Assembly (NCBI GenBank): GCA_964016885.1
Contig: OZ024749.1
Coordinates: 27,962,001-28,026,000, forward strand
Length of the DNA stretch: 64,000 nucleotides
Direction of reading: 5' to 3'
Origin: Eledone cirrhosa
Taxonomy: Eukaryota
Positions 1-64,000 of the stretch are shown one piece after another. Within the stretch, counting starts at the first letter, position 1, and each line of letters begins with the position of its first letter. The notes under the pieces were generated by a model. It was not told where the DNA came from. It did not search any database and saw nothing but the letters and a program-made list of their open reading frames with translations. The translations under genes were made by a program, and so were the position numbers.

Positions 1-92
1 CATACATCTGAGCTCTGGCCGTTTCGATAGCTAGATCTGAACTGGTCTACCACATCCTATCACATATATATATATATCCTATCTGATATATG

Positions 93-147
<55 letters not shown>

Positions 148-196
148 GGTTACCCCCAATTGAACCCGGGATAAACTTATATATACTGTATATATA

Positions 197-250
<54 letters not shown>

Positions 251-469
251 TAAAGGGGTAGACACCCAACAGTGAACCCAGCTGTTTATTGCTAATTCGG
301 CCTCCTTCTATATCACTAAATATATTTTTCAAAGAAACAATTTTTATTTATTTCACCACAGGTTATTTCCTCTACTTTCCACTATTTATATGATATATTC
401 TTACAAACTAAACATAATTGATTCTTACCTGTAACCATGTTTTCCTTCTCTTACAGACGTTTTTATTTA

Positions 470-767
470 ATACTATCTACCAGTCAAAACTCCTGGCAGA
501 AAAATATGAGCTGATCATCAGATCAGACCAAGAAAGCAATGTTCTCATAGGTCTTTCCATTGTTGATACTATCTGTCAGTCAAAACTCCTGGCAGAAGAA
601 AGGAGCTGATCGTCAGATCAGACCAAGGAAGCAATGTTTTCCATGGCTTTGCCATTGCTGATACTATCTGTCAGTCACAACTCCTTGCAGAAGAAAGGAG
701 CTGATCGTCAGATCAGACCAAGGAAGCAATGTTTTCCATGGCTTTGCCATTGCTGATACTATCTACT
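470..767. repeat. Minisatellite, 95-bp unit x ~3.1
   Basis: ATACTATCT starts at 470, 566, 661 and 756. Confidence 0.9.
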
Positions 768-791
768 GGTTGCAGCTTCTGGCAGGAGCAG

Positions 792-903
792 CAACATGAA
801 ATAAAGTGTCTTGCTCAAGAATAAACACACTGTCAGGTCCTGGAATCAAACACACAACTTTACTTTCATGAGTTCAACACCCTAACCACTAGGCCACGTG
901 CTT
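792..903 (-). mobile_element. tRNA-SINE head fragment
   Basis: Reverse complement GCACGTGGCCTAGTGGTTAGGGTG..TTGAGCAAGACACTTT. A similar fragment lies at 52906-53023. Confidence 0.65.
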
Positions 904-1384
904 TCAATTACCCAATTAAATAAAATTAAAATTCTTAAAGTTTGCTTCCTTTCTGGACCCTCTTTGGGGTCTTGGGATACCCAACTCTCCCGATGGGAGC
1001 AGCCTTCAACAACTTTAATTGCTAGACAGATTATATGGGTTGATTACAGCAATGATGATGATGACACAGGAGAATGCTGCAGGTGAAACATACATTATAT
1101 TAGAGCATGAATAGATCAGTCCAGGTAAAAATAATCAAAGAATTCTTTTTAAATTCCAATATTCCAGAGAAAATATGAAGTAAAGATCCACCATCAGAGA
1201 GAAGCATTAAAAACAGAATTGGTTAAAATACAGAAATACAGAATTTCATAAAGTTGAATAAACAAAGAGACCATCTTTAAAACAATATATATATAGATCA
1301 TTATAATCATCATCATCATCATTTAACGTCCATCTTCCATGCTAGCATGGGTTTGGACGGTAATATATATATATATATATATAT

Positions 1385-1460
1385 GACTACAGGACTAGAA
1401 CTGATTCATTCATAAGAAATCATCTTATGAATGAAAGAGTTCTAGTCCTGTAGAAGTCAT
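1385..1460. repeat. Fold-back palindrome of hammerhead family A
   Basis: TACAGGACTAGAACT..TTCATTCATAAGA / TCTTATGAATGAA..AGTTCTAGTCCTGTA, with the same stem III sequence as the HHRs at 10561, 24868 and 58076. Confidence 0.7.
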
Positions 1461-1967
1461 TTCTACAAAATAATGTGTGTGCGTGTGTGTGTGTGTGTAA
1501 ATAAATAGAAAGATAAATATATTTAGAGTTTATTTGCTTTTCATGTTAAAATCTACCACAATTCATAAATCAATTGAAAAATAGCCAAATAAGTCAGGTA
1601 AATTAACAATGGCGATGGGAAAAGGTGGAGGGAAAGAGAGATGCCTGATTTATTCAACTATTTTACAGTTAACATATATATTGGGGCCAATTTTTACATT
1701 AAAAGCCAATAGATTTCAAAATTTCAAGCTTACCTAATTTCTTTGTAAAATACACACACACACAATGAGAAATTTAGATCGATACAATGCTAAAGCCATA
1801 AAAGCCATTCCAATCATTTCAACCTTGCCTCATATAGAACTGCTCATTGATAACACGTGTTACGGAGCAAATCAATACGATACATTCATAAGAATAGAAC
1901 AAATTAGGCTGACATATATATATATATATAATATAAAATCAAAAGATGGTTAAAAGAGTTCCATGTA

Positions 1968-2033
1968 TTTTATTATGCGCATTTCAAAAACAAATATCAT
2001 CATGGGATGATATTTGCGTTCTCATCAGATAAA
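1968..2033 (-). ncRNA. Type I hammerhead motif
   Basis: The - strand reads TTTAT-CTGATGA-(stem II CAAATATCAT/ATGATATTTG)-GAAA-TGCGCA-TA-ATAAA. A second copy of the family lies at 54842-54908. Confidence 0.7.
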
Positions 2034-2430
2034 CAGGGAGACATGATATGAAGCTTAAAAAACACTTGCGAGCGGTGAAGTGTTAAATCAACATATGAAA
2101 AATAAAATAAGATGGATATATGAGATTGGGAAAAAAAGAAAAGGAAGTGGGGAAGGAAAAGGTAAGGAAGAGGAAGAAAGAATATAGATAGAAGAAAAAA
2201 AAAAAAATAATAAGGAAAGGATGACGGAGGAGGAGTATAAGAAGGAAGGATGAGAGAGGAGGAGAAAATGAGTGTGAGAAAGAGAGAGAGATATATAACC
2301 TTTAATACTGAGAAACACTGTCTCACAGAGAAAAATTAAAAAAACCGTTGTAAGATAATACATAATTTAAAAAATTAAGAAATTAAAAGTTAATGAGGTT
2401 TATGAATGGTGATGTATATGATATATATAT

Positions 2431-2769
2431 ATACGATATTAACAAATGGAAACTATATTTATTTCATTATACATATTTCAAGGACACCAAGTTAAATTAT
2501 GGTGTGCTTTCATCAGATAAAATATAATATAGAGCAGTTTTATAAATAAATATTGACATACCCTTAAAGAATGCAACCATTACTGTTGGAAGCTCCCGGA
2601 TAGTAATGGTTGCATTCTTTAAGGGTATGTCAATATTTATTTATAAAACTGCTCTATATTATATTTTATCTGATGAAAGCACACCAGAATTTAACTTGGT
2701 GTCCTTGAAATATGTATAATGAAATAAATATGGTTTTATAAATATAGTTTCCATTTGTTAATATCGTAT
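2431..2769. repeat. Near-perfect palindrome (~150-bp arms) with a hammerhead in each arm
   Basis: Arms 2431-2584 / 2602-2769. + HHR TATTTTAT-CTGATGA(2670)-AAGCACACCA..TGGTGTCCTT-GAAA-TATGTA-TA-ATGAAATA, with the mirror copy on - at ~2460-2523. Confidence 0.85.
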
Positions 2770-2983
2770 TTTTACTCCAATTATTTGTTGAGTGCTTTAT
2801 ATCAGTATAAAAATATTTGTTTGTTGTATCCCAACAATTTAAATAGAACTTCTACATATTTATATATACATATATATATATATGCATATATATATATATA
2901 TGCATATATATATATGCATATATATATATATATGCATATATATATATGCATATATATATATATATATGCATATATATATATAT

Positions 2984-3300
2984 GGAGGCACATGGTTTAG
3001 TGGTTAGAGCATTGGCCTTGCAATCAAAAGGTTGTGAGTTCTATTCTCAGACCGAGTGATGTGTTGTTTCCTTGAGCAAGACACTTTATTTCACATTGCT
3101 CCAGTTTACTCAGCTGTAGAAATGAGATGATAGGGACTGGGGTCCATATCATTCCACTGCAAAAAAGCACTCATCACTCACTGTAAATGAGGTTGGTGTT
3201 AGGAAGGGCATCCAGCTGTAGAAATCAAGCCAGAATCAGTTCCCGTCCCACCCTTGCAAGCAGGGAAAAGCGGACGTAAAATGAAATGAAAATGAAATGA
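2984..3300 (+). mobile_element. tRNA-derived SINE (CORE-like centre, RTE-type tail)
   Basis: A-box-like TGGTTTAGTGG, B-box-like GAGTTCTATTC, CCTTGAGCAAGACACTTT centre, tail shared with the RTE 3' end. Confidence 0.8.
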
Positions 3301-3332
3301 ATATATATATATATACACATACACATATATAT

Positions 3333-3494
3333 GTGATTTATTTGTATTCTTACAACATACCCATGGTGTTTCAGCAAAGCTTATTTTTGTTACTCTTCAT
3401 CAGAAAAGATTTATTTTACTTTTCTGATGAAGCTTAGTGAACACATGCATGGCTGAAACATTGTAGCCATGTTGCAAGAATACGAATAAATCAC
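3333..3494. repeat. Degenerate palindrome with divergent hammerhead cores
   Basis: GTGATTTATTTGTATTCTTACAACAT / ATGTTGCAAGAATACGAATAAATCAC arms. CTGATGA 3424 ... GAAAC 3455 on +, and TTTC...TCATCAG on -. Confidence 0.6.
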
Positions 3495-4227
3495 CTTATA
3501 ATATCTAACATCACATCACATCGCATCACATCACATCACATCACATCACATTAAATCACATCACATTACATCACATCACATCACACCACATTACATCACA
3601 TCACATTGCATTACACCACATCACATTACATCACATTGAATATTTTCGCAGTTCATTCAAACAATTTCTGAAGAATGTCTTGAAGAAGAAATATATAAAA
3701 TTATAAAAGAATGTCTTAGAATAATGATAAGATAAATCACATGCCCGGCACAGATCAGTCATGCTCACAGACATAGTCATAACAATAGCTGGTATTCATT
3801 TACTGCCAAATAGAACAACTTTCACAACACTGTATATATATATTTCATGCTTAGCTTTTATTTTTTACCATTCATCTACATGTGCGTGTATGTTTACTGT
3901 TTCTTCATGGTATAGAAAACATAGTGAAAGTCACACACACTGACACACACATTCATATAGACACACAGACACACACATTCATATATATACACACACACAC
4001 ACAGACATTCATATACTTCACAGAGACAAACACATATAGACACAAGAATGATTCATAGGCTTCATTCTATCAGTAATGTGTTACTGCATAGATGCATGAA
4101 TGTGTGTACACACACACACACACACACACACATACATATATATACATATATATACATATATATATAACTTGCACAGTTCAGATTTCTTGCAAACACATTT
4201 TCTGATATATATATATATATATATATA

Positions 4228-4498
4228 TAATTGTTTCTACTTTTGGCACAAGGCCATCAATTACCCAGTACATTACTGGTACTTTATTTTATCGACCCCG
4301 TAAGGATGAAAGGCAAAGTTAACCTCGGCGGGATTTGAACTTATTATATATATATATATAAGTTACGTCCCTTTACGGTCTGAGTTCAAATCCCACCAAG
4401 GTTAACTTTGCCTTTCATCCTTACGGGGTCGATAAAATAAAGTACCAGTAATGCACTGGGTAATTGCTGGCCTTGTGTCTAAAGTAGAAACAATTATA
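4228..4498. mobile_element. Two truncated family D SINEs in inverted orientation
   Basis: - copy 4228-4341 and + copy 4361-4498, separated by (TA)n. Confidence 0.78.
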
Positions 4499-4913
4499 TA
4501 TATATATAATGAGATTAAGACAAGGTAGACACATACATATATACATACATGCATGTATACATACTTACAAACATGCATATATACACAGATACACATACAT
4601 ACATGCATGTACATAAATATATCATATCAGATAATACATACATACACACATATATACATACATACAGAATATACAAAGCAGCAAAAGTTATAAACAGCCA
4701 TCAAAGAGATCAAGAGACGAAAAGATCAAGAGACAACATCAATAAGATTGAAAATATTTGTTTTGTTGTAGAGAGGAAAGTATTTACCTCTTGTATAAGA
4801 CCACGACTCTGAAAAACAGATAAACACTTGAGTAATAAAGCTTACTTTTATACTTTCTATTGAACATACATCAATCCCTTATGAATAAGATTTTTATATT
4901 CAAAGTGTGGGAG

Positions 4914-4968
<55 letters not shown>

Positions 4969-4975
4969 ACACATA

Positions 4976-5292
4976 CAGTGAACCCCCAGTATTTGTTGTC
5001 CCAGTTATTCATAGAATTTTCCTTAGAACCTAACTAATAATTGTTTGGGGAAACCATTGCATATTCATGGAATTGTAAATATCTCCCGCAATGTTTTTAT
5101 GGCTTTTTTTCATGGCAATATATATGTTTTTCACACTTTTTAATGCTAAATTATTAATAACAATATACCGTATTTGCCAGCCTATATTTTACGTTATGTT
5201 TTGGCATTTTTATGGACCACGACTAATATTCGCGGTTTTTCAATGTTCGCAGGTGTTCTAGGAACATAAACCCCACGAATACCAGGGAACTG
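4976..5292. mobile_element. pogo/Tigger-like MITE
   Basis: TA|CAGTGAACCCCCAGTATTTG ... CGAATACCAGGGAACTG|TA. Imperfect TIRs, TA TSD. Confidence 0.55.
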
Positions 5293-5318
5293 TATATATA
5301 TATATATGCACACACACA

Positions 5319-5361
<43 letters not shown>

Positions 5362-5508
5362 TACAGGCTGGAGAAGACTCTTGAGTCCAATAAGACAAAC
5401 TCTCTAGTGCTGGTGGCACGAATAATACACCCAGTCTACACTGTAAAGTGGTTGGTGAGAGGAAGGCCATCCAGCCCCACCAAAAATATGACCAGCGCGA
5501 CAAATATA

Positions 5509-5703
5509 TGAGGGTCAGCTGAGAAGTTCATAGGCTGACAATGAAGGAGTGATGATAGAGCTGTGAAATCTTGCATGCATTTATTTCAACTCTTCTTAAT
5601 GACTGCTTTGTTTCTTTCCAGGGACTTTGTTGAAAAATAAACCTCATTTGGTCATTCCATGAGAGTATCTTGGTCAGCCAATGAACTTTCCAACTGACCC
5701 TTG
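5509..5703. mobile_element. mariner-type MITE
   Basis: TA|TGAGGGTCAGCTGAGAAGTTCATAGGCTGAC ... GTCAGCCAATGAACTTTCCAACTGACCCTTG|TA. An inverted relative lies at ~58520-58720, with a partial copy at 58765-58833. Confidence 0.75.
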
Positions 5704-5707
5704 TATG

Positions 5708-6497
5708 TATATATTAAGAAGAAGAAAACGAGACTTCACATTGAGGTTTTTAGCGATTAGGCTTAGTTACAAACATTTTACAGGTGAGTGGTTCAAGGTC
5801 CATATTTGTGTTATAGACCTGACTCCAGCCCCTATCATCATCATCATCATTTAACGTCCCTGTTCCACGTTTGCATGGGTTTGGACGGGGGTTTTCCCAC
5901 TTGAGGCAAGAGTGGTTGTCTTGCTCGCATAGGACTGTCTGGCGGGTTTTCTACAGCTGGATGCCCTTCCTAACACCAACCACATTTACAGTGTGGGACT
6001 GGGAGGTTTTTACCGTGTTGCCTACACGGCCACATTACAGCGTGGACTGTGTGTTTTTTGTCGTGACACCTACACGATCTCATTTGTTTCAGCCTGGATG
6101 TTGTGGCACCAACATAACTTTGCATTGAAGGGGGCAGTGTGGATGGGGTGGAACGGGGGTGTATTTTGTTAGAGATGCCTACTGACTAGTAGGTTTTACT
6201 TTGTATTTAGGTAAGGCGGGTCTTCTCTGTTACTGAGTACCGCCAAAGGTCTCGGTCCAGTGACATTGTCTTGGAGAGGTGTAAGTGTGTGAGGTCGGAA
6301 TTTATCAGCTCGTCCCAGGTTTTCCTGGGTCTGCCTCTGCTTGTTAATCATCAAACTAAACCAGAATCTCATTCTGATGAGATTCTGTAACACAAATATG
6401 GATCTTGAGCCACCTAACTGTAAAACGTTTGTAGCTGAGCCTAATCAATAAATAAAAACCTCAATGTGAAACCTCCTTTTGTTCTTCTTAATGTATA
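5708..6497. repeat. Old inverted repeat (arms ~5708-5817 / 6385-6497) interrupted by an RTE insertion
   Basis: TTCACATTGAGGTTTTT..GATTAGGCTTAGTTACAAAC vs GTTTGTAGCTGAGCCTAATC..AAAAACCTCAATGTGAA. Confidence 0.6.
5835..6337 (-). mobile_element. RTE LINE 3' fragment
   Basis: Reverse complement of 39320-39812, starting with the (CAT)n tail. Confidence 0.82.
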
Positions 6498-6563
6498 CGC
6501 CCTGCTATAGTATAGAGTGCTAATATTGGTACCTTCCTCAGTAAACCACAAATCTACTGACTC

Positions 6564-6604
<41 letters not shown>

Positions 6605-6610
<6 letters not shown>

Positions 6611-6797
6611 GTTTCTACTTTAGGCACAAGGCCAGCAATTACCCAGTGCATTACTGGTACTTTATTTTATCGACCCCGTAAGGATGAAAGGCAAAGTCAA
6701 CCTCGGCGGGATTTGAACTCAGATCGTAAAGGGACGTAACTATGCTGGAAAGCATGGCGTCCGACCCTCTACCGATACTGCCAATCCACCGCCCTTA
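6605..6797 (-). mobile_element. Abundant young SINE (family D), full length
   Basis: The - strand reads GGCGGTGGATTGGCAGTATCGGTAGAG..GAGTTCAAATCC..GCCTTTCATCCTTACGGGGTCGATAAAATAAAGTACCAG..TAGAAACAATTAT, with pol III boxes and a conserved central domain. Confidence 0.85.
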
Positions 6798-7857
6798 TGA
6801 AAATGATCATGTACAGTGCTCAATTCATCAAAGGTGCATGTATAGTACATAGAATAATGTACAAATGTCAGGAAAGTGAACAGTATACATATGCACGCAA
6901 AGTAAATGACAAAATACAACAGATGATGAAGATACATATTAGTTTCACGCATAATATAGTAGGAAAAGACTTAACCTTTCAGACTCTAGTCCTTTATCAG
7001 AAAATAGAATAAAAAATTAAAGGAATAGAAAAATAGCAGAGAGTGAGCAGGGGCAGAAACGAAAAAAACCCCAAAAACACACACATATATACACACACAT
7101 ATATAAGTTGAAAAAGGAGTTAAAGTTCCAAACAAATCAAAGATTATAGATAAAAAGTAAAAGCACAGAAATATATTTAAAGATTTTTTTCTTTAATCCG
7201 ACAAGATAAATATTTTTTATAATTGTTACATTAAATGGATTTAAGTTTTATCAAATATTAATCGATTTTTGAATTTCTCTGTCTGTGTGTGTCTGTGTGT
7301 CTGTGTGTCTGTGTGTGTGTGTGTGTGTGTGATCATCATTTTATGTCCGCTTTTCCCTGCTTGCATATATACCCATACACAATACAAGCCAGGGAAATTA
7401 AAGTACAACACCAGAGAACAATATTACAATAGCAGTATAATGTTTAAAAGAAACATTTTTGAAAGGTCTTAATGTTTCTGACACGGGTATTTCTTCAGAA
7501 AGAATAAAAGGAAGAACAGATGAAAAAAGGGGGAAAACGACAAAAAAAAAAAAAAGAAGAAAAGAGAAAAAAGAAAGGAAGCAAACTTCTGATCAAATGT
7601 CATGATGAATGAATGAATTCAACTTGATATGTAAATTCAAAATACCTTTGCAGTACAATATTCAGTGTTTCTTGCTTTGATTGTATGTATGAGTTTGCAG
7701 ATCTGAGTGTATGCGCCAATATAATATAATATAATATAATATAATATAATATAATATAATATATATATATATATATATTTATATGTAAAAGTATATATGT
7801 AAATATATATATGTATATTTATATATGTGTGTGTGTGTGTATATATATATATTTATA

Positions 7858-7903
<46 letters not shown>

Positions 7904-8106
7904 TACATATATATACACACACATACACAAATATACATATATACATCTATATTATATATATATGAGAGAGATATAGAGAGAGGTTAAGAGATTGTATAAA
8001 AGTCAACTTATATTACTAGAAACATGAGAAGAGAATGCATTGGAAATAATAAAAAAGAGAGAATATGTATGTACATTCAATCTCGAGTTCACTTAGGATA
8101 CACACA

Positions 8107-8165
<59 letters not shown>

Positions 8166-8500
8166 CACACACACATACATACATACATATATAGTAGTAT
8201 AGTTAATATGAAGCATTGTGAGATATGTCGTAATTGATTGATGATGACTTCAACAAATCAGGTACAATATGGTAGATATATATATATAGAGAGGGCAAAG
8301 GATAAGAAATGTTACAAAACAAAATAATGTTTTATTTGTGATCCTTTGCCCTTTAGATATTTCTACAGGAAAATAACATCTACCAACGCGGGTGGGATTT
8401 GAAACCACATCTCTTGTTTTCAGATTAAGTGTGCTAGCTAATTATACCAACTTACCCACCCACTTTTTCTCCATTAAATTTAGAAGCCATAAGTTAACAG

Positions 8501-8557
<57 letters not shown>

Positions 8558-8613
8558 CACTGATGAAGTCACAGATGTGTGACGAAAGAACTTAGACTAT
8601 ATATATTTATATC

Positions 8614-9028
8614 ATTGAATATAAAAGAGAGATAAACACAGATATATACATATATGTGTTCAAATCGTAAGGGACCAGATTTGCTAGGGTGAAAAAAAAA
8701 TACTAAGTATGAACAATAGGGTTTGCCAAACTCAGTCTTCTGAGATACTTAGAAGTGAAGGGTTTACTAATTTTACACCCACTGATGAGCAAAAGAATTG
8801 GTAATTCCCTTCACGATAATTGCGAAACAGCATTACCAAAGCTGTCTGGGTCTCTGGCAGTTGCCCCAATATCGGTTTGCATTCATTTTCTTGATTTATT
8901 ATTTTAAATTGAGTCTGGAAAACCCTATTGTTCAGAGTTAGTATTTTTTTCACCCTAGCAAATCTGGTCCCTTACGATTTGAACACATATATGTATATAT
9001 CTGTGTTTATCTCTCTTTTATATTCAAT
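8614..9028. repeat. Long inverted repeat (~120-bp arms) enclosing a hammerhead; PLE-derived
   Basis: 8614-~8735 is the reverse complement of ~8910-9028, with the HHR in the spacer. Confidence 0.85.
8777..8851 (+). ncRNA. Type I hammerhead ribozyme, intact core
   Basis: ACCCA-CTGATGA-GCAA...TTGC-GAAA-CAGC-ATTACCAAA-GCTG-TC-TGGGT. Stems I, II and III all pair; GUC cleavage triplet. Confidence 0.82.
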
Positions 9029-9234
9029 TACACCACGGAAAAGTCTCTTTCCTTGAGCTATTTAATTGTAAGAGACTATTTTGAGTTTCTAACTCAATAT
9101 ACACCTTTGATATATATTTATATCTGTATTTTTAATCGTTGGTCAATCAATAATAAACATTGATTGCCAGATAAATTAACTATGGAGATATAAAAGATAC
9201 AGAAGTGACAACCAATGCAAACCAAACAGTGAGT

Positions 9235-9633
9235 CATCATCATCATCAGCGTTTAACGTCCCTGTTCCACGCTTGCATGGGTTTGGACGGGGGTTTTCCC
9301 ACTTGAGGCAAGAGTGGTTGTCTTGCTCGCATAGGACTGTCTGGCGGGTTTTCTACAGCTGGATGCCCTTCCTAACACCAACCACATTTACAGTGTGGGG
9401 CTGGGAGGTTTTTACCGTGTTGCCTACACGGCCACATTACAGCGTGGACTGTCTGGCGTGTTTTCTACAGCTGGATGCCCTTCCTAACACCAACCACATT
9501 TACAGTGTGGGACTGGGAGGTTTTTACCGTGTTGCCTACACGGTCACATTACAGCGTGGACTGTGTGTTTTTTTGTCGTGACACCTACACGATCTCGTTT
9601 GTTTCGGCCTGGATGTTGTGGCACCAACATAAC
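9235..9633 (-). mobile_element. RTE LINE 3' UTR fragment with internal ~112-bp duplication
   Basis: Homologous to 39530-39812. The segment GGACTGTCTGGCG...CACATTACAGCGT occurs twice. Confidence 0.8.
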
Positions 9634-10486
9634 TGAGTGTCTTTTATTATTATTTCTGGCAATACATGACCCTCCCCAAATATAACTATATATAGGATAA
9701 CAAATTATCGTTATTGGTAATCCAATTCTGATGATTTGATTAGGCATACATTGAATTAAAATTGAGTGTCACAACTTCAAGTGATTAGCAATTTTTAGAC
9801 ACCCTAATCAATGAAACAATTGTTAATACTGTAAATAAAACCCTTTTTGTACTGTTGACCATGCTATTCTTCACTCTTTCACTATATATATATTTATTCA
9901 AAATAGGAGGCACATGGGACAAAGACAATAGAAAAAAACAACAGAAAGACATGCAGTCCCATCTCCTCAGTCACCCTCTGGAAATCACTATGATTTCAGA
10001 ATTTTAAAATTGATACTATTCATCCCAGTGCACATTGGGACAAAGTGACCACATATGTTTAGAAGATGGTGTTTGAAAATTGAATTAGTAACTTTCACCA
10101 TATGCTTGACTACTGATATATAATGGTGTTCATGTTGGTGCCACAATACAAAGCATCCAGTCCACCCTGTCATGTAGTCGTTTGGGTGCCATGACAAAAA
10201 GCATCAAGTCCAGCCTATCAGTTCATCATGTTAGTGCCATGATAAGCACCCAGTCCAGTGCACAGTGTAAATGTGGTTGGTGTTAGGAAGAGCATCCAGC
10301 CTGAAATCATTCTGTACAAGCAAGACATGGTCATCTGATCTGACTAGTCTCACAATGTCAGGACAACTCATCTAACCAATGTAAGCATTGAAGATGGATG
10401 TTAAATTATGATGATGTTGATATTGACATAGTAAACATGTCTAAGTTATATTAAAGCCAAATAGAAAGACTGGAAAATAAGAGAGT

Positions 10487-10521
<35 letters not shown>

Positions 10522-10554
10522 CATATATACATGCACACAGACACACACACACAT

Positions 10555-10660
10555 ATATTCCTGATGATTTTATATGAATGAAACAGTTCTAGTCCTGTAC
10601 AAACCATTTCTATATATAATAAATATGCCCTTACTTTACCAATGTATTGAGTACCTTTAT
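10555..10660 (+). mobile_element. Hammerhead family A element in TA/CA microsatellite
   Basis: CTGATGA(10561)-TTTTATATGAAT-GAAA-CAG-TTCTAGTC-CTG-TA, followed by the TATTGAGTAC 3' motif. Stem I is eroded. Confidence 0.6.
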
Positions 10661-11644
10661 ATATACACACACATAAACACACACACACCTATATATATAT
10701 ATATTGACATAGTAAACATAAGTCTAGGTTATATTAAAGTCGAAAGACTAGAAAAAAAAGAAGAGAGTCAATTGTCAACATATATATTCCAACAGAGATT
10801 TCTATAATTAAAGAAGGTGTGTTAAGACAAACAGACAGACAAATAAACAGTTGTAGTAGTTTTACCAATCACCTACAGCAATATTGTTAGAGAGAGATAG
10901 CAATTAGGAGTAACCAATTATGGTCTAAATTTAATTAAAATTACATTTCTAATTACATTTGTTAACATTAAAGATCAGAACATCTGAGTTAAGGTTGTGA
11001 ATTAATAGAGTTATTTTCATGTAGGGCTGAATGACAGTGTGGCTTGTAGTATTTGTGGTATTGGTTCTGGTTATCTGGACTATGAGTTCAAATCCTACCA
11101 TGGTCCAGTCAGCTTGTCATACTTTCAGAGGTCAATAAAATAAATGACTTGTGAAGTGAAAGAGAACCACCATCACAACCAACACCACCACCAACAACAA
11201 CAATCGCATCCCTACCACCACCATAGCCACCACCATTGGCACAAGCTCTACCATCAACATAATTATCATTGCTAATGCCACCAACAACAGTTAACACACA
11301 CATATATAATCTATATATATATATATATACACACAGCCATTAAATCTACCCTCCTCAGTCAGTGTATATGTGTGCCAGTGTATGGGTGGAAGCGTTTGTG
11401 TGAGTGTGTGTGTGTATCAGTCTGAGTTTGTGAGTTTTTAAGTGTCAGTGTATGTGTTAGTGTGGTGCGTGTGTGTGTTTTAGAAATGACTCCATTCCAT
11501 TACACATTGTATATAGACTGCTAGATATTAAATACAAACTAAGAACACATCAGTTACCTCCCTTACATCGAGTACTTCAGCAGAGAAATAGAGAAATATA
11601 CCATGTTATGTTTATTAATCACATAATATGGTGAAGATCAAAAG

Positions 11645-11932
11645 CAGTGCTGGGACTTATAAGCTAAATAAGTTATAGCTTAGGGCCACGCAGCCTTGGG
11701 GAAAGGGGGAGGGGGGACTCAATGTAGCCAGTGCTTGAATTACGGTATAAACTAAATAAGATATAGTTTAGAGCTACACACCTTTGGGGACCTCAGTGTA
11801 GCCAGTTTTGGATTTACCTATAAACTAAATAAACAACAGCTAGGGCCACACCCTTGGAGGGCTCAGTGGAACCAATACTAGACTTACCTATAAGTTAAAT
11901 AAGTTATAGCTTAGGGCCACATACACTCGGGC
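11645..11932. repeat. Degenerate ~65-75-bp tandem repeat x4
   Basis: TATAAGCTAAATAAGTTATAGCTTAGGGCCAC variants repeated. Confidence 0.7.
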
Positions 11933-12103
11933 CCTCATTTTAAAATTATATTTTCATTTCATCATTAGTTTTTATTCTTTAACACTAAATCATCAAAAAT
12001 TATATAAAGAATTTTTCAGAAGTTAAGGGCCAAAACACTCGCGTGATTGGGGTTTCTTCTCTGAAGACGTTCTGCTGTCCAGCTCTCCTGAGAATTTCTT
12101 ACC

Positions 12104-12169
<66 letters not shown>

Positions 12170-12172
<3 letters not shown>

Positions 12173-12309
12173 CGAAGGAAATGTGGTAAGGAACCAGATG
12201 GACCATAACGCACCAAAGTACTCAATACTGAAGGTAGTAGAGTAGGTAATAGGAACAAGTATGACCCCGACGAAACGGCTTGAGCTCTGCCGTCGGAGTC
12301 ATACTTGTT

Positions 12310-12313
<4 letters not shown>
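12170..12313. mobile_element. Hammerhead family C element, fold-back form, in (TA)n
   Basis: GAAACGGC-TTGAGCTCT-GCCGTC (HHR stem III + GUC) inside the inverted repeat ATAGGAACAAGTATGAC/GTCATACTTGTTCCTAT. Homologous to 15826-16018 and 57365-57505. Confidence 0.65.
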
Positions 12314-12364
<51 letters not shown>

Positions 12365-12508
12365 TTGTATTTGTGTGTGCGTGTGTAGAAATCCGTAGAC
12401 AAGCGATCAAGGAAAACAGTGCTCAATCTGTTGCAAAAGAGGTTATTTAGTGTAAAGAAAATTTCATCCACTTAACATATGTACGATATATGCTTCAAGG
12501 TTGCCCAC

Positions 12509-12590
12509 GTGCCCGACGATGGGCCAGTTTAAAAGTGCCTCTTTATATACAGTGGTGGCCATAACTGGACCACAAAACCAATGGTCGCAC
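12509..12590 (+). ncRNA. Degenerate type I hammerhead
   Basis: GTGC-CCGACGA-TGGGCCAGTT..AACTGGACCA-CAAAA(for CGAAA)-CCAATGG-TC-GCAC. The stems pair but the core is mutated. Confidence 0.5.
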
Positions 12591-12626
12591 ATACTTGTTA
12601 AGTGTGTGAAACATTGTTTATAGAAT

Positions 12627-13008
12627 ATCACCATCATCGTTTAACGTCCATCTTCCATGCTAGCATGGGTTGGATGGGTTTGTCCCACTTGAGGCAAGAT
12701 TGGTCAGGTGACCGTGTTTCGCTCGCACAGAACTGTTTCTGGCAGATTTTCTACGGCTGGATGCCCTTCCTAACACCAACCACATTTACAGCGTGGACTG
12801 GGAATCTTTTTACCGTATCTCCTACACGACCACTTTATAGTGAACGGAAGTGGGAGGATAAAGTAGAGGTGTGGTGTGGGTTGTATATTGGGTTAAGAGG
12901 TGCCTACTGACTGTAGGTTTAAGTTTGTATTTAAGGGAAGGCGGGTCTTCTGTATAACTGCATAGCGCCAAAAATCTTGATCCAGTGACATTGTGTTAGA
13001 GAGGTGTG
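12627..13008 (-). mobile_element. RTE LINE 3' fragment (diverged subfamily)
   Basis: CATCGTTTAACGTCCATC...GGATGCCCTTCCTAACACCAACC...GGCGGGTCTTC...CCAGTGACATTG. Confidence 0.75.
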
Positions 13009-13010
13009 TG

Positions 13011-13054
<44 letters not shown>

Positions 13055-13271
13055 TCACTAACATTAATATAAAAAAATAATAATCATGTATAATTATTTT
13101 AATTATTTTTCTCATATTTTTGTAGAGAAGGGCTTTAAATTTCATATAACTTAGGGCCTCAGCAGGTGAAAGTCCGGCCATGATCATGATATTAGAACAA
13201 TGGGGTATATTAACCCTTCACAGACGAAGCCCACTGAGGGTTCTTTGTGGAATAAACCAGATTTTTAAAAG

Positions 13272-13688
13272 GGACAAATAAAATAATTGTTTCTACTTTA
13301 GGCACAAGGCCAGCAATTACCAAGTACATTACTGGTACTTTATTTTATCGACCCCGTAAGGATGAAAGGCAAAGTCAACCTCGGCGGGATTTGAACTCAG
13401 ATCGTAAAGGGACGTAACTATGCCGGAAAGCATGGCGTCCGACCCTCCACTGATACTGCCAATCCACCGCCCTAAATTTGTCCCCACCGGGACAAATAAA
13501 ATAATTGTTTCTATTTTAGGCACAAGGCCAGCAATTACCCAGTGCATTACTGGTACTTTATTTTATCGACCCCGTAAGGATGAAAGGCAAAGTCAACCTC
13601 GGCGGGATTTGAACTCAGATCGTAAAGGGACGTAACTATGCTGGAAAGCATGGCGTCCGACCCTCTACCGATACTGCCAATCTACCAA
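13272..13688 (-). mobile_element. Tandem pair of family D SINEs
   Basis: Copies at 13283-13473 and 13501-13688, both preceded by GGGACAAATAAAAT. Confidence 0.85.
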
Positions 13689-13892
13689 AATAATGATATT
13701 ATTTTAGAATTCTGTAAAAAATATTTGAAACCCAATAGAGATAGAAAAGTGTAAGGGTTACATCTGATTGAGGCTTCTTGGGTGTTTTAATGATAGGAGC
13801 CCTCGGTCCTATCATTAAAAAGGTCCTTCTCGACCAGACAGCAATCTGTTGCAAAGCTTACATCTCTGTTGTTTCTGGTACTATATATAGTG

Positions 13893-14215
13893 TAGGCATG
13901 TGGCTTAGTGGTTAGGTGTTCAACTTATGTTCGCAAGGTCAGGAGTTCAATTCCTGATTGCATGTTGTGTCCTTGAGCAAGACACTTCATTTTACGTTGC
14001 TCCAGTCTACTCACTTGGAAAAATAAAGTGCTGTACCTGTAATTCAAAGGGCCAGCCGTATCACACATTGTATCACACTGAATCACCCTGAGAATTACAT
14101 TAAGGGTACACGTGTCTGTGGAATGTTCAGCCACTGGCACTTAATTTCATGAGCAGGATGGTCTGTTGTTCAAACAACTGGGATACTTGTTATTGGAACC
14201 AATGAAGGTCGAACA
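13893..14215 (+). mobile_element. tRNA-derived SINE (CORE-like centre, different tail)
   Basis: GTGGCTTAGTGGTTAGG..GGAGTTCAATTCC..CCTTGAGCAAGACACTT. Confidence 0.72.
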
Positions 14216-14256
14216 ACAGAGCGAGTGTATGTGAATTCATATATGTGTGTGCGTGT

Positions 14257-14661
14257 CATCATCATCATTTTACGTCCGCTCTTCCCTGCTTGCAAGGGTG
14301 GGACGGGTCCTATTCAGCACAGCATCTCTCCACTTATCACGGTCCTTCGTCATCTCCACCGTGAGCTTCATCAATCTGAGGTCTGCTCTCACCACCCCCG
14401 CCCATGTTTTTCGTCGTCTACCTCTACCGCGTCTTCCTTCAACTGGTATTTCTTGGCACTTCTTCACCCATCAGTCATCCTTCATGCGCATCACATGTCC
14501 ATACCATCGCAGTCTCCTCTCCCGCACACTACAATTTATACCTCTCAAACACAGTTTCTCTCTCAACACATTCCATGCTCGGTCGTTCACGCACATTGAC
14601 TTTGCACATCCAACGGAACATGCTTGCCTCATTTCTCTCTAGCCGTCGCATATCCTCTGCA
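14257..14661 (-). mobile_element. RTE LINE 3' fragment (second family)
   Basis: The - strand encodes AEDMRRLERNEASMFRWMC..(frameshifts)..GRRGRGRRRKTW..DLR..TKDRDKWR, with a (GAT)n tail. Confidence 0.85.
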
Positions 14662-15062
14662 GTGTGTGTATGAGAGCATGTGAGTGGGTATGTATGTATG
14701 TATGTATGCGATCATCATTATCTCCAGCTAACATATTCAATTCAGTAACCATGACATAACTATTACAACCACCACCAGTACTAATACAACCTCTACTACT
14801 AGTGTTTATAGTTAGTAAATAAAACAGCAACAATAACAACAACTACTACTACAGCAACTAGTTTAGTAAATATAGCTATTACCACCACCACTACTACTAC
14901 AGCAACTAGCTAGTAAATCAAACTATTACTACCACCACTACCGCTACTAGCTATCATGTTTTATTTTGTTATTACGAACAAGATATACAAAACAAAACTG
15001 CATGGGTGTTTACAATGGCGTTGATGAGAGAGAGAGAAAGTGAGAATGACAGACAGACAGAC

Positions 15063-15247
<185 letters not shown>

Positions 15248-15355
15248 GGCTGTCAGCCATAAAACGGTTATTTAACTATTAAATGGATCAATTTATGCAA
15301 CAACCGGATAGAAATGTCAAATATACACATACATATACACACACATCAGAGAAGT

Positions 15356-15406
15356 TCTTGTCTAATGACCCTGTGATAAACAGGCGAAACTCCAGAGTAA
15401 CAAGAC
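15356..15406 (+). ncRNA. Degenerate type I hammerhead
   Basis: TCTTGT-CTAATGA(G>A in core)-CCCTG..CAGGC-GAAA-CTCCAGAG-TA-ACAAGA. Confidence 0.55.
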
Positions 15407-15426
15407 TCATTTTTTAGCCTTAATGA

Positions 15427-15697
15427 TAATTGTTTCTACTTTAGGCACAAGGCCAGCAATCACCCAGTACATTACTGGTACTTTATTTTATCGACCCCGT
15501 AGTTTCTACTCTTGGCACAAAGCCAGCAATTATTCCAGTGGTACTGTGTATTACTGGTACTTTATTTTATCGACCCCGTAAGGATGAAATGCAAAGTTAA
15601 CCTCGGTGGGATTTGAACTCAGATCATAAAGGGCCGTAACTCTTTGCTGCAAAGTATGGCGTCAGACCCTCTACCGATACTGCCAATCTACCGCCCT
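15427..15697 (-). mobile_element. Family D SINE with duplicated 3' end
   Basis: Partial 15427-15501 followed by a full copy 15502-15697. Confidence 0.8.
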
Positions 15698-15825
15698 TAA
15701 TAATAATAATGATATTAAACTCTACTTCGGTATTGAGTACTCTTTTCTCTCAGCCATCAACCCCATACGGATATATATATAAAATGAAATGATGATGATA
15801 ATGATATATATATATATATATATAT

Positions 15826-16018
15826 ATAGGAAAATGTTTAACCCCGACGGCAGAGCTCAAGCCGTTTCGACGGCTATTTCAGTCCAGAAATAGCCGTCGA
15901 AACGGCTTGAGCTCTGCTGTCTGGGTTAAACATTTTCCTATTACCCACTCTACTACCCTAAGTATTGAGTACTCTGGTGCGTATGGTCCATATGGTTCCT
16001 TACCACACCTCCTTCGTT
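15826..16018. mobile_element. Hammerhead family C element with palindrome centred on stem II
   Basis: 15826-15941 is a palindrome centred on GGCTATTTC-AGTCCA-GAAATAGCC. Each arm has GAAACGGC..GCYGTC. A unique tail runs to the (TA)n at 16018. Confidence 0.7.
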
Positions 16019-16734
16019 ATATATATATATATATATATACGGGTTGTGTAGTTGATGGATAAGGAGTATTTATAAAAAGAGGAAAGCTAGAATGGTAGAA
16101 AATTTTCCTTCATCAGTTGTCTGCTGGGGGTCTTGCACATTTCAACGCATTATATGTCTATATATATCCTTGTCAAAAAGGGTATGTATTGGTATATCTT
16201 TGTGCGTGTGTCTAGTTACACACAACTACACTACACTTCCATATACTGCCCTATATAACATTATAGTGCACCACCCTGTCTGGTATGGGTTGGACATGCC
16301 TTAAGATATCTTCTTACAGATTGTGGTTAACATCATACCTCTCTCTCTCTCTCATACACACACAGAGTAAGAGGCCACAGTAACTGATACACACACACAC
16401 ACACACACAGTAAGAGACCACAGTAACAGATATACATACACACAGTAACAGACCACAGTAGCTGATGAAGCTTGTTGCTATGCATGTCACAGTATGGACT
16501 GAGTCTATTTTATAGCACCACCAGCACGAGAGTGGTTGCCATGTACATGAAGAAGGACTAAAGTGTCCTCTATAGTTAGTTATATCTTCAAATCCATATT
16601 TCAGATTATTGTTCTCAAACATAAGCAGCTTTCTTAGTGTAAAATTTCACTACAATGAATAGAAATAATCATATCGTATCTGTTGGTAGAAGGAAGTCTT
16701 ATAATAGTAGTTGTAACCACAGGATGGTAGTTTT

Positions 16735-19557
16735 ACCCACACAGTTGTAGTATTAACCACACAGTTGTAGTATTAACCACACAGTTGTAGTATTAACCAC
16801 ACAGTTGTAGTATTAACCACACAGTTGTAGTATTAACCACACAGTTGTAGTACTAACCACAGTTGTAGTATTAACCACAGTTGTAGTATTAACCACAGTC
16901 GTAGAATTAACCACAGTTGTAGTATTAACCACACTGTTGTAGTATTAACCACAGTCGTAGTATTAACCACAGTCGTAGTATTAACCACACAGTTGTAGTA
17001 TTAACCACACAGTTGTAGTATTAACCACACAGTTGTAGTATTAACCACACAGTTGAAGTATTACCCACACAGTTGTAGTATTAACCACACAGTTGTAGTA
17101 TTAACCACACAGTTGTAGTATTAACCACACAGTTGAAGTATTAACCACACAGTTGAAGTATTAACCACACAGTTGTACTATTAACCACAGTTGTAGTATT
17201 AACCACACAGTTGTAGTATTAACCACACAGTTGTAGTATTAACCACACAGTTGTAGTATTAACCACACAGTGGTAGTATTAACCACACAGTTGTAGTATT
17301 ACCCACACAGTTGTAGTATTAACCACACAGTTGTAGTATTAACCACACTGTTGTAGTATTACCCACACAGTTGTAGTATTAACCACACAGTTGTAGTATT
17401 AACCACACAGTTGTAGTATTAACCACACAGTTGTAGTATTAACCATACAGTTGTAGTATTAACCACACAGTTGTAGTATTAACCACACAGTTGTAGTATT
17501 AACCACACAGTTGTAGTATTAACCACACTGTTGTAGTATTAACCACACTGTTGTAGTATTAACCACACAGTTGTAGTATTAACCACACAGTTGTAGTATT
17601 AACCATACAGTTGTAGTATTAACCACACAGTTGTAGTATTAACCACACAGTTGTAGTATTAACCACACAGTTGTAGTATTAACCACACTGTTGTAGTATT
17701 AACCACACTGTTGTAGTATTAACCACACTGTGATAGTATTAACCACACAGTTGTAGTATTAACCACACAGTGGTAGTATTAACCACACAGTCGTAGTTTT
17801 ACCCACACAGTTGTATTAACCACACAGTTGTAGTATTAACCACACAGTGGTAGTATTAACCATACAGTGGTAGTATTAACCATACAGTTGTAGTATTAAC
17901 CACACAGTTGTAGTATTAACCACACAGTTGTAGTATTAACCACACAGTTGTAGTATTAACCACACAGTTGTAGTATTAACCACACAGTTGTAGTATTAAC
18001 CACACAGTTGTAGTATTAACCACACTGTTGTAGTATTAACCACACTGTGATAGTATTAACCACACAGTTGTAGTATTAACCACACAGTTGTAGTATTAAC
18101 CACACTGTCGTAGTTTTACCCACACAGTTGTAGTATTAACCACACAGTTGTAGTATTAACCACACAGTGGTAGTATTAACCATACAGTGGTAGTATTAAC
18201 CACACAGTTGTAGTATTAACCACACAGTTGTAGTATTAACCACACAGTTGTAGTATTAACCACACAGTTGTAGTATTAACCACACAGTTGTAGTATTAAC
18301 CACACTGTTGTAGTATTAACCACACTGTTGTAGTATTAACCACACTGTTGTAGTATTAACCACACTGTGATAGTATTAACCACACAGTTGTAGTATTAAC
18401 CACACAGTTGTAGTATTAACCACACAGTGGTAGTATTAACCACACAGTGATAGTATTAACCACACAGTTGTAATATTACCCACACAGTTGTAGTATTAAC
18501 CAGACAGTTGTAGTATTAACCACAGTTGTAGTATTAACCACACAGTTGTAGTATTAACCACACAGTTGTAGTATTACCCACACAGTTGTAGTATTACCCA
18601 CACAGTTGTAGTATTAACCACACAGTTGTAGTATTACCCACACAGTTGTAGTATTAACCACACAGTTGTAGTATTAACCACACAGTTGTAGTATTAACCA
18701 CACAGTTGAAGTATTAACCACACAGTTGAAGTATTAACCACACAGTTGTAGTATTAACCACACAGTTGTAGTATTAACCACACAGTTGTAGTATTAACCA
18801 CACAGTTGTAGTATTAACCACACAGTTGTAGTATTAACCACACAGTTGTAGTATTAACCACACAGTTGTAGTATTAACCACACAGTTGTAGTATTAACCA
18901 CACAGTTGTAGTATTAACCACACAGTTGTAGTATTAACCACACAGTTGTAGTATTAACCACACAGTTGAAGTATTAACCACACAGTTGAAGTATTAACCA
19001 CACAGTTGTAGTATTAACCACACAGTTGTAGTATTAACCACACAGTTGTAGTATTAACCACACAGTTGTAGTATTAACCACACAGTTGTAGTATTAACCA
19101 CACAGTTGTAGTATTAACCACACAGTTGTAGTATTAACCACACAGTTGTAGTATTAACCACACAGTTGAAGTATTAACCACACAGTTGAAGTATTAACCA
19201 CACAGTTGTAGTATTAACCACACAGTTGTAGTATTAACCACACAGTTGTAGTATTAACCACACAGTTGTAGTATTAACCACACAGTTGTAGTATTAACCA
19301 CACAGTTGTAGTATTAACCACACAGTTGTAGTATTAACCACACAGTTGTAGTATTAACCACACAGTTGTAGTATTAACCACAGTTGTAGTATTAACCACA
19401 CAGTTGTAGTATTAACCACACAGTTGTAGTATTAACCACACAGTTGTAGTATTAACCACACAGTTGTAGTATTAACCACACAGTTGTAGTATTAACCACA
19501 CAGTTGTAGTATTAACCACACAGTCGTAGTTTTACCCACACAGTGGTAATATTAACT
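16735..19557. repeat. Minisatellite, 20-bp unit CACACAGTTGTAGTATTAAC, ~140 copies
   Basis: Direct reading, with occasional 18-bp and point variants. Confidence 0.97.
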
Positions 19558-19718
19558 TCAAATTGGTAGTCTTACCTCACAGGTCTGTCAGCTATTTATA
19601 CACACATCTAATATACACTATGTATATATCTTTACTCCCATACCAGCATCATCATTTTTACATCCATCTTTCAAGGCCTGAATGGGTTGAATGTGTCTTC
19701 CTAACCAATACAACTTAA

Positions 19719-19928
19719 CCCTTTAGCATTCACATTACTCTATATATACTATTGTATTTTCATGGTAAAGGCTTTACCTCACATAATTATCTGACATAAT
19801 ATCGAATTTATGAGATTTTGAAAGTATTTATTTTGAGAACAATACCTTAACATTAGTTTGAGTGACCAGTTATAGCCAGTTTTGACAGAAAAAGGTAGAG
19901 AATTCTGGCCGGTTTGAACATTAAAGGG
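19719..19928. mobile_element. piggyBac-type MITE
   Basis: TTAA|CCCTTTAGCATTCA ... TGAACATTAAAGGG|TTAA. A related decayed family lies at ~37627-37850 and ~49670-49893. Confidence 0.7.
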
Positions 19929-19954
19929 TTAATACATTCCTATATCACCTCAGA

Positions 19955-20610
19955 GAGGTCTGAAAATCAGAGATCAGCTTCTTCTGACATCTTCCTATTC
20001 TCCAGTTCCTTTACATTCGGAACTCCTGTCATTTCTTCACAAAGCAATCCTCCAAACACATATCTACACCAGTGCAATGTCCAGTTGCTGTCCACAAGGA
20101 ACTCCTGACATTTCCTCGCAAACACAATCATATTCCATACACATCATGTATTCACACCAGGGCAATATCCACTTCTCCAGTTCCTTTCCACTTGGAACTC
20201 CTGGTATTTCTTCAGAAAACAATCATCCTCCATTCACATCATGTATCCACATCTGTACAATATTCTTTTCTCCAGCTCCTTTCCACTCGGGACTCCTGAC
20301 ATTTCTTCACAAAACAATCATCTTCCATGTGCATCATGTGTCCACACCAGTACAATATCCATTTCTCTAGCTCCTGTCCACAACGAACTCCTGGTATTTC
20401 TTCACAAAACAACTATCCTCCATACACATCATGTATCCACACCAGTGCATCTGATACTTTTTAGGCTCTATTTTTTCCTTCAACTAATCTGTGCTTTGCC
20501 ATTCATGCATGCTAACATTACACATCCAGCGAAGCATGACATCCTAATTTCTGTCTAACATTTTCACATCAACGACATTCAATGACCGCGTCTCACTACC
20601 AAACAACATC
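19955..20610 (-). mobile_element. Decayed RTE fragment with an internally tandemised ~95-100-bp segment
   Basis: MLRWM codons at ~20521-20538 and GSET at ~20588-20600 on the - strand. The segment CCAGTTCCTTTCCAC..GGAACTCCTG..CACATCATGTATCCAC repeats 4-5 times. Confidence 0.6.
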
Positions 20611-20697
20611 ACGCTAGTGTGTATATTTATATATGTATCATACAAGCAAACACATACATTTATATCATCATCATCATTTTACGTCCGCTTTTCCCTG

Positions 20698-20734
<37 letters not shown>

Positions 20735-21259
20735 ACACACATACACACATGTGTGTATGTGTGTGTCTGTGTGGTGCAAGTGTGTAGATGGATGTGTATA
20801 CATATGCATGTGTGCATATAAAACTGCAGCATGCATCATTATCATGGTAGAATCTAGAATCCAATCACGTTATATAAATGGTTGCACAGCAGATTCCACT
20901 GAGAAAGCAATAATAATAATGATGATGATGATGATTTCTCTTAATGGCCACAGGGGCCGAACAACAATAGTAACAACAACAATAACAGTAATAACAATAA
21001 TGGTAATGATGAGATTTGTAAAAGATTCTCTGAGAAATTGTTGTCTAAATTCAAACAACCAAAGATAAACTTTGACCTATAAATTTGCTTAAATTTGAAA
21101 AAATTAACTGGAAGGGGTCTGGGAAGGGATCAGGGCAGAGATGGAGGGGTTGAGGTTATGGACCCCCTCCCCCTGCAAACAGATAAAAGAAAGAAAAAAG
21201 AAACAAACATATAATCAAACAGTGGCAAACTGCATTGCTTTAGTATTGGAGGAGGACAT

Positions 21260-22820
21260 AGTGGTGGTGGTGGTGGTGGTGGTAGTAGTAATAGTGGTGG
21301 CTGTGATGATGGTGGAGGTGGTAGTTGTGGTGTTGCTGATGGTTGTGTTGGTGGTGGTGTTGGGGTTGGTGGTGTTGAGGCTGTTGGTGTTGGGGTTGAT
21401 GGCATAGATAGTGGTAGTGGTGATGGTATTGCTGATGGTTGTGGTGGTGATGGTGGTGGTAGTTGTGGTGGTGGTGGTGGTGATAGTTGTGTTGGTGGTG
21501 GTGGGGGTTGGTGTTGATAGTGGTAATGGTAATGCTGATGGTTGTTTTGGTGGTAGCGGTGATGCTGGTGGTGCTTGTGGTGCTGCTGCTGGCGGCGGCG
21601 GTGGTGGTGGTGGTGGTGGTGGTGGTGGTGGTGGTGGTGTTGTTGGTGGTGCTGTAGTTGGTGGTGGTAGTGGTTGTAGTGGTGCTGTTGGTGCTGGTAG
21701 TGTTGATGGTGGTGCAGGTGGAAGTGGTGATGTTTATGGTGTTGGTGCTGGGGTAGTGTTGGTGCTGGGGTAGTGTTGGTGATGGTGGTGAAGGTGATTA
21801 TGGTGTTGGTGGTGCTAAGAAGGAAGGATTGGTCTGTTGTTGTTGTTGTTGTTGTTGTGGATGTTATAGTTAGACAGCAAACAATACATACTTGTTGTTT
21901 TTCTTATTTCAATGAAATGATACAATAGAGCAGAGACATGTGCCAACAGTGATGGGGGGGGGGGGGGGGGGGGTTAGTAATGGTAGGGTGATGGTGGGTG
22001 GTGGTGGTGGTGGTAATAATAATTGTGATGGTGGTGGTGGTGGTAATAATAATTGTGATGGTGGTAGTGGTGGTAATGATAATGAAGATGGTGGTGGGGT
22101 GGTAGTGGTGGGTGATGGTGATTATGATGATGTTTGTGGTTGTGGTAATAATAATTATGATGATGGTGGTGGTGGTGGTGGTGGTAATAATAATGATGAA
22201 GATGGTGGTGGGTGATGGTGATTATGATGATGTTTGTGGTTGTGGTAATAATAATTATGATGATGGTGGTGGTGGTAATAATAATTATGATGATGGTGGT
22301 GGTAGTGGTAATAATAATTATGATGATGGTGGTGGTGGTAATAATAATGATGAAGATGGTGGTGGTGGTGGTGGTGGGATGGTAGTGGTGGGTGATGGTG
22401 ATTATGATGATGTTTGTGGTTGTGGTAATAATAATTATGATGATGGTGGTGGTGGTGGTAATAATAATGAAGATGGTGGTGGTGGTGGGGTGGTAGTGGT
22501 GGTAATGATAATGATGAAGATGGTGGTGGTGGGGAGGTAGTGATGGGAGGTGGTAGTGGTGGTAATGATAATGAAGATGGTGGGGAGGTAGTGGTGGTGA
22601 TGGTGATTATGATGATGGGTGGTGGTGGTGGTGGTAGTAGTGGTGGTAATGGTGTTAATAATAATTATGATGGTGGTGGTGGTAATAATATTAATGATGG
22701 TGGTAGTGGTGGTGGTGGTGATAGTGGTGGTTAAAATAATTATGATGGTGTTGGTGGTGGTGGTTAAAATAATAATGATGGTGGTGGTGGTGGTGGTGGT
22801 TAAAATAATGATAATAATCA
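21260..22820. repeat. GGT/GAT/AAT trinucleotide-based low-complexity blocks
   Basis: Direct reading; two blocks separated by ~100 bp. Confidence 0.9.
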
Positions 22821-23175
22821 TGATTTGTTTTATAATAACGATTTATTATATCCTAGAACTGCAGCAATAACATAAACAGAAGGGGGAGGGGGGCGGTGTG
22901 GTGGTGATTATGGTGGGGTGTGATAGCTGTGGTGGTGGTGGTTGGAATTGCGGTGGAGGTGATTGTTATGGTAGTGGTGATTACAGTGCAAGAGGTGTTG
23001 GCCATGGCAAGCAGTGTAAGAAGTGGTGGTGGTGGAAAGAGGGAAGAGGTAGAGTGAAAGTAAATTTAGAAAGAAGAGGTGTTTCATTCCCCCCAATTTA
23101 ATTGTGTGGGGATGGCGGCAGAGTGGTAGAAGTAGCAGATCAACTTTTACAGGGTTTCATTTGGTTTGTAACATG

Positions 23176-23856
23176 CATATATATATATATATGAAAAAGT
23201 AAGTCCTTCATCAGTGACCCTCCAACCGTCCCAGGCATTTCATCGCTTTAAGGGCCATATACCTCAGGTTGGTGCGAACAACGGCTAAAAAAAGTCGTTG
23301 GAACACGTAAATAAAGGGGACGTTAGGGTAACAAACAAAATGGTTTAAGCAACGGAAAGTGAGAAGAAATAGACAAGTCCCAGATCTCTATGAATATAAA
23401 CTCGGTGAAATCGTGACCTGTGTGTAATTCTTTTCTCGCGCGTTCTTGGTCAAGCCGGTATGAAATTTTTTTCTCTCTCTCTCTTTCGTCTGCGACTTCA
23501 CAAAACTTATGTTTACCGAATTCGTAGACCAGACCCCTTCTTCTTCTTCTTCCCCCCGTTAGACTTGTGCGAAATTCCTTCCTTGCTCACATTTCAACCA
23601 GGTTTGATGGTCTTTTGTCTCTTGTTCACGATTTCACCGAGTTTATATTCATAGAGATCTGGGACTTGTCTATTTCTTCTCACTTTCCGTTGCTTAAACC
23701 ATTTTGTTTGTTACCCTAACGTCCCCTTTATTTACGTGTCCCAACGACTTTTTTTAGCCGTTGTTCGCACCAACCTGAGGTATATGGCCCTTAAAGCGAT
23801 GAAATGCCTGGGACGGTTGGAGGGTCACTGATGAAGGACTTACTTTTTCATATGCA
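23176..23856. repeat. Long near-perfect inverted repeat (~225-bp arms, ~210-bp spacer)
   Basis: 23191-23416 is the reverse complement of 23626-23851. The outer ends carry CTGATGAAGGAC. A single-arm relative lies at 55628-55840. Confidence 0.88.
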
Positions 23857-23886
23857 CCCCATTTGCAACGCGCAGCCATCATTATT

Positions 23887-23926
<40 letters not shown>

Positions 23927-23928
<2 letters not shown>

Positions 23929-24406
23929 ATCATCATCATCATCATCATCGTTTAACGTCCATATTCCACGCTTGCATGGGTTTGGACGGGGGTTTTCCCA
24001 CTTGAGACAAGAGTGGTTGACTTGCTCGCATAGGACTGTCTGGCGGGTTTTCTACAGTTGGATGCCCTTCCTAACACCAACCATGTTTACAGTGTGGACT
24101 GGGAGGTTTTTACCGTGTTACCTACACGGCCACATTACAGCGTGGACTGTGTGTTTTTTTGTCGTGACACCTACACGACCTCATTTGTTTCGGGCTGGAT
24201 GTTGTGACACCAACATAACTTTACATTGAAGGGGTGGTGTGGATGGGGTGGGGGTAGTGGGACGGGGTGTATTTTGTTAGAGGTGCCTACTGACTGTAGT
24301 AGGTTTCACTTTGTACTTAGGTAAGGCGGGTCTTCTCTATTACTGTGTAGCACCAAAGCTCTCGGTCCAGTGACATTGTCTTGGAGAGGTGTAAGTGTGT
24401 GAGGTC
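23927..24406 (-). mobile_element. RTE LINE 3' fragment
   Basis: Near-identical reverse complement of 39358-39812. Confidence 0.85.
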
Positions 24407-24409
24407 ATG

Positions 24410-24622
24410 TTAAGTATTTCTGTGGAAAAGATAAAGGAAAGAAGAGTGCTCTATGTAAAGTACAGAGCTATTCAATTATGTAATAAACAACACAATATAA
24501 TTATTCCATTCTTTGGATAAATAAAGATTCCTTCTGATGAACGATATCAGACGTTTCTGTTAGAACCGTCTAACTTCGTGAAACCTTGGGTAATGGAATA
24601 ATTAAATTGTGTTGTTTATTAC
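24410..24622. mobile_element. PLE-derived element with + strand hammerhead (~24528-24598) and an inverted arm
   Basis: TTCCTT-CTGATGA-ACGA..AGACG/CGTCT..TCGT-GAAA-CCTTGGG-TA-ATGGAA. 24480-24509 is inverted relative to 24592-24621. Confidence 0.65.
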
Positions 24623-24790
24623 ACACACACACACACAGATATGTATATATAGAGAGAGTCAGCAGTGCTGAGACTGGCAAGACCACTAATCATAGGAGTA
24701 CTCAATGCATGGGGAGATGCAGAGTTGGTATAGATATATGTAAAATCCAAACAGTTGGGACTTTCTCTCCCCCCCCCCCTCCTCTCTATA

Positions 24791-24824
<34 letters not shown>

Positions 24825-24928
24825 GGTAAGTTATTCCGGGTTGAATGGGTGGTAACTACAGAGATTCCTGATGATTTCTAAAGAATGAAATAGTTCTAGT
24901 CCTGTAAAATCTCATCTATATTAAAACT
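24825..24928 (+). ncRNA. Hammerhead family A
   Basis: GAGATTC-CTGATGA-TTTCTAAAGAAT-GAAA-TAG-TTCTAGTC-CTG-TA-AAATCTC. Stem I GAGATT/AATCTC. Confidence 0.68.
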
Positions 24929-24944
24929 ATATATATATATATAT

Positions 24945-25293
24945 GGAGGCACATGGCTTATTGGTTAGAGCATTGGCCTTGCAATCGAAATGTTGTGAGG
25001 TCAATTCTCAGACCGGCTGATGTGTAGTTTCCTTGAGCAAGACACTTTATTTCACATTGCTCCAGTTTACTCAGCTGTAGAAATGAGATGATAGGGGCAG
25101 GGGTCCCTATCATTCCACTGCAAAGTGGTCATGGAGGTGCCACGGCAAAAAAGCACCCAGCACTCACTGTAAATGAGGTTGGTGTTAGGAAGGTCATCCA
25201 GCTGTAGAAATCAAGCCAGAATCAGTTCCCGTCCCACCCTTGCAAGCAAGGAAAAAGCGGACGTAAAATGAAATGATGAAAAAAATGATGATG
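24945..25293 (+). mobile_element. tRNA-derived SINE, same family as 2984-3300
   Basis: High similarity over the full length. Confidence 0.8.
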
Positions 25294-25294
25294 A

Positions 25295-25334
<40 letters not shown>

Positions 25335-25385
25335 ATATATACATATATATATATAATATATATATATATATATAATATATATATA

Positions 25386-25423
<38 letters not shown>

Positions 25424-25447
25424 CGTCCTCATATATATATATATATT

Positions 25448-25520
25448 ACCTTGTCCGACGAACGAATGAGGACGTTTTTTTCGTATTCGTCTTATTCGGG
25501 AAACCTCTGGTAATGAGGTA
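25448..25520 (+). ncRNA. Variant hammerhead (CCGACGA core)
   Basis: CCTTGT-CCGACGA-ACGAATGAGGACG..CGTCTTATTCGG-GAAA-CCTCTGG-TA-ATGAGG. Confidence 0.45.
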
Positions 25521-25566
25521 ATTATATTGTATTGTTTATTGCCTAAAGTAGAAACAATTATATATA

Positions 25567-25608
<42 letters not shown>

Positions 25609-25609
<1 letters not shown>

Positions 25610-26372
25610 CTATATATATATAAAACAGAGGATGTCTGTGTGTCTGTTTCCCTAAAACTCGAGAAGTACCCAAACGGTTTTTTTCAAACTTTATACATGT
25701 AACTCGTATGACCCCGGAAGTGTTTTGAGTGCCCTAGGGACCGCCTTAGACGATTTAGCGATCTCTTTCTCTTTCTCTTTTTAGATAGATACATAGATAT
25801 GACGTCGCGCCTTCATAATATCTGTCTGTATGGCTGACTGTCTGCATTACGTCATTATGACGCGATCAGTGTGTGTGTGTATATATATTCTTATGCCAGG
25901 GAACGTCTTCACGAACCAAAGTATCGTCTTCCTGTTTTCCAGATTGATTTTTTTTATTTTAAGAAGATCCCGTTAAGGTTGAAAGCAGCGATTCTTTGCT
26001 TAAACATTAATATGTTATTTTAATATAGATATTCGTGTACAGATATTTTTGCACACACAAAAACAAAATATAAACAAACAAGGCCAAAGATTACATCAAT
26101 TAGTCTTAGTGTATGTACTGCATACTGCTTTTAGGTAGAATATCCCGTTAAGGGTGAAAGCAGTGATTCTTTGCTTAAAGTTTAGTCTGTTATTTTAATA
26201 TATATATATATATATATAATATAATTATATATTTATGGACAGATATTTTTGCATACACAATAACAAAATATAAACAAACGTATTTATTTCACGAGGTTCG
26301 ATAAGGATAAATATATATCAAATATATAAGAACCCTATAGCAAATCCCGAGCAACGCTGGGCCATTCTGCTA

Positions 26373-26373
<1 letters not shown>
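25609..26373 (+). mobile_element. Non-autonomous Helitron
   Basis: 5' TCTATATATATA..AAAC, 3' hairpin CCCGAGCAACGCTGGG then CTAG, inserted between A and T with no TSD. Internal ~175-bp duplication (25967 / 26142). Confidence 0.8.
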
Positions 26374-26428
<55 letters not shown>

Positions 26429-26610
26429 TGAAATTTCCGTTGAAAACAGAAAAGGTCATAGAAGTGCAGAGTGCTCTATGTAAGTATCAGAGCAAAATTT
26501 AATGTATAAATATATATATATATATAATGGAAAATTTGAACAGGAACAAAACAGAGAGGCAGTACAACGAATGTTTATTAATTTCACGCTCTGGAGTGTG
26601 GGTGGTGGTG

Positions 26611-26652
26611 GGGAACGACGTTTCGGGCATAAGCCCTTCTTCAGGTGAAAAG
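26611..26652 (-). ncRNA. Minimal Penelope-type hammerhead
   Basis: The - strand reads CCTGAAGAAGGGCTTATGCCCGAAACGTCG, the classic minimal PLE form with stem II GGGC/GCCC and essentially no stem III. Confidence 0.65.
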
Positions 26653-27117
26653 TGTGTGGGAAGAGAGTTCAAAGGGTGTGTAGGGGAGTGGTGGAGAGAC
26701 ATATAGCGAAAAGGGGTGGGAGGAAACGGTGCGAATGAAATTAAAAATAAAAGCATGATCAAAATAAAATAAAATTAAAATGGGGTAAAACAGGTGGTGG
26801 AAGGGTGTGGGGTGTGTAGGGGTGGTGGCGGGTGGAGTGGGGAGAGGGAGACGGGGTGTCCGAGCGGGGAGGGCTGAAGGTGGTGTGTGTGTGTAGGTGT
26901 ACGTGTGTGTGTGTGTGTATGTGAAAGCAAGGGTTGGGGAAGAACGGGGTTGCATGCTCAGGAAGAGGTGTGTGTGGGGTGGGGTGTAGGTCGGAGTGTG
27001 TGTGCGTGTGTAGATAGAGGGGTGGGGGGGAATCCGGAGGCTGAAGGTGTAAATATGTGGTGGAAAGCACGTGTGTGTGGGGTTTAAGCGTGTTGTGGGT
27101 GTAGGTGGCGTGTGGGA

Positions 27118-27151
<34 letters not shown>

Positions 27152-27346
27152 TATATATATAATATATACATATATATATATATATAATATATACATATAT
27201 ATATAATATATAATATATACATATATATATAATATATACATATATATATAATATATACATATATATATATTATATACATATATATATAATATATACATAT
27301 ATATATAATATATACATATATATATAATATATACATATATATATAT

Positions 27347-27379
<33 letters not shown>

Positions 27380-27621
27380 ATATATACATATATATAATAT
27401 ATACATATATATATATATATATTATAGGGTAAAATGTAATTTAACTCCATTCCCGCACCACTAACAAGATTCAACATCAAAGATGGATGGGTTGCATAAT
27501 GTCAAGTTTTCATAATATTACATCATGGGAGACAACAAAGAGAGGTACAAAACGTCTTAGTTTTATGCTTTATATGGAAAAGAGGAAAGAAAGTTCAGCA
27601 TATATATTATATATATAACAC

Positions 27622-28020
27622 GCTATAAAGTGGTTGGTGATAGGAAGGGCATTCAGCCATAGAAAGTTTGCCAAACAAAGGGTTGGGAGGACGCTTCAGT
27701 TCTGTTAAGGCATGACAGTCTCGCTAGTGTTACTGATTATCGTGATAAACATACTGTACATGTTATAAAGTGGTTGGTGGTAGGAAGGGCATTCAGCCAT
27801 AGAAAGCCTGCCAAACAAAGGGTTGGGAGGACCCTTCAGTTGTGTCAGAGACATGACAACCCCTCCTATGCACTCAGTAGAATGTGAAACCAAACATAAG
27901 TGAGACGACAGATCCCTGGCTGCCTGGGAGATCAGTAACTTCACTTCAGTACTGACTTGTTCTATGTAGACCTGTCCAACCCTTGCTAGCAGGGAAATGA
28001 GACATTAAAATTATGAAAAC
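27622..28020 (+). mobile_element. Old RTE-tail-related repeat with ~143-bp direct duplication
   Basis: TATAAAGTGGTTGGTG.TAGGAAGGGCATTCAGCCATAGAAAG at 27624 and 27764. Confidence 0.55.
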
Positions 28021-28047
28021 GACAATATATATGTATATGGATATATA

Positions 28048-28458
28048 CAGGGTGTCCCCAGAAAATGTATACACAACAAAATCTTTAAAAAATGCATTAA
28101 AATGATTTCTGTTTTATATGCTTGGCAGTATGTCAGTATCGGTAGAGCGTCAGACACTATGCTTTGTAGTATAGAGTTATGGCCCTTTACGTTCTGAGTT
28201 CAAATCCTGCCGAGGTTAGCTTTGCCTTTCATCCTTACGGGGTCAATATAATAAAGCACCAGTAATGCACTGGGGTAATTGCTGGCCTTGTGCCAAAAGT
28301 AGAAACAATTATTTAAATTATGCAAACATTTTTTGGTGTTTACATACAATTGAATTATGTCTGTAGATCATTTTATTTTTGGGAAAGGCTGTGCATTCTA
28401 ATACATATTGCCTGTACAGGTAATCAAAGTATGTATACATGTTTTGGGAAACACACTG
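28048..28458. mobile_element. Tc1-like MITE with a nested family D SINE (+, ~28121-28312)
   Basis: TA|CAGGGTGTCCCCAGAAAATGTATACA ... TGTATACATGTTTTGGGAAACACACTG. Confidence 0.7.
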
Positions 28459-28604
28459 TGTGTGTGTGTGTGTGTGTGTGTGAGTGATTTTCTAAACTAT
28501 TATTTATTCTGATCAACTATTATTGTAATCATTTAGGTTGGGATGATTACATTTAAAGTTTCCAAATGCTTCTTAGGTCATCCACTTTGCTCATGATAAT
28601 CGTC

Positions 28605-29230
28605 TGTATGATGATGATGCAGATGATAATGGTGGTGATGATGATGATGATGATGGAGATGGCGATGATGATGGAGATGACGATGATGATGGAGATGGTG
28701 ATAATGGTGGTGGAGATGGTGATAATGATGATGGTGGAGTTGATGATGTTGAGGATGGTGGAGATGATGATGGTGGAGATGGTGATAATGATGATGTTGA
28801 GGATGGTGGAGATGATGGTGGTGGAGATGGTGATAATGATGATGTTGAGGATGGTGGAGATGATGGTGGTGGAGATGGTGATAATGATGATGGTGGAGTT
28901 GATGATGTTGAGGATGGTGGAGATGATGATGGTGGAGATGGTGATAATGATGATGTTGAGGATGGTGGAGATGATGGTGGTGGAGATGGTGATAATGATG
29001 ATGTTGAGGATGGTGGAGATGATGGTGGTGGAGATGGTGATAATGATGATGTTGAGGATGGTGGAGATGATGGTGGTGGAGATGGTGATAATGGTGATGG
29101 TGGAGTTGATGATGTTGAGGATGGTGGTGATGATGATGATGATGTTGAGGATGTGGAGATGATGAGGATGTGGAGGATGGTGGAGATGATGGTGGTGGAG
29201 ATGATGATGATGAGGATGGTGGTGATGATC
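28605..29230. repeat. Trinucleotide-derived minisatellite (39/51-bp units)
   Basis: GATGTTGAGGATGGTGGAGATGATGGTGGTGGAGATGGTGATAAT repeats. Confidence 0.9.
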
Positions 29231-29289
29231 AGCTGTATATGCGATGATGAAGGCAATGATCATGATGCTGCTGCTGCTGATGATGGTGC

Positions 29290-30932
29290 AGATAATGGTA
29301 ATGGTGGTGCAAATGATGATGATGGAGGTGATAATGGCAATGATGATGATGGAGGTGATAATGGCAATGATGATGGTGGTGGTGATAATGGCAATGATGA
29401 TGATGGAGGTGATAATGGCAATGATGATGGTGGTGGTGATAATGGCAATGATGATGATGGAGGTGATAATGGCAATGATGATGGTGGTGGTGATAATGGC
29501 AATGATGATGGTGGTGGTGATAATGGCAATGATGATGGTGGTGATAATGGCAATGATGATGGTGGTGGTGATAATGGCAATGATGATGGTGGTGATAATG
29601 GCAATGATGATGATGGTGATAATGGCAATGGTGGTGGTGATAATAGCAATGATGATGGTGGTGGTGATAATGGCAATGGTGGTGGTGATAATGGCAATGA
29701 TGATGGTGGTGGTGATAATGGCAATGATGATGATGGTGGTGATAATGGCAGTGATGATGATGGTGGTGATAATGGCAGTGATGATGATGGTGATAATGGC
29801 AATGATGATGGTGGTGGTGATAATGGCAATGATGATGGTGGTGGTGATAATGGCAATGATGATGGTGGTGGTGATAATGGCAGTGATGATGATGGTGGTG
29901 ATAATGGCAATGATGATGGTGGTGGTGATAATGGCAATGATGATGGTGGTGGTGATAATGGCAATGATGATGGTGGTGGTGATAATGGCAATGATGATGG
30001 TGGTGGTGATAATGGCAATGATGATGGTGGTGGTGATAATGGCAATGATGATGGTGGTGGTGATAATGGCAATGATGATGGTGGTGGTGATAATGGCAAT
30101 GATGATGATGGTGGTGATAATGGCAATGATGATGGTGGTGGTGATAATGGCAATGATGATGGTGGTGGTGATAATGGCAATGATGATGGTGGTGGTGATA
30201 ATGGCAATGATGATGATGGTGGTGATAATGGCAATGATGATGGTGGTGGTGATAATGGCAATGATGATGGTGGTGGTGATAATGGCAATGATGATGGTGG
30301 TGGTGATAATGGCAATGATGATGATGGAGGTGATAATGGCAATGATGATGGTGGAGGTGATAATGGCAATGATGATGATGGTGATAATGGCAATGATGAT
30401 GGTGGTGGTGATAATGGCAATGATGATGGTGGTGGTGATAATGGCAATGATGATGATGGTGATAATGGCAATGATGATGGTGGTGGTGATAATGGCAATG
30501 ATGATGATGGTGATAATGGCAATGATGATGATGGTGGTGATAATGGCAATGATGATGGTGGTGGTGATAATGGCAATGATGATGGTGGTGGTGATAATGG
30601 CAATGATGATGATGGTGGTGATAATGGCAATGATGATGATGGTGGTGATAATGGCAATGATGATGATGGTGGTGATAATGGCAATGATGATGGTGGTGGT
30701 GATAATGGCAATGATGATGGTGGTGGTGATAATGGCAATGATGATGGTGGTGGTGATAATGGCAATGATGATGATGGTGGTGATAATGGCAATGATGATG
30801 GTGGTGGTGATAATGGCAATGATGATGGTGGTGATAATGGCAATGATGATGGTGGTGGTGATAATGGCAATGATGATGGTGGTGATAATGGCAATGATGA
30901 TGGTGGTGATAATGGCAATGATGATGATGGAG
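29290..30932. repeat. Minisatellite, 27-bp unit GATAATGGCAATGATGATGGTGGTGGT
   Basis: Direct reading; 24-bp variants are present. Confidence 0.96.
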
Positions 30933-30989
30933 GTCAGTGTAATATTGGACTATCTGAACTGAAGCTGGAATTGGGAAATATGAGAGATT

Positions 30990-32228
30990 GTGTGTGTGTA
31001 TCAGAATGTGTGTATGTGTGTGAATGTGTGTGTATGCCAGAGTGTGTATCAGAATGTGTGTATGTGTGTGAATGCCAGAGTGTGTATCAGAATGTGTGTA
31101 TGTGTGTGAATGCCAGAGTGTGTATCAGAATGTGTGTATGTGTGTGTATGCCAGAGTGTGAATGTGTGTATGTATGCCAGAGTGTGTATCAGAATGTGTG
31201 TATGTGTGTGAATGCCAGAGTGTGTATCAGAATGTGTGTATGTGTGTGTATGCCAGAGTGTGTATGTGTGTATGTATGCCAGAGTGTGTATCAGAATGTG
31301 TGTATGTGTGTGAATGCCAGAGTGTGTATCAGAATGTGTGTATGTGTGTGTATGCCAGAGTGTGTATGTGTGTATGTATGCCAGAGTGTGTATCAGAATG
31401 TGTGTATGTGTGTGTATGCCAGAGTGTGTATCAGAATGTGTGCGTGTGTGTGTATGCCAGAGTGTGTATCAGAATGTGTGTATGTGTGTGAATGCCAGAG
31501 TGTGTATCAGAATGTGTGTATGTGTGTGAATGCCAGAGTGTGTATCAGAATGTGTGTATGTGTGTGTATGCCAGAGTGTGCATCAGCATGTGTGTATGTG
31601 TGTGAATGTGTGTGTATGCCAGAGTGTGTATCAGAATGTGTGTATGTGTGTGTATGCCAGAGTGTGTATCAGAATGTGTGTATGTGTGTGTATGCCAGAG
31701 TGTGTATCAGAATGTGTGTATGTGTGTGTATGCCAGAGTGTGTATCAGAATGTGTGTATGTGTGTGAATGCCAGAGTGTGTATCAGAATGTGTGTATGTG
31801 TGTGTATGCCAGAGTGTGTATCAGAATGTGTGTATGTGTGTGTATGCCAGAGTGTGTATCAGAATGTGTGTATGTGTGTGAATGCCAGAGTGTGTATCAG
31901 AATGTGTGTATGTGTGTGTATGCCAGAGTGTGTATCAGAATGTGTGTATGTGTGTGTATGCCAGAGTGTGTATCTGTATGTGTGTGTATGCCAGAGTGTG
32001 TATCAGAATGTGTGTGTATGTGTGTGTATGCCAAAGTGTGTATCAGAATGTGTGTGTGTGTATGCCAGAGTGTGTATCAGAATGTGTGTATGTGTGTGAA
32101 TGTGCATGTGTGTATATGCATGTTTGCTTCTGTGTGTATGTGTGCATCTGTGTGTATGTATGCATCTGTGTATGTGTGTAGTGTGCTTCTGTGTGTGTGC
32201 ATGTGTGTGTGTGCAGATGTGTGCTATA

Positions 32229-32250
<22 letters not shown>
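30990..32250. repeat. Minisatellite, 38-bp unit ATGCCAGAGTGTGTATCAGAATGTGTGTATGTGTGTG(A/T), decaying into (TG)n
   Basis: Direct reading. Confidence 0.95.
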
Positions 32251-32259
<9 letters not shown>

Positions 32260-33134
32260 GTGTGTCAGCTGATAACTATATATCTCTCATCTTCTCCTCT
32301 CCCCATCCATCATGGCTGACTTCACTGTTTAATGGGAGACACAATGTTGGATGGTCTGTCTATCAGCTACAACAGACTGGTGGAGGGTAGTGGTGGTGGT
32401 GTTGAGGTAGTAGTGGGGTGGTATTGGGGGTGAAGGTAGTGGTGGGGGTGGTATTGATGGATGGCGGGGTGGGGTGGTGATATTGGTGGTAGTAGTGGGG
32501 TGGTATTGAAGGTGGAGGTATTGGTGGGGGGTTGTGGGCGTGGTATTGATGGCTGGCGGGGTGGGGTGGTGGTAGTAGTGGGGTGGTATTGAGGGTGGAG
32601 GCAGTGGTAGGGGGTTGTGGGGTGGTATTGATGGATGGCGGGGTGGGGTGGTGGTGGTTGTGGTAGTAGTGGGGTGGTATTGAGGGTGGAGGTGGTGGTG
32701 GTGGGGGGGTTGTAGGGTGGTATTGATGGATGGGGTAGTGGGGTGGTATTGAGGGTGGAGGTAGTGGTGGTGGGTTCTGGGGTGGCAGTGGTGATGGTTC
32801 TGTAACTTCTCTGGCTGTGTCTTAGACAACCACCACCACCACCACAACTATTATAACATATACCACCACCATTACTACATACATCATCACAACCGCCACC
32901 ACCACCACCATTACAACATACATCACCACCACTACTACATACATCACCATCACAACAGCCACCACCACCACCACCACCATTAAAACATAAACTCCCCCAC
33001 CCACTATTACCACCACAATTAGCCCACACCATCACCATTACAACATACACCCCCACATCACATCACCACACCACCACACCACCACCCAACCATTACACCA
33101 CCATCTCTATTTCCAGTCCTATGTTAGTGGTGCT

Positions 33135-33966
33135 ATGTACTCAGACCATTCCAGCTAACTGTTGCAGACACCACCACCACTACACCCCTCCACACCACCA
33201 CCCCCACAACACCACTACACCACCACCTTCTATGTACTCAGACTCAGACCATTCCAGCTATCTGTTGCAGACACCACCACCACTACACCCCTCCACACCC
33301 CCACCACCACTACACCACCCCCACAACACCACTACACCACCACCTTCTATGTACTCAGACTCAGACCATTCCAGCTATCTGTTGCAGACACCACCACCAC
33401 TACACCCCTCCACACCCCCACCACCACTACACCACCCCCACAACACCACTACACCACCACCTTCTATGTACTCAGACTCAGACCATTCCAGCTATCTGTT
33501 GCAGACACCACCACCACTACACCCCTCCACACCCCCACCACCACTACACCACCCCCACAACACCACTACACCACCACCTTCTATGTACTCAGACTCAGAC
33601 CATTCCAGCTATCTGTTGCAGACACCACCACCACTACACCCCTCCACACCCCCACCACCACTACACCACCCCCACAACACCACTACACCACCACCTTCTA
33701 TGTACTCAGACTCAGACCATTCCAGCTATCTGTTGCAGACACCACCACCACTACACCCCTCCACACCCCCACCACCACTACACCACCCCCACAACACCAC
33801 TACACCACCACCTTCTATGTACTCAGACTCAGACCATTCCAGCTATCTGTTGCAGACACCACCACCACTACACCCCTCCACACCCCCACCACCACTACAC
33901 CACCCCCACAACACCACCACCTTCTATGTACTCAGACTCAGACCATTCCAGCTATCTGTTGCAGAC
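33135..33966. repeat. Minisatellite, 117-bp unit x ~7
   Basis: GACTCAGACCATTCCAGCTATCTGTTGCAG at 33241, 33358, ...; 39-aa periodicity in the ORF track. Confidence 0.95.
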
Positions 33967-34013
33967 TGCATAGCATAATTATTTATAGCTTCTTATTAAG
34001 ATATTATATTATA

Positions 34014-34045
<32 letters not shown>

Positions 34046-34067
34046 TGTGTGCATATGTGTATATACA

Positions 34068-34098
<31 letters not shown>

Positions 34099-34559
34099 CA
34101 TCATTGTTTTCACGTCCGCATTTTCATGCACATACATATAAACATATATACACACACACACAAACATATATATATATATACACACAAACATATCCATATA
34201 TGTTTATATACATAGCCCCCACCATATATATATATATATACACATATCCAACTCCCATATATATATATATATGCATGTGTGTGCATGTTTATTTAACTAT
34301 ATGTATGCATGCATCCTCAAAAGATATTTACATCCCGAGATATAATAAATGAAGTGTAGTGATGGTGAGGGGGTGGGGAATGTGAGGTGGGGGGGGGGGA
34401 TATGGATGAGGCCAAGAAGCAGGAGTGAAAGGTCTGTAGAATATCTCCCCCACCACACCCTACACCATTCTGTCTGACTCATGGACACTTTATTATGTCA
34501 CTTTGCTCCTGTTAGTCATCTTATTCTCAAGGCACACTCACCACTGCCACACTACTGCC

Positions 34560-36060
34560 ACACCATTGGCACTACCACTGGTACTACTACTTCTTACCAT
34601 TGTTTCCACCACTACCACTGCCATACCATTGCCACTACTACTTCTTACCATTGTTTCCACCACTACCACTGCCATACCATTGGCACTACTACTTCTTACC
34701 ATTGTTTCCACCACTACCACTGCCATACCATTGGCACTACTACTTCTTACCATTGTTTCCACCACTACCACTGCCATACCATTGGCACTACTACTTCTTA
34801 CCATTGTTTCCACCACTATCACTGCCATACCATTGGCACTACTACTTCTTACCATTGTTTCCACCACTACCACTGCCATACCATTGGCACTACTACTTCT
34901 TACCATTGTTTCCACCACTACCACTGCCATACCATTGGCACTACTACTTCTTACCATTGTTTCCACCACTATCACTGCCATACCATTGGCACTACTACTT
35001 CTTACCATTGTTTCCACCACTACCACTGCCATACCATTGGCACTACTACTTCTTACCATTGTTTCCACCACTACCACTGCCATACCATTGGCACTACTAC
35101 TTCTTACCATTGTTTCCACCACTATCACTGCCATACCATTGGCACTACTACTTCTTACCATTGTTTCCACCACTACCACTGCCATACCATTGGCACTACT
35201 ACTTCTTACCATTGTTTCCACCACTACCACTGCCATACCATTGGCACTACTACTTCTTACCATTGTTTCCACCACTACCACTGCCATACCATTGGCACTA
35301 CTACTGCCATTTCTTGTCATTGCTTCCACCACCACACCATTGCTATACCATTGGCACTACCACTGGTACCACCACTTCTTACCATCACTACCACCACTAC
35401 CACTTCTTGTCATTGCTACCATTGGCACTACTATTGGCACTTCTTGTCATTGCTACCACCACCACACCATTGCTATACCATTGGCACTACCACTGGTACC
35501 GCCACTTCTTACCATCACTACCACCACTACCACTTTTTGTCATTGCTACCACTGCCATACCATTGGCACTACTATCGGCACTTCTTGTCATTGCTACCAC
35601 CACCACACCATTGCTATACCATTGGCACTACCACTGGTACCGCCACTTCTTACCATCACTACCACCACTACCACTTTTTGTCATTGCTACCACTGCCATA
35701 CCATTGGCACTACTATTGGCACTTCTTGCCACCACCACCACACCATTGCTATACCATTGGTATTGCCACTTCTTACCATTGTCACAACCACTACCACTGT
35801 CATACTATTGGCACTACCACTGGTACTGCCATACCACTGGCATAATATTAGCACTACCACTGATACTGTCAATTCTTACCATTGCTACAACCACTACCAT
35901 AACATTAGCATACCATGGGTACTGCCATATATTACTATTGCTACCATCACCATAATTGTCTATACTAACATTATCACAGAAATACCGCTGCCATACCATT
36001 GGCACTACCACTTCTTACCACTGCTACCACCACTATTGCCACCACTACCATACCACAACA
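34560..36060. repeat. Minisatellite, 51-bp unit x ~14, then degenerate higher-order copies
   Basis: CCATTGGCACTACTACTTCTTACCATTGTTTCCACCACTACCACTGCCATA; 17-aa periodicity. Confidence 0.93.
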
Positions 36061-36207
36061 ACTACTACCATCACCTCAACCACACATCACCACAATTGCC
36101 ACTATTTCTATCACCACTACCACCTCTACACACCACCAAAATTGCCCAAACCACACACCACCCCAACCACACACCACCACAACCCCCTTCTAATATATAT
36201 GACTATG

Positions 36208-36263
<56 letters not shown>

Positions 36264-36602
36264 ATGTGTACATGTAATATGCTCCTGTGTACATGTGTGT
36301 ATGTATATATACATACACTAAGTTGTGTGTGTGTCAAACATTGATGATTGTTATCAAAAACCTGTACATATGTAATATCATATATATATATATTCTGTTA
36401 CTGTGTATGTCTATATGTATGTATGTGTATATATATATATATATATAAATAAATGTGTGCGTGTATATGTGTACATACACTGTTGTGTGTGTCAAAAATT
36501 GATGATTGTTATCAAAAACCTGCATATATATATATGTGTGTGTGTGTGTGTGTATGTCTATGTGTGTGTGTGTATATGTCTATGTGTGTGTGTATATATA
36601 TA

Positions 36603-36635
<33 letters not shown>

Positions 36636-37070
36636 GTGTGTGTATGTATGTATATATATATATATATGTGTGTGTATATATATATGTATGTTGTGCCAGT
36701 CAACAATTGATTATTATTATCAAAAACCTGTAAATATTCTTGCCTCCTCAGACTACATATAAAACGAAAAGAAAAAAAACTTGTTCACAAATATATTAAT
36801 ATTTTTATAATTGAAGATCAAGTGATATGTCTGGCTAAATTTTTGTTAGTTTTGCTATTTCAAATCACACATTTATTGTATTTATATTGCTCTGATATGA
36901 CTAGTAAGGGTTAATAGCATTCTATTTCTGATATATATGTATATTAATGTTAGTTTTACTACTCCAAATAATGTTTTTTGATTTAGGCACAAGGCTAACA
37001 ATCTTTGGGGAAGTGGAAAATTGATTAAATCGACGCCAGTGTGTTACTGGTACTTCTTTTTATTGCCCCC

Positions 37071-37303
37071 TTAATACAAAGAGTGGCGTGTTTGTATGGA
37101 AATGCTATAAAATAGCTTATAAAATAGGGTGAAAACCCTTAAAGATGGAAAAAGAAGTTGTCATAGGGTGCGACAAGGAAAAGAACTTGGTATCTCTGTA
37201 GTGGCTGATGGCAACTTCTTTTTATGTCTTTAGGGTGTTCACCTTATTTTATAAGCTATTTTATAGCATCTCCACGCATAAACACACCACTCTTTATATT
37301 AAA
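37071..37303. repeat. Degenerate inverted repeat (~93-bp arms)
   Basis: ATGCTATAAAATAGCTTATAAAATAGGGTGAA / TTCACCTTATTTTATAAGCTATTTTATAGCAT and flanking matches. Confidence 0.75.
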
Positions 37304-38006
37304 CTTTATGCCCTCAGCACTTCGTAAAAGTCCATGACATTGGCTACATATACTTCAAATAAGATTTTATTATATAAATTTTGTTCTGGTATCATCATCA
37401 CCACCATTTTTACATCCATTTTTCCATGTTGGCATACGTTGGTTGGAATGGTTTGAGAATGTTTTACAGCTAAATGCCCTTCCTGATAGTTACCTCTTAC
37501 AACACACAGGGACACAGTGTACCTCTTTTAAAAAAGTGGGATACATGCAATAACACATTATTGAATGGGTATTATTTTGATATGCCTGGTATGGGTTAAA
37601 ATTTTATTTCTAATATATTAGGTATTTAAACCCTTTCATTACCATATTTCTAATGAAAGACACTACCTACGTTATTAACCCTTTCATTACCATATTCCTA
37701 ATGAAAGACACTGCCAGTAATTTTAAAATAATTTTGAAAATAATCAAGAATTTGAAGTGATTTGGTAATGTAACTAACTTTCACGTTACCAAGCTGGCAT
37801 TTGGAATATAGCTTAATGGTTCTTACATAAAATTATGATGGAATGTTTTTAGAGAAATATATAAATATATGTATAGTTAATACAGTGCATTGTGAGATAT
37901 ATAATAAATGACATAAGTGTCAGAAAGTTAGTAAGTACAATGCAATATAAATATATAAAGGACAAAGGATGACAAAACAAAAGAAAGTAATGTTTTTCTT
38001 AACCAG

Positions 38007-38095
38007 TATATTTCAACATGATATTTCAGGGTTATAACCCTCTTTTCAAATGTAAAACAAGGGTAATAACCCTGAAATATCTTGTTGAAATATAT
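38007..38095. repeat. Short palindrome, probable decayed hammerhead fold-back
   Basis: TATATTTCAACATGATATTTCAGGGTTAT / AATAACCCTGAAATATCTTGTTGAAATATA. Confidence 0.55.
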
Positions 38096-38470
38096 ACTTT
38101 AAATAAACAGTTTCATATTGTAAAAACAGAGATGGTTTCAAATGGTTTGGTATTTTATTATATATAAGGAAGTATGTTTGGAACGCACTGAGCAAAGTTT
38201 AAATTGACATAGAAATAGAAGCTTCGCCATAACATGGACTAATGTTGTGTGCTGCAACGTGTACTGATACCCATCTTTTTCCGTTCAATGGGTTTATTCG
38301 CCCCTTTATTAGACTGTATTATTGTATATATTTTGTTCTGATATGTCTGGTTGTATTAATGTTAGGTTTCCTATTTCAAATTCTATATCCTACACTGTTT
38401 GTGACGTTTCCTGTGTGTGTGTATATATATATATTTACACACACACACACAGAGGAAACGTCACAAACAG

Positions 38471-38502
<32 letters not shown>

Positions 38503-38564
38503 TATAATTATATTTGTAAGACCCAACTTCCCACGGGTACAAGCCAAAGCTGAAGCATATAGAC

Positions 38565-38853
38565 AATATGCCCCCACCTCCTCCCACTGCAAAGTGGTCA
38601 TAGCGGTGCCACGACAAAAAAGCACCCAGCCCACACTGTAAAGTGGTCGTGTAGGCGCCATGGAAAAAAAGCACCCAGCACTCACTGTAAATGAGGTTGG
38701 TGTTAGGAAGGGCATCCAGCTGTAGAAATCAAGCCAGAATCAGTTTCCATATGAGCAAGACATGGTCAGCCGACTGGGCACTGCCCACGACAGGACAACC
38801 CGTCTAACCAGTGCTAGCATGGAAAAATGGACGTAAAACGGTGATGATGATGA
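38565..38853 (+). mobile_element. RTE-tail / SINE 3' fragment
   Basis: Two ~52-bp modules, then GGTTGGTGTTAGGAAGGGCATCCAGC..GGACGTAAAACGGTGATGATG. Confidence 0.7.
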
Positions 38854-39068
38854 ATTGTAAATCAAACTTTGTCTGCAGTACTGCAAGTACTATTTGATTT
38901 GTTTTGAGGTAATCACAAAGCATTCAATGCAGTGAAAGTTAAAAACAAACATTAAGTCTAGAGTTAAACACCGTAGTTATAAAATGTGACACCAAGAGAA
39001 CCAACTGAAGACACAAACTCTACAATAAAATAACAATGTATACAAATATATATATATATATATATATA

Positions 39069-39812
39069 TGACCTGGGCATTGTGTGCAGAGGATATACGC
39101 AGACTGGAGAGGAACGAAGCTTGCATGCTCCGCTGGATGTGTAATAGTAATATACGTGAACGGCAAAGCATAAACGAACTAAGGGAAAAATTAGAAATAA
39201 GAGGGATCAGATGTTTACTCGAGAGAAGGCTACGTCGGTATGGTTACGTGATGCGCATGAAAGACGACAGCTGTATAAAAAAGTGCAGGGCAATAAAAAT
39301 AGACGGTAGCCACGGAGTAGGCAGACCCAGAAAAACCTGGGACGACTTGATAAATTCCGACCTCACACACTTACACCTCTCCAAGACAATGTCACTGGAC
39401 CGAGAGCTACACAGTAATAGAGAAGACCCGCCTTACCTAAGTACAAAGTGAAACCTACTACAGTCAGTAGGCACCTCTAACAAAATACACCCCCCCGTCC
39501 ACTACCCCCACCCCTTTCAATGTAAAGTTATGTTGGTACCACAACATCCAGCCCGAAACAAATGAGGTTGTGTAGGTGTCACGACAAAAAAACACACAGT
39601 CCACGCTGTAATGTGGCCGTGTAGGCAACACGGTAAAAACCTCCCAGTTCCACACTGTAAATGTGGTTGGTGTTAGGAAGGGCATCCAGCCGTAGAAAAC
39701 CCGCCAGACAGTCCTATGCGAGCAAGACAACCACTCTTGCCTCAAGTGGGAAAACTCCCGTCCAAACCCATGCAAGCGTGGAATATGGACGTTAAACGAT
39801 GATGATGATGAT
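39069..39812 (+). mobile_element. 5'-truncated RTE-clade LINE (ORF end + 3' UTR + (GAT)n tail)
   Basis: TWAL..EDIRRLERNEACMLRWMC..LRRYGYVMRM..GRPRKTWDD is typical of the RTE C-terminus. The 3' UTR ends GGACGTTAAACGATGATGATG. Confidence 0.85.
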
Positions 39813-40292
39813 ATATGCAAAAGGCAAACAAAACAAATGACATAGTACAATGAAGAATTATATTATTTGTTTTATGCTTGCTATAGTAAGAAAAGAGTCT
39901 TAATGTTTCAGACACTAGTGCTTTATCAGAAAATAGGATGAGAAATTTAAAAAAAAATAGAAACATTGAGGAGACAGGCAGGGCAGAACTGGAAAAATAT
40001 TTTTTAGAGTCTTCTACCATATATATAATGTGTGTGTAAGATACTTAACATATCTATACCAAAACATAGCCACTGTACTTGCTATTAATTAACGTGTGTG
40101 CACTTTGAACAACGGGATGCAGTCTCACTACTGCAATCATAGATTCATTGAGCGGGTGGTCATGGCTGGAGATCATTGAATTAATATCAATGATTTTCGT
40201 AAACCTTGACTATCTATATATATATATATATATATGCATATATGTGTTTGAACGATTAAAACAGAAGTTAGGCATAGGTAGAAAGTTTTATA

Positions 40293-40332
<40 letters not shown>

Positions 40333-40707
40333 AATTAAATTACTCTCAAATTTTCCTACTCCACTACCAAGAATATACAAAAGAATATAAGTGCTTACAA
40401 CACATATAAGTAAAAAAACCATAAATATACCACCAACACATCAAACCAACCATAATAATACTCAAGTAAACCAAAACAAACCACCTTCTTCACCTATAAT
40501 AGTAAACTCCACACCAATTTTGACTAATAATCTCCAAAACAAACAGAACTCTACTAGCTCCACATCCCCTAAATTATCACCCACCAACAACCTGTCTAAC
40601 CATACTAATCTAATTACAACCCGTTCTAAACCATACATTAATGAAAATAGTAACACTAATACCACTATAGATAACACAATTAACTCTCCTGATACAATAT
40701 TTACGAT

Positions 40708-41117
40708 TGGCTGTAACTGTAGAATTAAAAGAAATTGCCCATTAAAGGGAAATTGTCTTATTAATAACAGTCTATAAATGTGTAATTACTACTAAGGACT
40801 CCACTCAATCCTATGTAGGAGCTACGTCTAACCAATTTAAAGTAAGATTTAATACACACAAACATAGTTTTAAAAATGCCGCATTAGCTAATACAACCTC
40901 CTTGGCTGAAGCAATTAATAATTATAGAAAGAAGGACATTGATTACAACCTGACCTGGAGCGTGCTCAAAAGGGCCACCCCTTATCAAAATAGCAGATAT
41001 GAAGAACTATTTGAGATCATGAAATCTAATGATATCCTATTAAATAAGCGACAGGAGTTAATTATATCATGCAATCATAGAATTAGAAAAACCTTCAAAT
41101 ATTATAAACTTAATTAA
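40708..41117 (+). pseudogene. Frameshifted GIY-YIG endonuclease domain of the PLE
   Basis: GCNCRIKRNCPLKGNCLINN / frameshift at ~40769 / VYKCVITTKDSTQSYVGATSNQFKVRFNTHKHSF...TSLAEAI...YNLTWSVL...LLNKRQELIISCNH. VY..YVG, the catalytic R and the LNKR.EL...C.H tail are typical of PLE endonucleases. The usual CxLC motif appears deleted. Confidence 0.82.
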
Positions 41118-41885
41118 TATATATCTCACTCTTATATTTTACAAATTATTATAATTAATTTAAAAATTTTTTTTTTTAATTTAGTTAACCTATAATTAGA
41201 TATTTACTACAAAGAATTTCATTAATTTTATTTCCCTCTTGCAGCTCACTTTACCTAAAGTTATCTTTAACCTCACTACTTCTTTTTAACTGCATCCCCT
41301 ATCACATTTAATACTTAGGATTATTTAATACCTAGGATTAGTAAATATAATTAATATCTTTAATATTATGGATGTTTAGATAGATACACTACTTTTTATA
41401 AAATGTTATCTATTTCAGTCTTTCTATATAAATTTTTTTACTTCTTTATTTATCACATTCATAAGAATTAATATAATTTTAACTCTGTAAGTATACCTAT
41501 CAATTAATTTAATTTCCTTTTACATATCTAGGCTCCTTGAAATTTCAACAGTAGTAGTTCTCACTAACACTCATCCCACAAAAAATTCTTTTCCCTTAAC
41601 TTTTAACAGCATTCTTTAATAACATCAATTTGGGGGGAGGGGGGGGGGGGGGGGTTGGATCCTTCACTATCTCATTGACTTGACCTCATTTTAACCCCTA
41701 TTTTTCTCTTCCCCACTGTATTCTTTTCATTCAAAGCATAACTTTACACTCCTCCACTCCTAGCATAAAATTCTACTACTGTTATTCCATCAACTTGGCC
41801 TCTAACTCTTTTCTATTGGTCAATTCAAAACCTGTTCCCAAACAGACTTTTTGTATTAATACTTCGTTTCTTACAATAAACATAC

Positions 41886-42030
41886 ATCATCATTTCTGAA
41901 GATGGCATATAGAAGTGAAGGTGTGTATATCTCCTCTGATAATTTGTAATATTTTTTTACATAGATCTTTAATATGATATACATACCAACACACACATAT
42001 ATATCCCAGAAACGATCGTAAAATGATGAT
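41886..42030 (+). ncRNA. Type I hammerhead ribozyme with very long stem II (PLE 3' region)
   Basis: Stem I ATCATCATTT/AAATGATGAT (10 bp), CTGAAGA 41896-41902, ~105-nt stem II region closed by TGG/CCA, then GAAA-CGATCG-TA (palindromic stem III). Confidence 0.78.
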
Positions 42031-42589
42031 TTTTTTCAATATAAGGAACCTGTTCTTTGTTTTTATTAATTTATCTTGACTGTTTTCCCAAGATTTTTAT
42101 CGTTAAATTTTGAATGCATTTTCTCATTTCATGATATCTTCTATATTTTGATTTACATTGAGTTCTTCATACGGATTGGACACTACTATTTCTTTTAGTA
42201 GATTTATCTACATATATATATATATATAGCAGAAGACACTTACCAAAGGTGTTTTATGACAGGACAAAAAAACCCCAAACCAAGTGGTTGTAAAGCAATC
42301 TTCTTAAACAGTAAGTACTTGGTTTAAAATATGTCACCTGTAATTAATTTAGGCGTTCCAGCTATCTATTTCCTGAGTTATCTAGGTGATGTCAAAGTGC
42401 TTAATTTGTATCTACCTACATAGCTAACCTTGTATAAACTATCTGACCCCATTCCATTCAGATAGATTTCATACCTGTTATTGTTATTGTTCACATATTG
42501 TATGTAATGAAATGAATAGAATTACACTCCTATATAGCTAGACAGACATTGTTGGTGGGTTGGTGGTGGTGAAGGATAGACTCAAGGGC

Positions 42590-43080
42590 TTGGTAGTGTA
42601 GTATAGGTGGTAGTGGGGAGAGTATGGTTGTTTAGTGTAGGTGGTAGTGAGGAGAGTATGGTTGTGTAGTGTAGGTTGTAGTGGGGAGAGTATGGTTGTG
42701 TAGTGTAGGTGGTAGTGGGGAGAGTATGGTTGTTTAGTGTAGGTGGTAGTGGGAAGAGTATGGTTGTGTAGTGTGAGTAGAAGTATAGCAATGTAGTGTA
42801 GTGTGAGTGGGGAGGCACAGCTATGTAGGCAGATGTATAGCAATATAGTGTAGGAGGTGGAGGCAGTGTAGTGTAGGTGGGGAGGTAGTGTAGTGTAGGT
42901 GGGGAGGCAGTGTAGTGTAGGTGGGGGAGGCAGTGTAGTGTAGGAAGGGTGTAGTGTAGGTGGGGGAGGCAGTGTAGTGTGGGAAGGGTAGGCAGTGTAG
43001 TGTGGGAGGAGGAGGTAGTGTGGGAGGGGAGGCAGTGTAGTGTAGGAGGGGGAGGCAGTGTAGTGTAGGAGGCACAGCTA
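42590..43080. repeat. Degenerate GTAGT-based tandem repeats
   Basis: GTAGTGGGGAGAGTATGGTTGT and GGAGGCAGTGTAGTGTAGG units. Confidence 0.8.
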
Positions 43081-44074
43081 TACCTCTACCTACTTGTGTG
43101 AGTGTGTGTTTTGTGTAGAATTTGCGCATTTATATTTATACACTCATACATATGCACATACACACAATTGTAATGAATTGTGTGTGTGTGTATGTGTACA
43201 GAAATGTGAGGAAATGAATGAAGAATAGAGGCATATTGTTTTAGAGCAAGGTAGACTAAGACAACAGGAGAGAAGTGATAATATACAACTAAATGAAGGA
43301 ACATCTCATAAATAGCTCCTCTTAATCATTCCGTCCGTGGAATTTCCATGGGTCCTGCTATTTATTAAATAAAAATTCAGATTATAATAAAATGCAGTTG
43401 TTGTTAGGAAGGAAATCCAGTTGTAGAAACCACACCAAAGATAGAACTTATCTAAGCAACAAGATGTGGCTACTTGATCCATCTAGAAAGATGGTAGCAC
43501 CAAATTAAGTATTGCATTGAGTTGGTCTTCAGCAACTGATTCCAACCGATTCCAGCACATAAACACACCCATGATGGTGGTGGTGGTAATGATGGTGATA
43601 GTGGTGGTGAAGATGATGGTGGAGTGGTAATAGTGGTGGTGTAGATGGTGAAGATCATGATAATGGTGATGATGGTGGTGATGGTGGCAATGATGATGAT
43701 GATGGTGGTGATGATGATGATGATGATGATGATGATAGTGGTGGTGATGATGGTGGTGATGATGGTGGTGGTGGTGATGATGATGGTGATGAATAAGGAT
43801 GGGGATGTCGATGATGAAACAGTGGGTGGTAACAAAAAAAATCAAGACATCCATGTGGAAATCTAGTAAAAGAAGCCTGCCCCCCCCCCCCCCCCCCACT
43901 CCCCAGGGGTGGTTGGTTGGTGAGTGAAGGAAGAGGTGGGGAGGATGTACCTTCTGCCCTAATAACCTGGAAGGAGGAAACAGATTAACAGATATACAGA
44001 TGGCTGACAACAGCACATTACTATTATTATTATAGTTATTATTATTGTTGTTGTTATTATCATCATTACTATTA

Positions 44075-44417
44075 GGGTGGTGGTTTGGCAGAATCGGTAG
44101 AGCGTCAGACGCCATGCTTTGCAGCGTAGAGTTATTGCCCTTTACGTTCTGAGTTCAAATACTGCCGAGGTTAACTTTGCCTTTCATCCTTACGGGGTCG
44201 ATAAAATAAAGTACCAGTAATGCACTGGGATCGATTTCATCGACTTTCCCCTCCCCCAAAATTACTGGCCTTGTGCCTACACTAGAAATCATTATTATTA
44301 TTGTTGTTACTATTATTGTTATTTTTATTGTTATCATTATTATTATTATGATTATATATCGTACCAGTAATGCACTGGGTAATTGCTGGCCTTGTGCCTA
44401 AAGTAGAAACAATTATT
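44075..44417 (+). mobile_element. Family D SINE plus a second 3' fragment
   Basis: Full copy 44075-44290 and fragment 44361-44417. Confidence 0.8.
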
Positions 44418-44828
44418 ATGATTATATAAATAATAAAAATATTTACACACACAAAACCCACACGGTACCGTCCTGTGCTGTCTGTAATGTTTTTCTTGAT
44501 GTCAGCCCTTGTGGCCAATAAAGAAATTATTATTATTATTATTATTATAATTGTTGCTATAGTTATGAATGATGGTAATCTTAGGTTCCTGTCTGTAAAA
44601 GTGGTACTCAGAGATAAACAAATGTCATTCAGAAAACTTCCACATTCAGATGTATATACATACACACATATGTATACACCCATGTAAATATATACATACA
44701 TACATACATACACATGTACATGTATATGTATATATATGTACACATATACCTACACACCCATATATATATATATATATACACACACACATTTGTATAATTC
44801 TACATACACAAGTACATGCATATATATT

Positions 44829-44880
<52 letters not shown>

Positions 44881-44881
<1 letters not shown>

Positions 44882-47800
44882 CAGAGCATTTATTCCAATT
44901 TCTAATTTCTGCCGGACCGGCAACCGCTCTTTCAAACCAGTTCCTGTACACAGCTAAGTATTCTATAAGTCTCTAGCTGTGTCATTCTCGATAAAAGCAC
45001 TGGATATGTAGTCCTGATGAATTCTAACAAGAATGAAACGCGTAGATTACTTCCCTTGCTTTTATCGAGAATCTAATTGTAATACGTGACGTATTCTATT
45101 CTATAGCGATTAGGTCTTCAAAATGTTTATTATAAACATACAGAATATTTTCGAATATTCTATGTCTATATTCACATATATATCGCTATTTCAGAGCATT
45201 TATTCCAATTTCTAATTTCTGCCGGACCGGCAACCGCTCTTTCAAACCAGTTCCTGTACACAGCTAAGTATTCTATAAGTCTCTAGCTGTGTCATTCTCG
45301 ATAAAAGCACTGGATATGTAGTCCTGATGAATTCTAACAAGAATGAAACGCGTAGATTACTTCCCTTGCTTTTATCGAGAATCTAATTGTAATACGTGAC
45401 GTATTCTATTCTATAGCGATTAGGTCTTCAAAATGTTTATTATAAACATACAGAATATTTTCGAATATTCTATGTCTATATTCACATATATATCGCTATT
45501 TCAGAGCATTTATTCCAATTTCTAATTTCTGCCGGACCGGCAACCGCTCTTTCAAACCAGTTCCTGTACACAGCTAAGTATTCTATAAGTCTCTAGCTGT
45601 GTCATTCTCGATAAAAGCACTGGATATGTAGTCCTGATGAATTCTAACAAGAATGAAACGCGTAGATTACTTCCCTTGCTTTTATCGAGAATCTAATTGT
45701 AATACGTGACGTATTCTATTCTATAGCGATTAGGTCTTCAAAATGTTTATTATAAACATACAGAATATTTTCGAATATTCTATGTCTATATTCACATATA
45801 TATCGCTATTTCAGAGCATTTATTCCAATTTCTAATTTCTGCCGGACCGGCAACCGCTCTTTCAAACCAGTTCCTGTACACAGCTAAGTATTCTATAAGT
45901 CTCTAGCTGTGTCATTCTCGATAAAAGCACTGGATATGTAGTCCTGATGAATTCTAACAAGAATGAAACGCGTAGATTACTTCCCTTGCTTTTATCGAGA
46001 ATCTAATTGTAATACGTGACGTATTCTATTCTATAGCGATTAGGTCTTCAAAATGTTTATTATAAACATACAGAATATTTTCGAATATTCTATGTCTATA
46101 TTCACATATATATCGCTATTTCAGAGCATTTATTCCAATTTCTAATTTCTGCCGGACCGGCAACCGCTCTTTCAAACCAGTTCCTGTACACAGCTAAGTA
46201 TTCTATAAGTCTCTAGCTGTGTCATTCTCGATAAAAGCACTGGATATGTAGTCCTGATGAATTCTAACAAGAATGAAACGCGTAGATTACTTCCCTTGCT
46301 TTTATCGAGAATCTAATTGTAATACGTGACGTATTCTATTCTATAGCGATTAGGTCTTCAAAATGTTTATTATAAACATACAGAATATTTTCGAATATTC
46401 TATGTCTATATTCACATATATATCGCTATTTCAGAGCATTTATTCCAATTTCTAATTTCTGCCGGACCGGCAACCGCTCTTTCAAACCAGTTCCTGTACA
46501 CAGCTAAGTATTCTATAAGTCTCTAGCTGTGTCATTCTCGATAAAAGCACTGGATATGTAGTCCTGATGAATTCTAACAAGAATGAAACGCGTAGATTAC
46601 TTCCCTTGCTTTTATCGAGAATCTAATTGTAATACGTGACGTATTCTATTCTATAGCGATTAGGTCTTCAAAATGTTTATTATAAACATACAGAATATTT
46701 TCGAATATTCTATGTCTATATTCACATATATATCGCTATTTCAGAGCATTTATTCCAATTTCTAATTTCTGCCGGACCGGCAACCGCTCTTTCAAACCAG
46801 TTCCTGTACACAGCTAAGTATTCTATAAGTCTCTAGCTGTGTCATTCTCGATAAAAGCACTGGATATGTAGTCCTGATGAATTCTAACAAGAATGAAACG
46901 CGTAGATTACTTCCCTTGCTTTTATCGAGAATCTAATTGTAATACGTGACGTATTCTATTCTATAGCGATTAGGTCTTCAAAATGTTTATTATAAACATA
47001 CAGAATATTTTCGAATATTCTATGTCTATATTCACATATATATCGCTATTTCAGAGCATTTATTCCAATTTCTAATTTCTGCCGGACCGGCAACCGCTCT
47101 TTCAAACCAGTTCCTGTACACAGCTAAGTATTCTATAAGTCTCTAGCTGTGTCATTCTCGATAAAAGCACTGGATATGTAGTCCTGATGAATTCTAACAA
47201 GAATGAAACGCGTAGATTACTTCCCTTGCTTTTATCGAGAATCTAATTGTAATACGTGACGTATTCTATTCTATAGCGATTAGGTCTTCAAAATGTTTAT
47301 TATAAACATACAGAATATTTTCGAATATTCTATGTCTATATTCACATATATATCGCTATTTCAGAGCATTTATTCCAATTTCTAATTTCTGCCGGACCGG
47401 CAACCGCTCTTTCAAACCAGTTCCTGTACACAGCTAAGTATTCTATAAGTCTCTAGCTGTGTCATTCTCGATAAAAGCACTGGATATGTAGTCCTGATGA
47501 ATTCTAACAAGAATGAAACGCGTAGATTACTTCCCTTGCTTTTATCGAGAATCTAATTGTAATACGTGACGTATTCTATTCTATAGCGATTAGGTCTTCA
47601 AAATGTTTATTATAAACATACAGAATATTTTCGAATATTCTATGTCTATATTCACATATATATCGCTATTTCAGAGCATTTATTCCAATTTCTAATTTCT
47701 GCCGGACCGGCAACCGCTCTTTCAAACCAGTTCCTGTACACAGCTAAGTATTCTATAAGTCTCTAGCTGTGTCATTCTCGATAAAAGCACTGGATATGTA

Positions 47801-48311
47801 GTCCTGATGAATTCTAACAAGAATGAAACGCGTAGATTACTTCCCTTGCTTTTATCGAGAATCTAATTGTAATACGTGACGTATTCTATTCTATAGCGAT
47901 TAGGTCTTCAAAATGTTTATTATAAACATACAGAATATTTTCGAATATTCTATGTCTATATTCACATATATATCGCTATTTCAGAGCATTTATTCCAATT
48001 TCTAATTTCTGCCGGACCGGCAACCGCTCTTTCAAACCAGTTCCTGTACACAGCTAAGTATTCTATAAGTCTCTAGCTGTGTCATTCTCGATAAAAGCAC
48101 TGGATATGTAGTCCTGATGAATTCTAACAAGAATGAAACGCGTAGATTACTTCCCTTGCTTTTATCGAGAATCTAATTGTAATACGTGACGTATTCTATT
48201 CTATAGCGATTAGGTCTTCAAAATGTTTATTATAAACATACAGAATATTTTCGAATATTCTATGTCTATATTCACATATATATCGCTATTTCAGAGCATT
48301 TATTCCAATTT
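44881..48311 (+). mobile_element. Tandem array of 11 x 310-bp hammerhead-containing units (non-LTR retrozyme-like)
   Basis: Unit start TCAGAGCATT recurs at 44881, 45191, 45501 ... 47981, plus a 21-nt partial at 48291. Copies look identical. Each carries GTAGTC-CTGATGA-ATTCT/AACA/AGAAT-GAAA-CGCG-TA-GATTAC. Flanked on both sides by (TA)n/(CA)n. Confidence 0.9.
44984..45072 (+). ncRNA. Type I hammerhead ribozyme (first of 11 copies, period 310)
   Basis: Core CUGAUGA 45014-45020 and GAAA 45035-45038. Stem II ATTCT/AGAAT. Minimal palindromic stem III ACGCGT. GUA triplet ending at 45044. Stem I GTAGTC/GATTAC, extended past an internal loop by 16 bp ATTCTCGATAAAAGCA/TGCTTTTATCGAGAAT. Confidence 0.9.
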
Positions 48312-48437
48312 ATATATATATATATACATACACACACATATATATACACACACACATATATATATACACACATATATATATACACACACATATATACATA
48401 CACACACATATACATACATACACACACATATACATAC

Positions 48438-48468
<31 letters not shown>

Positions 48469-48537
48469 TATATACATACACACACACACACATACATACA
48501 TACACACACACGCATATATACATACACATACATACAT

Positions 48538-48584
<47 letters not shown>

Positions 48585-51500
48585 CATATTATATACATAT
48601 TGTGTTCTTGATATATTACTACTACTGCTACTACTACATTGTTCAGATGAATGTTTCATGCACTTTGTTACTGTTTAAAGTACAGTTTCTAGTTACTGTT
48701 TAAAGTTACAAAGTAGTTTCTGTTTAGAGTTATCCCTCCATAGTTCAGGCTTAGAGTTTCCCTATATTGTGGCCCAGTGGTTAGGCTGTGGCCCTCATTC
48801 TCAATATTACAATAGACCAGGAGCTGGTAAGAGCTGAGTGGCAGCAGACAAGTGGGCCACTGGAGTGTTCTCTGAGGTCCACTGAAGTGAAACTGTGGGC
48901 CTCAGACCTTTTCAAATTCTTATATGTAAGATATAATATATATGTAGGCCATTGAGATATTCTCTGTAGGCCTTAGAATTTTCAAACTCTAATGGGCCCA
49001 CAGATGGAGTCTTAGGGGTGCCATTCTGACAGACACTATATCTTTGGCATTTAAAACTTGGTAGAGCCCAATCCCCTCTCCAGGTCTCAATACAGCTGAT
49101 TTCTTCCAGAGAAGGGGAGAGATAGGAAGTATTTGCCCCAGTACTCGACTGGTATTTTATTTATTTACCTTGAAAAGATGAAAGGCAAAGTTGACCTTGG
49201 TGGAATTTGAACTCAGTGCAAAAAGCCAGAACTAATACTGTAAAACATTCTATCCAATGTTCTGATGACTGCCAATTTGCTGACTTCGTTATATAGAAAA
49301 CATATATAATATAATAGACAAATGGGCCATTGAGGTGTTCTGTGTGAGCTTCAAACTCTGGGCCTCAGACCTTTTCAAATGTATATATCCTCATCATCAT
49401 AATTTTACGTTAAGTTTAAGATATAATTTATTATTGGGCCACCTAGGTGTTATCCATGGACAACAGACCTTTTCAAATTTTTATATGTAAGATATAATAT
49501 ACATGTGGGCCCCTGTGGGGCTTGAACCTTTTCAAATGTATACATGTAAGATATACTAAAATACAGGTGGGCTATTGTGGTGTTCTCTGTGGGGGTTGGA
49601 CCTTTTTAAAGGTATACATGTAAGATATGAACTAACCTACATTATCTTATGTGTCTACCTTTGTGACTACCCTTTCATGACTGCATTTCTAATGAAATAC
49701 ACTATTTTTTTTAATTAACTAATGAGGAATGTTGAGAGATTGACTAAAATTATTAATTATTTCATTACTAAGATAGTAACTTAATATAAAATTATGTTGG
49801 AAGATTTTAATTTAAATTGGAAACCTTTAAAATAGGTGATTTTATTTCATAGAACCAGAGCCAGTTTTGGTCGGGTTGGTAACTAAGAGTTAAAGTGGTA
49901 GGTTGTGATTTGAGTGAGACTTGGCTGCTATTACTACCAGATTAAGCAACCACATGGTGGTTCCATTGTTGACTGGTTAATATGTTAGTTTATCATCATC
50001 ATCATCGTCCTCATCACCATTTAATGTCCATTTTCCACGCTGGCATGAGTTAGATGTTACTGCGTTATGAGACAAGCCAGGTCAAGTGACCACGTAAAAT
50101 AGCTATCATAAAAATATCTATCATTACAGTGAAGAATATAATTCTCTTTAAATAGGAATTTAGTTTTGCCAACAGTCAGAATTCTGAACAGAGCAATGTT
50201 TAAGAATGAATAAAGCCAATATAATCTGCAAGAATCCTTCCATTTAACAGAAAGATGGCTACAATGTGAGATTATAACTGAAGAATTTGTTAAGAAGAGA
50301 TAAGAAAAAGAACAGATGTAAGGTGATACTGGATGGTAGCTAGACTGAATATAATAACAATGGGAGGTTACATGTAGAGTGAAATTGGTTGTAGGTAGGA
50401 GGACATGCAATGGTGTACAGTGATAAGGTGAGGGGATAGATATATAGAGATGGGAGGACATGCATTGGTGTACAATGGTGACGGGAGAGTGAAATTGGTG
50501 GTAGGAGGATATGCAATATGTTGGGTTAGATATACTGTGTGTGTGTGTGTGTGTGTACAGTGAAATTAGTGGTATGTAGGACATGCAATGTGTTGGGTTA
50601 GATATGCAATGGTATACAGTGGTGGGTGGATATATATAGAGGGGTGGGGGGACATGCAATGGTATAGAGTGATGAGGGGGATATATACTGTGTGTGTATA
50701 GTAAAAATGGTGCTAGGAGGGACATGTAATATATAATACAGAGATGCATGTACAGTGAAAATGGTGCAAGATTGTACAGGTAGTGTGTAGTAGAGAGCTG
50801 CATGTACACTAAGAATTGTGCTAGATGGGACACACAGAGGAGTAGAGAAGTGTGGAGCTAAATATACAGTGGTGAGAGGTTAGATTTACTGTCAGAGTGT
50901 ATAGTGCTAGATGGGACACACACTGAGGTAGAGAGGTGTGGGTTACATATACAGAGGTGAGAGGTTAGATATACTGTCAGAGTGTATACAATAACAATGG
51001 TTCTAGGTAGGACACACTGAAAGTAATACAGCTGGAGGTGAGCCATTATCTATGATATACATGCAGTAATAATGGTGACAGGAGAAACAACACACTTTTC
51101 TTAATATATCAAGGGTTAAAACTAATATATATCATTGTACTATATTGTTCTCCTCTGTTGATTTTCCTTGTTGACTTTTTACAAACACACACACACACAC
51201 ATGATGGGCTTCCACAGTCTCTGCTTACCAAATTCTACTTAGAAGGTATTCCTCTACATCAGCCGATCTTGTTGATTTTACACAGACACACACAAGATGG
51301 GCTTCCACAGAGTCTCTGTTTACCAAATTCCACTCACAATATATTGGTCTACTTGAAGCAATCTTGATTTTTCACACACACGTTAGATTGGTAAACAGAG
51401 ACTCTGTTTACCAAATACCACTCACAAGATATTAGTCTACTTGAGGGAGTGACAGGAGACCCTTCAAGGCACTGTGTAATGAGATAGAACCCCAAACCAC

Positions 51501-51699
51501 AGGGGTTGTAAAGAGAACATCTTCACCACACAGCCAATGATCTGTGTGTGTTTCTATAAATATCTAAATAGCTTTAGCAGTGATTTCCAGCTATGGTCTA
51601 CTTCACTTATCTTTTTTCATCACTTTCATCTCATCTAAAAAAATGTCCATATTTCCATGAACTGAATATTTCATCTAAAGTTAAATTTAATAACTTGAA

Positions 51700-52430
51700 C
51701 AACTACAAAAACAACACCAATAGCAACATCAACAACACTACCACCAACAACAACTACAACAACAAAAACACCAATAGTATCATCAACACTAACAACACCA
51801 TCATCAGTAACAGCAACAACAATAACACCACCAACATCAATAACAGCAATAACACCATCAACACCACCACCAACAGTAATAACAATAACAACAGCAACAC
51901 CACCACCAACAATACCACCACCAACAACAGCACCACCACCAACACCATCACCAACAACACCACCAAAAACATCTACACCATCAACACCACCACCATCACT
52001 AACATCATCACCACCACCACCATCATCACTAACATCATCACCACCACAACAACCAACACCAATACTACTAACATCACCACCACCAACTACAACACCATCA
52101 CCAACATCATCAACACCACCACCACCAAAAACACCTACAACAGCAACACCACCACCAACAATACCACCACCAACAACAGCACCATCACCAACAACAGCAT
52201 CACCACCAACACCGTCACCAACAACACCACCAAAAACATCTACACCATCAACACCACCACCACCATCATCACTAACATCATCACCACCACCACCATCATC
52301 ACTAACATCATCACCACCACAACAACCAACACCAATACTACTAACATCACCACCACCAACATTATCAACACCACCACCACCAAAAACACCTACAACATCA
52401 ACACCACCACCATCACCACTACTACTTCAC
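51700..52430. repeat. AAC/ACC/ATC low-complexity repeat
   Basis: Direct reading; accounts for the N/T-rich ORF. Confidence 0.9.
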
Positions 52431-52524
52431 TAAATAATTCCCTCTAAACATACAGAAATACCTGACATTCCATGAATGTTGATAAAATAAAATAAGAATG
52501 GAGTGTTTGGAATTTCTGAAGACT

Positions 52525-52900
52525 CATCTGTATATCCTCATATTCCAACATGTAGGAAACCCCCTCCACCCGACCTACATCTCAATATCTTCATATATCA
52601 ACATGTAGGAGAGACCCTTATATCTCAATATCTTCATATTCCAACATGTGTAACATGTAGGTGACACCCCTATATCTCTATATCCTCATATATCAACATG
52701 TAGGTGACACCCCTATATCTCTACATCCTTATATATCAACATGTAGGGAACGTCACTTATATCTCAATATTTTCATATTCCAACATGTATTGTGTAACAT
52801 GTAGGAGACCCACCTAAATCACTATATCCTCATATTTCAACATATATTGTGTAACATGTAGGAAGCCTACCTAAACCTCTATACCCTCATAGTCTAACAG
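52525..52900. repeat. Degenerate ~40-55-bp tandem repeat
   Basis: TATCCTCATATATCAACATGTAGG units. Confidence 0.75.
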
Positions 52901-53212
52901 TATATTGGAGCAATGTGAAATGAAGTGTTTTGCTCAAGAACACAATGCACAACCCAGTCCTGGAATCGAAACAATGACATTATGATCGTAAATCCAATAC
53001 CCTTACCACCAAGCCACGTATCTCCAGTAAGATCAGGTTGACCTAGGGTTAAACTACAACAACAACATCAGTCCTGCTACCCACCACTTTGGACAAGTGT
53101 TTCTACTATAGCCATGGTTTGATCTATATATATCATGAGTGGATTTTGGTAGACAGAAACTTACACAAGCCAATCGTGTGTAATGAGTATGTGTATATGT
53201 ATCTATATATGT

Positions 53213-53392
53213 CACTGTAAATGTGGTTGGTGTTAGGAAGGGCATCCAGCCGTAGAAAACCTGCCATATAGTCCTATACGAGTGAGACATGTCACCCAAC
53301 CAACCTTGCCTCAAATTGGGACAACTCCCGTCTAACCCATGCTAGCGTGGAAGATGGACGTTAAACGATGATGATGATGATGATGATGATGA
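53213..53392 (+). mobile_element. RTE 3' UTR fragment
   Basis: CACTGTAAATGTGGTTGGTGTTAGGAAGGGCATCC...GGACGTTAAAC(GAT)n. Confidence 0.75.
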
Positions 53393-53650
53393 TTCATGTA
53401 TATATGCATGAGCACCTCTATGTGTTTGTGTGTATGTCTGTATCTGTGCGTGCGTGAATGTGTCTGCATGTATATATTTATGTGTACATGGTGTATGCGT
53501 TCATGCCAGCGTTTATATCCTGTAATTTAGTAGTTTGACATAAAATAAGCACCGGACTTGGGAAAGTAAATACTGGGGTTGATAAGATCGATTAAATCAA
53601 GGCAGTGATCCAGCATGGTTGCTACCTAAATATACATATACGCACATACA

Positions 53651-54018
53651 TAATTGTTTCTACTTTTGGCACAAGGTCAGCAATTTCTCAGTGCATTACT
53701 GGTACTTTATTTTATCGACCCCGCAAGGAAGAAAGGCAAAGTTAATCTCGGCGGGATTTGAACTCAGAATGACAAGGGCCGTAACTATGCGTCAAAGCAT
53801 GGTGTCCGACCCTCTACCGATACTATACATAATTTTTTCTACTTTAGGCACAAGGCCAGCAATTACCCAGTGCATTACTGGTACTTTATTTTATCGACCC
53901 CGTAAGGATGAAAGGCAAAGTCAACCTCGGCGGGATTTGAACTCAGATCGTAAAGGGACGTAACTATGCTGGAAAGCATGGCGTCCGACCCTCCACTGAT
54001 ACTGCCAATCCACCGCCA
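53651..54018 (-). mobile_element. Tandem pair of family D SINEs
   Basis: Copies at 53651-53824 and 53830-54018. Confidence 0.85.
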
Positions 54019-54397
54019 ATGGCTGCATCTCAGTTTCGAGAATTGCCATCCCTTGACTTTTTTCTCATACATGGGTGGCATGAACGTGACCTTTTAGCTT
54101 TGTCAAGGTCTTAGATTCCTTTCTGCATATGCTGAAGTGAAAGAAAGAGAAAAAACCATGCTCACGCAACGCATGTAAAAGACGTTTAAATCGAGTGATG
54201 CCTGTGCTTGAATCTTCTTTAAGTGGAAAAAGGCCTTGCCACTGGACCAACCCCACTCTGAACAGCAGTGACAGGTATCCAAAAAGAACAGATCAACATC
54301 ATTGGCTGCCATCAAGCCATAGGCTTTACATCAGAGTTTTCCTTCTCCTAGAATGATGTCCTATAAAGAACTAGGGGTCTCTCACTTCTGGTGGGCT

Positions 54398-54618
54398 ATG
54401 GATGATGATTGCTGTGTGAAGAAGTGCAAAAATCCCAGTGGAGGTAAGATTCGGTAAAGGTAGACGAAGGAAGATCTGGGCAGAGATGGTGAGAGCTGAT
54501 TTCAAGTCTTTGAGACAGAGGAGATGACAAAGGAATGTGATGCGCAGAAAGAAGCTATGCTGAAAAACAGACATCCAACCCCTAAGCATGTAAAACAGAC
54601 GTAAAAACGATGATGATG

Positions 54619-54620
<2 letters not shown>
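54398..54620 (+). mobile_element. Decayed RTE 3' fragment
   Basis: MDDDCCVKKC..GKGRRRKIWAEMVRADFK-like remnants and a GACGTAAAAAC(GAT)n tail. Confidence 0.65.
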
Positions 54621-54655
<35 letters not shown>

Positions 54656-54794
54656 TATCAATAAAAAAAATACGAGGCCATATTCATTTGGTTTAGGTTT
54701 ATTAAAATCTACTTCATAACCGACAGACCATTATGTGGTCCACACATCCTTGTTTGGTTAACCTCTTACTATAATGTATATACATACATACATA

Positions 54795-55080
54795 CATATA
54801 TAATATATAAGAACAAAAGATGTTTAAAAGAGTTCCATGTATTTTATTATGCGCATTTCAAAAACAAATATCATCATGCAATAATATTTGTGTTTTCATC
54901 AGATAAAACAGGAAGACATATGAAGGTTAAAAACACTTGTGGATAGTGCAGTTTTAAATCAACTCTTTTAACCATCTTTTGTTCTTATATATTATGTATA
55001 CTCCAGTCCTACAAACTGTAGAGTGCTTCTTATCCGATATCTGCATTGCTTTATTGTACTACAATAAAACTCACCTCCTA
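54795..55080. mobile_element. Non-autonomous PLE-derived element: - strand hammerhead (54842-54908) inside an inverted repeat
   Basis: Same family as 1930-2095. Arms ~54795-54834 / 54961-54999. The 3' bulged stem-loop lies at 55000-55026. Confidence 0.65.
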
Positions 55081-55486
55081 CATACATACATATATATATA
55101 TATACACATACATATATTATCGGATAGAATGCTCATGGGGTGTTTTAACCTATAATATGTGCCCTCTACTTTCCTTAAGTACGTAGTACAAAGTTGAATA
55201 ATGGTTTTGCTAGTCTTAACTACTAACATTTCATCCACACAAATACACACACGTGTGTGTTCGTATTTATGTATGTGTGTATAAACCTATATATACAGAT
55301 ACACATAAAGCTGGTCAGCCTGTGTGAGGAATTATAACTATATATATATATAACCAAAGATTAATATGGTTCATTGATTACTCAATCAATAGTTTTACAA
55401 TAGATTAAAAGCATTCTACAAAGGAGTTTTCTGACTGCCAATACTGGAATTGAACCGTTGAGGTATGTCATACATCAATTCATGTA

Positions 55487-55550
55487 TTTTATCTGACGAG
55501 GACATACTGAAAAAACAGCACAGTACCTTCGAAATATATATAATAAAACA
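55487..55550 (+). ncRNA. Type I hammerhead motif
   Basis: TTTTAT-CTGACGA(55493)-GGA..TACTG/CAGTA..TTC-GAAA(55531)-TATATA-TA-ATAAAA. Confidence 0.6.
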
Positions 55551-55592
55551 TATATTTTGATTATGTTAATGTCTTCATTTATTAATATTTTG

Positions 55593-55631
<39 letters not shown>

Positions 55632-55845
55632 GTTAGTCCTTCATCAGTGATCTTCCAACCATCATTGGTATTTCATCGCTTTAAAGACCATATACCTCCG
55701 GTTGGTGCGAGCAACGGCTAAAGAAAGTCGTTAGGACACGTAAATAAGGGGAACGAGCGAGACTGTAAACAATCAAAGATGGTAATGCAACGAAAAGTGA
55801 GGAAGAAGGAGTCAAGTCCCAGAATTCTATGAATATAAGTTATAT

Positions 55846-55891
<46 letters not shown>

Positions 55892-57364
55892 AAAGGTCAG
55901 AGAGTGCATTCAATATTAATATATGTTTTTAATATAATATTGCCACATACACACAACTATATACACCTATATACTACAAACCACACACACATCAGTGTTT
56001 CCCATCCCCAGTCTTAGAGTATTTAAGGATGAATAAATCAGAAACAATTTCTCCCATTAGGAAGTTGTGGTTGTGGTGGTGGTAGTGGTGTAGGTGGTGA
56101 TGGTAGTCTGTAATGTGGTGGTGGCAGTAGTAGTGTATGTGGTAGTGGTGGTATTAATAGTATTTGGTGATAGTGGTATGCGTGTGGTGGTGGGGGTAGT
56201 AATAGTATTTGGTGGTAATGGTGTAGGTGGTGGTATGAGTGTGTGATAATGATGAAGGGGGTGGTTGTAAAGGAGGTACTGGCATGTGTATGTTTGATAA
56301 TGATGGTGGAGTGTGGTGGAAGTTGGTGGTCGTGGTGGTGGTGGTGTGTGTTTGATAATGATGCTGGAGTGTGGTGGAAGTTGGTGGTGGTGGTGTGTGT
56401 GTGATAATGATGGCGGAAGTGGTTGTGATGTTAGGAAAAAACACATCTTAGCAACCAAATGTTAGATGTCATGGACAACAACAAACGGAAGTGGAAACTG
56501 ATTAATGGTGGTGACGGTGAGGGCTTGATAGTGGTCATGGTGGCGATGGTGGAGGTAATGATTGTAAAGGTGATGGTGGTGGTGGGAGTGGTCATGGTGG
56601 AGGTGGGCGTGACGATTGTAGTGGTCATAGTGGGGATGGTTTTGATGGTAGTGGTCATGGTGGTGGTGGTAATGATGGTAGTGGTTATGGTGGTGGAGGG
56701 AGGTCATGGTGGTGATGATGATGATGGTAATACACTGTCTTAAATGATAGAAACAATCTTCCCAGCTCCTCTGGCAAAATGTTTAGATGGTGATGATGAT
56801 GGTGGTGGAGAGATGGCGGTGGTCATGGTGATAATGATGATGTTGGGCTGATGATGGTGGTCATGGTGATAATGGTGATGATGTTAATAAACTGTGTGTT
56901 AAATTATAGAAATGACTTTTTTCCCAGCTCCTCTCTGGCAAAATGTTTAGATGATGATGGGTGATGGTGGTGGTCGTGGTGGTTGGGGTGATGGTGGTGG
57001 TGGTCATGGTGATAATGACGATGTAAATATACTGTTAAATTATAGAAACGACTTTCTTCCCAGCACCTCTCTGGCAAAATGTTTAGAAAAACAATCAGTG
57101 GCCAAGTTTATTTGTATCGATATATATTTATTTTATTTATTTATATACTCATTATTGAGTGTGCATGTGTATGTCTGTGTATATATAAGAAATGAGAGAA
57201 TGTTTGTTTATACACCCATTTACTGAATGTGTGTATATAAGCGAGATAATATTTCTATCTAGAGACAGTTATATATTTACTCTTTTATTCTTTTACCTGT
57301 TCCAGCCATCCGGCTGAGGCCATGCTGGGACATTTATATATCTACCCACCCTATATATATAAAT

Positions 57365-57502
57365 CTCCAGAAATAACCGTCGAAACGGCTTGAGCTCTAC
57401 CGTCCGGATCTTGAACATTTTCCCATTACCCACTCTACTGCCCTAACTATTGAGTACTCTGGTGCGTTATGGTCCACCTGGTTCCTTACCACACTTCATT
57501 CG

Positions 57503-57505
<3 letters not shown>
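57365..57505 (+). mobile_element. Hammerhead family C, 5'-truncated copy
   Basis: CCAGAAATAACCGTCGAAACGGCTTGAGCTCTACCGTC...TATTGAGTACTCTGGTGCG...CGTTA(TA)n. A related fold-back lies at ~57905-58030. Confidence 0.62.
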
Positions 57506-57570
<65 letters not shown>

Positions 57571-58028
57571 ACAGTGAGAAAGAGACGATTATGAGGAAGA
57601 AAAAAAATTTTTTTTTCCTTTATATATATCGTAATCCACATCGTTGTGGTAGGGCTGATAACATTCCTTGGAAGGGTGGATGCAGAGATTCGGCAATGTG
57701 ACTATTAGTTTTTGTGGTAGGTGATCACCGCTTAAGGTATCTTCGGAGAAAGTCCGTCTGTGTTACAGAGTTATTTGTATATATGTGTTTGCTCATAGAA
57801 CAATAAAAAAAAACAAAACAAGTGAGGCGTAGGTAGATAGTTCATTGTTTTACGAACGTTTCAGAGGGTCGATTGATCGGTGGAGTTACCAGTTTAGACT
57901 AGTAAGACAATGTCCAGCTAAGTACTCGATACTTGGGAAAGTAGAGTGTAAGTATAATGAAATCTTAGTATCCGACGCAGAGCTCACGTTGAAACGGCGT
58001 GAGCTCATCCGTCGGGCACTAACTTTTC

Positions 58029-58075
<47 letters not shown>

Positions 58076-58076
<1 letters not shown>

Positions 58077-58196
58077 AATGAAACAGTTCTAGTCCTGTAG
58101 AAGCCATTTCTATATTAAATTCTGATGTTTTCACTCTACTAATGTATTGAGTACCTTATTTACTGTGGTTACTCCCGATTTAACTCGGGATCTACA
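58076..58196 (+). mobile_element. 5'-truncated hammerhead family A element
   Basis: Starts at GAATGAAACAGTTCTAGTCCTGTA, carries the ACTCTAC..GTATTGAGTAC hairpin and ends GTGGTTACTCCCGATTTAACTCGGG (cf. 146-171). Confidence 0.6.
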
Positions 58197-58726
58197 GAGA
58201 GAGAGAGAGAGATCAGTAAACGTTTATTGTTATTCATATATTTATAAATCTCCAACGTTAATATCAATATAGATATTGGACGGGTGTATTTATATACGAA
58301 ACTAGCATTGTGTATTTACGGTTTGATGTATCTACCACGTGAGGTTTGAAGCAATGCCTACCAACAGGTTCTGTGCCCTAAGAGAGAGAAAGGGAGGCAG
58401 GAGTTGATGGAATCATGTCTTAAGAACCTTCATTCCTCGCAAAACAGGGAGAGACAATGGAGTGGGGAGACAACTTCGGTGACTAAATACCATTGACAGA
58501 CACACACACTACATTAAAATACAAAGATCGACTGAAAAAATCATAAGCTGACGAAGATACGCTCATGGAATGACCAAATGAGGTTTATTTTTCCATATAG
58601 TTCTTGGAAAGAAAATGCAGCTATTAATTCAAAGAATTGAAATTAATGCATGCAAGATTTCACAGCTCTGGCATCACTGATTCATAGTCAGCCTATGAAC
58701 TCTTCATCCCACCTCGTGTATGTGCA

Positions 58727-58761
<35 letters not shown>

Positions 58762-60049
58762 GCAATATTTCACAGCACTAGCATCACTCCTTCATAGTAG
58801 TCAGCCTATGAACTTTTCAGCCCACCCTCGTACACATAATACAATATACATATAACCCAACACACTAGAAGACACAACACACACTACCATACATACATGT
58901 ATAATAGAACAGAACACAACACACACTGTAATACACTACACGTATAATACAACACACATAATATAAGACACAACACACAATCCGATACACACACATACTT
59001 GAACAATCCAATAATGTTGCCAGCGTGTTGGCTTCCCTCAAAAAGAATTAGAGGGAGCATTCGGGCACCCCTTGTGGTGTGTGACCGATTGCTACACTCA
59101 GTGTTGAATTAATAGTCAGTCGTTTTGATTCGAAAATTTTATGTGAAATATTTATGTCTTTAAGTATTGTACAGATTGTGAGAATAGTTTCATTCTGTGA
59201 GAATTATAAACAACATAATACTCAACATAACAATACAATACACTGTATAGTACAATACAATACACAGACACACTACAATATACCACACGCACTACAACAC
59301 AACGCACAACATATACCACGCAATACAACAACACACGCACTACAATACAACACACGCACACATCATTTGGTAACGATACTACGGAAATATTATAGAGGGT
59401 GGGGGATAAGTATTACCTTTTTATTAGGTGAAGAACAGGTGTGAGAGATTGTCAATAAGGAAGTTAGGATAACGTAGGATAACTACATGTAGAGAGACAG
59501 AGAGAGGTACAGTGAGATTGAGCGGGAAGAATGAGAGAAGGGAGCACAGAGAGAGAGAGAGAGGAAGAAAAAGGAGACGACAGAGATAAAAAGAGGGGGA
59601 CAAAAAGAGAAGAGAGCAGAGAGAAAGCGAGGCAGAAAGAGAGAGGGGGGATAATGAGAAGGAGGGGAAGTATAGAACGAGACAGAGAGGGAGGGGATAG
59701 AGAGAAAACGAACGAGCGAGAGAGAGGAGGGTGAGGATAGAGAGAGAGAGTGTGTGTATGTGTGTGAGGATAGAGAGAAAAGGAGCGAGAGAGATAGGGA
59801 GCGCGTGTGTTGTTTGTGTCCCCGAGGCTTTCACGTGGCGGTCAGCTGATGAAAGGAAACATTAGGTGAGGAGGGAAATAACCCTTAGTTCCTGTGTTTT
59901 TGTTGTTGGTCTTTAAAGATGATCAGCTGAGAAAAAGGGTGTTGGCGGCATTTGGAAGTAGTTTAAGGTGTGGTCTAGGACAGGTGATAATAATAAAGGA
60001 GGAAGAAGATATATATGTTAGCAGTTCAGTAACTGACAAGAGCTGATAG

Positions 60050-60450
60050 TGAGGAGAGAGACAGGTAGGTAGATAGATAGACAGGCAAATAGATAGGTAG
60101 ACAGGTAGATATAGACAAATAGATAAGTAGATAGATAGATAGATATATAGACAGTCAAATAGATTGGTAGACAGACAGATAGATAGTAGACAGGTAGATA
60201 GAGAGATAGATAGACACATATATAAACAGATAGATAGGTAGATAGATAAACACGGAAATAGATAGGTAAGTAGATAGATAGATAGATACGGAGATAGATA
60301 GGTAGGTAGATGGGTAAACAGACAGAGATACAGATAGCCAGGTAGATAGATAAACACGGATATAGGCATGTAGAGAGATACAGATGTACAGCAGATAGGT
60401 AGGTAGGTAAACAAATAGATAGAAAGACAGACAGAAGATAGGTAAGACTA
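60050..60450. repeat. (GATA/GACA/GGTA)n tetranucleotide repeat
   Basis: Direct reading. Confidence 0.9.
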
Positions 60451-61438
60451 AATAGAGGGCAATAGATTGACCGTTGTACATGAGCAGTTCCAAAGTGGCA
60501 GGTGTAAAAATACCTTCGACTAACAATCATCATCATCATCATTACTATCACCAGTGCCACAGATAGCAGAGAGTTCCAGGAGGGGCGCCAATGTGGCAGT
60601 GTGTACAATGATGAATCAACAGTTAATTATTACGAATTTAGAGTTTATTGGTGCAAAAGAAAAGTGTTGGTTAGTCCTGAAACACGATAGAAGAGTCGCA
60701 TGTAATTTAGATAGAGACTGTTCTACCTTAGACTACTACAAATGGTTATATATCTCTGTCTGTCTCTCTCTATCTAGGGAGACTATTCTACTGCTACTAC
60801 TACCAACTGATGCAGACCTATAGGGGTATTTCTAGCTGTGATACACTCAGACATGCTAAGGTTTCGAACTAAATACACATATAGTATCAGAATTTAGTTT
60901 TCCAATTTAGTCCGTCAACATTCCGAGTTCAACTTCTGCCAATCTCGGTAGTGTCTTTTATCCTTTCATGTCTTTGACATAATCTTAATTAACAATTAAC
61001 GCCCCACCCCTTCTCCTTTTCCACCTCACTCTTCCTTCTATACACACTTGTGGATTCGTGCCAACCTAAGTTTAGTATCGTTGCAAGATATGGTATGTCC
61101 TGCTGCTTAAAATAGTTCTACGGATACACACATAATTCATTCTTAGAAAACTATTGAGTTTCTTTTCTTTCTTTTTTGTTTGTTATTGTATTTCTTGAAA
61201 AGTTGTACAAATAAGACCTGTCACTCGTAATCAATCCATCCGCCTACGCATATTACACATACATATATGTATTATATATACATACATATATGCGTGCATA
61301 TAACGGTGTGCACATGCAGACATATATATAGATATCTATAATAAACTGCCAATGTGTATAAATATATGTCCATACACGTGTATGCACTGAAGTCCACATA
61401 TATGTAATTCTACACACAAGCAGCTCTCTCCTCTCTCT

Positions 61439-61480
<42 letters not shown>

Positions 61481-61538
61481 GTTATTAAGAACTGTAAGAA
61501 CACACCTAGAAAACATAAAACTGCTATATATATATATA

Positions 61539-61720
61539 TAATTGTTTCTACTTTTGGCACAAGGCCAACAATTAACCAGTGCATTACTGGTACTTTATTT
61601 TATCGACCCCGTAAGGATGAAAGGCAAAGTTAACCTCGGCAGGATTTGAACTCAGAATGGCAAGGGCCGTAAGTCTATGCGTCAAAGCATGGCGCCCGAC
61701 TCTCTACCGATACTGCCACC
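61539..61720 (-). mobile_element. Family D SINE
   Basis: Same sequence family as 6605-6797. Confidence 0.85.
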
Positions 61721-62333
61721 ATTGACACACACATATAAATATGTCCGTACGCATACACACACAAATTGTCCTTAGACAAATACACATACATACAACGTGA
61801 CAATTTGACATAATGGACATCTGCAATAAAGCTGAAGGTACGAGTTGAGAAAACATCCCGACACGAAAACCAATCTAACAACTTTTTTAAATATTTACTG
61901 TAAAGATATATTCTGGGAAATAATTGACTATAATAAGGTAACGGTTTGAGAATTCGAGCGAAGTTTAGCTGTAGTTTAGTGGCGTTGAAGATAGAGAGGG
62001 TGGAATGACCGCCGAAGAAAAGAGAAAGTAAGTTTGTTCTTGAAATAGACCGGCAGAAAGTCGGAAATGAAAAAAAAAATGTGCTAACCATCTCCGTAAA
62101 ACTAACGTATTTTACTGAAAATAATAACTGACAACTGTAAATATCTTTATAATAGCCACAAACAAACTTCATTTAGTGCCATACGACAGACAGATTGAAT
62201 TTCCAATGAGTAAATAAGGAAGAATCGATGTCTGTCAGATAAAGAAATCCACGATTGATCGATCCCTGACTTCAGAACCAATCTCTGTTGGGGAATACAT
62301 ACAAATATATATGTATTAGAAACAAGTACTCAC

Positions 62334-62432
62334 CGAAATGATACTCTCACGAACAGCTTGAGATACGTTTGCTCGAACTTTTGCAGCACATCCAACCTTC
62401 TGTAAACCTTGTCGAAATTTCCTTTCGGTCAT
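62334..62432 (-). CDS. DOCK9: First coding exon of a Dock-D family GEF (DOCK9/10/11, zizimin-like)
   Basis: The - strand reads ATG at 62432 -> MTERKFRQGLQKVGCAAKVRANVSQAVRESIIS, then a canonical phase-0 donor TCG|GTGAGT. The peptide matches the DOCK9/DOCK11/zizimin N-terminus as recalled ([29 protein letters not shown]). It is too short for the ORF track. No exon 2 (EPLDYE motif) was found in the window. Confidence 0.82.
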
Positions 62433-62610
62433 TATGATAAAAACCAACTAAATAAACAAGTAGTACTCCATGTAAAGTGGTCGTAGGTCGGTTTAAGTCC
62501 GTCTTACGCCATTTTGATAATTAAGAAACAAGGACAGACAACTCTAACTTACTCTCTTTCCCTCTCTTCCACCTCACTGGCGCAGCCACACCTCCTGCCT
62601 GCTGATAAAA
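62433..62610 (-). promoter_or_regulatory. Probable promoter / 5' UTR of the DOCK gene
   Basis: Unique, relatively CpG-rich sequence. YY1-type motif CAAAATGGCG on the - strand (~62508-62517) just upstream of the ATG. Possible extra donor GTAAGT on the - strand at 62547-62552. Confidence 0.45.
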
Positions 62611-62654
62611 TACATAGATAGATAAACACACACATATAGTTTTGTATATATGTA

Positions 62655-62687
<33 letters not shown>

Positions 62688-62790
62688 GTGAGTGTGTATG
62701 TATATATATGCGCGTGTATGTGTGTATGTGTATATACATACATATACATATATATATGTATATGTATGTATATACACATACAAACACACG

Positions 62791-62841
<51 letters not shown>

Positions 62842-62845
<4 letters not shown>

Positions 62846-63128
62846 TGTTATACTTTGGGAGGGTCATGTTGCCAATAAGAAACACACGCACCAGTTGCTT
62901 TCACTTCAATTTATTATATATTTATAAATTTATAAATTTACAAATCTACAAACCTATAAATTATAAATTTCTGGTTGGTTGGTTGGTTCCAAGTGGAACC
63001 AACCAACCAACCAGAAATTTATAAGTTTGTAGATTTGTAAATTTATAAATATATAATAAATTGAAGTGAAAGCAACTGGTGCGTGTGTTTCTTATTGGCA
63101 ACATGACCCTCCCAAAGTATAACAATAT
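62842..63128. repeat. Near-perfect palindrome (~140-bp arms, 2-4-nt loop)
   Basis: Centre GGTTGGTTGGTTCCA-AG-TGGAACCAACCAACC at ~62992. The arms match apart from two small indels. Confidence 0.9.
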
Positions 63129-63228
63129 CGGTTTCAACACACGATTTCAGATAAAGAATCTTGCTAAACAAATTCAGAAACGAAATATATATATATACAT
63201 ATATATATATACATATATATATACACAA

Positions 63229-63259
<31 letters not shown>

Positions 63260-63273
63260 CACAAACACACACA

Positions 63274-63372
63274 CACGTTTCGAACGCTAGTCCTTCATCA
63301 GAAGAAAGAATGAGAAATAAAATAGATTGAGGAGACGGGCAGGATAGAATTGGCAAAAATATCTTTAGATAA
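63274..63372 (-). mobile_element. Minimal-hammerhead element family B
   Basis: The - strand reads TTCTGATGAAGGACTAGCGTTCGAAACGT. Decayed relatives with the same upstream flank lie at ~6970-7060, ~7468-7520 and ~39897-40010. Confidence 0.55.
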
Positions 63373-63403
63373 AAATAACATGTCCATTCATGTTGACATC
63401 TCT

Positions 63404-63445
<42 letters not shown>

Positions 63446-64000
63446 TATATTTTGAGAATAAACTCTCAGTCGTTTACAATAATTAAGCTCCAGGAAGGGG
63501 TTCTTCCGAGCAGTTAAATACATTTAAAGTATATGATAAACACGAAATGTGTTTACATTACAACAGACAAAGTAAGCCATTAATGAAATAAACTAATAAA
63601 AGTGAATACAATTTGTCTGTCTCGATACAAGTCAATAAAGACAAGGTTATATTGGCAACTGCCATGATTCCTGGACATATTTAAATTTCAAAATTCAAAC
63701 CTGTTCTGTAGACGAATTTGAACCTCGAAACCCAAATAAGTTTCACAATGGTGGAATGTGAATTGAAAAATAAAGAGAATCGAAATGGAATAGAAATAAA
63801 AGAGTGAAATATCCAAATCATCTGTGCATATCAACAGGAATCCAGTAAGATTAGTCTATCACACATCAAAAATTTTGCAGGACTGACTACACGTGCTTGG
63901 AGCTTAATTATTGTAAACGACAGAGTTTATTCTCAAAATATAATATAATGTATAGCTCCTTTATTGTAAGAGCTGATCCTTAATCCTGCATAAGCGGCTG

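What the first reader, a model, noticed from the sequence alone, without database searches (positions are those of the whole stretch)
44881..48311. Eleven identical 310-bp units, each with an intact hammerhead: a candidate cephalopod retrozyme producing a circular RNA
Seen: exact 310-bp period, 11 full copies plus 21 nt, no differences noticed between copies, insertion in a TA/CA microsatellite, no meaningful ORF. Each unit has a complete type I HHR (CUGAUGA/GAAA, GUA site at 45044+310n, palindromic ACGCGT stem III, 6+16-bp stem I with an internal loop). The rest of the unit is also highly self-complementary (ACACAGCTA/TAGCTGTGT, ATAGCGAT/ATCGCTAT, GAATATT/AATATTC, GCCGG/CCGGC). Established: non-LTR retrozymes of amphibians, mussels and corals are tandem small units with type I HHRs that yield circRNAs, and minimal-stem-III HHRs of PLEs cleave as dimers. 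Inference: a + strand transcript would self-process into 310-nt monomers or circles. Both array ends fall ~146-167 nt past the cleavage site rather than at it, which fits rolling-circle reverse transcription of a circle by a PLE RT. I am not aware of this being characterised in octopods, but could not search.
Basis: partly seen in the sequence, partly recalled or inferred. Interest (0 to 1): 0.92.

Follow-up and report, generated by a model that had tools for sequence, protein, structure and literature searches.

The report
Mobile hammerhead-ribozyme repeat in a cephalopod
This is one copy of a young, widespread jumping repeat whose RNA can probably cut itself into small circles, and the pattern of its genomic copies suggests that each insertion was written by an enzyme going round and round one such circle, a route long proposed but not yet shown for animals.

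Summary
Observation confirmed: 11.07 identical 310-bp units, each with a type I hammerhead. The array is one of roughly 1,300 or more dispersed insertions of a non-LTR retrozyme family in a cephalopod.

The family has Penelope-type ends: two fixed 3' ends about 26 nt apart, in (AT)n. Most loci have two multi-unit arms head to head (17 of 21 loci picked by internal motifs); the window is a single-arm case.

Each locus is nearly one haplotype. Both arms match in 46 of 56 loci, whereas two random loci match about 7% of the time. In a fully enumerated 9-locus lineage, 3 loci fix their own variant. This favours copying of one circular monomer from two start sites (about 0.7). Four mosaic loci and one long array with block duplications argue that other routes also act. 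Older sister families show C3-G8/U3-A8 core covariation.

Not shown: cleavage, expression, circles, or the partner element (none among 84 loci). Known class, new architecture, and a genomic test of an open mechanism.

The parts
44881..48311 (+). Single-arm array of 11.07 identical 310-bp retrozyme units
   Evidence: perfect period; layout: one arm, end type A
44984..45072 (+). First type I hammerhead with extended stem I (repeats every 310 nt)
   Evidence: fold; Rfam HH9, E 0.003, below gathering score
45014..45044 (+). Catalytic core CUGAUGA, stem II, GAAA, minimal palindromic stem III (ACGCGU); predicted cut after GUA at 45044
   Evidence: coordinates; (two copies of the motif pair as a 6-bp helix, -9.5 kcal/mol); cleavage itself untested
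45045..45354 (+). First complete cut-to-cut monomer (u1-u310), the predicted RNA circle
   Evidence: circular fold z -4.9; circle inferred, not observed
45103..45189 (+). Four-helix domain shared with older sister families, holding start site B and just upstream of start site A; inferred RT-recognition element
   Evidence: 97% of cells paired, 4 of 26 pairs with two-sided changes in 16 sequences (structure was derived from this alignment)
45176..45183 (+). Family 3' end B (about u139, within an AT run so exact only to a few nt); inferred second RT start; not used as an end in this array
   Evidence: (643 + 656 junction matches)
45184..45211 (+). 'Tail' of about 26-28 nt between ends B and A
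   Evidence: compared with the PLE tail in PMC11167929 and PMC8557442
48305..48311 (+). 3' junction of this array at family end A (u165-167); inferred RT start
   Evidence: (633 forward junction matches)
44864..44881 (.). Left (AT)n target flank; 5' truncation junction at u147
48312..48327 (.). Right (AT)n target flank

Best explanation
A young non-autonomous retrozyme mobilised in trans by a Penelope-like element (PLE). Step 1 (inferred): arrays are transcribed, and neighbouring hammerheads, probably pairing through the ACGCGU palindrome, cut out 310-nt monomers that are ligated into circles. Step 2 (ends shown, enzyme inferred): a PLE RT-endonuclease nicks both strands of an (AT)n tract and starts two cDNAs on the RNA, at about u165-167 and about u139. 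Step 3 (inferred from haplotypes): both polymerases run round the same circular monomer for a random number of turns. Step 4 (junctions shown): the two cDNAs are joined by short overlaps or short inserts, giving two arms head to head. When only one start is productive a single arm results, as in the window. Some long arrays later also change by local unequal exchange.
For: Dispersal: 2,542 exact matches to a 41-nt core, control 0; 20,831 matches to a shared motif, 94 of the first 100 listed being this family. Ends: of 21 loci picked by internal motifs, 20 end at u138-139 and/or u163-170 in (AT)n and 17 are two-armed. Of 75 type A ends in C1 1-170 Mb, 72 were fetched and 67 are two-armed. The one non-microsatellite insertion (L034) has a 12-bp duplication. 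Template: 568 of 677 whole monomers equal their locus mode; 34 modes in 74 loci; arms agree in 46 of 56 loci, against 0.07 for two random loci. In the 308-nt lineage (77 matches, 9 loci), L180, L182 and L183 each fix a variant absent from the other eight, in both arms for L180 and L183. Copying typical linear donors should mirror about 23 unit-specific variants between arms in the first 70 loci; 2 loci did. Arm lengths fit an exponential (KS p 0.22 and 0.23). Only 4 of 154 inner ends lie within 5 nt of the cut, about 5 expected. Selection: 0 of 29 locus-fixed variants hit the core and 7 break a pair, against 40 of 81 isolated singletons in these two classes (Fisher p 0.028). Of 18 older hammerhead motif rows (some duplicate views of one locus), 8 are C3-G8, 8 are U3-A8 and 2 are mismatched. 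RT + GIY-YIG ORFs exist in the genome.
Against: No RNA, cleavage or circle was observed. Four loci are not uniform in ways that fit multimeric templates, template switches or conversion: L094 (outer two units of both arms differ from the inner ones), L085, L065, L185. L096 differs between arms. The 45-unit arm at C1 97.46 Mb shows repeated blocks of variants, i.e. local amplification. Two variants that looked private were small lineages of 9 and 2 loci, and uniform donors may be missing from one assembly. The commonest variant (287A>T, 41 loci) breaks the first pair of stem II. The selection test is modest and uses one predicted fold. No autonomous element sharing the unit was found in 84 GIY-YIG loci. 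For one PLE in vitro, hammerhead cleavage was not needed for insertion (PMC11167929). In Xenopus, 8 of 9 predicted dimers did not cleave in vitro (10.64898/2026.07.22.740005).
Confidence: 0.7

Rival explanations
1. Same PLE machinery, but the template is an uncut linear multimer from a uniform donor array. The hammerhead is passive or acts at another step, and circles, if made, are by-products.
For: Mirrored mosaics in L094, L065 and L185. Uncut RNA was the main substrate of the Anolis PLE in vitro (PMC11167929). Small lineages include a long member that could be the donor (19-unit arm). Weak stem III and the stem II mismatch would allow uncut multimers.
Against: About 23 mirrored variants expected, 2 loci seen in the first 70. 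3 of 9 loci in one lineage fix their own variant, and none of the 8 others carries the unit-specific variants of the longest member L054. 34 uniform haplotypes in 74 loci need frequent monomer-to-array steps. Core changes are never fixed.
Confidence: 0.2
2. Short one- or two-unit insertions are amplified locally into satellites by unequal crossover and homogenised by gene conversion (the local-amplification model discussed in 10.64898/2026.07.22.740005).
For: Block duplications in the 45-unit arm; paired variants 7 units apart in L054. Older sister insertions are mostly 1-2 units long.
Against: Both inverted arms are multi-unit and share haplotypes in 46 of 56 loci. Most arrays show isolated singletons rather than spreading variants (111 singletons against 14 partly spread). 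The older families are the short ones, the opposite of growth with age.
Confidence: 0.07
3. The perfect 11-mer is an assembly artefact of a shorter repeat.
For: Zero differences over 3,431 nt; no reads of this genome could be laid. One locus (L081) abuts an N gap.
Against: Other arrays hold unit-specific singletons and locus-specific haplotypes and lengths. At 0.13 singletons per unit, an 11-mer without any has a probability of about 0.25 (my arithmetic).
Confidence: 0.03

Closest known systems
Non-LTR retrozymes of coral, mussel and axolotl (PMC7229834; parts 2-4 of 6 read, supplement unreadable)
   Same: Tandem non-coding units of 150-450 bp, below 50% GC, each with a type I hammerhead and a self-paired circular fold. 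The axolotl Amex1 motif has a single-pair helix III with a palindromic loop; Amex2 has a U-U mismatch at the base of helix II, as in the 287T haplotype here.
   Different: RNA circles and cleavage were shown there and are untested here. Two fixed ends, inverted multi-unit arms and per-locus haplotype uniformity are not described in the parts I read; reverse transcription of circles is only proposed there.
Vertebrate non-LTR retrozymes as PLE derivatives (10.64898/2026.07.22.740005; parts 1-3 of 5 read, supplements closed)
   Same: Non-autonomous hammerhead repeats co-occurring with PLEs; unit length near 310 bp is typical.
   Different: There, sequence similarity to pLTRs was found and local amplification was discussed; no mollusc is among the classes it reports. 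Here no homologous PLE was found, but the insertion ends carry the PLE signature.
Endonuclease-positive Penelope-like elements (PMC11167929, parts 1-2 of 4; PMC8557442 and PMC4209133, passages)
   Same: Two adjacent internal RT starts separated by a tail, an inverted 5'-truncated copy, AT-rich or (TA)n targets, minimal hammerheads with palindromic helix III, and the U3-A8 core variant.
   Different: No ORF. The tail here is about 26-28 nt against 30-40 bp. Both arms are long runs of one small unit.
Viroids and viroid-like circular RNAs with hammerheads (recalled; search listing only)
   Same: Size, self-paired circle, ribozyme processing.
   Different: Encoded in DNA with retrotransposon ends; a hammerhead was found in one polarity only.

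Membership tests
Non-LTR retrozyme | Tandem units of 150-450 bp, below 50% GC | tested here: met
   310 bp, about 34% GC
Non-LTR retrozyme | Type I hammerhead motif in every unit | tested here: met
   11 of 11 cores; fold; Rfam HH9 E 0.003, below gathering score
Non-LTR retrozyme | No coding capacity and no LTR layout | tested here: met
   One 30-aa ORF per unit; loci consist of units only. PBS and PPT were not searched for.
Non-LTR retrozyme | Dispersed genomic copies | tested here: met
Non-LTR retrozyme | Target-site duplication longer than 4 bp, when present | tested here: inconclusive
   Unreadable in (AT)n; one locus (L034) shows 12 bp including microhomology
Non-LTR retrozyme | Self-cleavage in vitro | not testable with these tools
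   Only indirect: variant spectrum and core covariation
Non-LTR retrozyme | Expressed as linear and circular monomer RNA | not testable with these tools
   No usable RNA data (see Tried and rejected)
Autonomous Penelope-like element | ORF with RT and GIY-YIG endonuclease | tested here: not met
   no PLE protein match in the window
PLE-mobilised insertion (works like) | Two adjacent 3' ends separated by a tail | tested here: met
   u139 and u165-167
PLE-mobilised insertion (works like) | Inverted 5'-truncated copy and AT-rich or (TA)n target | tested here: met
   17 of 21 loci two-armed, 20 of 21 in (AT)n; the window array itself is single-armed
PLE-mobilised insertion (works like) | Homology to the pLTR of an autonomous partner | tested here: inconclusive
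   None in 84 of 150 listed GIY-YIG loci, out of 10,596 candidates
Viroid-like replicon | Ribozymes in both polarities; no DNA form | tested here: not met
   One polarity only; thousands of DNA copies

The most novel reading that the evidence does not exclude
Milder reading (about 0.55): each two-armed locus records 'twin rolling-circle' reverse transcription, two PLE polymerases copying one 310-nt RNA circle from two start sites, with only cleavage-competent units founding new loci. Boldest reading, to which the probability given here refers: the circle is also abundant and stable enough to occur outside its host genome and pass between species. The unit is held in 17 public studies under 18 organism labels, and three runs laid each gave one 340-nt contig equal to one of the three commonest genomic haplotypes. 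Library cross-contamination, diet or related cephalopods explain this more simply.
Probability: 0.05. Interest if true: 0.92.

Novelty: new variant of a known kind. Interest (0 to 1): 0.68.

Why it matters
Reverse transcription of retrozyme circles by a PLE has been proposed since 2020 (PMC7229834), and a 2026 preprint still lists the mobilisation mechanism as open. The role of the PLE hammerhead is also unclear, since it was dispensable in vitro (PMC11167929). This family gives more than a thousand young insertions with readable ends and haplotypes. They allow a direct population-genomic test of circle versus linear template, of whether both cDNAs come from one RNA, and of whether cleavage is required. 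It also defines a small conserved RNA domain and two start sites to test with a purified PLE protein, which bears on circle-templated, (AT)n-directed DNA writing.

Tried and rejected
1. DNA search of the own genome with the whole unit returned 0 matches because common words are skipped; patterns were used instead.
2. Expression: no RNA holder listed.
3. Reads: three contig runs gave one 340-nt contig each; a tandem array and a circle both collapse to this, so it is no evidence for a circle. One raw Hi-C run laid 0 reads in 1,938 Mb, which the tool marks as no test. The flank included was all microsatellite, so host presence in those runs was not tested.
4. Partner search: BLASTN, local alignment against shuffles, a motif scan and a covariance model over 84 GIY-YIG loci found only sister-retrozyme insertions in L102 and L131 and a second short hammerhead family in L140 and L141. 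tblastn found no PLE ORF joined to an array or near 30 sister loci.
5. 'Private variants' in the first sample were partly small lineages; the claim was narrowed to the enumerated 308-nt lineage.
6. Run-off at the cut site: not enriched. Inner ends are slightly non-uniform (KS p 0.017), unexplained.
7. One search used a mistyped structure and is void; one search replaces it.
8. An ATG inside the core opens only 19 codons and is lost in the 284 variants (12 loci); rejected as a coding relic.
9. Literature: searches found no paper on a cephalopod retrozyme or on two-armed retrozyme arrays. The giant squid paper lists 235 Rfam hammerhead matches without analysis (PMC6962438, passages). PMC8490949 and PMC6765202 were seen as passages. 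PMC5785218 was not read. Unseen supplements of PMC7229834 and of the 2026 preprint could mention cephalopods.
10. Three look-ups in earlier findings were empty.

Full report
OBSERVATION. The array is as described: period 310 without a mismatch from 44881 to 48311, with 11 hammerhead cores. The ribozyme region folds with z -6.9 and weakly matches Rfam HH9. Stem III is the palindrome ACGCGU, which pairs with a second copy as a 6-bp helix; such hammerheads are reported to cut as dimers (PMC4209133 and PMC6765202, passages). The monomer folds as a stable circle (z -4.9) and has only a 30-aa ORF. Positions below are unit positions, u1 = 45045, the first base after the predicted cut.

HOST. The genome (3.0 Gb) has molluscan hemocyanin genes; I count seven strong unit matches in one gene. 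One unit scores 503 and 498 bits against chains 4yd9_C and 1js8_A, against 369-385 for 8tnv, 8trz and 3j32. That the former are squid and octopus chains, and that seven units is the octopod state, is recalled and comes from no call. I conclude cephalopod, probably octopod.

FAMILY. A 41-nt core occurs 2,542 times. A motif shared by all haplotypes occurs 20,831 times, of which 878 match a sister-family pattern. Junction patterns give 633 forward matches for end A (the reverse count of 1,138 is largely double-counted) and 1,299 for end B. So there are roughly 1,300 or more loci.

ARCHITECTURE. I fetched 88 loci and compared them with the window: 76 have two arms head to head, one ending at A and one at B; one has three pieces; one was cut by my fetch; 11 (the window included) are single-armed. 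Most of this set was chosen by its ends, so the fairer counts are these. Of 21 loci picked by internal motifs, 17 are two-armed and 20 end at u138-139 and/or u163-170 in (AT)n. Of 75 A ends in C1 1-170 Mb, 72 were fetched and 67 are two-armed. At the centre, 42 of 62 junctions overlap by 1-48 nt, 7 are flush and 13 have inserts, several of them copied from the unit. Two internal RT starts with a tail between them (PMC11167929), inverted 5' copies and (TA)n targets (PMC8557442) are PLE hallmarks. A PLE enzyme is therefore the likely writer (inference, about 0.9).

TEMPLATE. Each locus is close to one haplotype: 568 of 677 whole monomers equal the locus mode, with 34 modes in 74 loci. Arms agree in 46 of 56 loci, against 0.07 for two random loci. 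Of the ten disagreements, six involve a variant carried by at most one unit per arm; L085, L094, L096 and L185 are real. The 308-nt lineage was enumerated genome-wide (77 matches, 9 loci). Three loci fix a variant of their own, two share another, and none of the other eight carries the unit-specific variants of the longest member. If both arms copied typical linear donors, about 23 mirrored variants were expected in the first 70 loci, and 2 loci show them. Arm lengths fit an exponential with means of 5.5 and 4.1 units. Inner ends avoid no position and do not pile up at the cut (4 of 154 within 5 nt). The simplest reading is one circular monomer per insertion, copied for a random number of turns from two starts.

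AGAINST THAT READING. L094, L065 and L185 carry variants mirrored in both arms, and L085 switches haplotype within an arm. These need multimeric templates, template switches or conversion. The 45-unit arm shows repeated blocks, so unequal exchange also occurs. One assembly cannot show donors that are absent from it. No RNA was seen.

SELECTION. None of 29 locus-fixed variants hits the core and 7 break a predicted pair, against 5 and 35 of 81 isolated singletons (Fisher p 0.028; 30 clustered or edge singletons were dropped first). The commonest variant makes a U-U mismatch at the base of stem II (41 loci), as in an axolotl retrozyme (PMC7229834). Older sister families (about 70-80% identical, mostly 1-2 units, same two ends and inverted layout) have longer stem III. 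Among 18 older motif rows, some of them duplicate views of one locus, 8 are C3-G8, 8 are U3-A8 and 2 are mismatched; U3-A8 is a known PLE variant (PMC4209133). The u59-u145 domain keeps four helices across 16 young and old copies (97% paired, 4 of 26 pairs with two-sided changes). That structure came from the same alignment, and the sequences are related, so this is supportive only.

PARTNER. The genome holds RT + GIY-YIG ORFs. One family has 96-98% identical proteins, ends in (AT)n and carries a U3-A8 hammerhead with a palindromic stem III. It shares no detectable sequence with the unit. No partner was found in 84 of 150 listed loci.

COMPARISON AND VERDICT. The element meets every retrozyme feature that can be tested from DNA, and it works like a PLE insertion without being a PLE. 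The class is known. I found no report of a cephalopod family or of two-armed arrays; unseen supplements may bear on this. Confidence: mobile retrozyme family 0.95; PLE-driven 0.9; active ribozyme 0.8; monomeric circle as the usual template 0.7. Interest 0.68: a known kind, but an unusually clean natural record for testing an open mechanism.

Noticed in passing
window 24833-24927 and 10559-10620 (+); L140 7510-7707; L141: A second short family with a hammerhead-like core similar to the 287T haplotype, inserted in (TA)n; the window copies are truncated or degenerate.
   Followed up: partly
window 63301 (-), 26644 (-), 54902 (-), 2028 (-), 24534 (+): Further CUGANGA...GAAA motifs, several resembling minimal PLE hammerheads; stems were not checked.
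   Followed up: no
public runs X1-X20: The unit is held at 73-100% of words in 17 studies under 18 organism labels. Three runs laid each gave one 340-nt contig matching one of the three commonest haplotypes at depth 12-26. Cause unknown; contamination is the simplest explanation.
   Followed up: partly
L145-L174, L102 2425-2865, L131 97-205: At least three older sister retrozyme subfamilies with longer stem III, the same ends and short inverted layouts, pointing to successive waves.
   Followed up: partly
L131 4309-7122 (-), L132, L136, L140, L144: Recently active RT + GIY-YIG family with a U3-A8 minimal hammerhead and (AT)n ends; candidate helper, unproven.
   Followed up: partly
L094, L085, L065, L185: Mosaic arrays with mirrored or switched haplotypes; possible multimeric templates or template switches.
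   Followed up: partly
L082 1798-2071: 272 nt of unrelated sequence captured between the two arms.
   Followed up: no
L191 and L192 (C1 97.46-97.48 Mb): An arm of about 45 units with repeated blocks of variants, showing local amplification.
   Followed up: partly
single-arm loci W, L095, L090, L032: 4 of 10 complete single-arm loci begin within u139-u173, an AT-rich stretch; possible capture by the (AT)n target.
   Followed up: no
window 16727-19556, 31017-32102, 33196-33966, 34558-35305: Other tandem arrays with periods 20, 38, 117 and 51.
   Followed up: no
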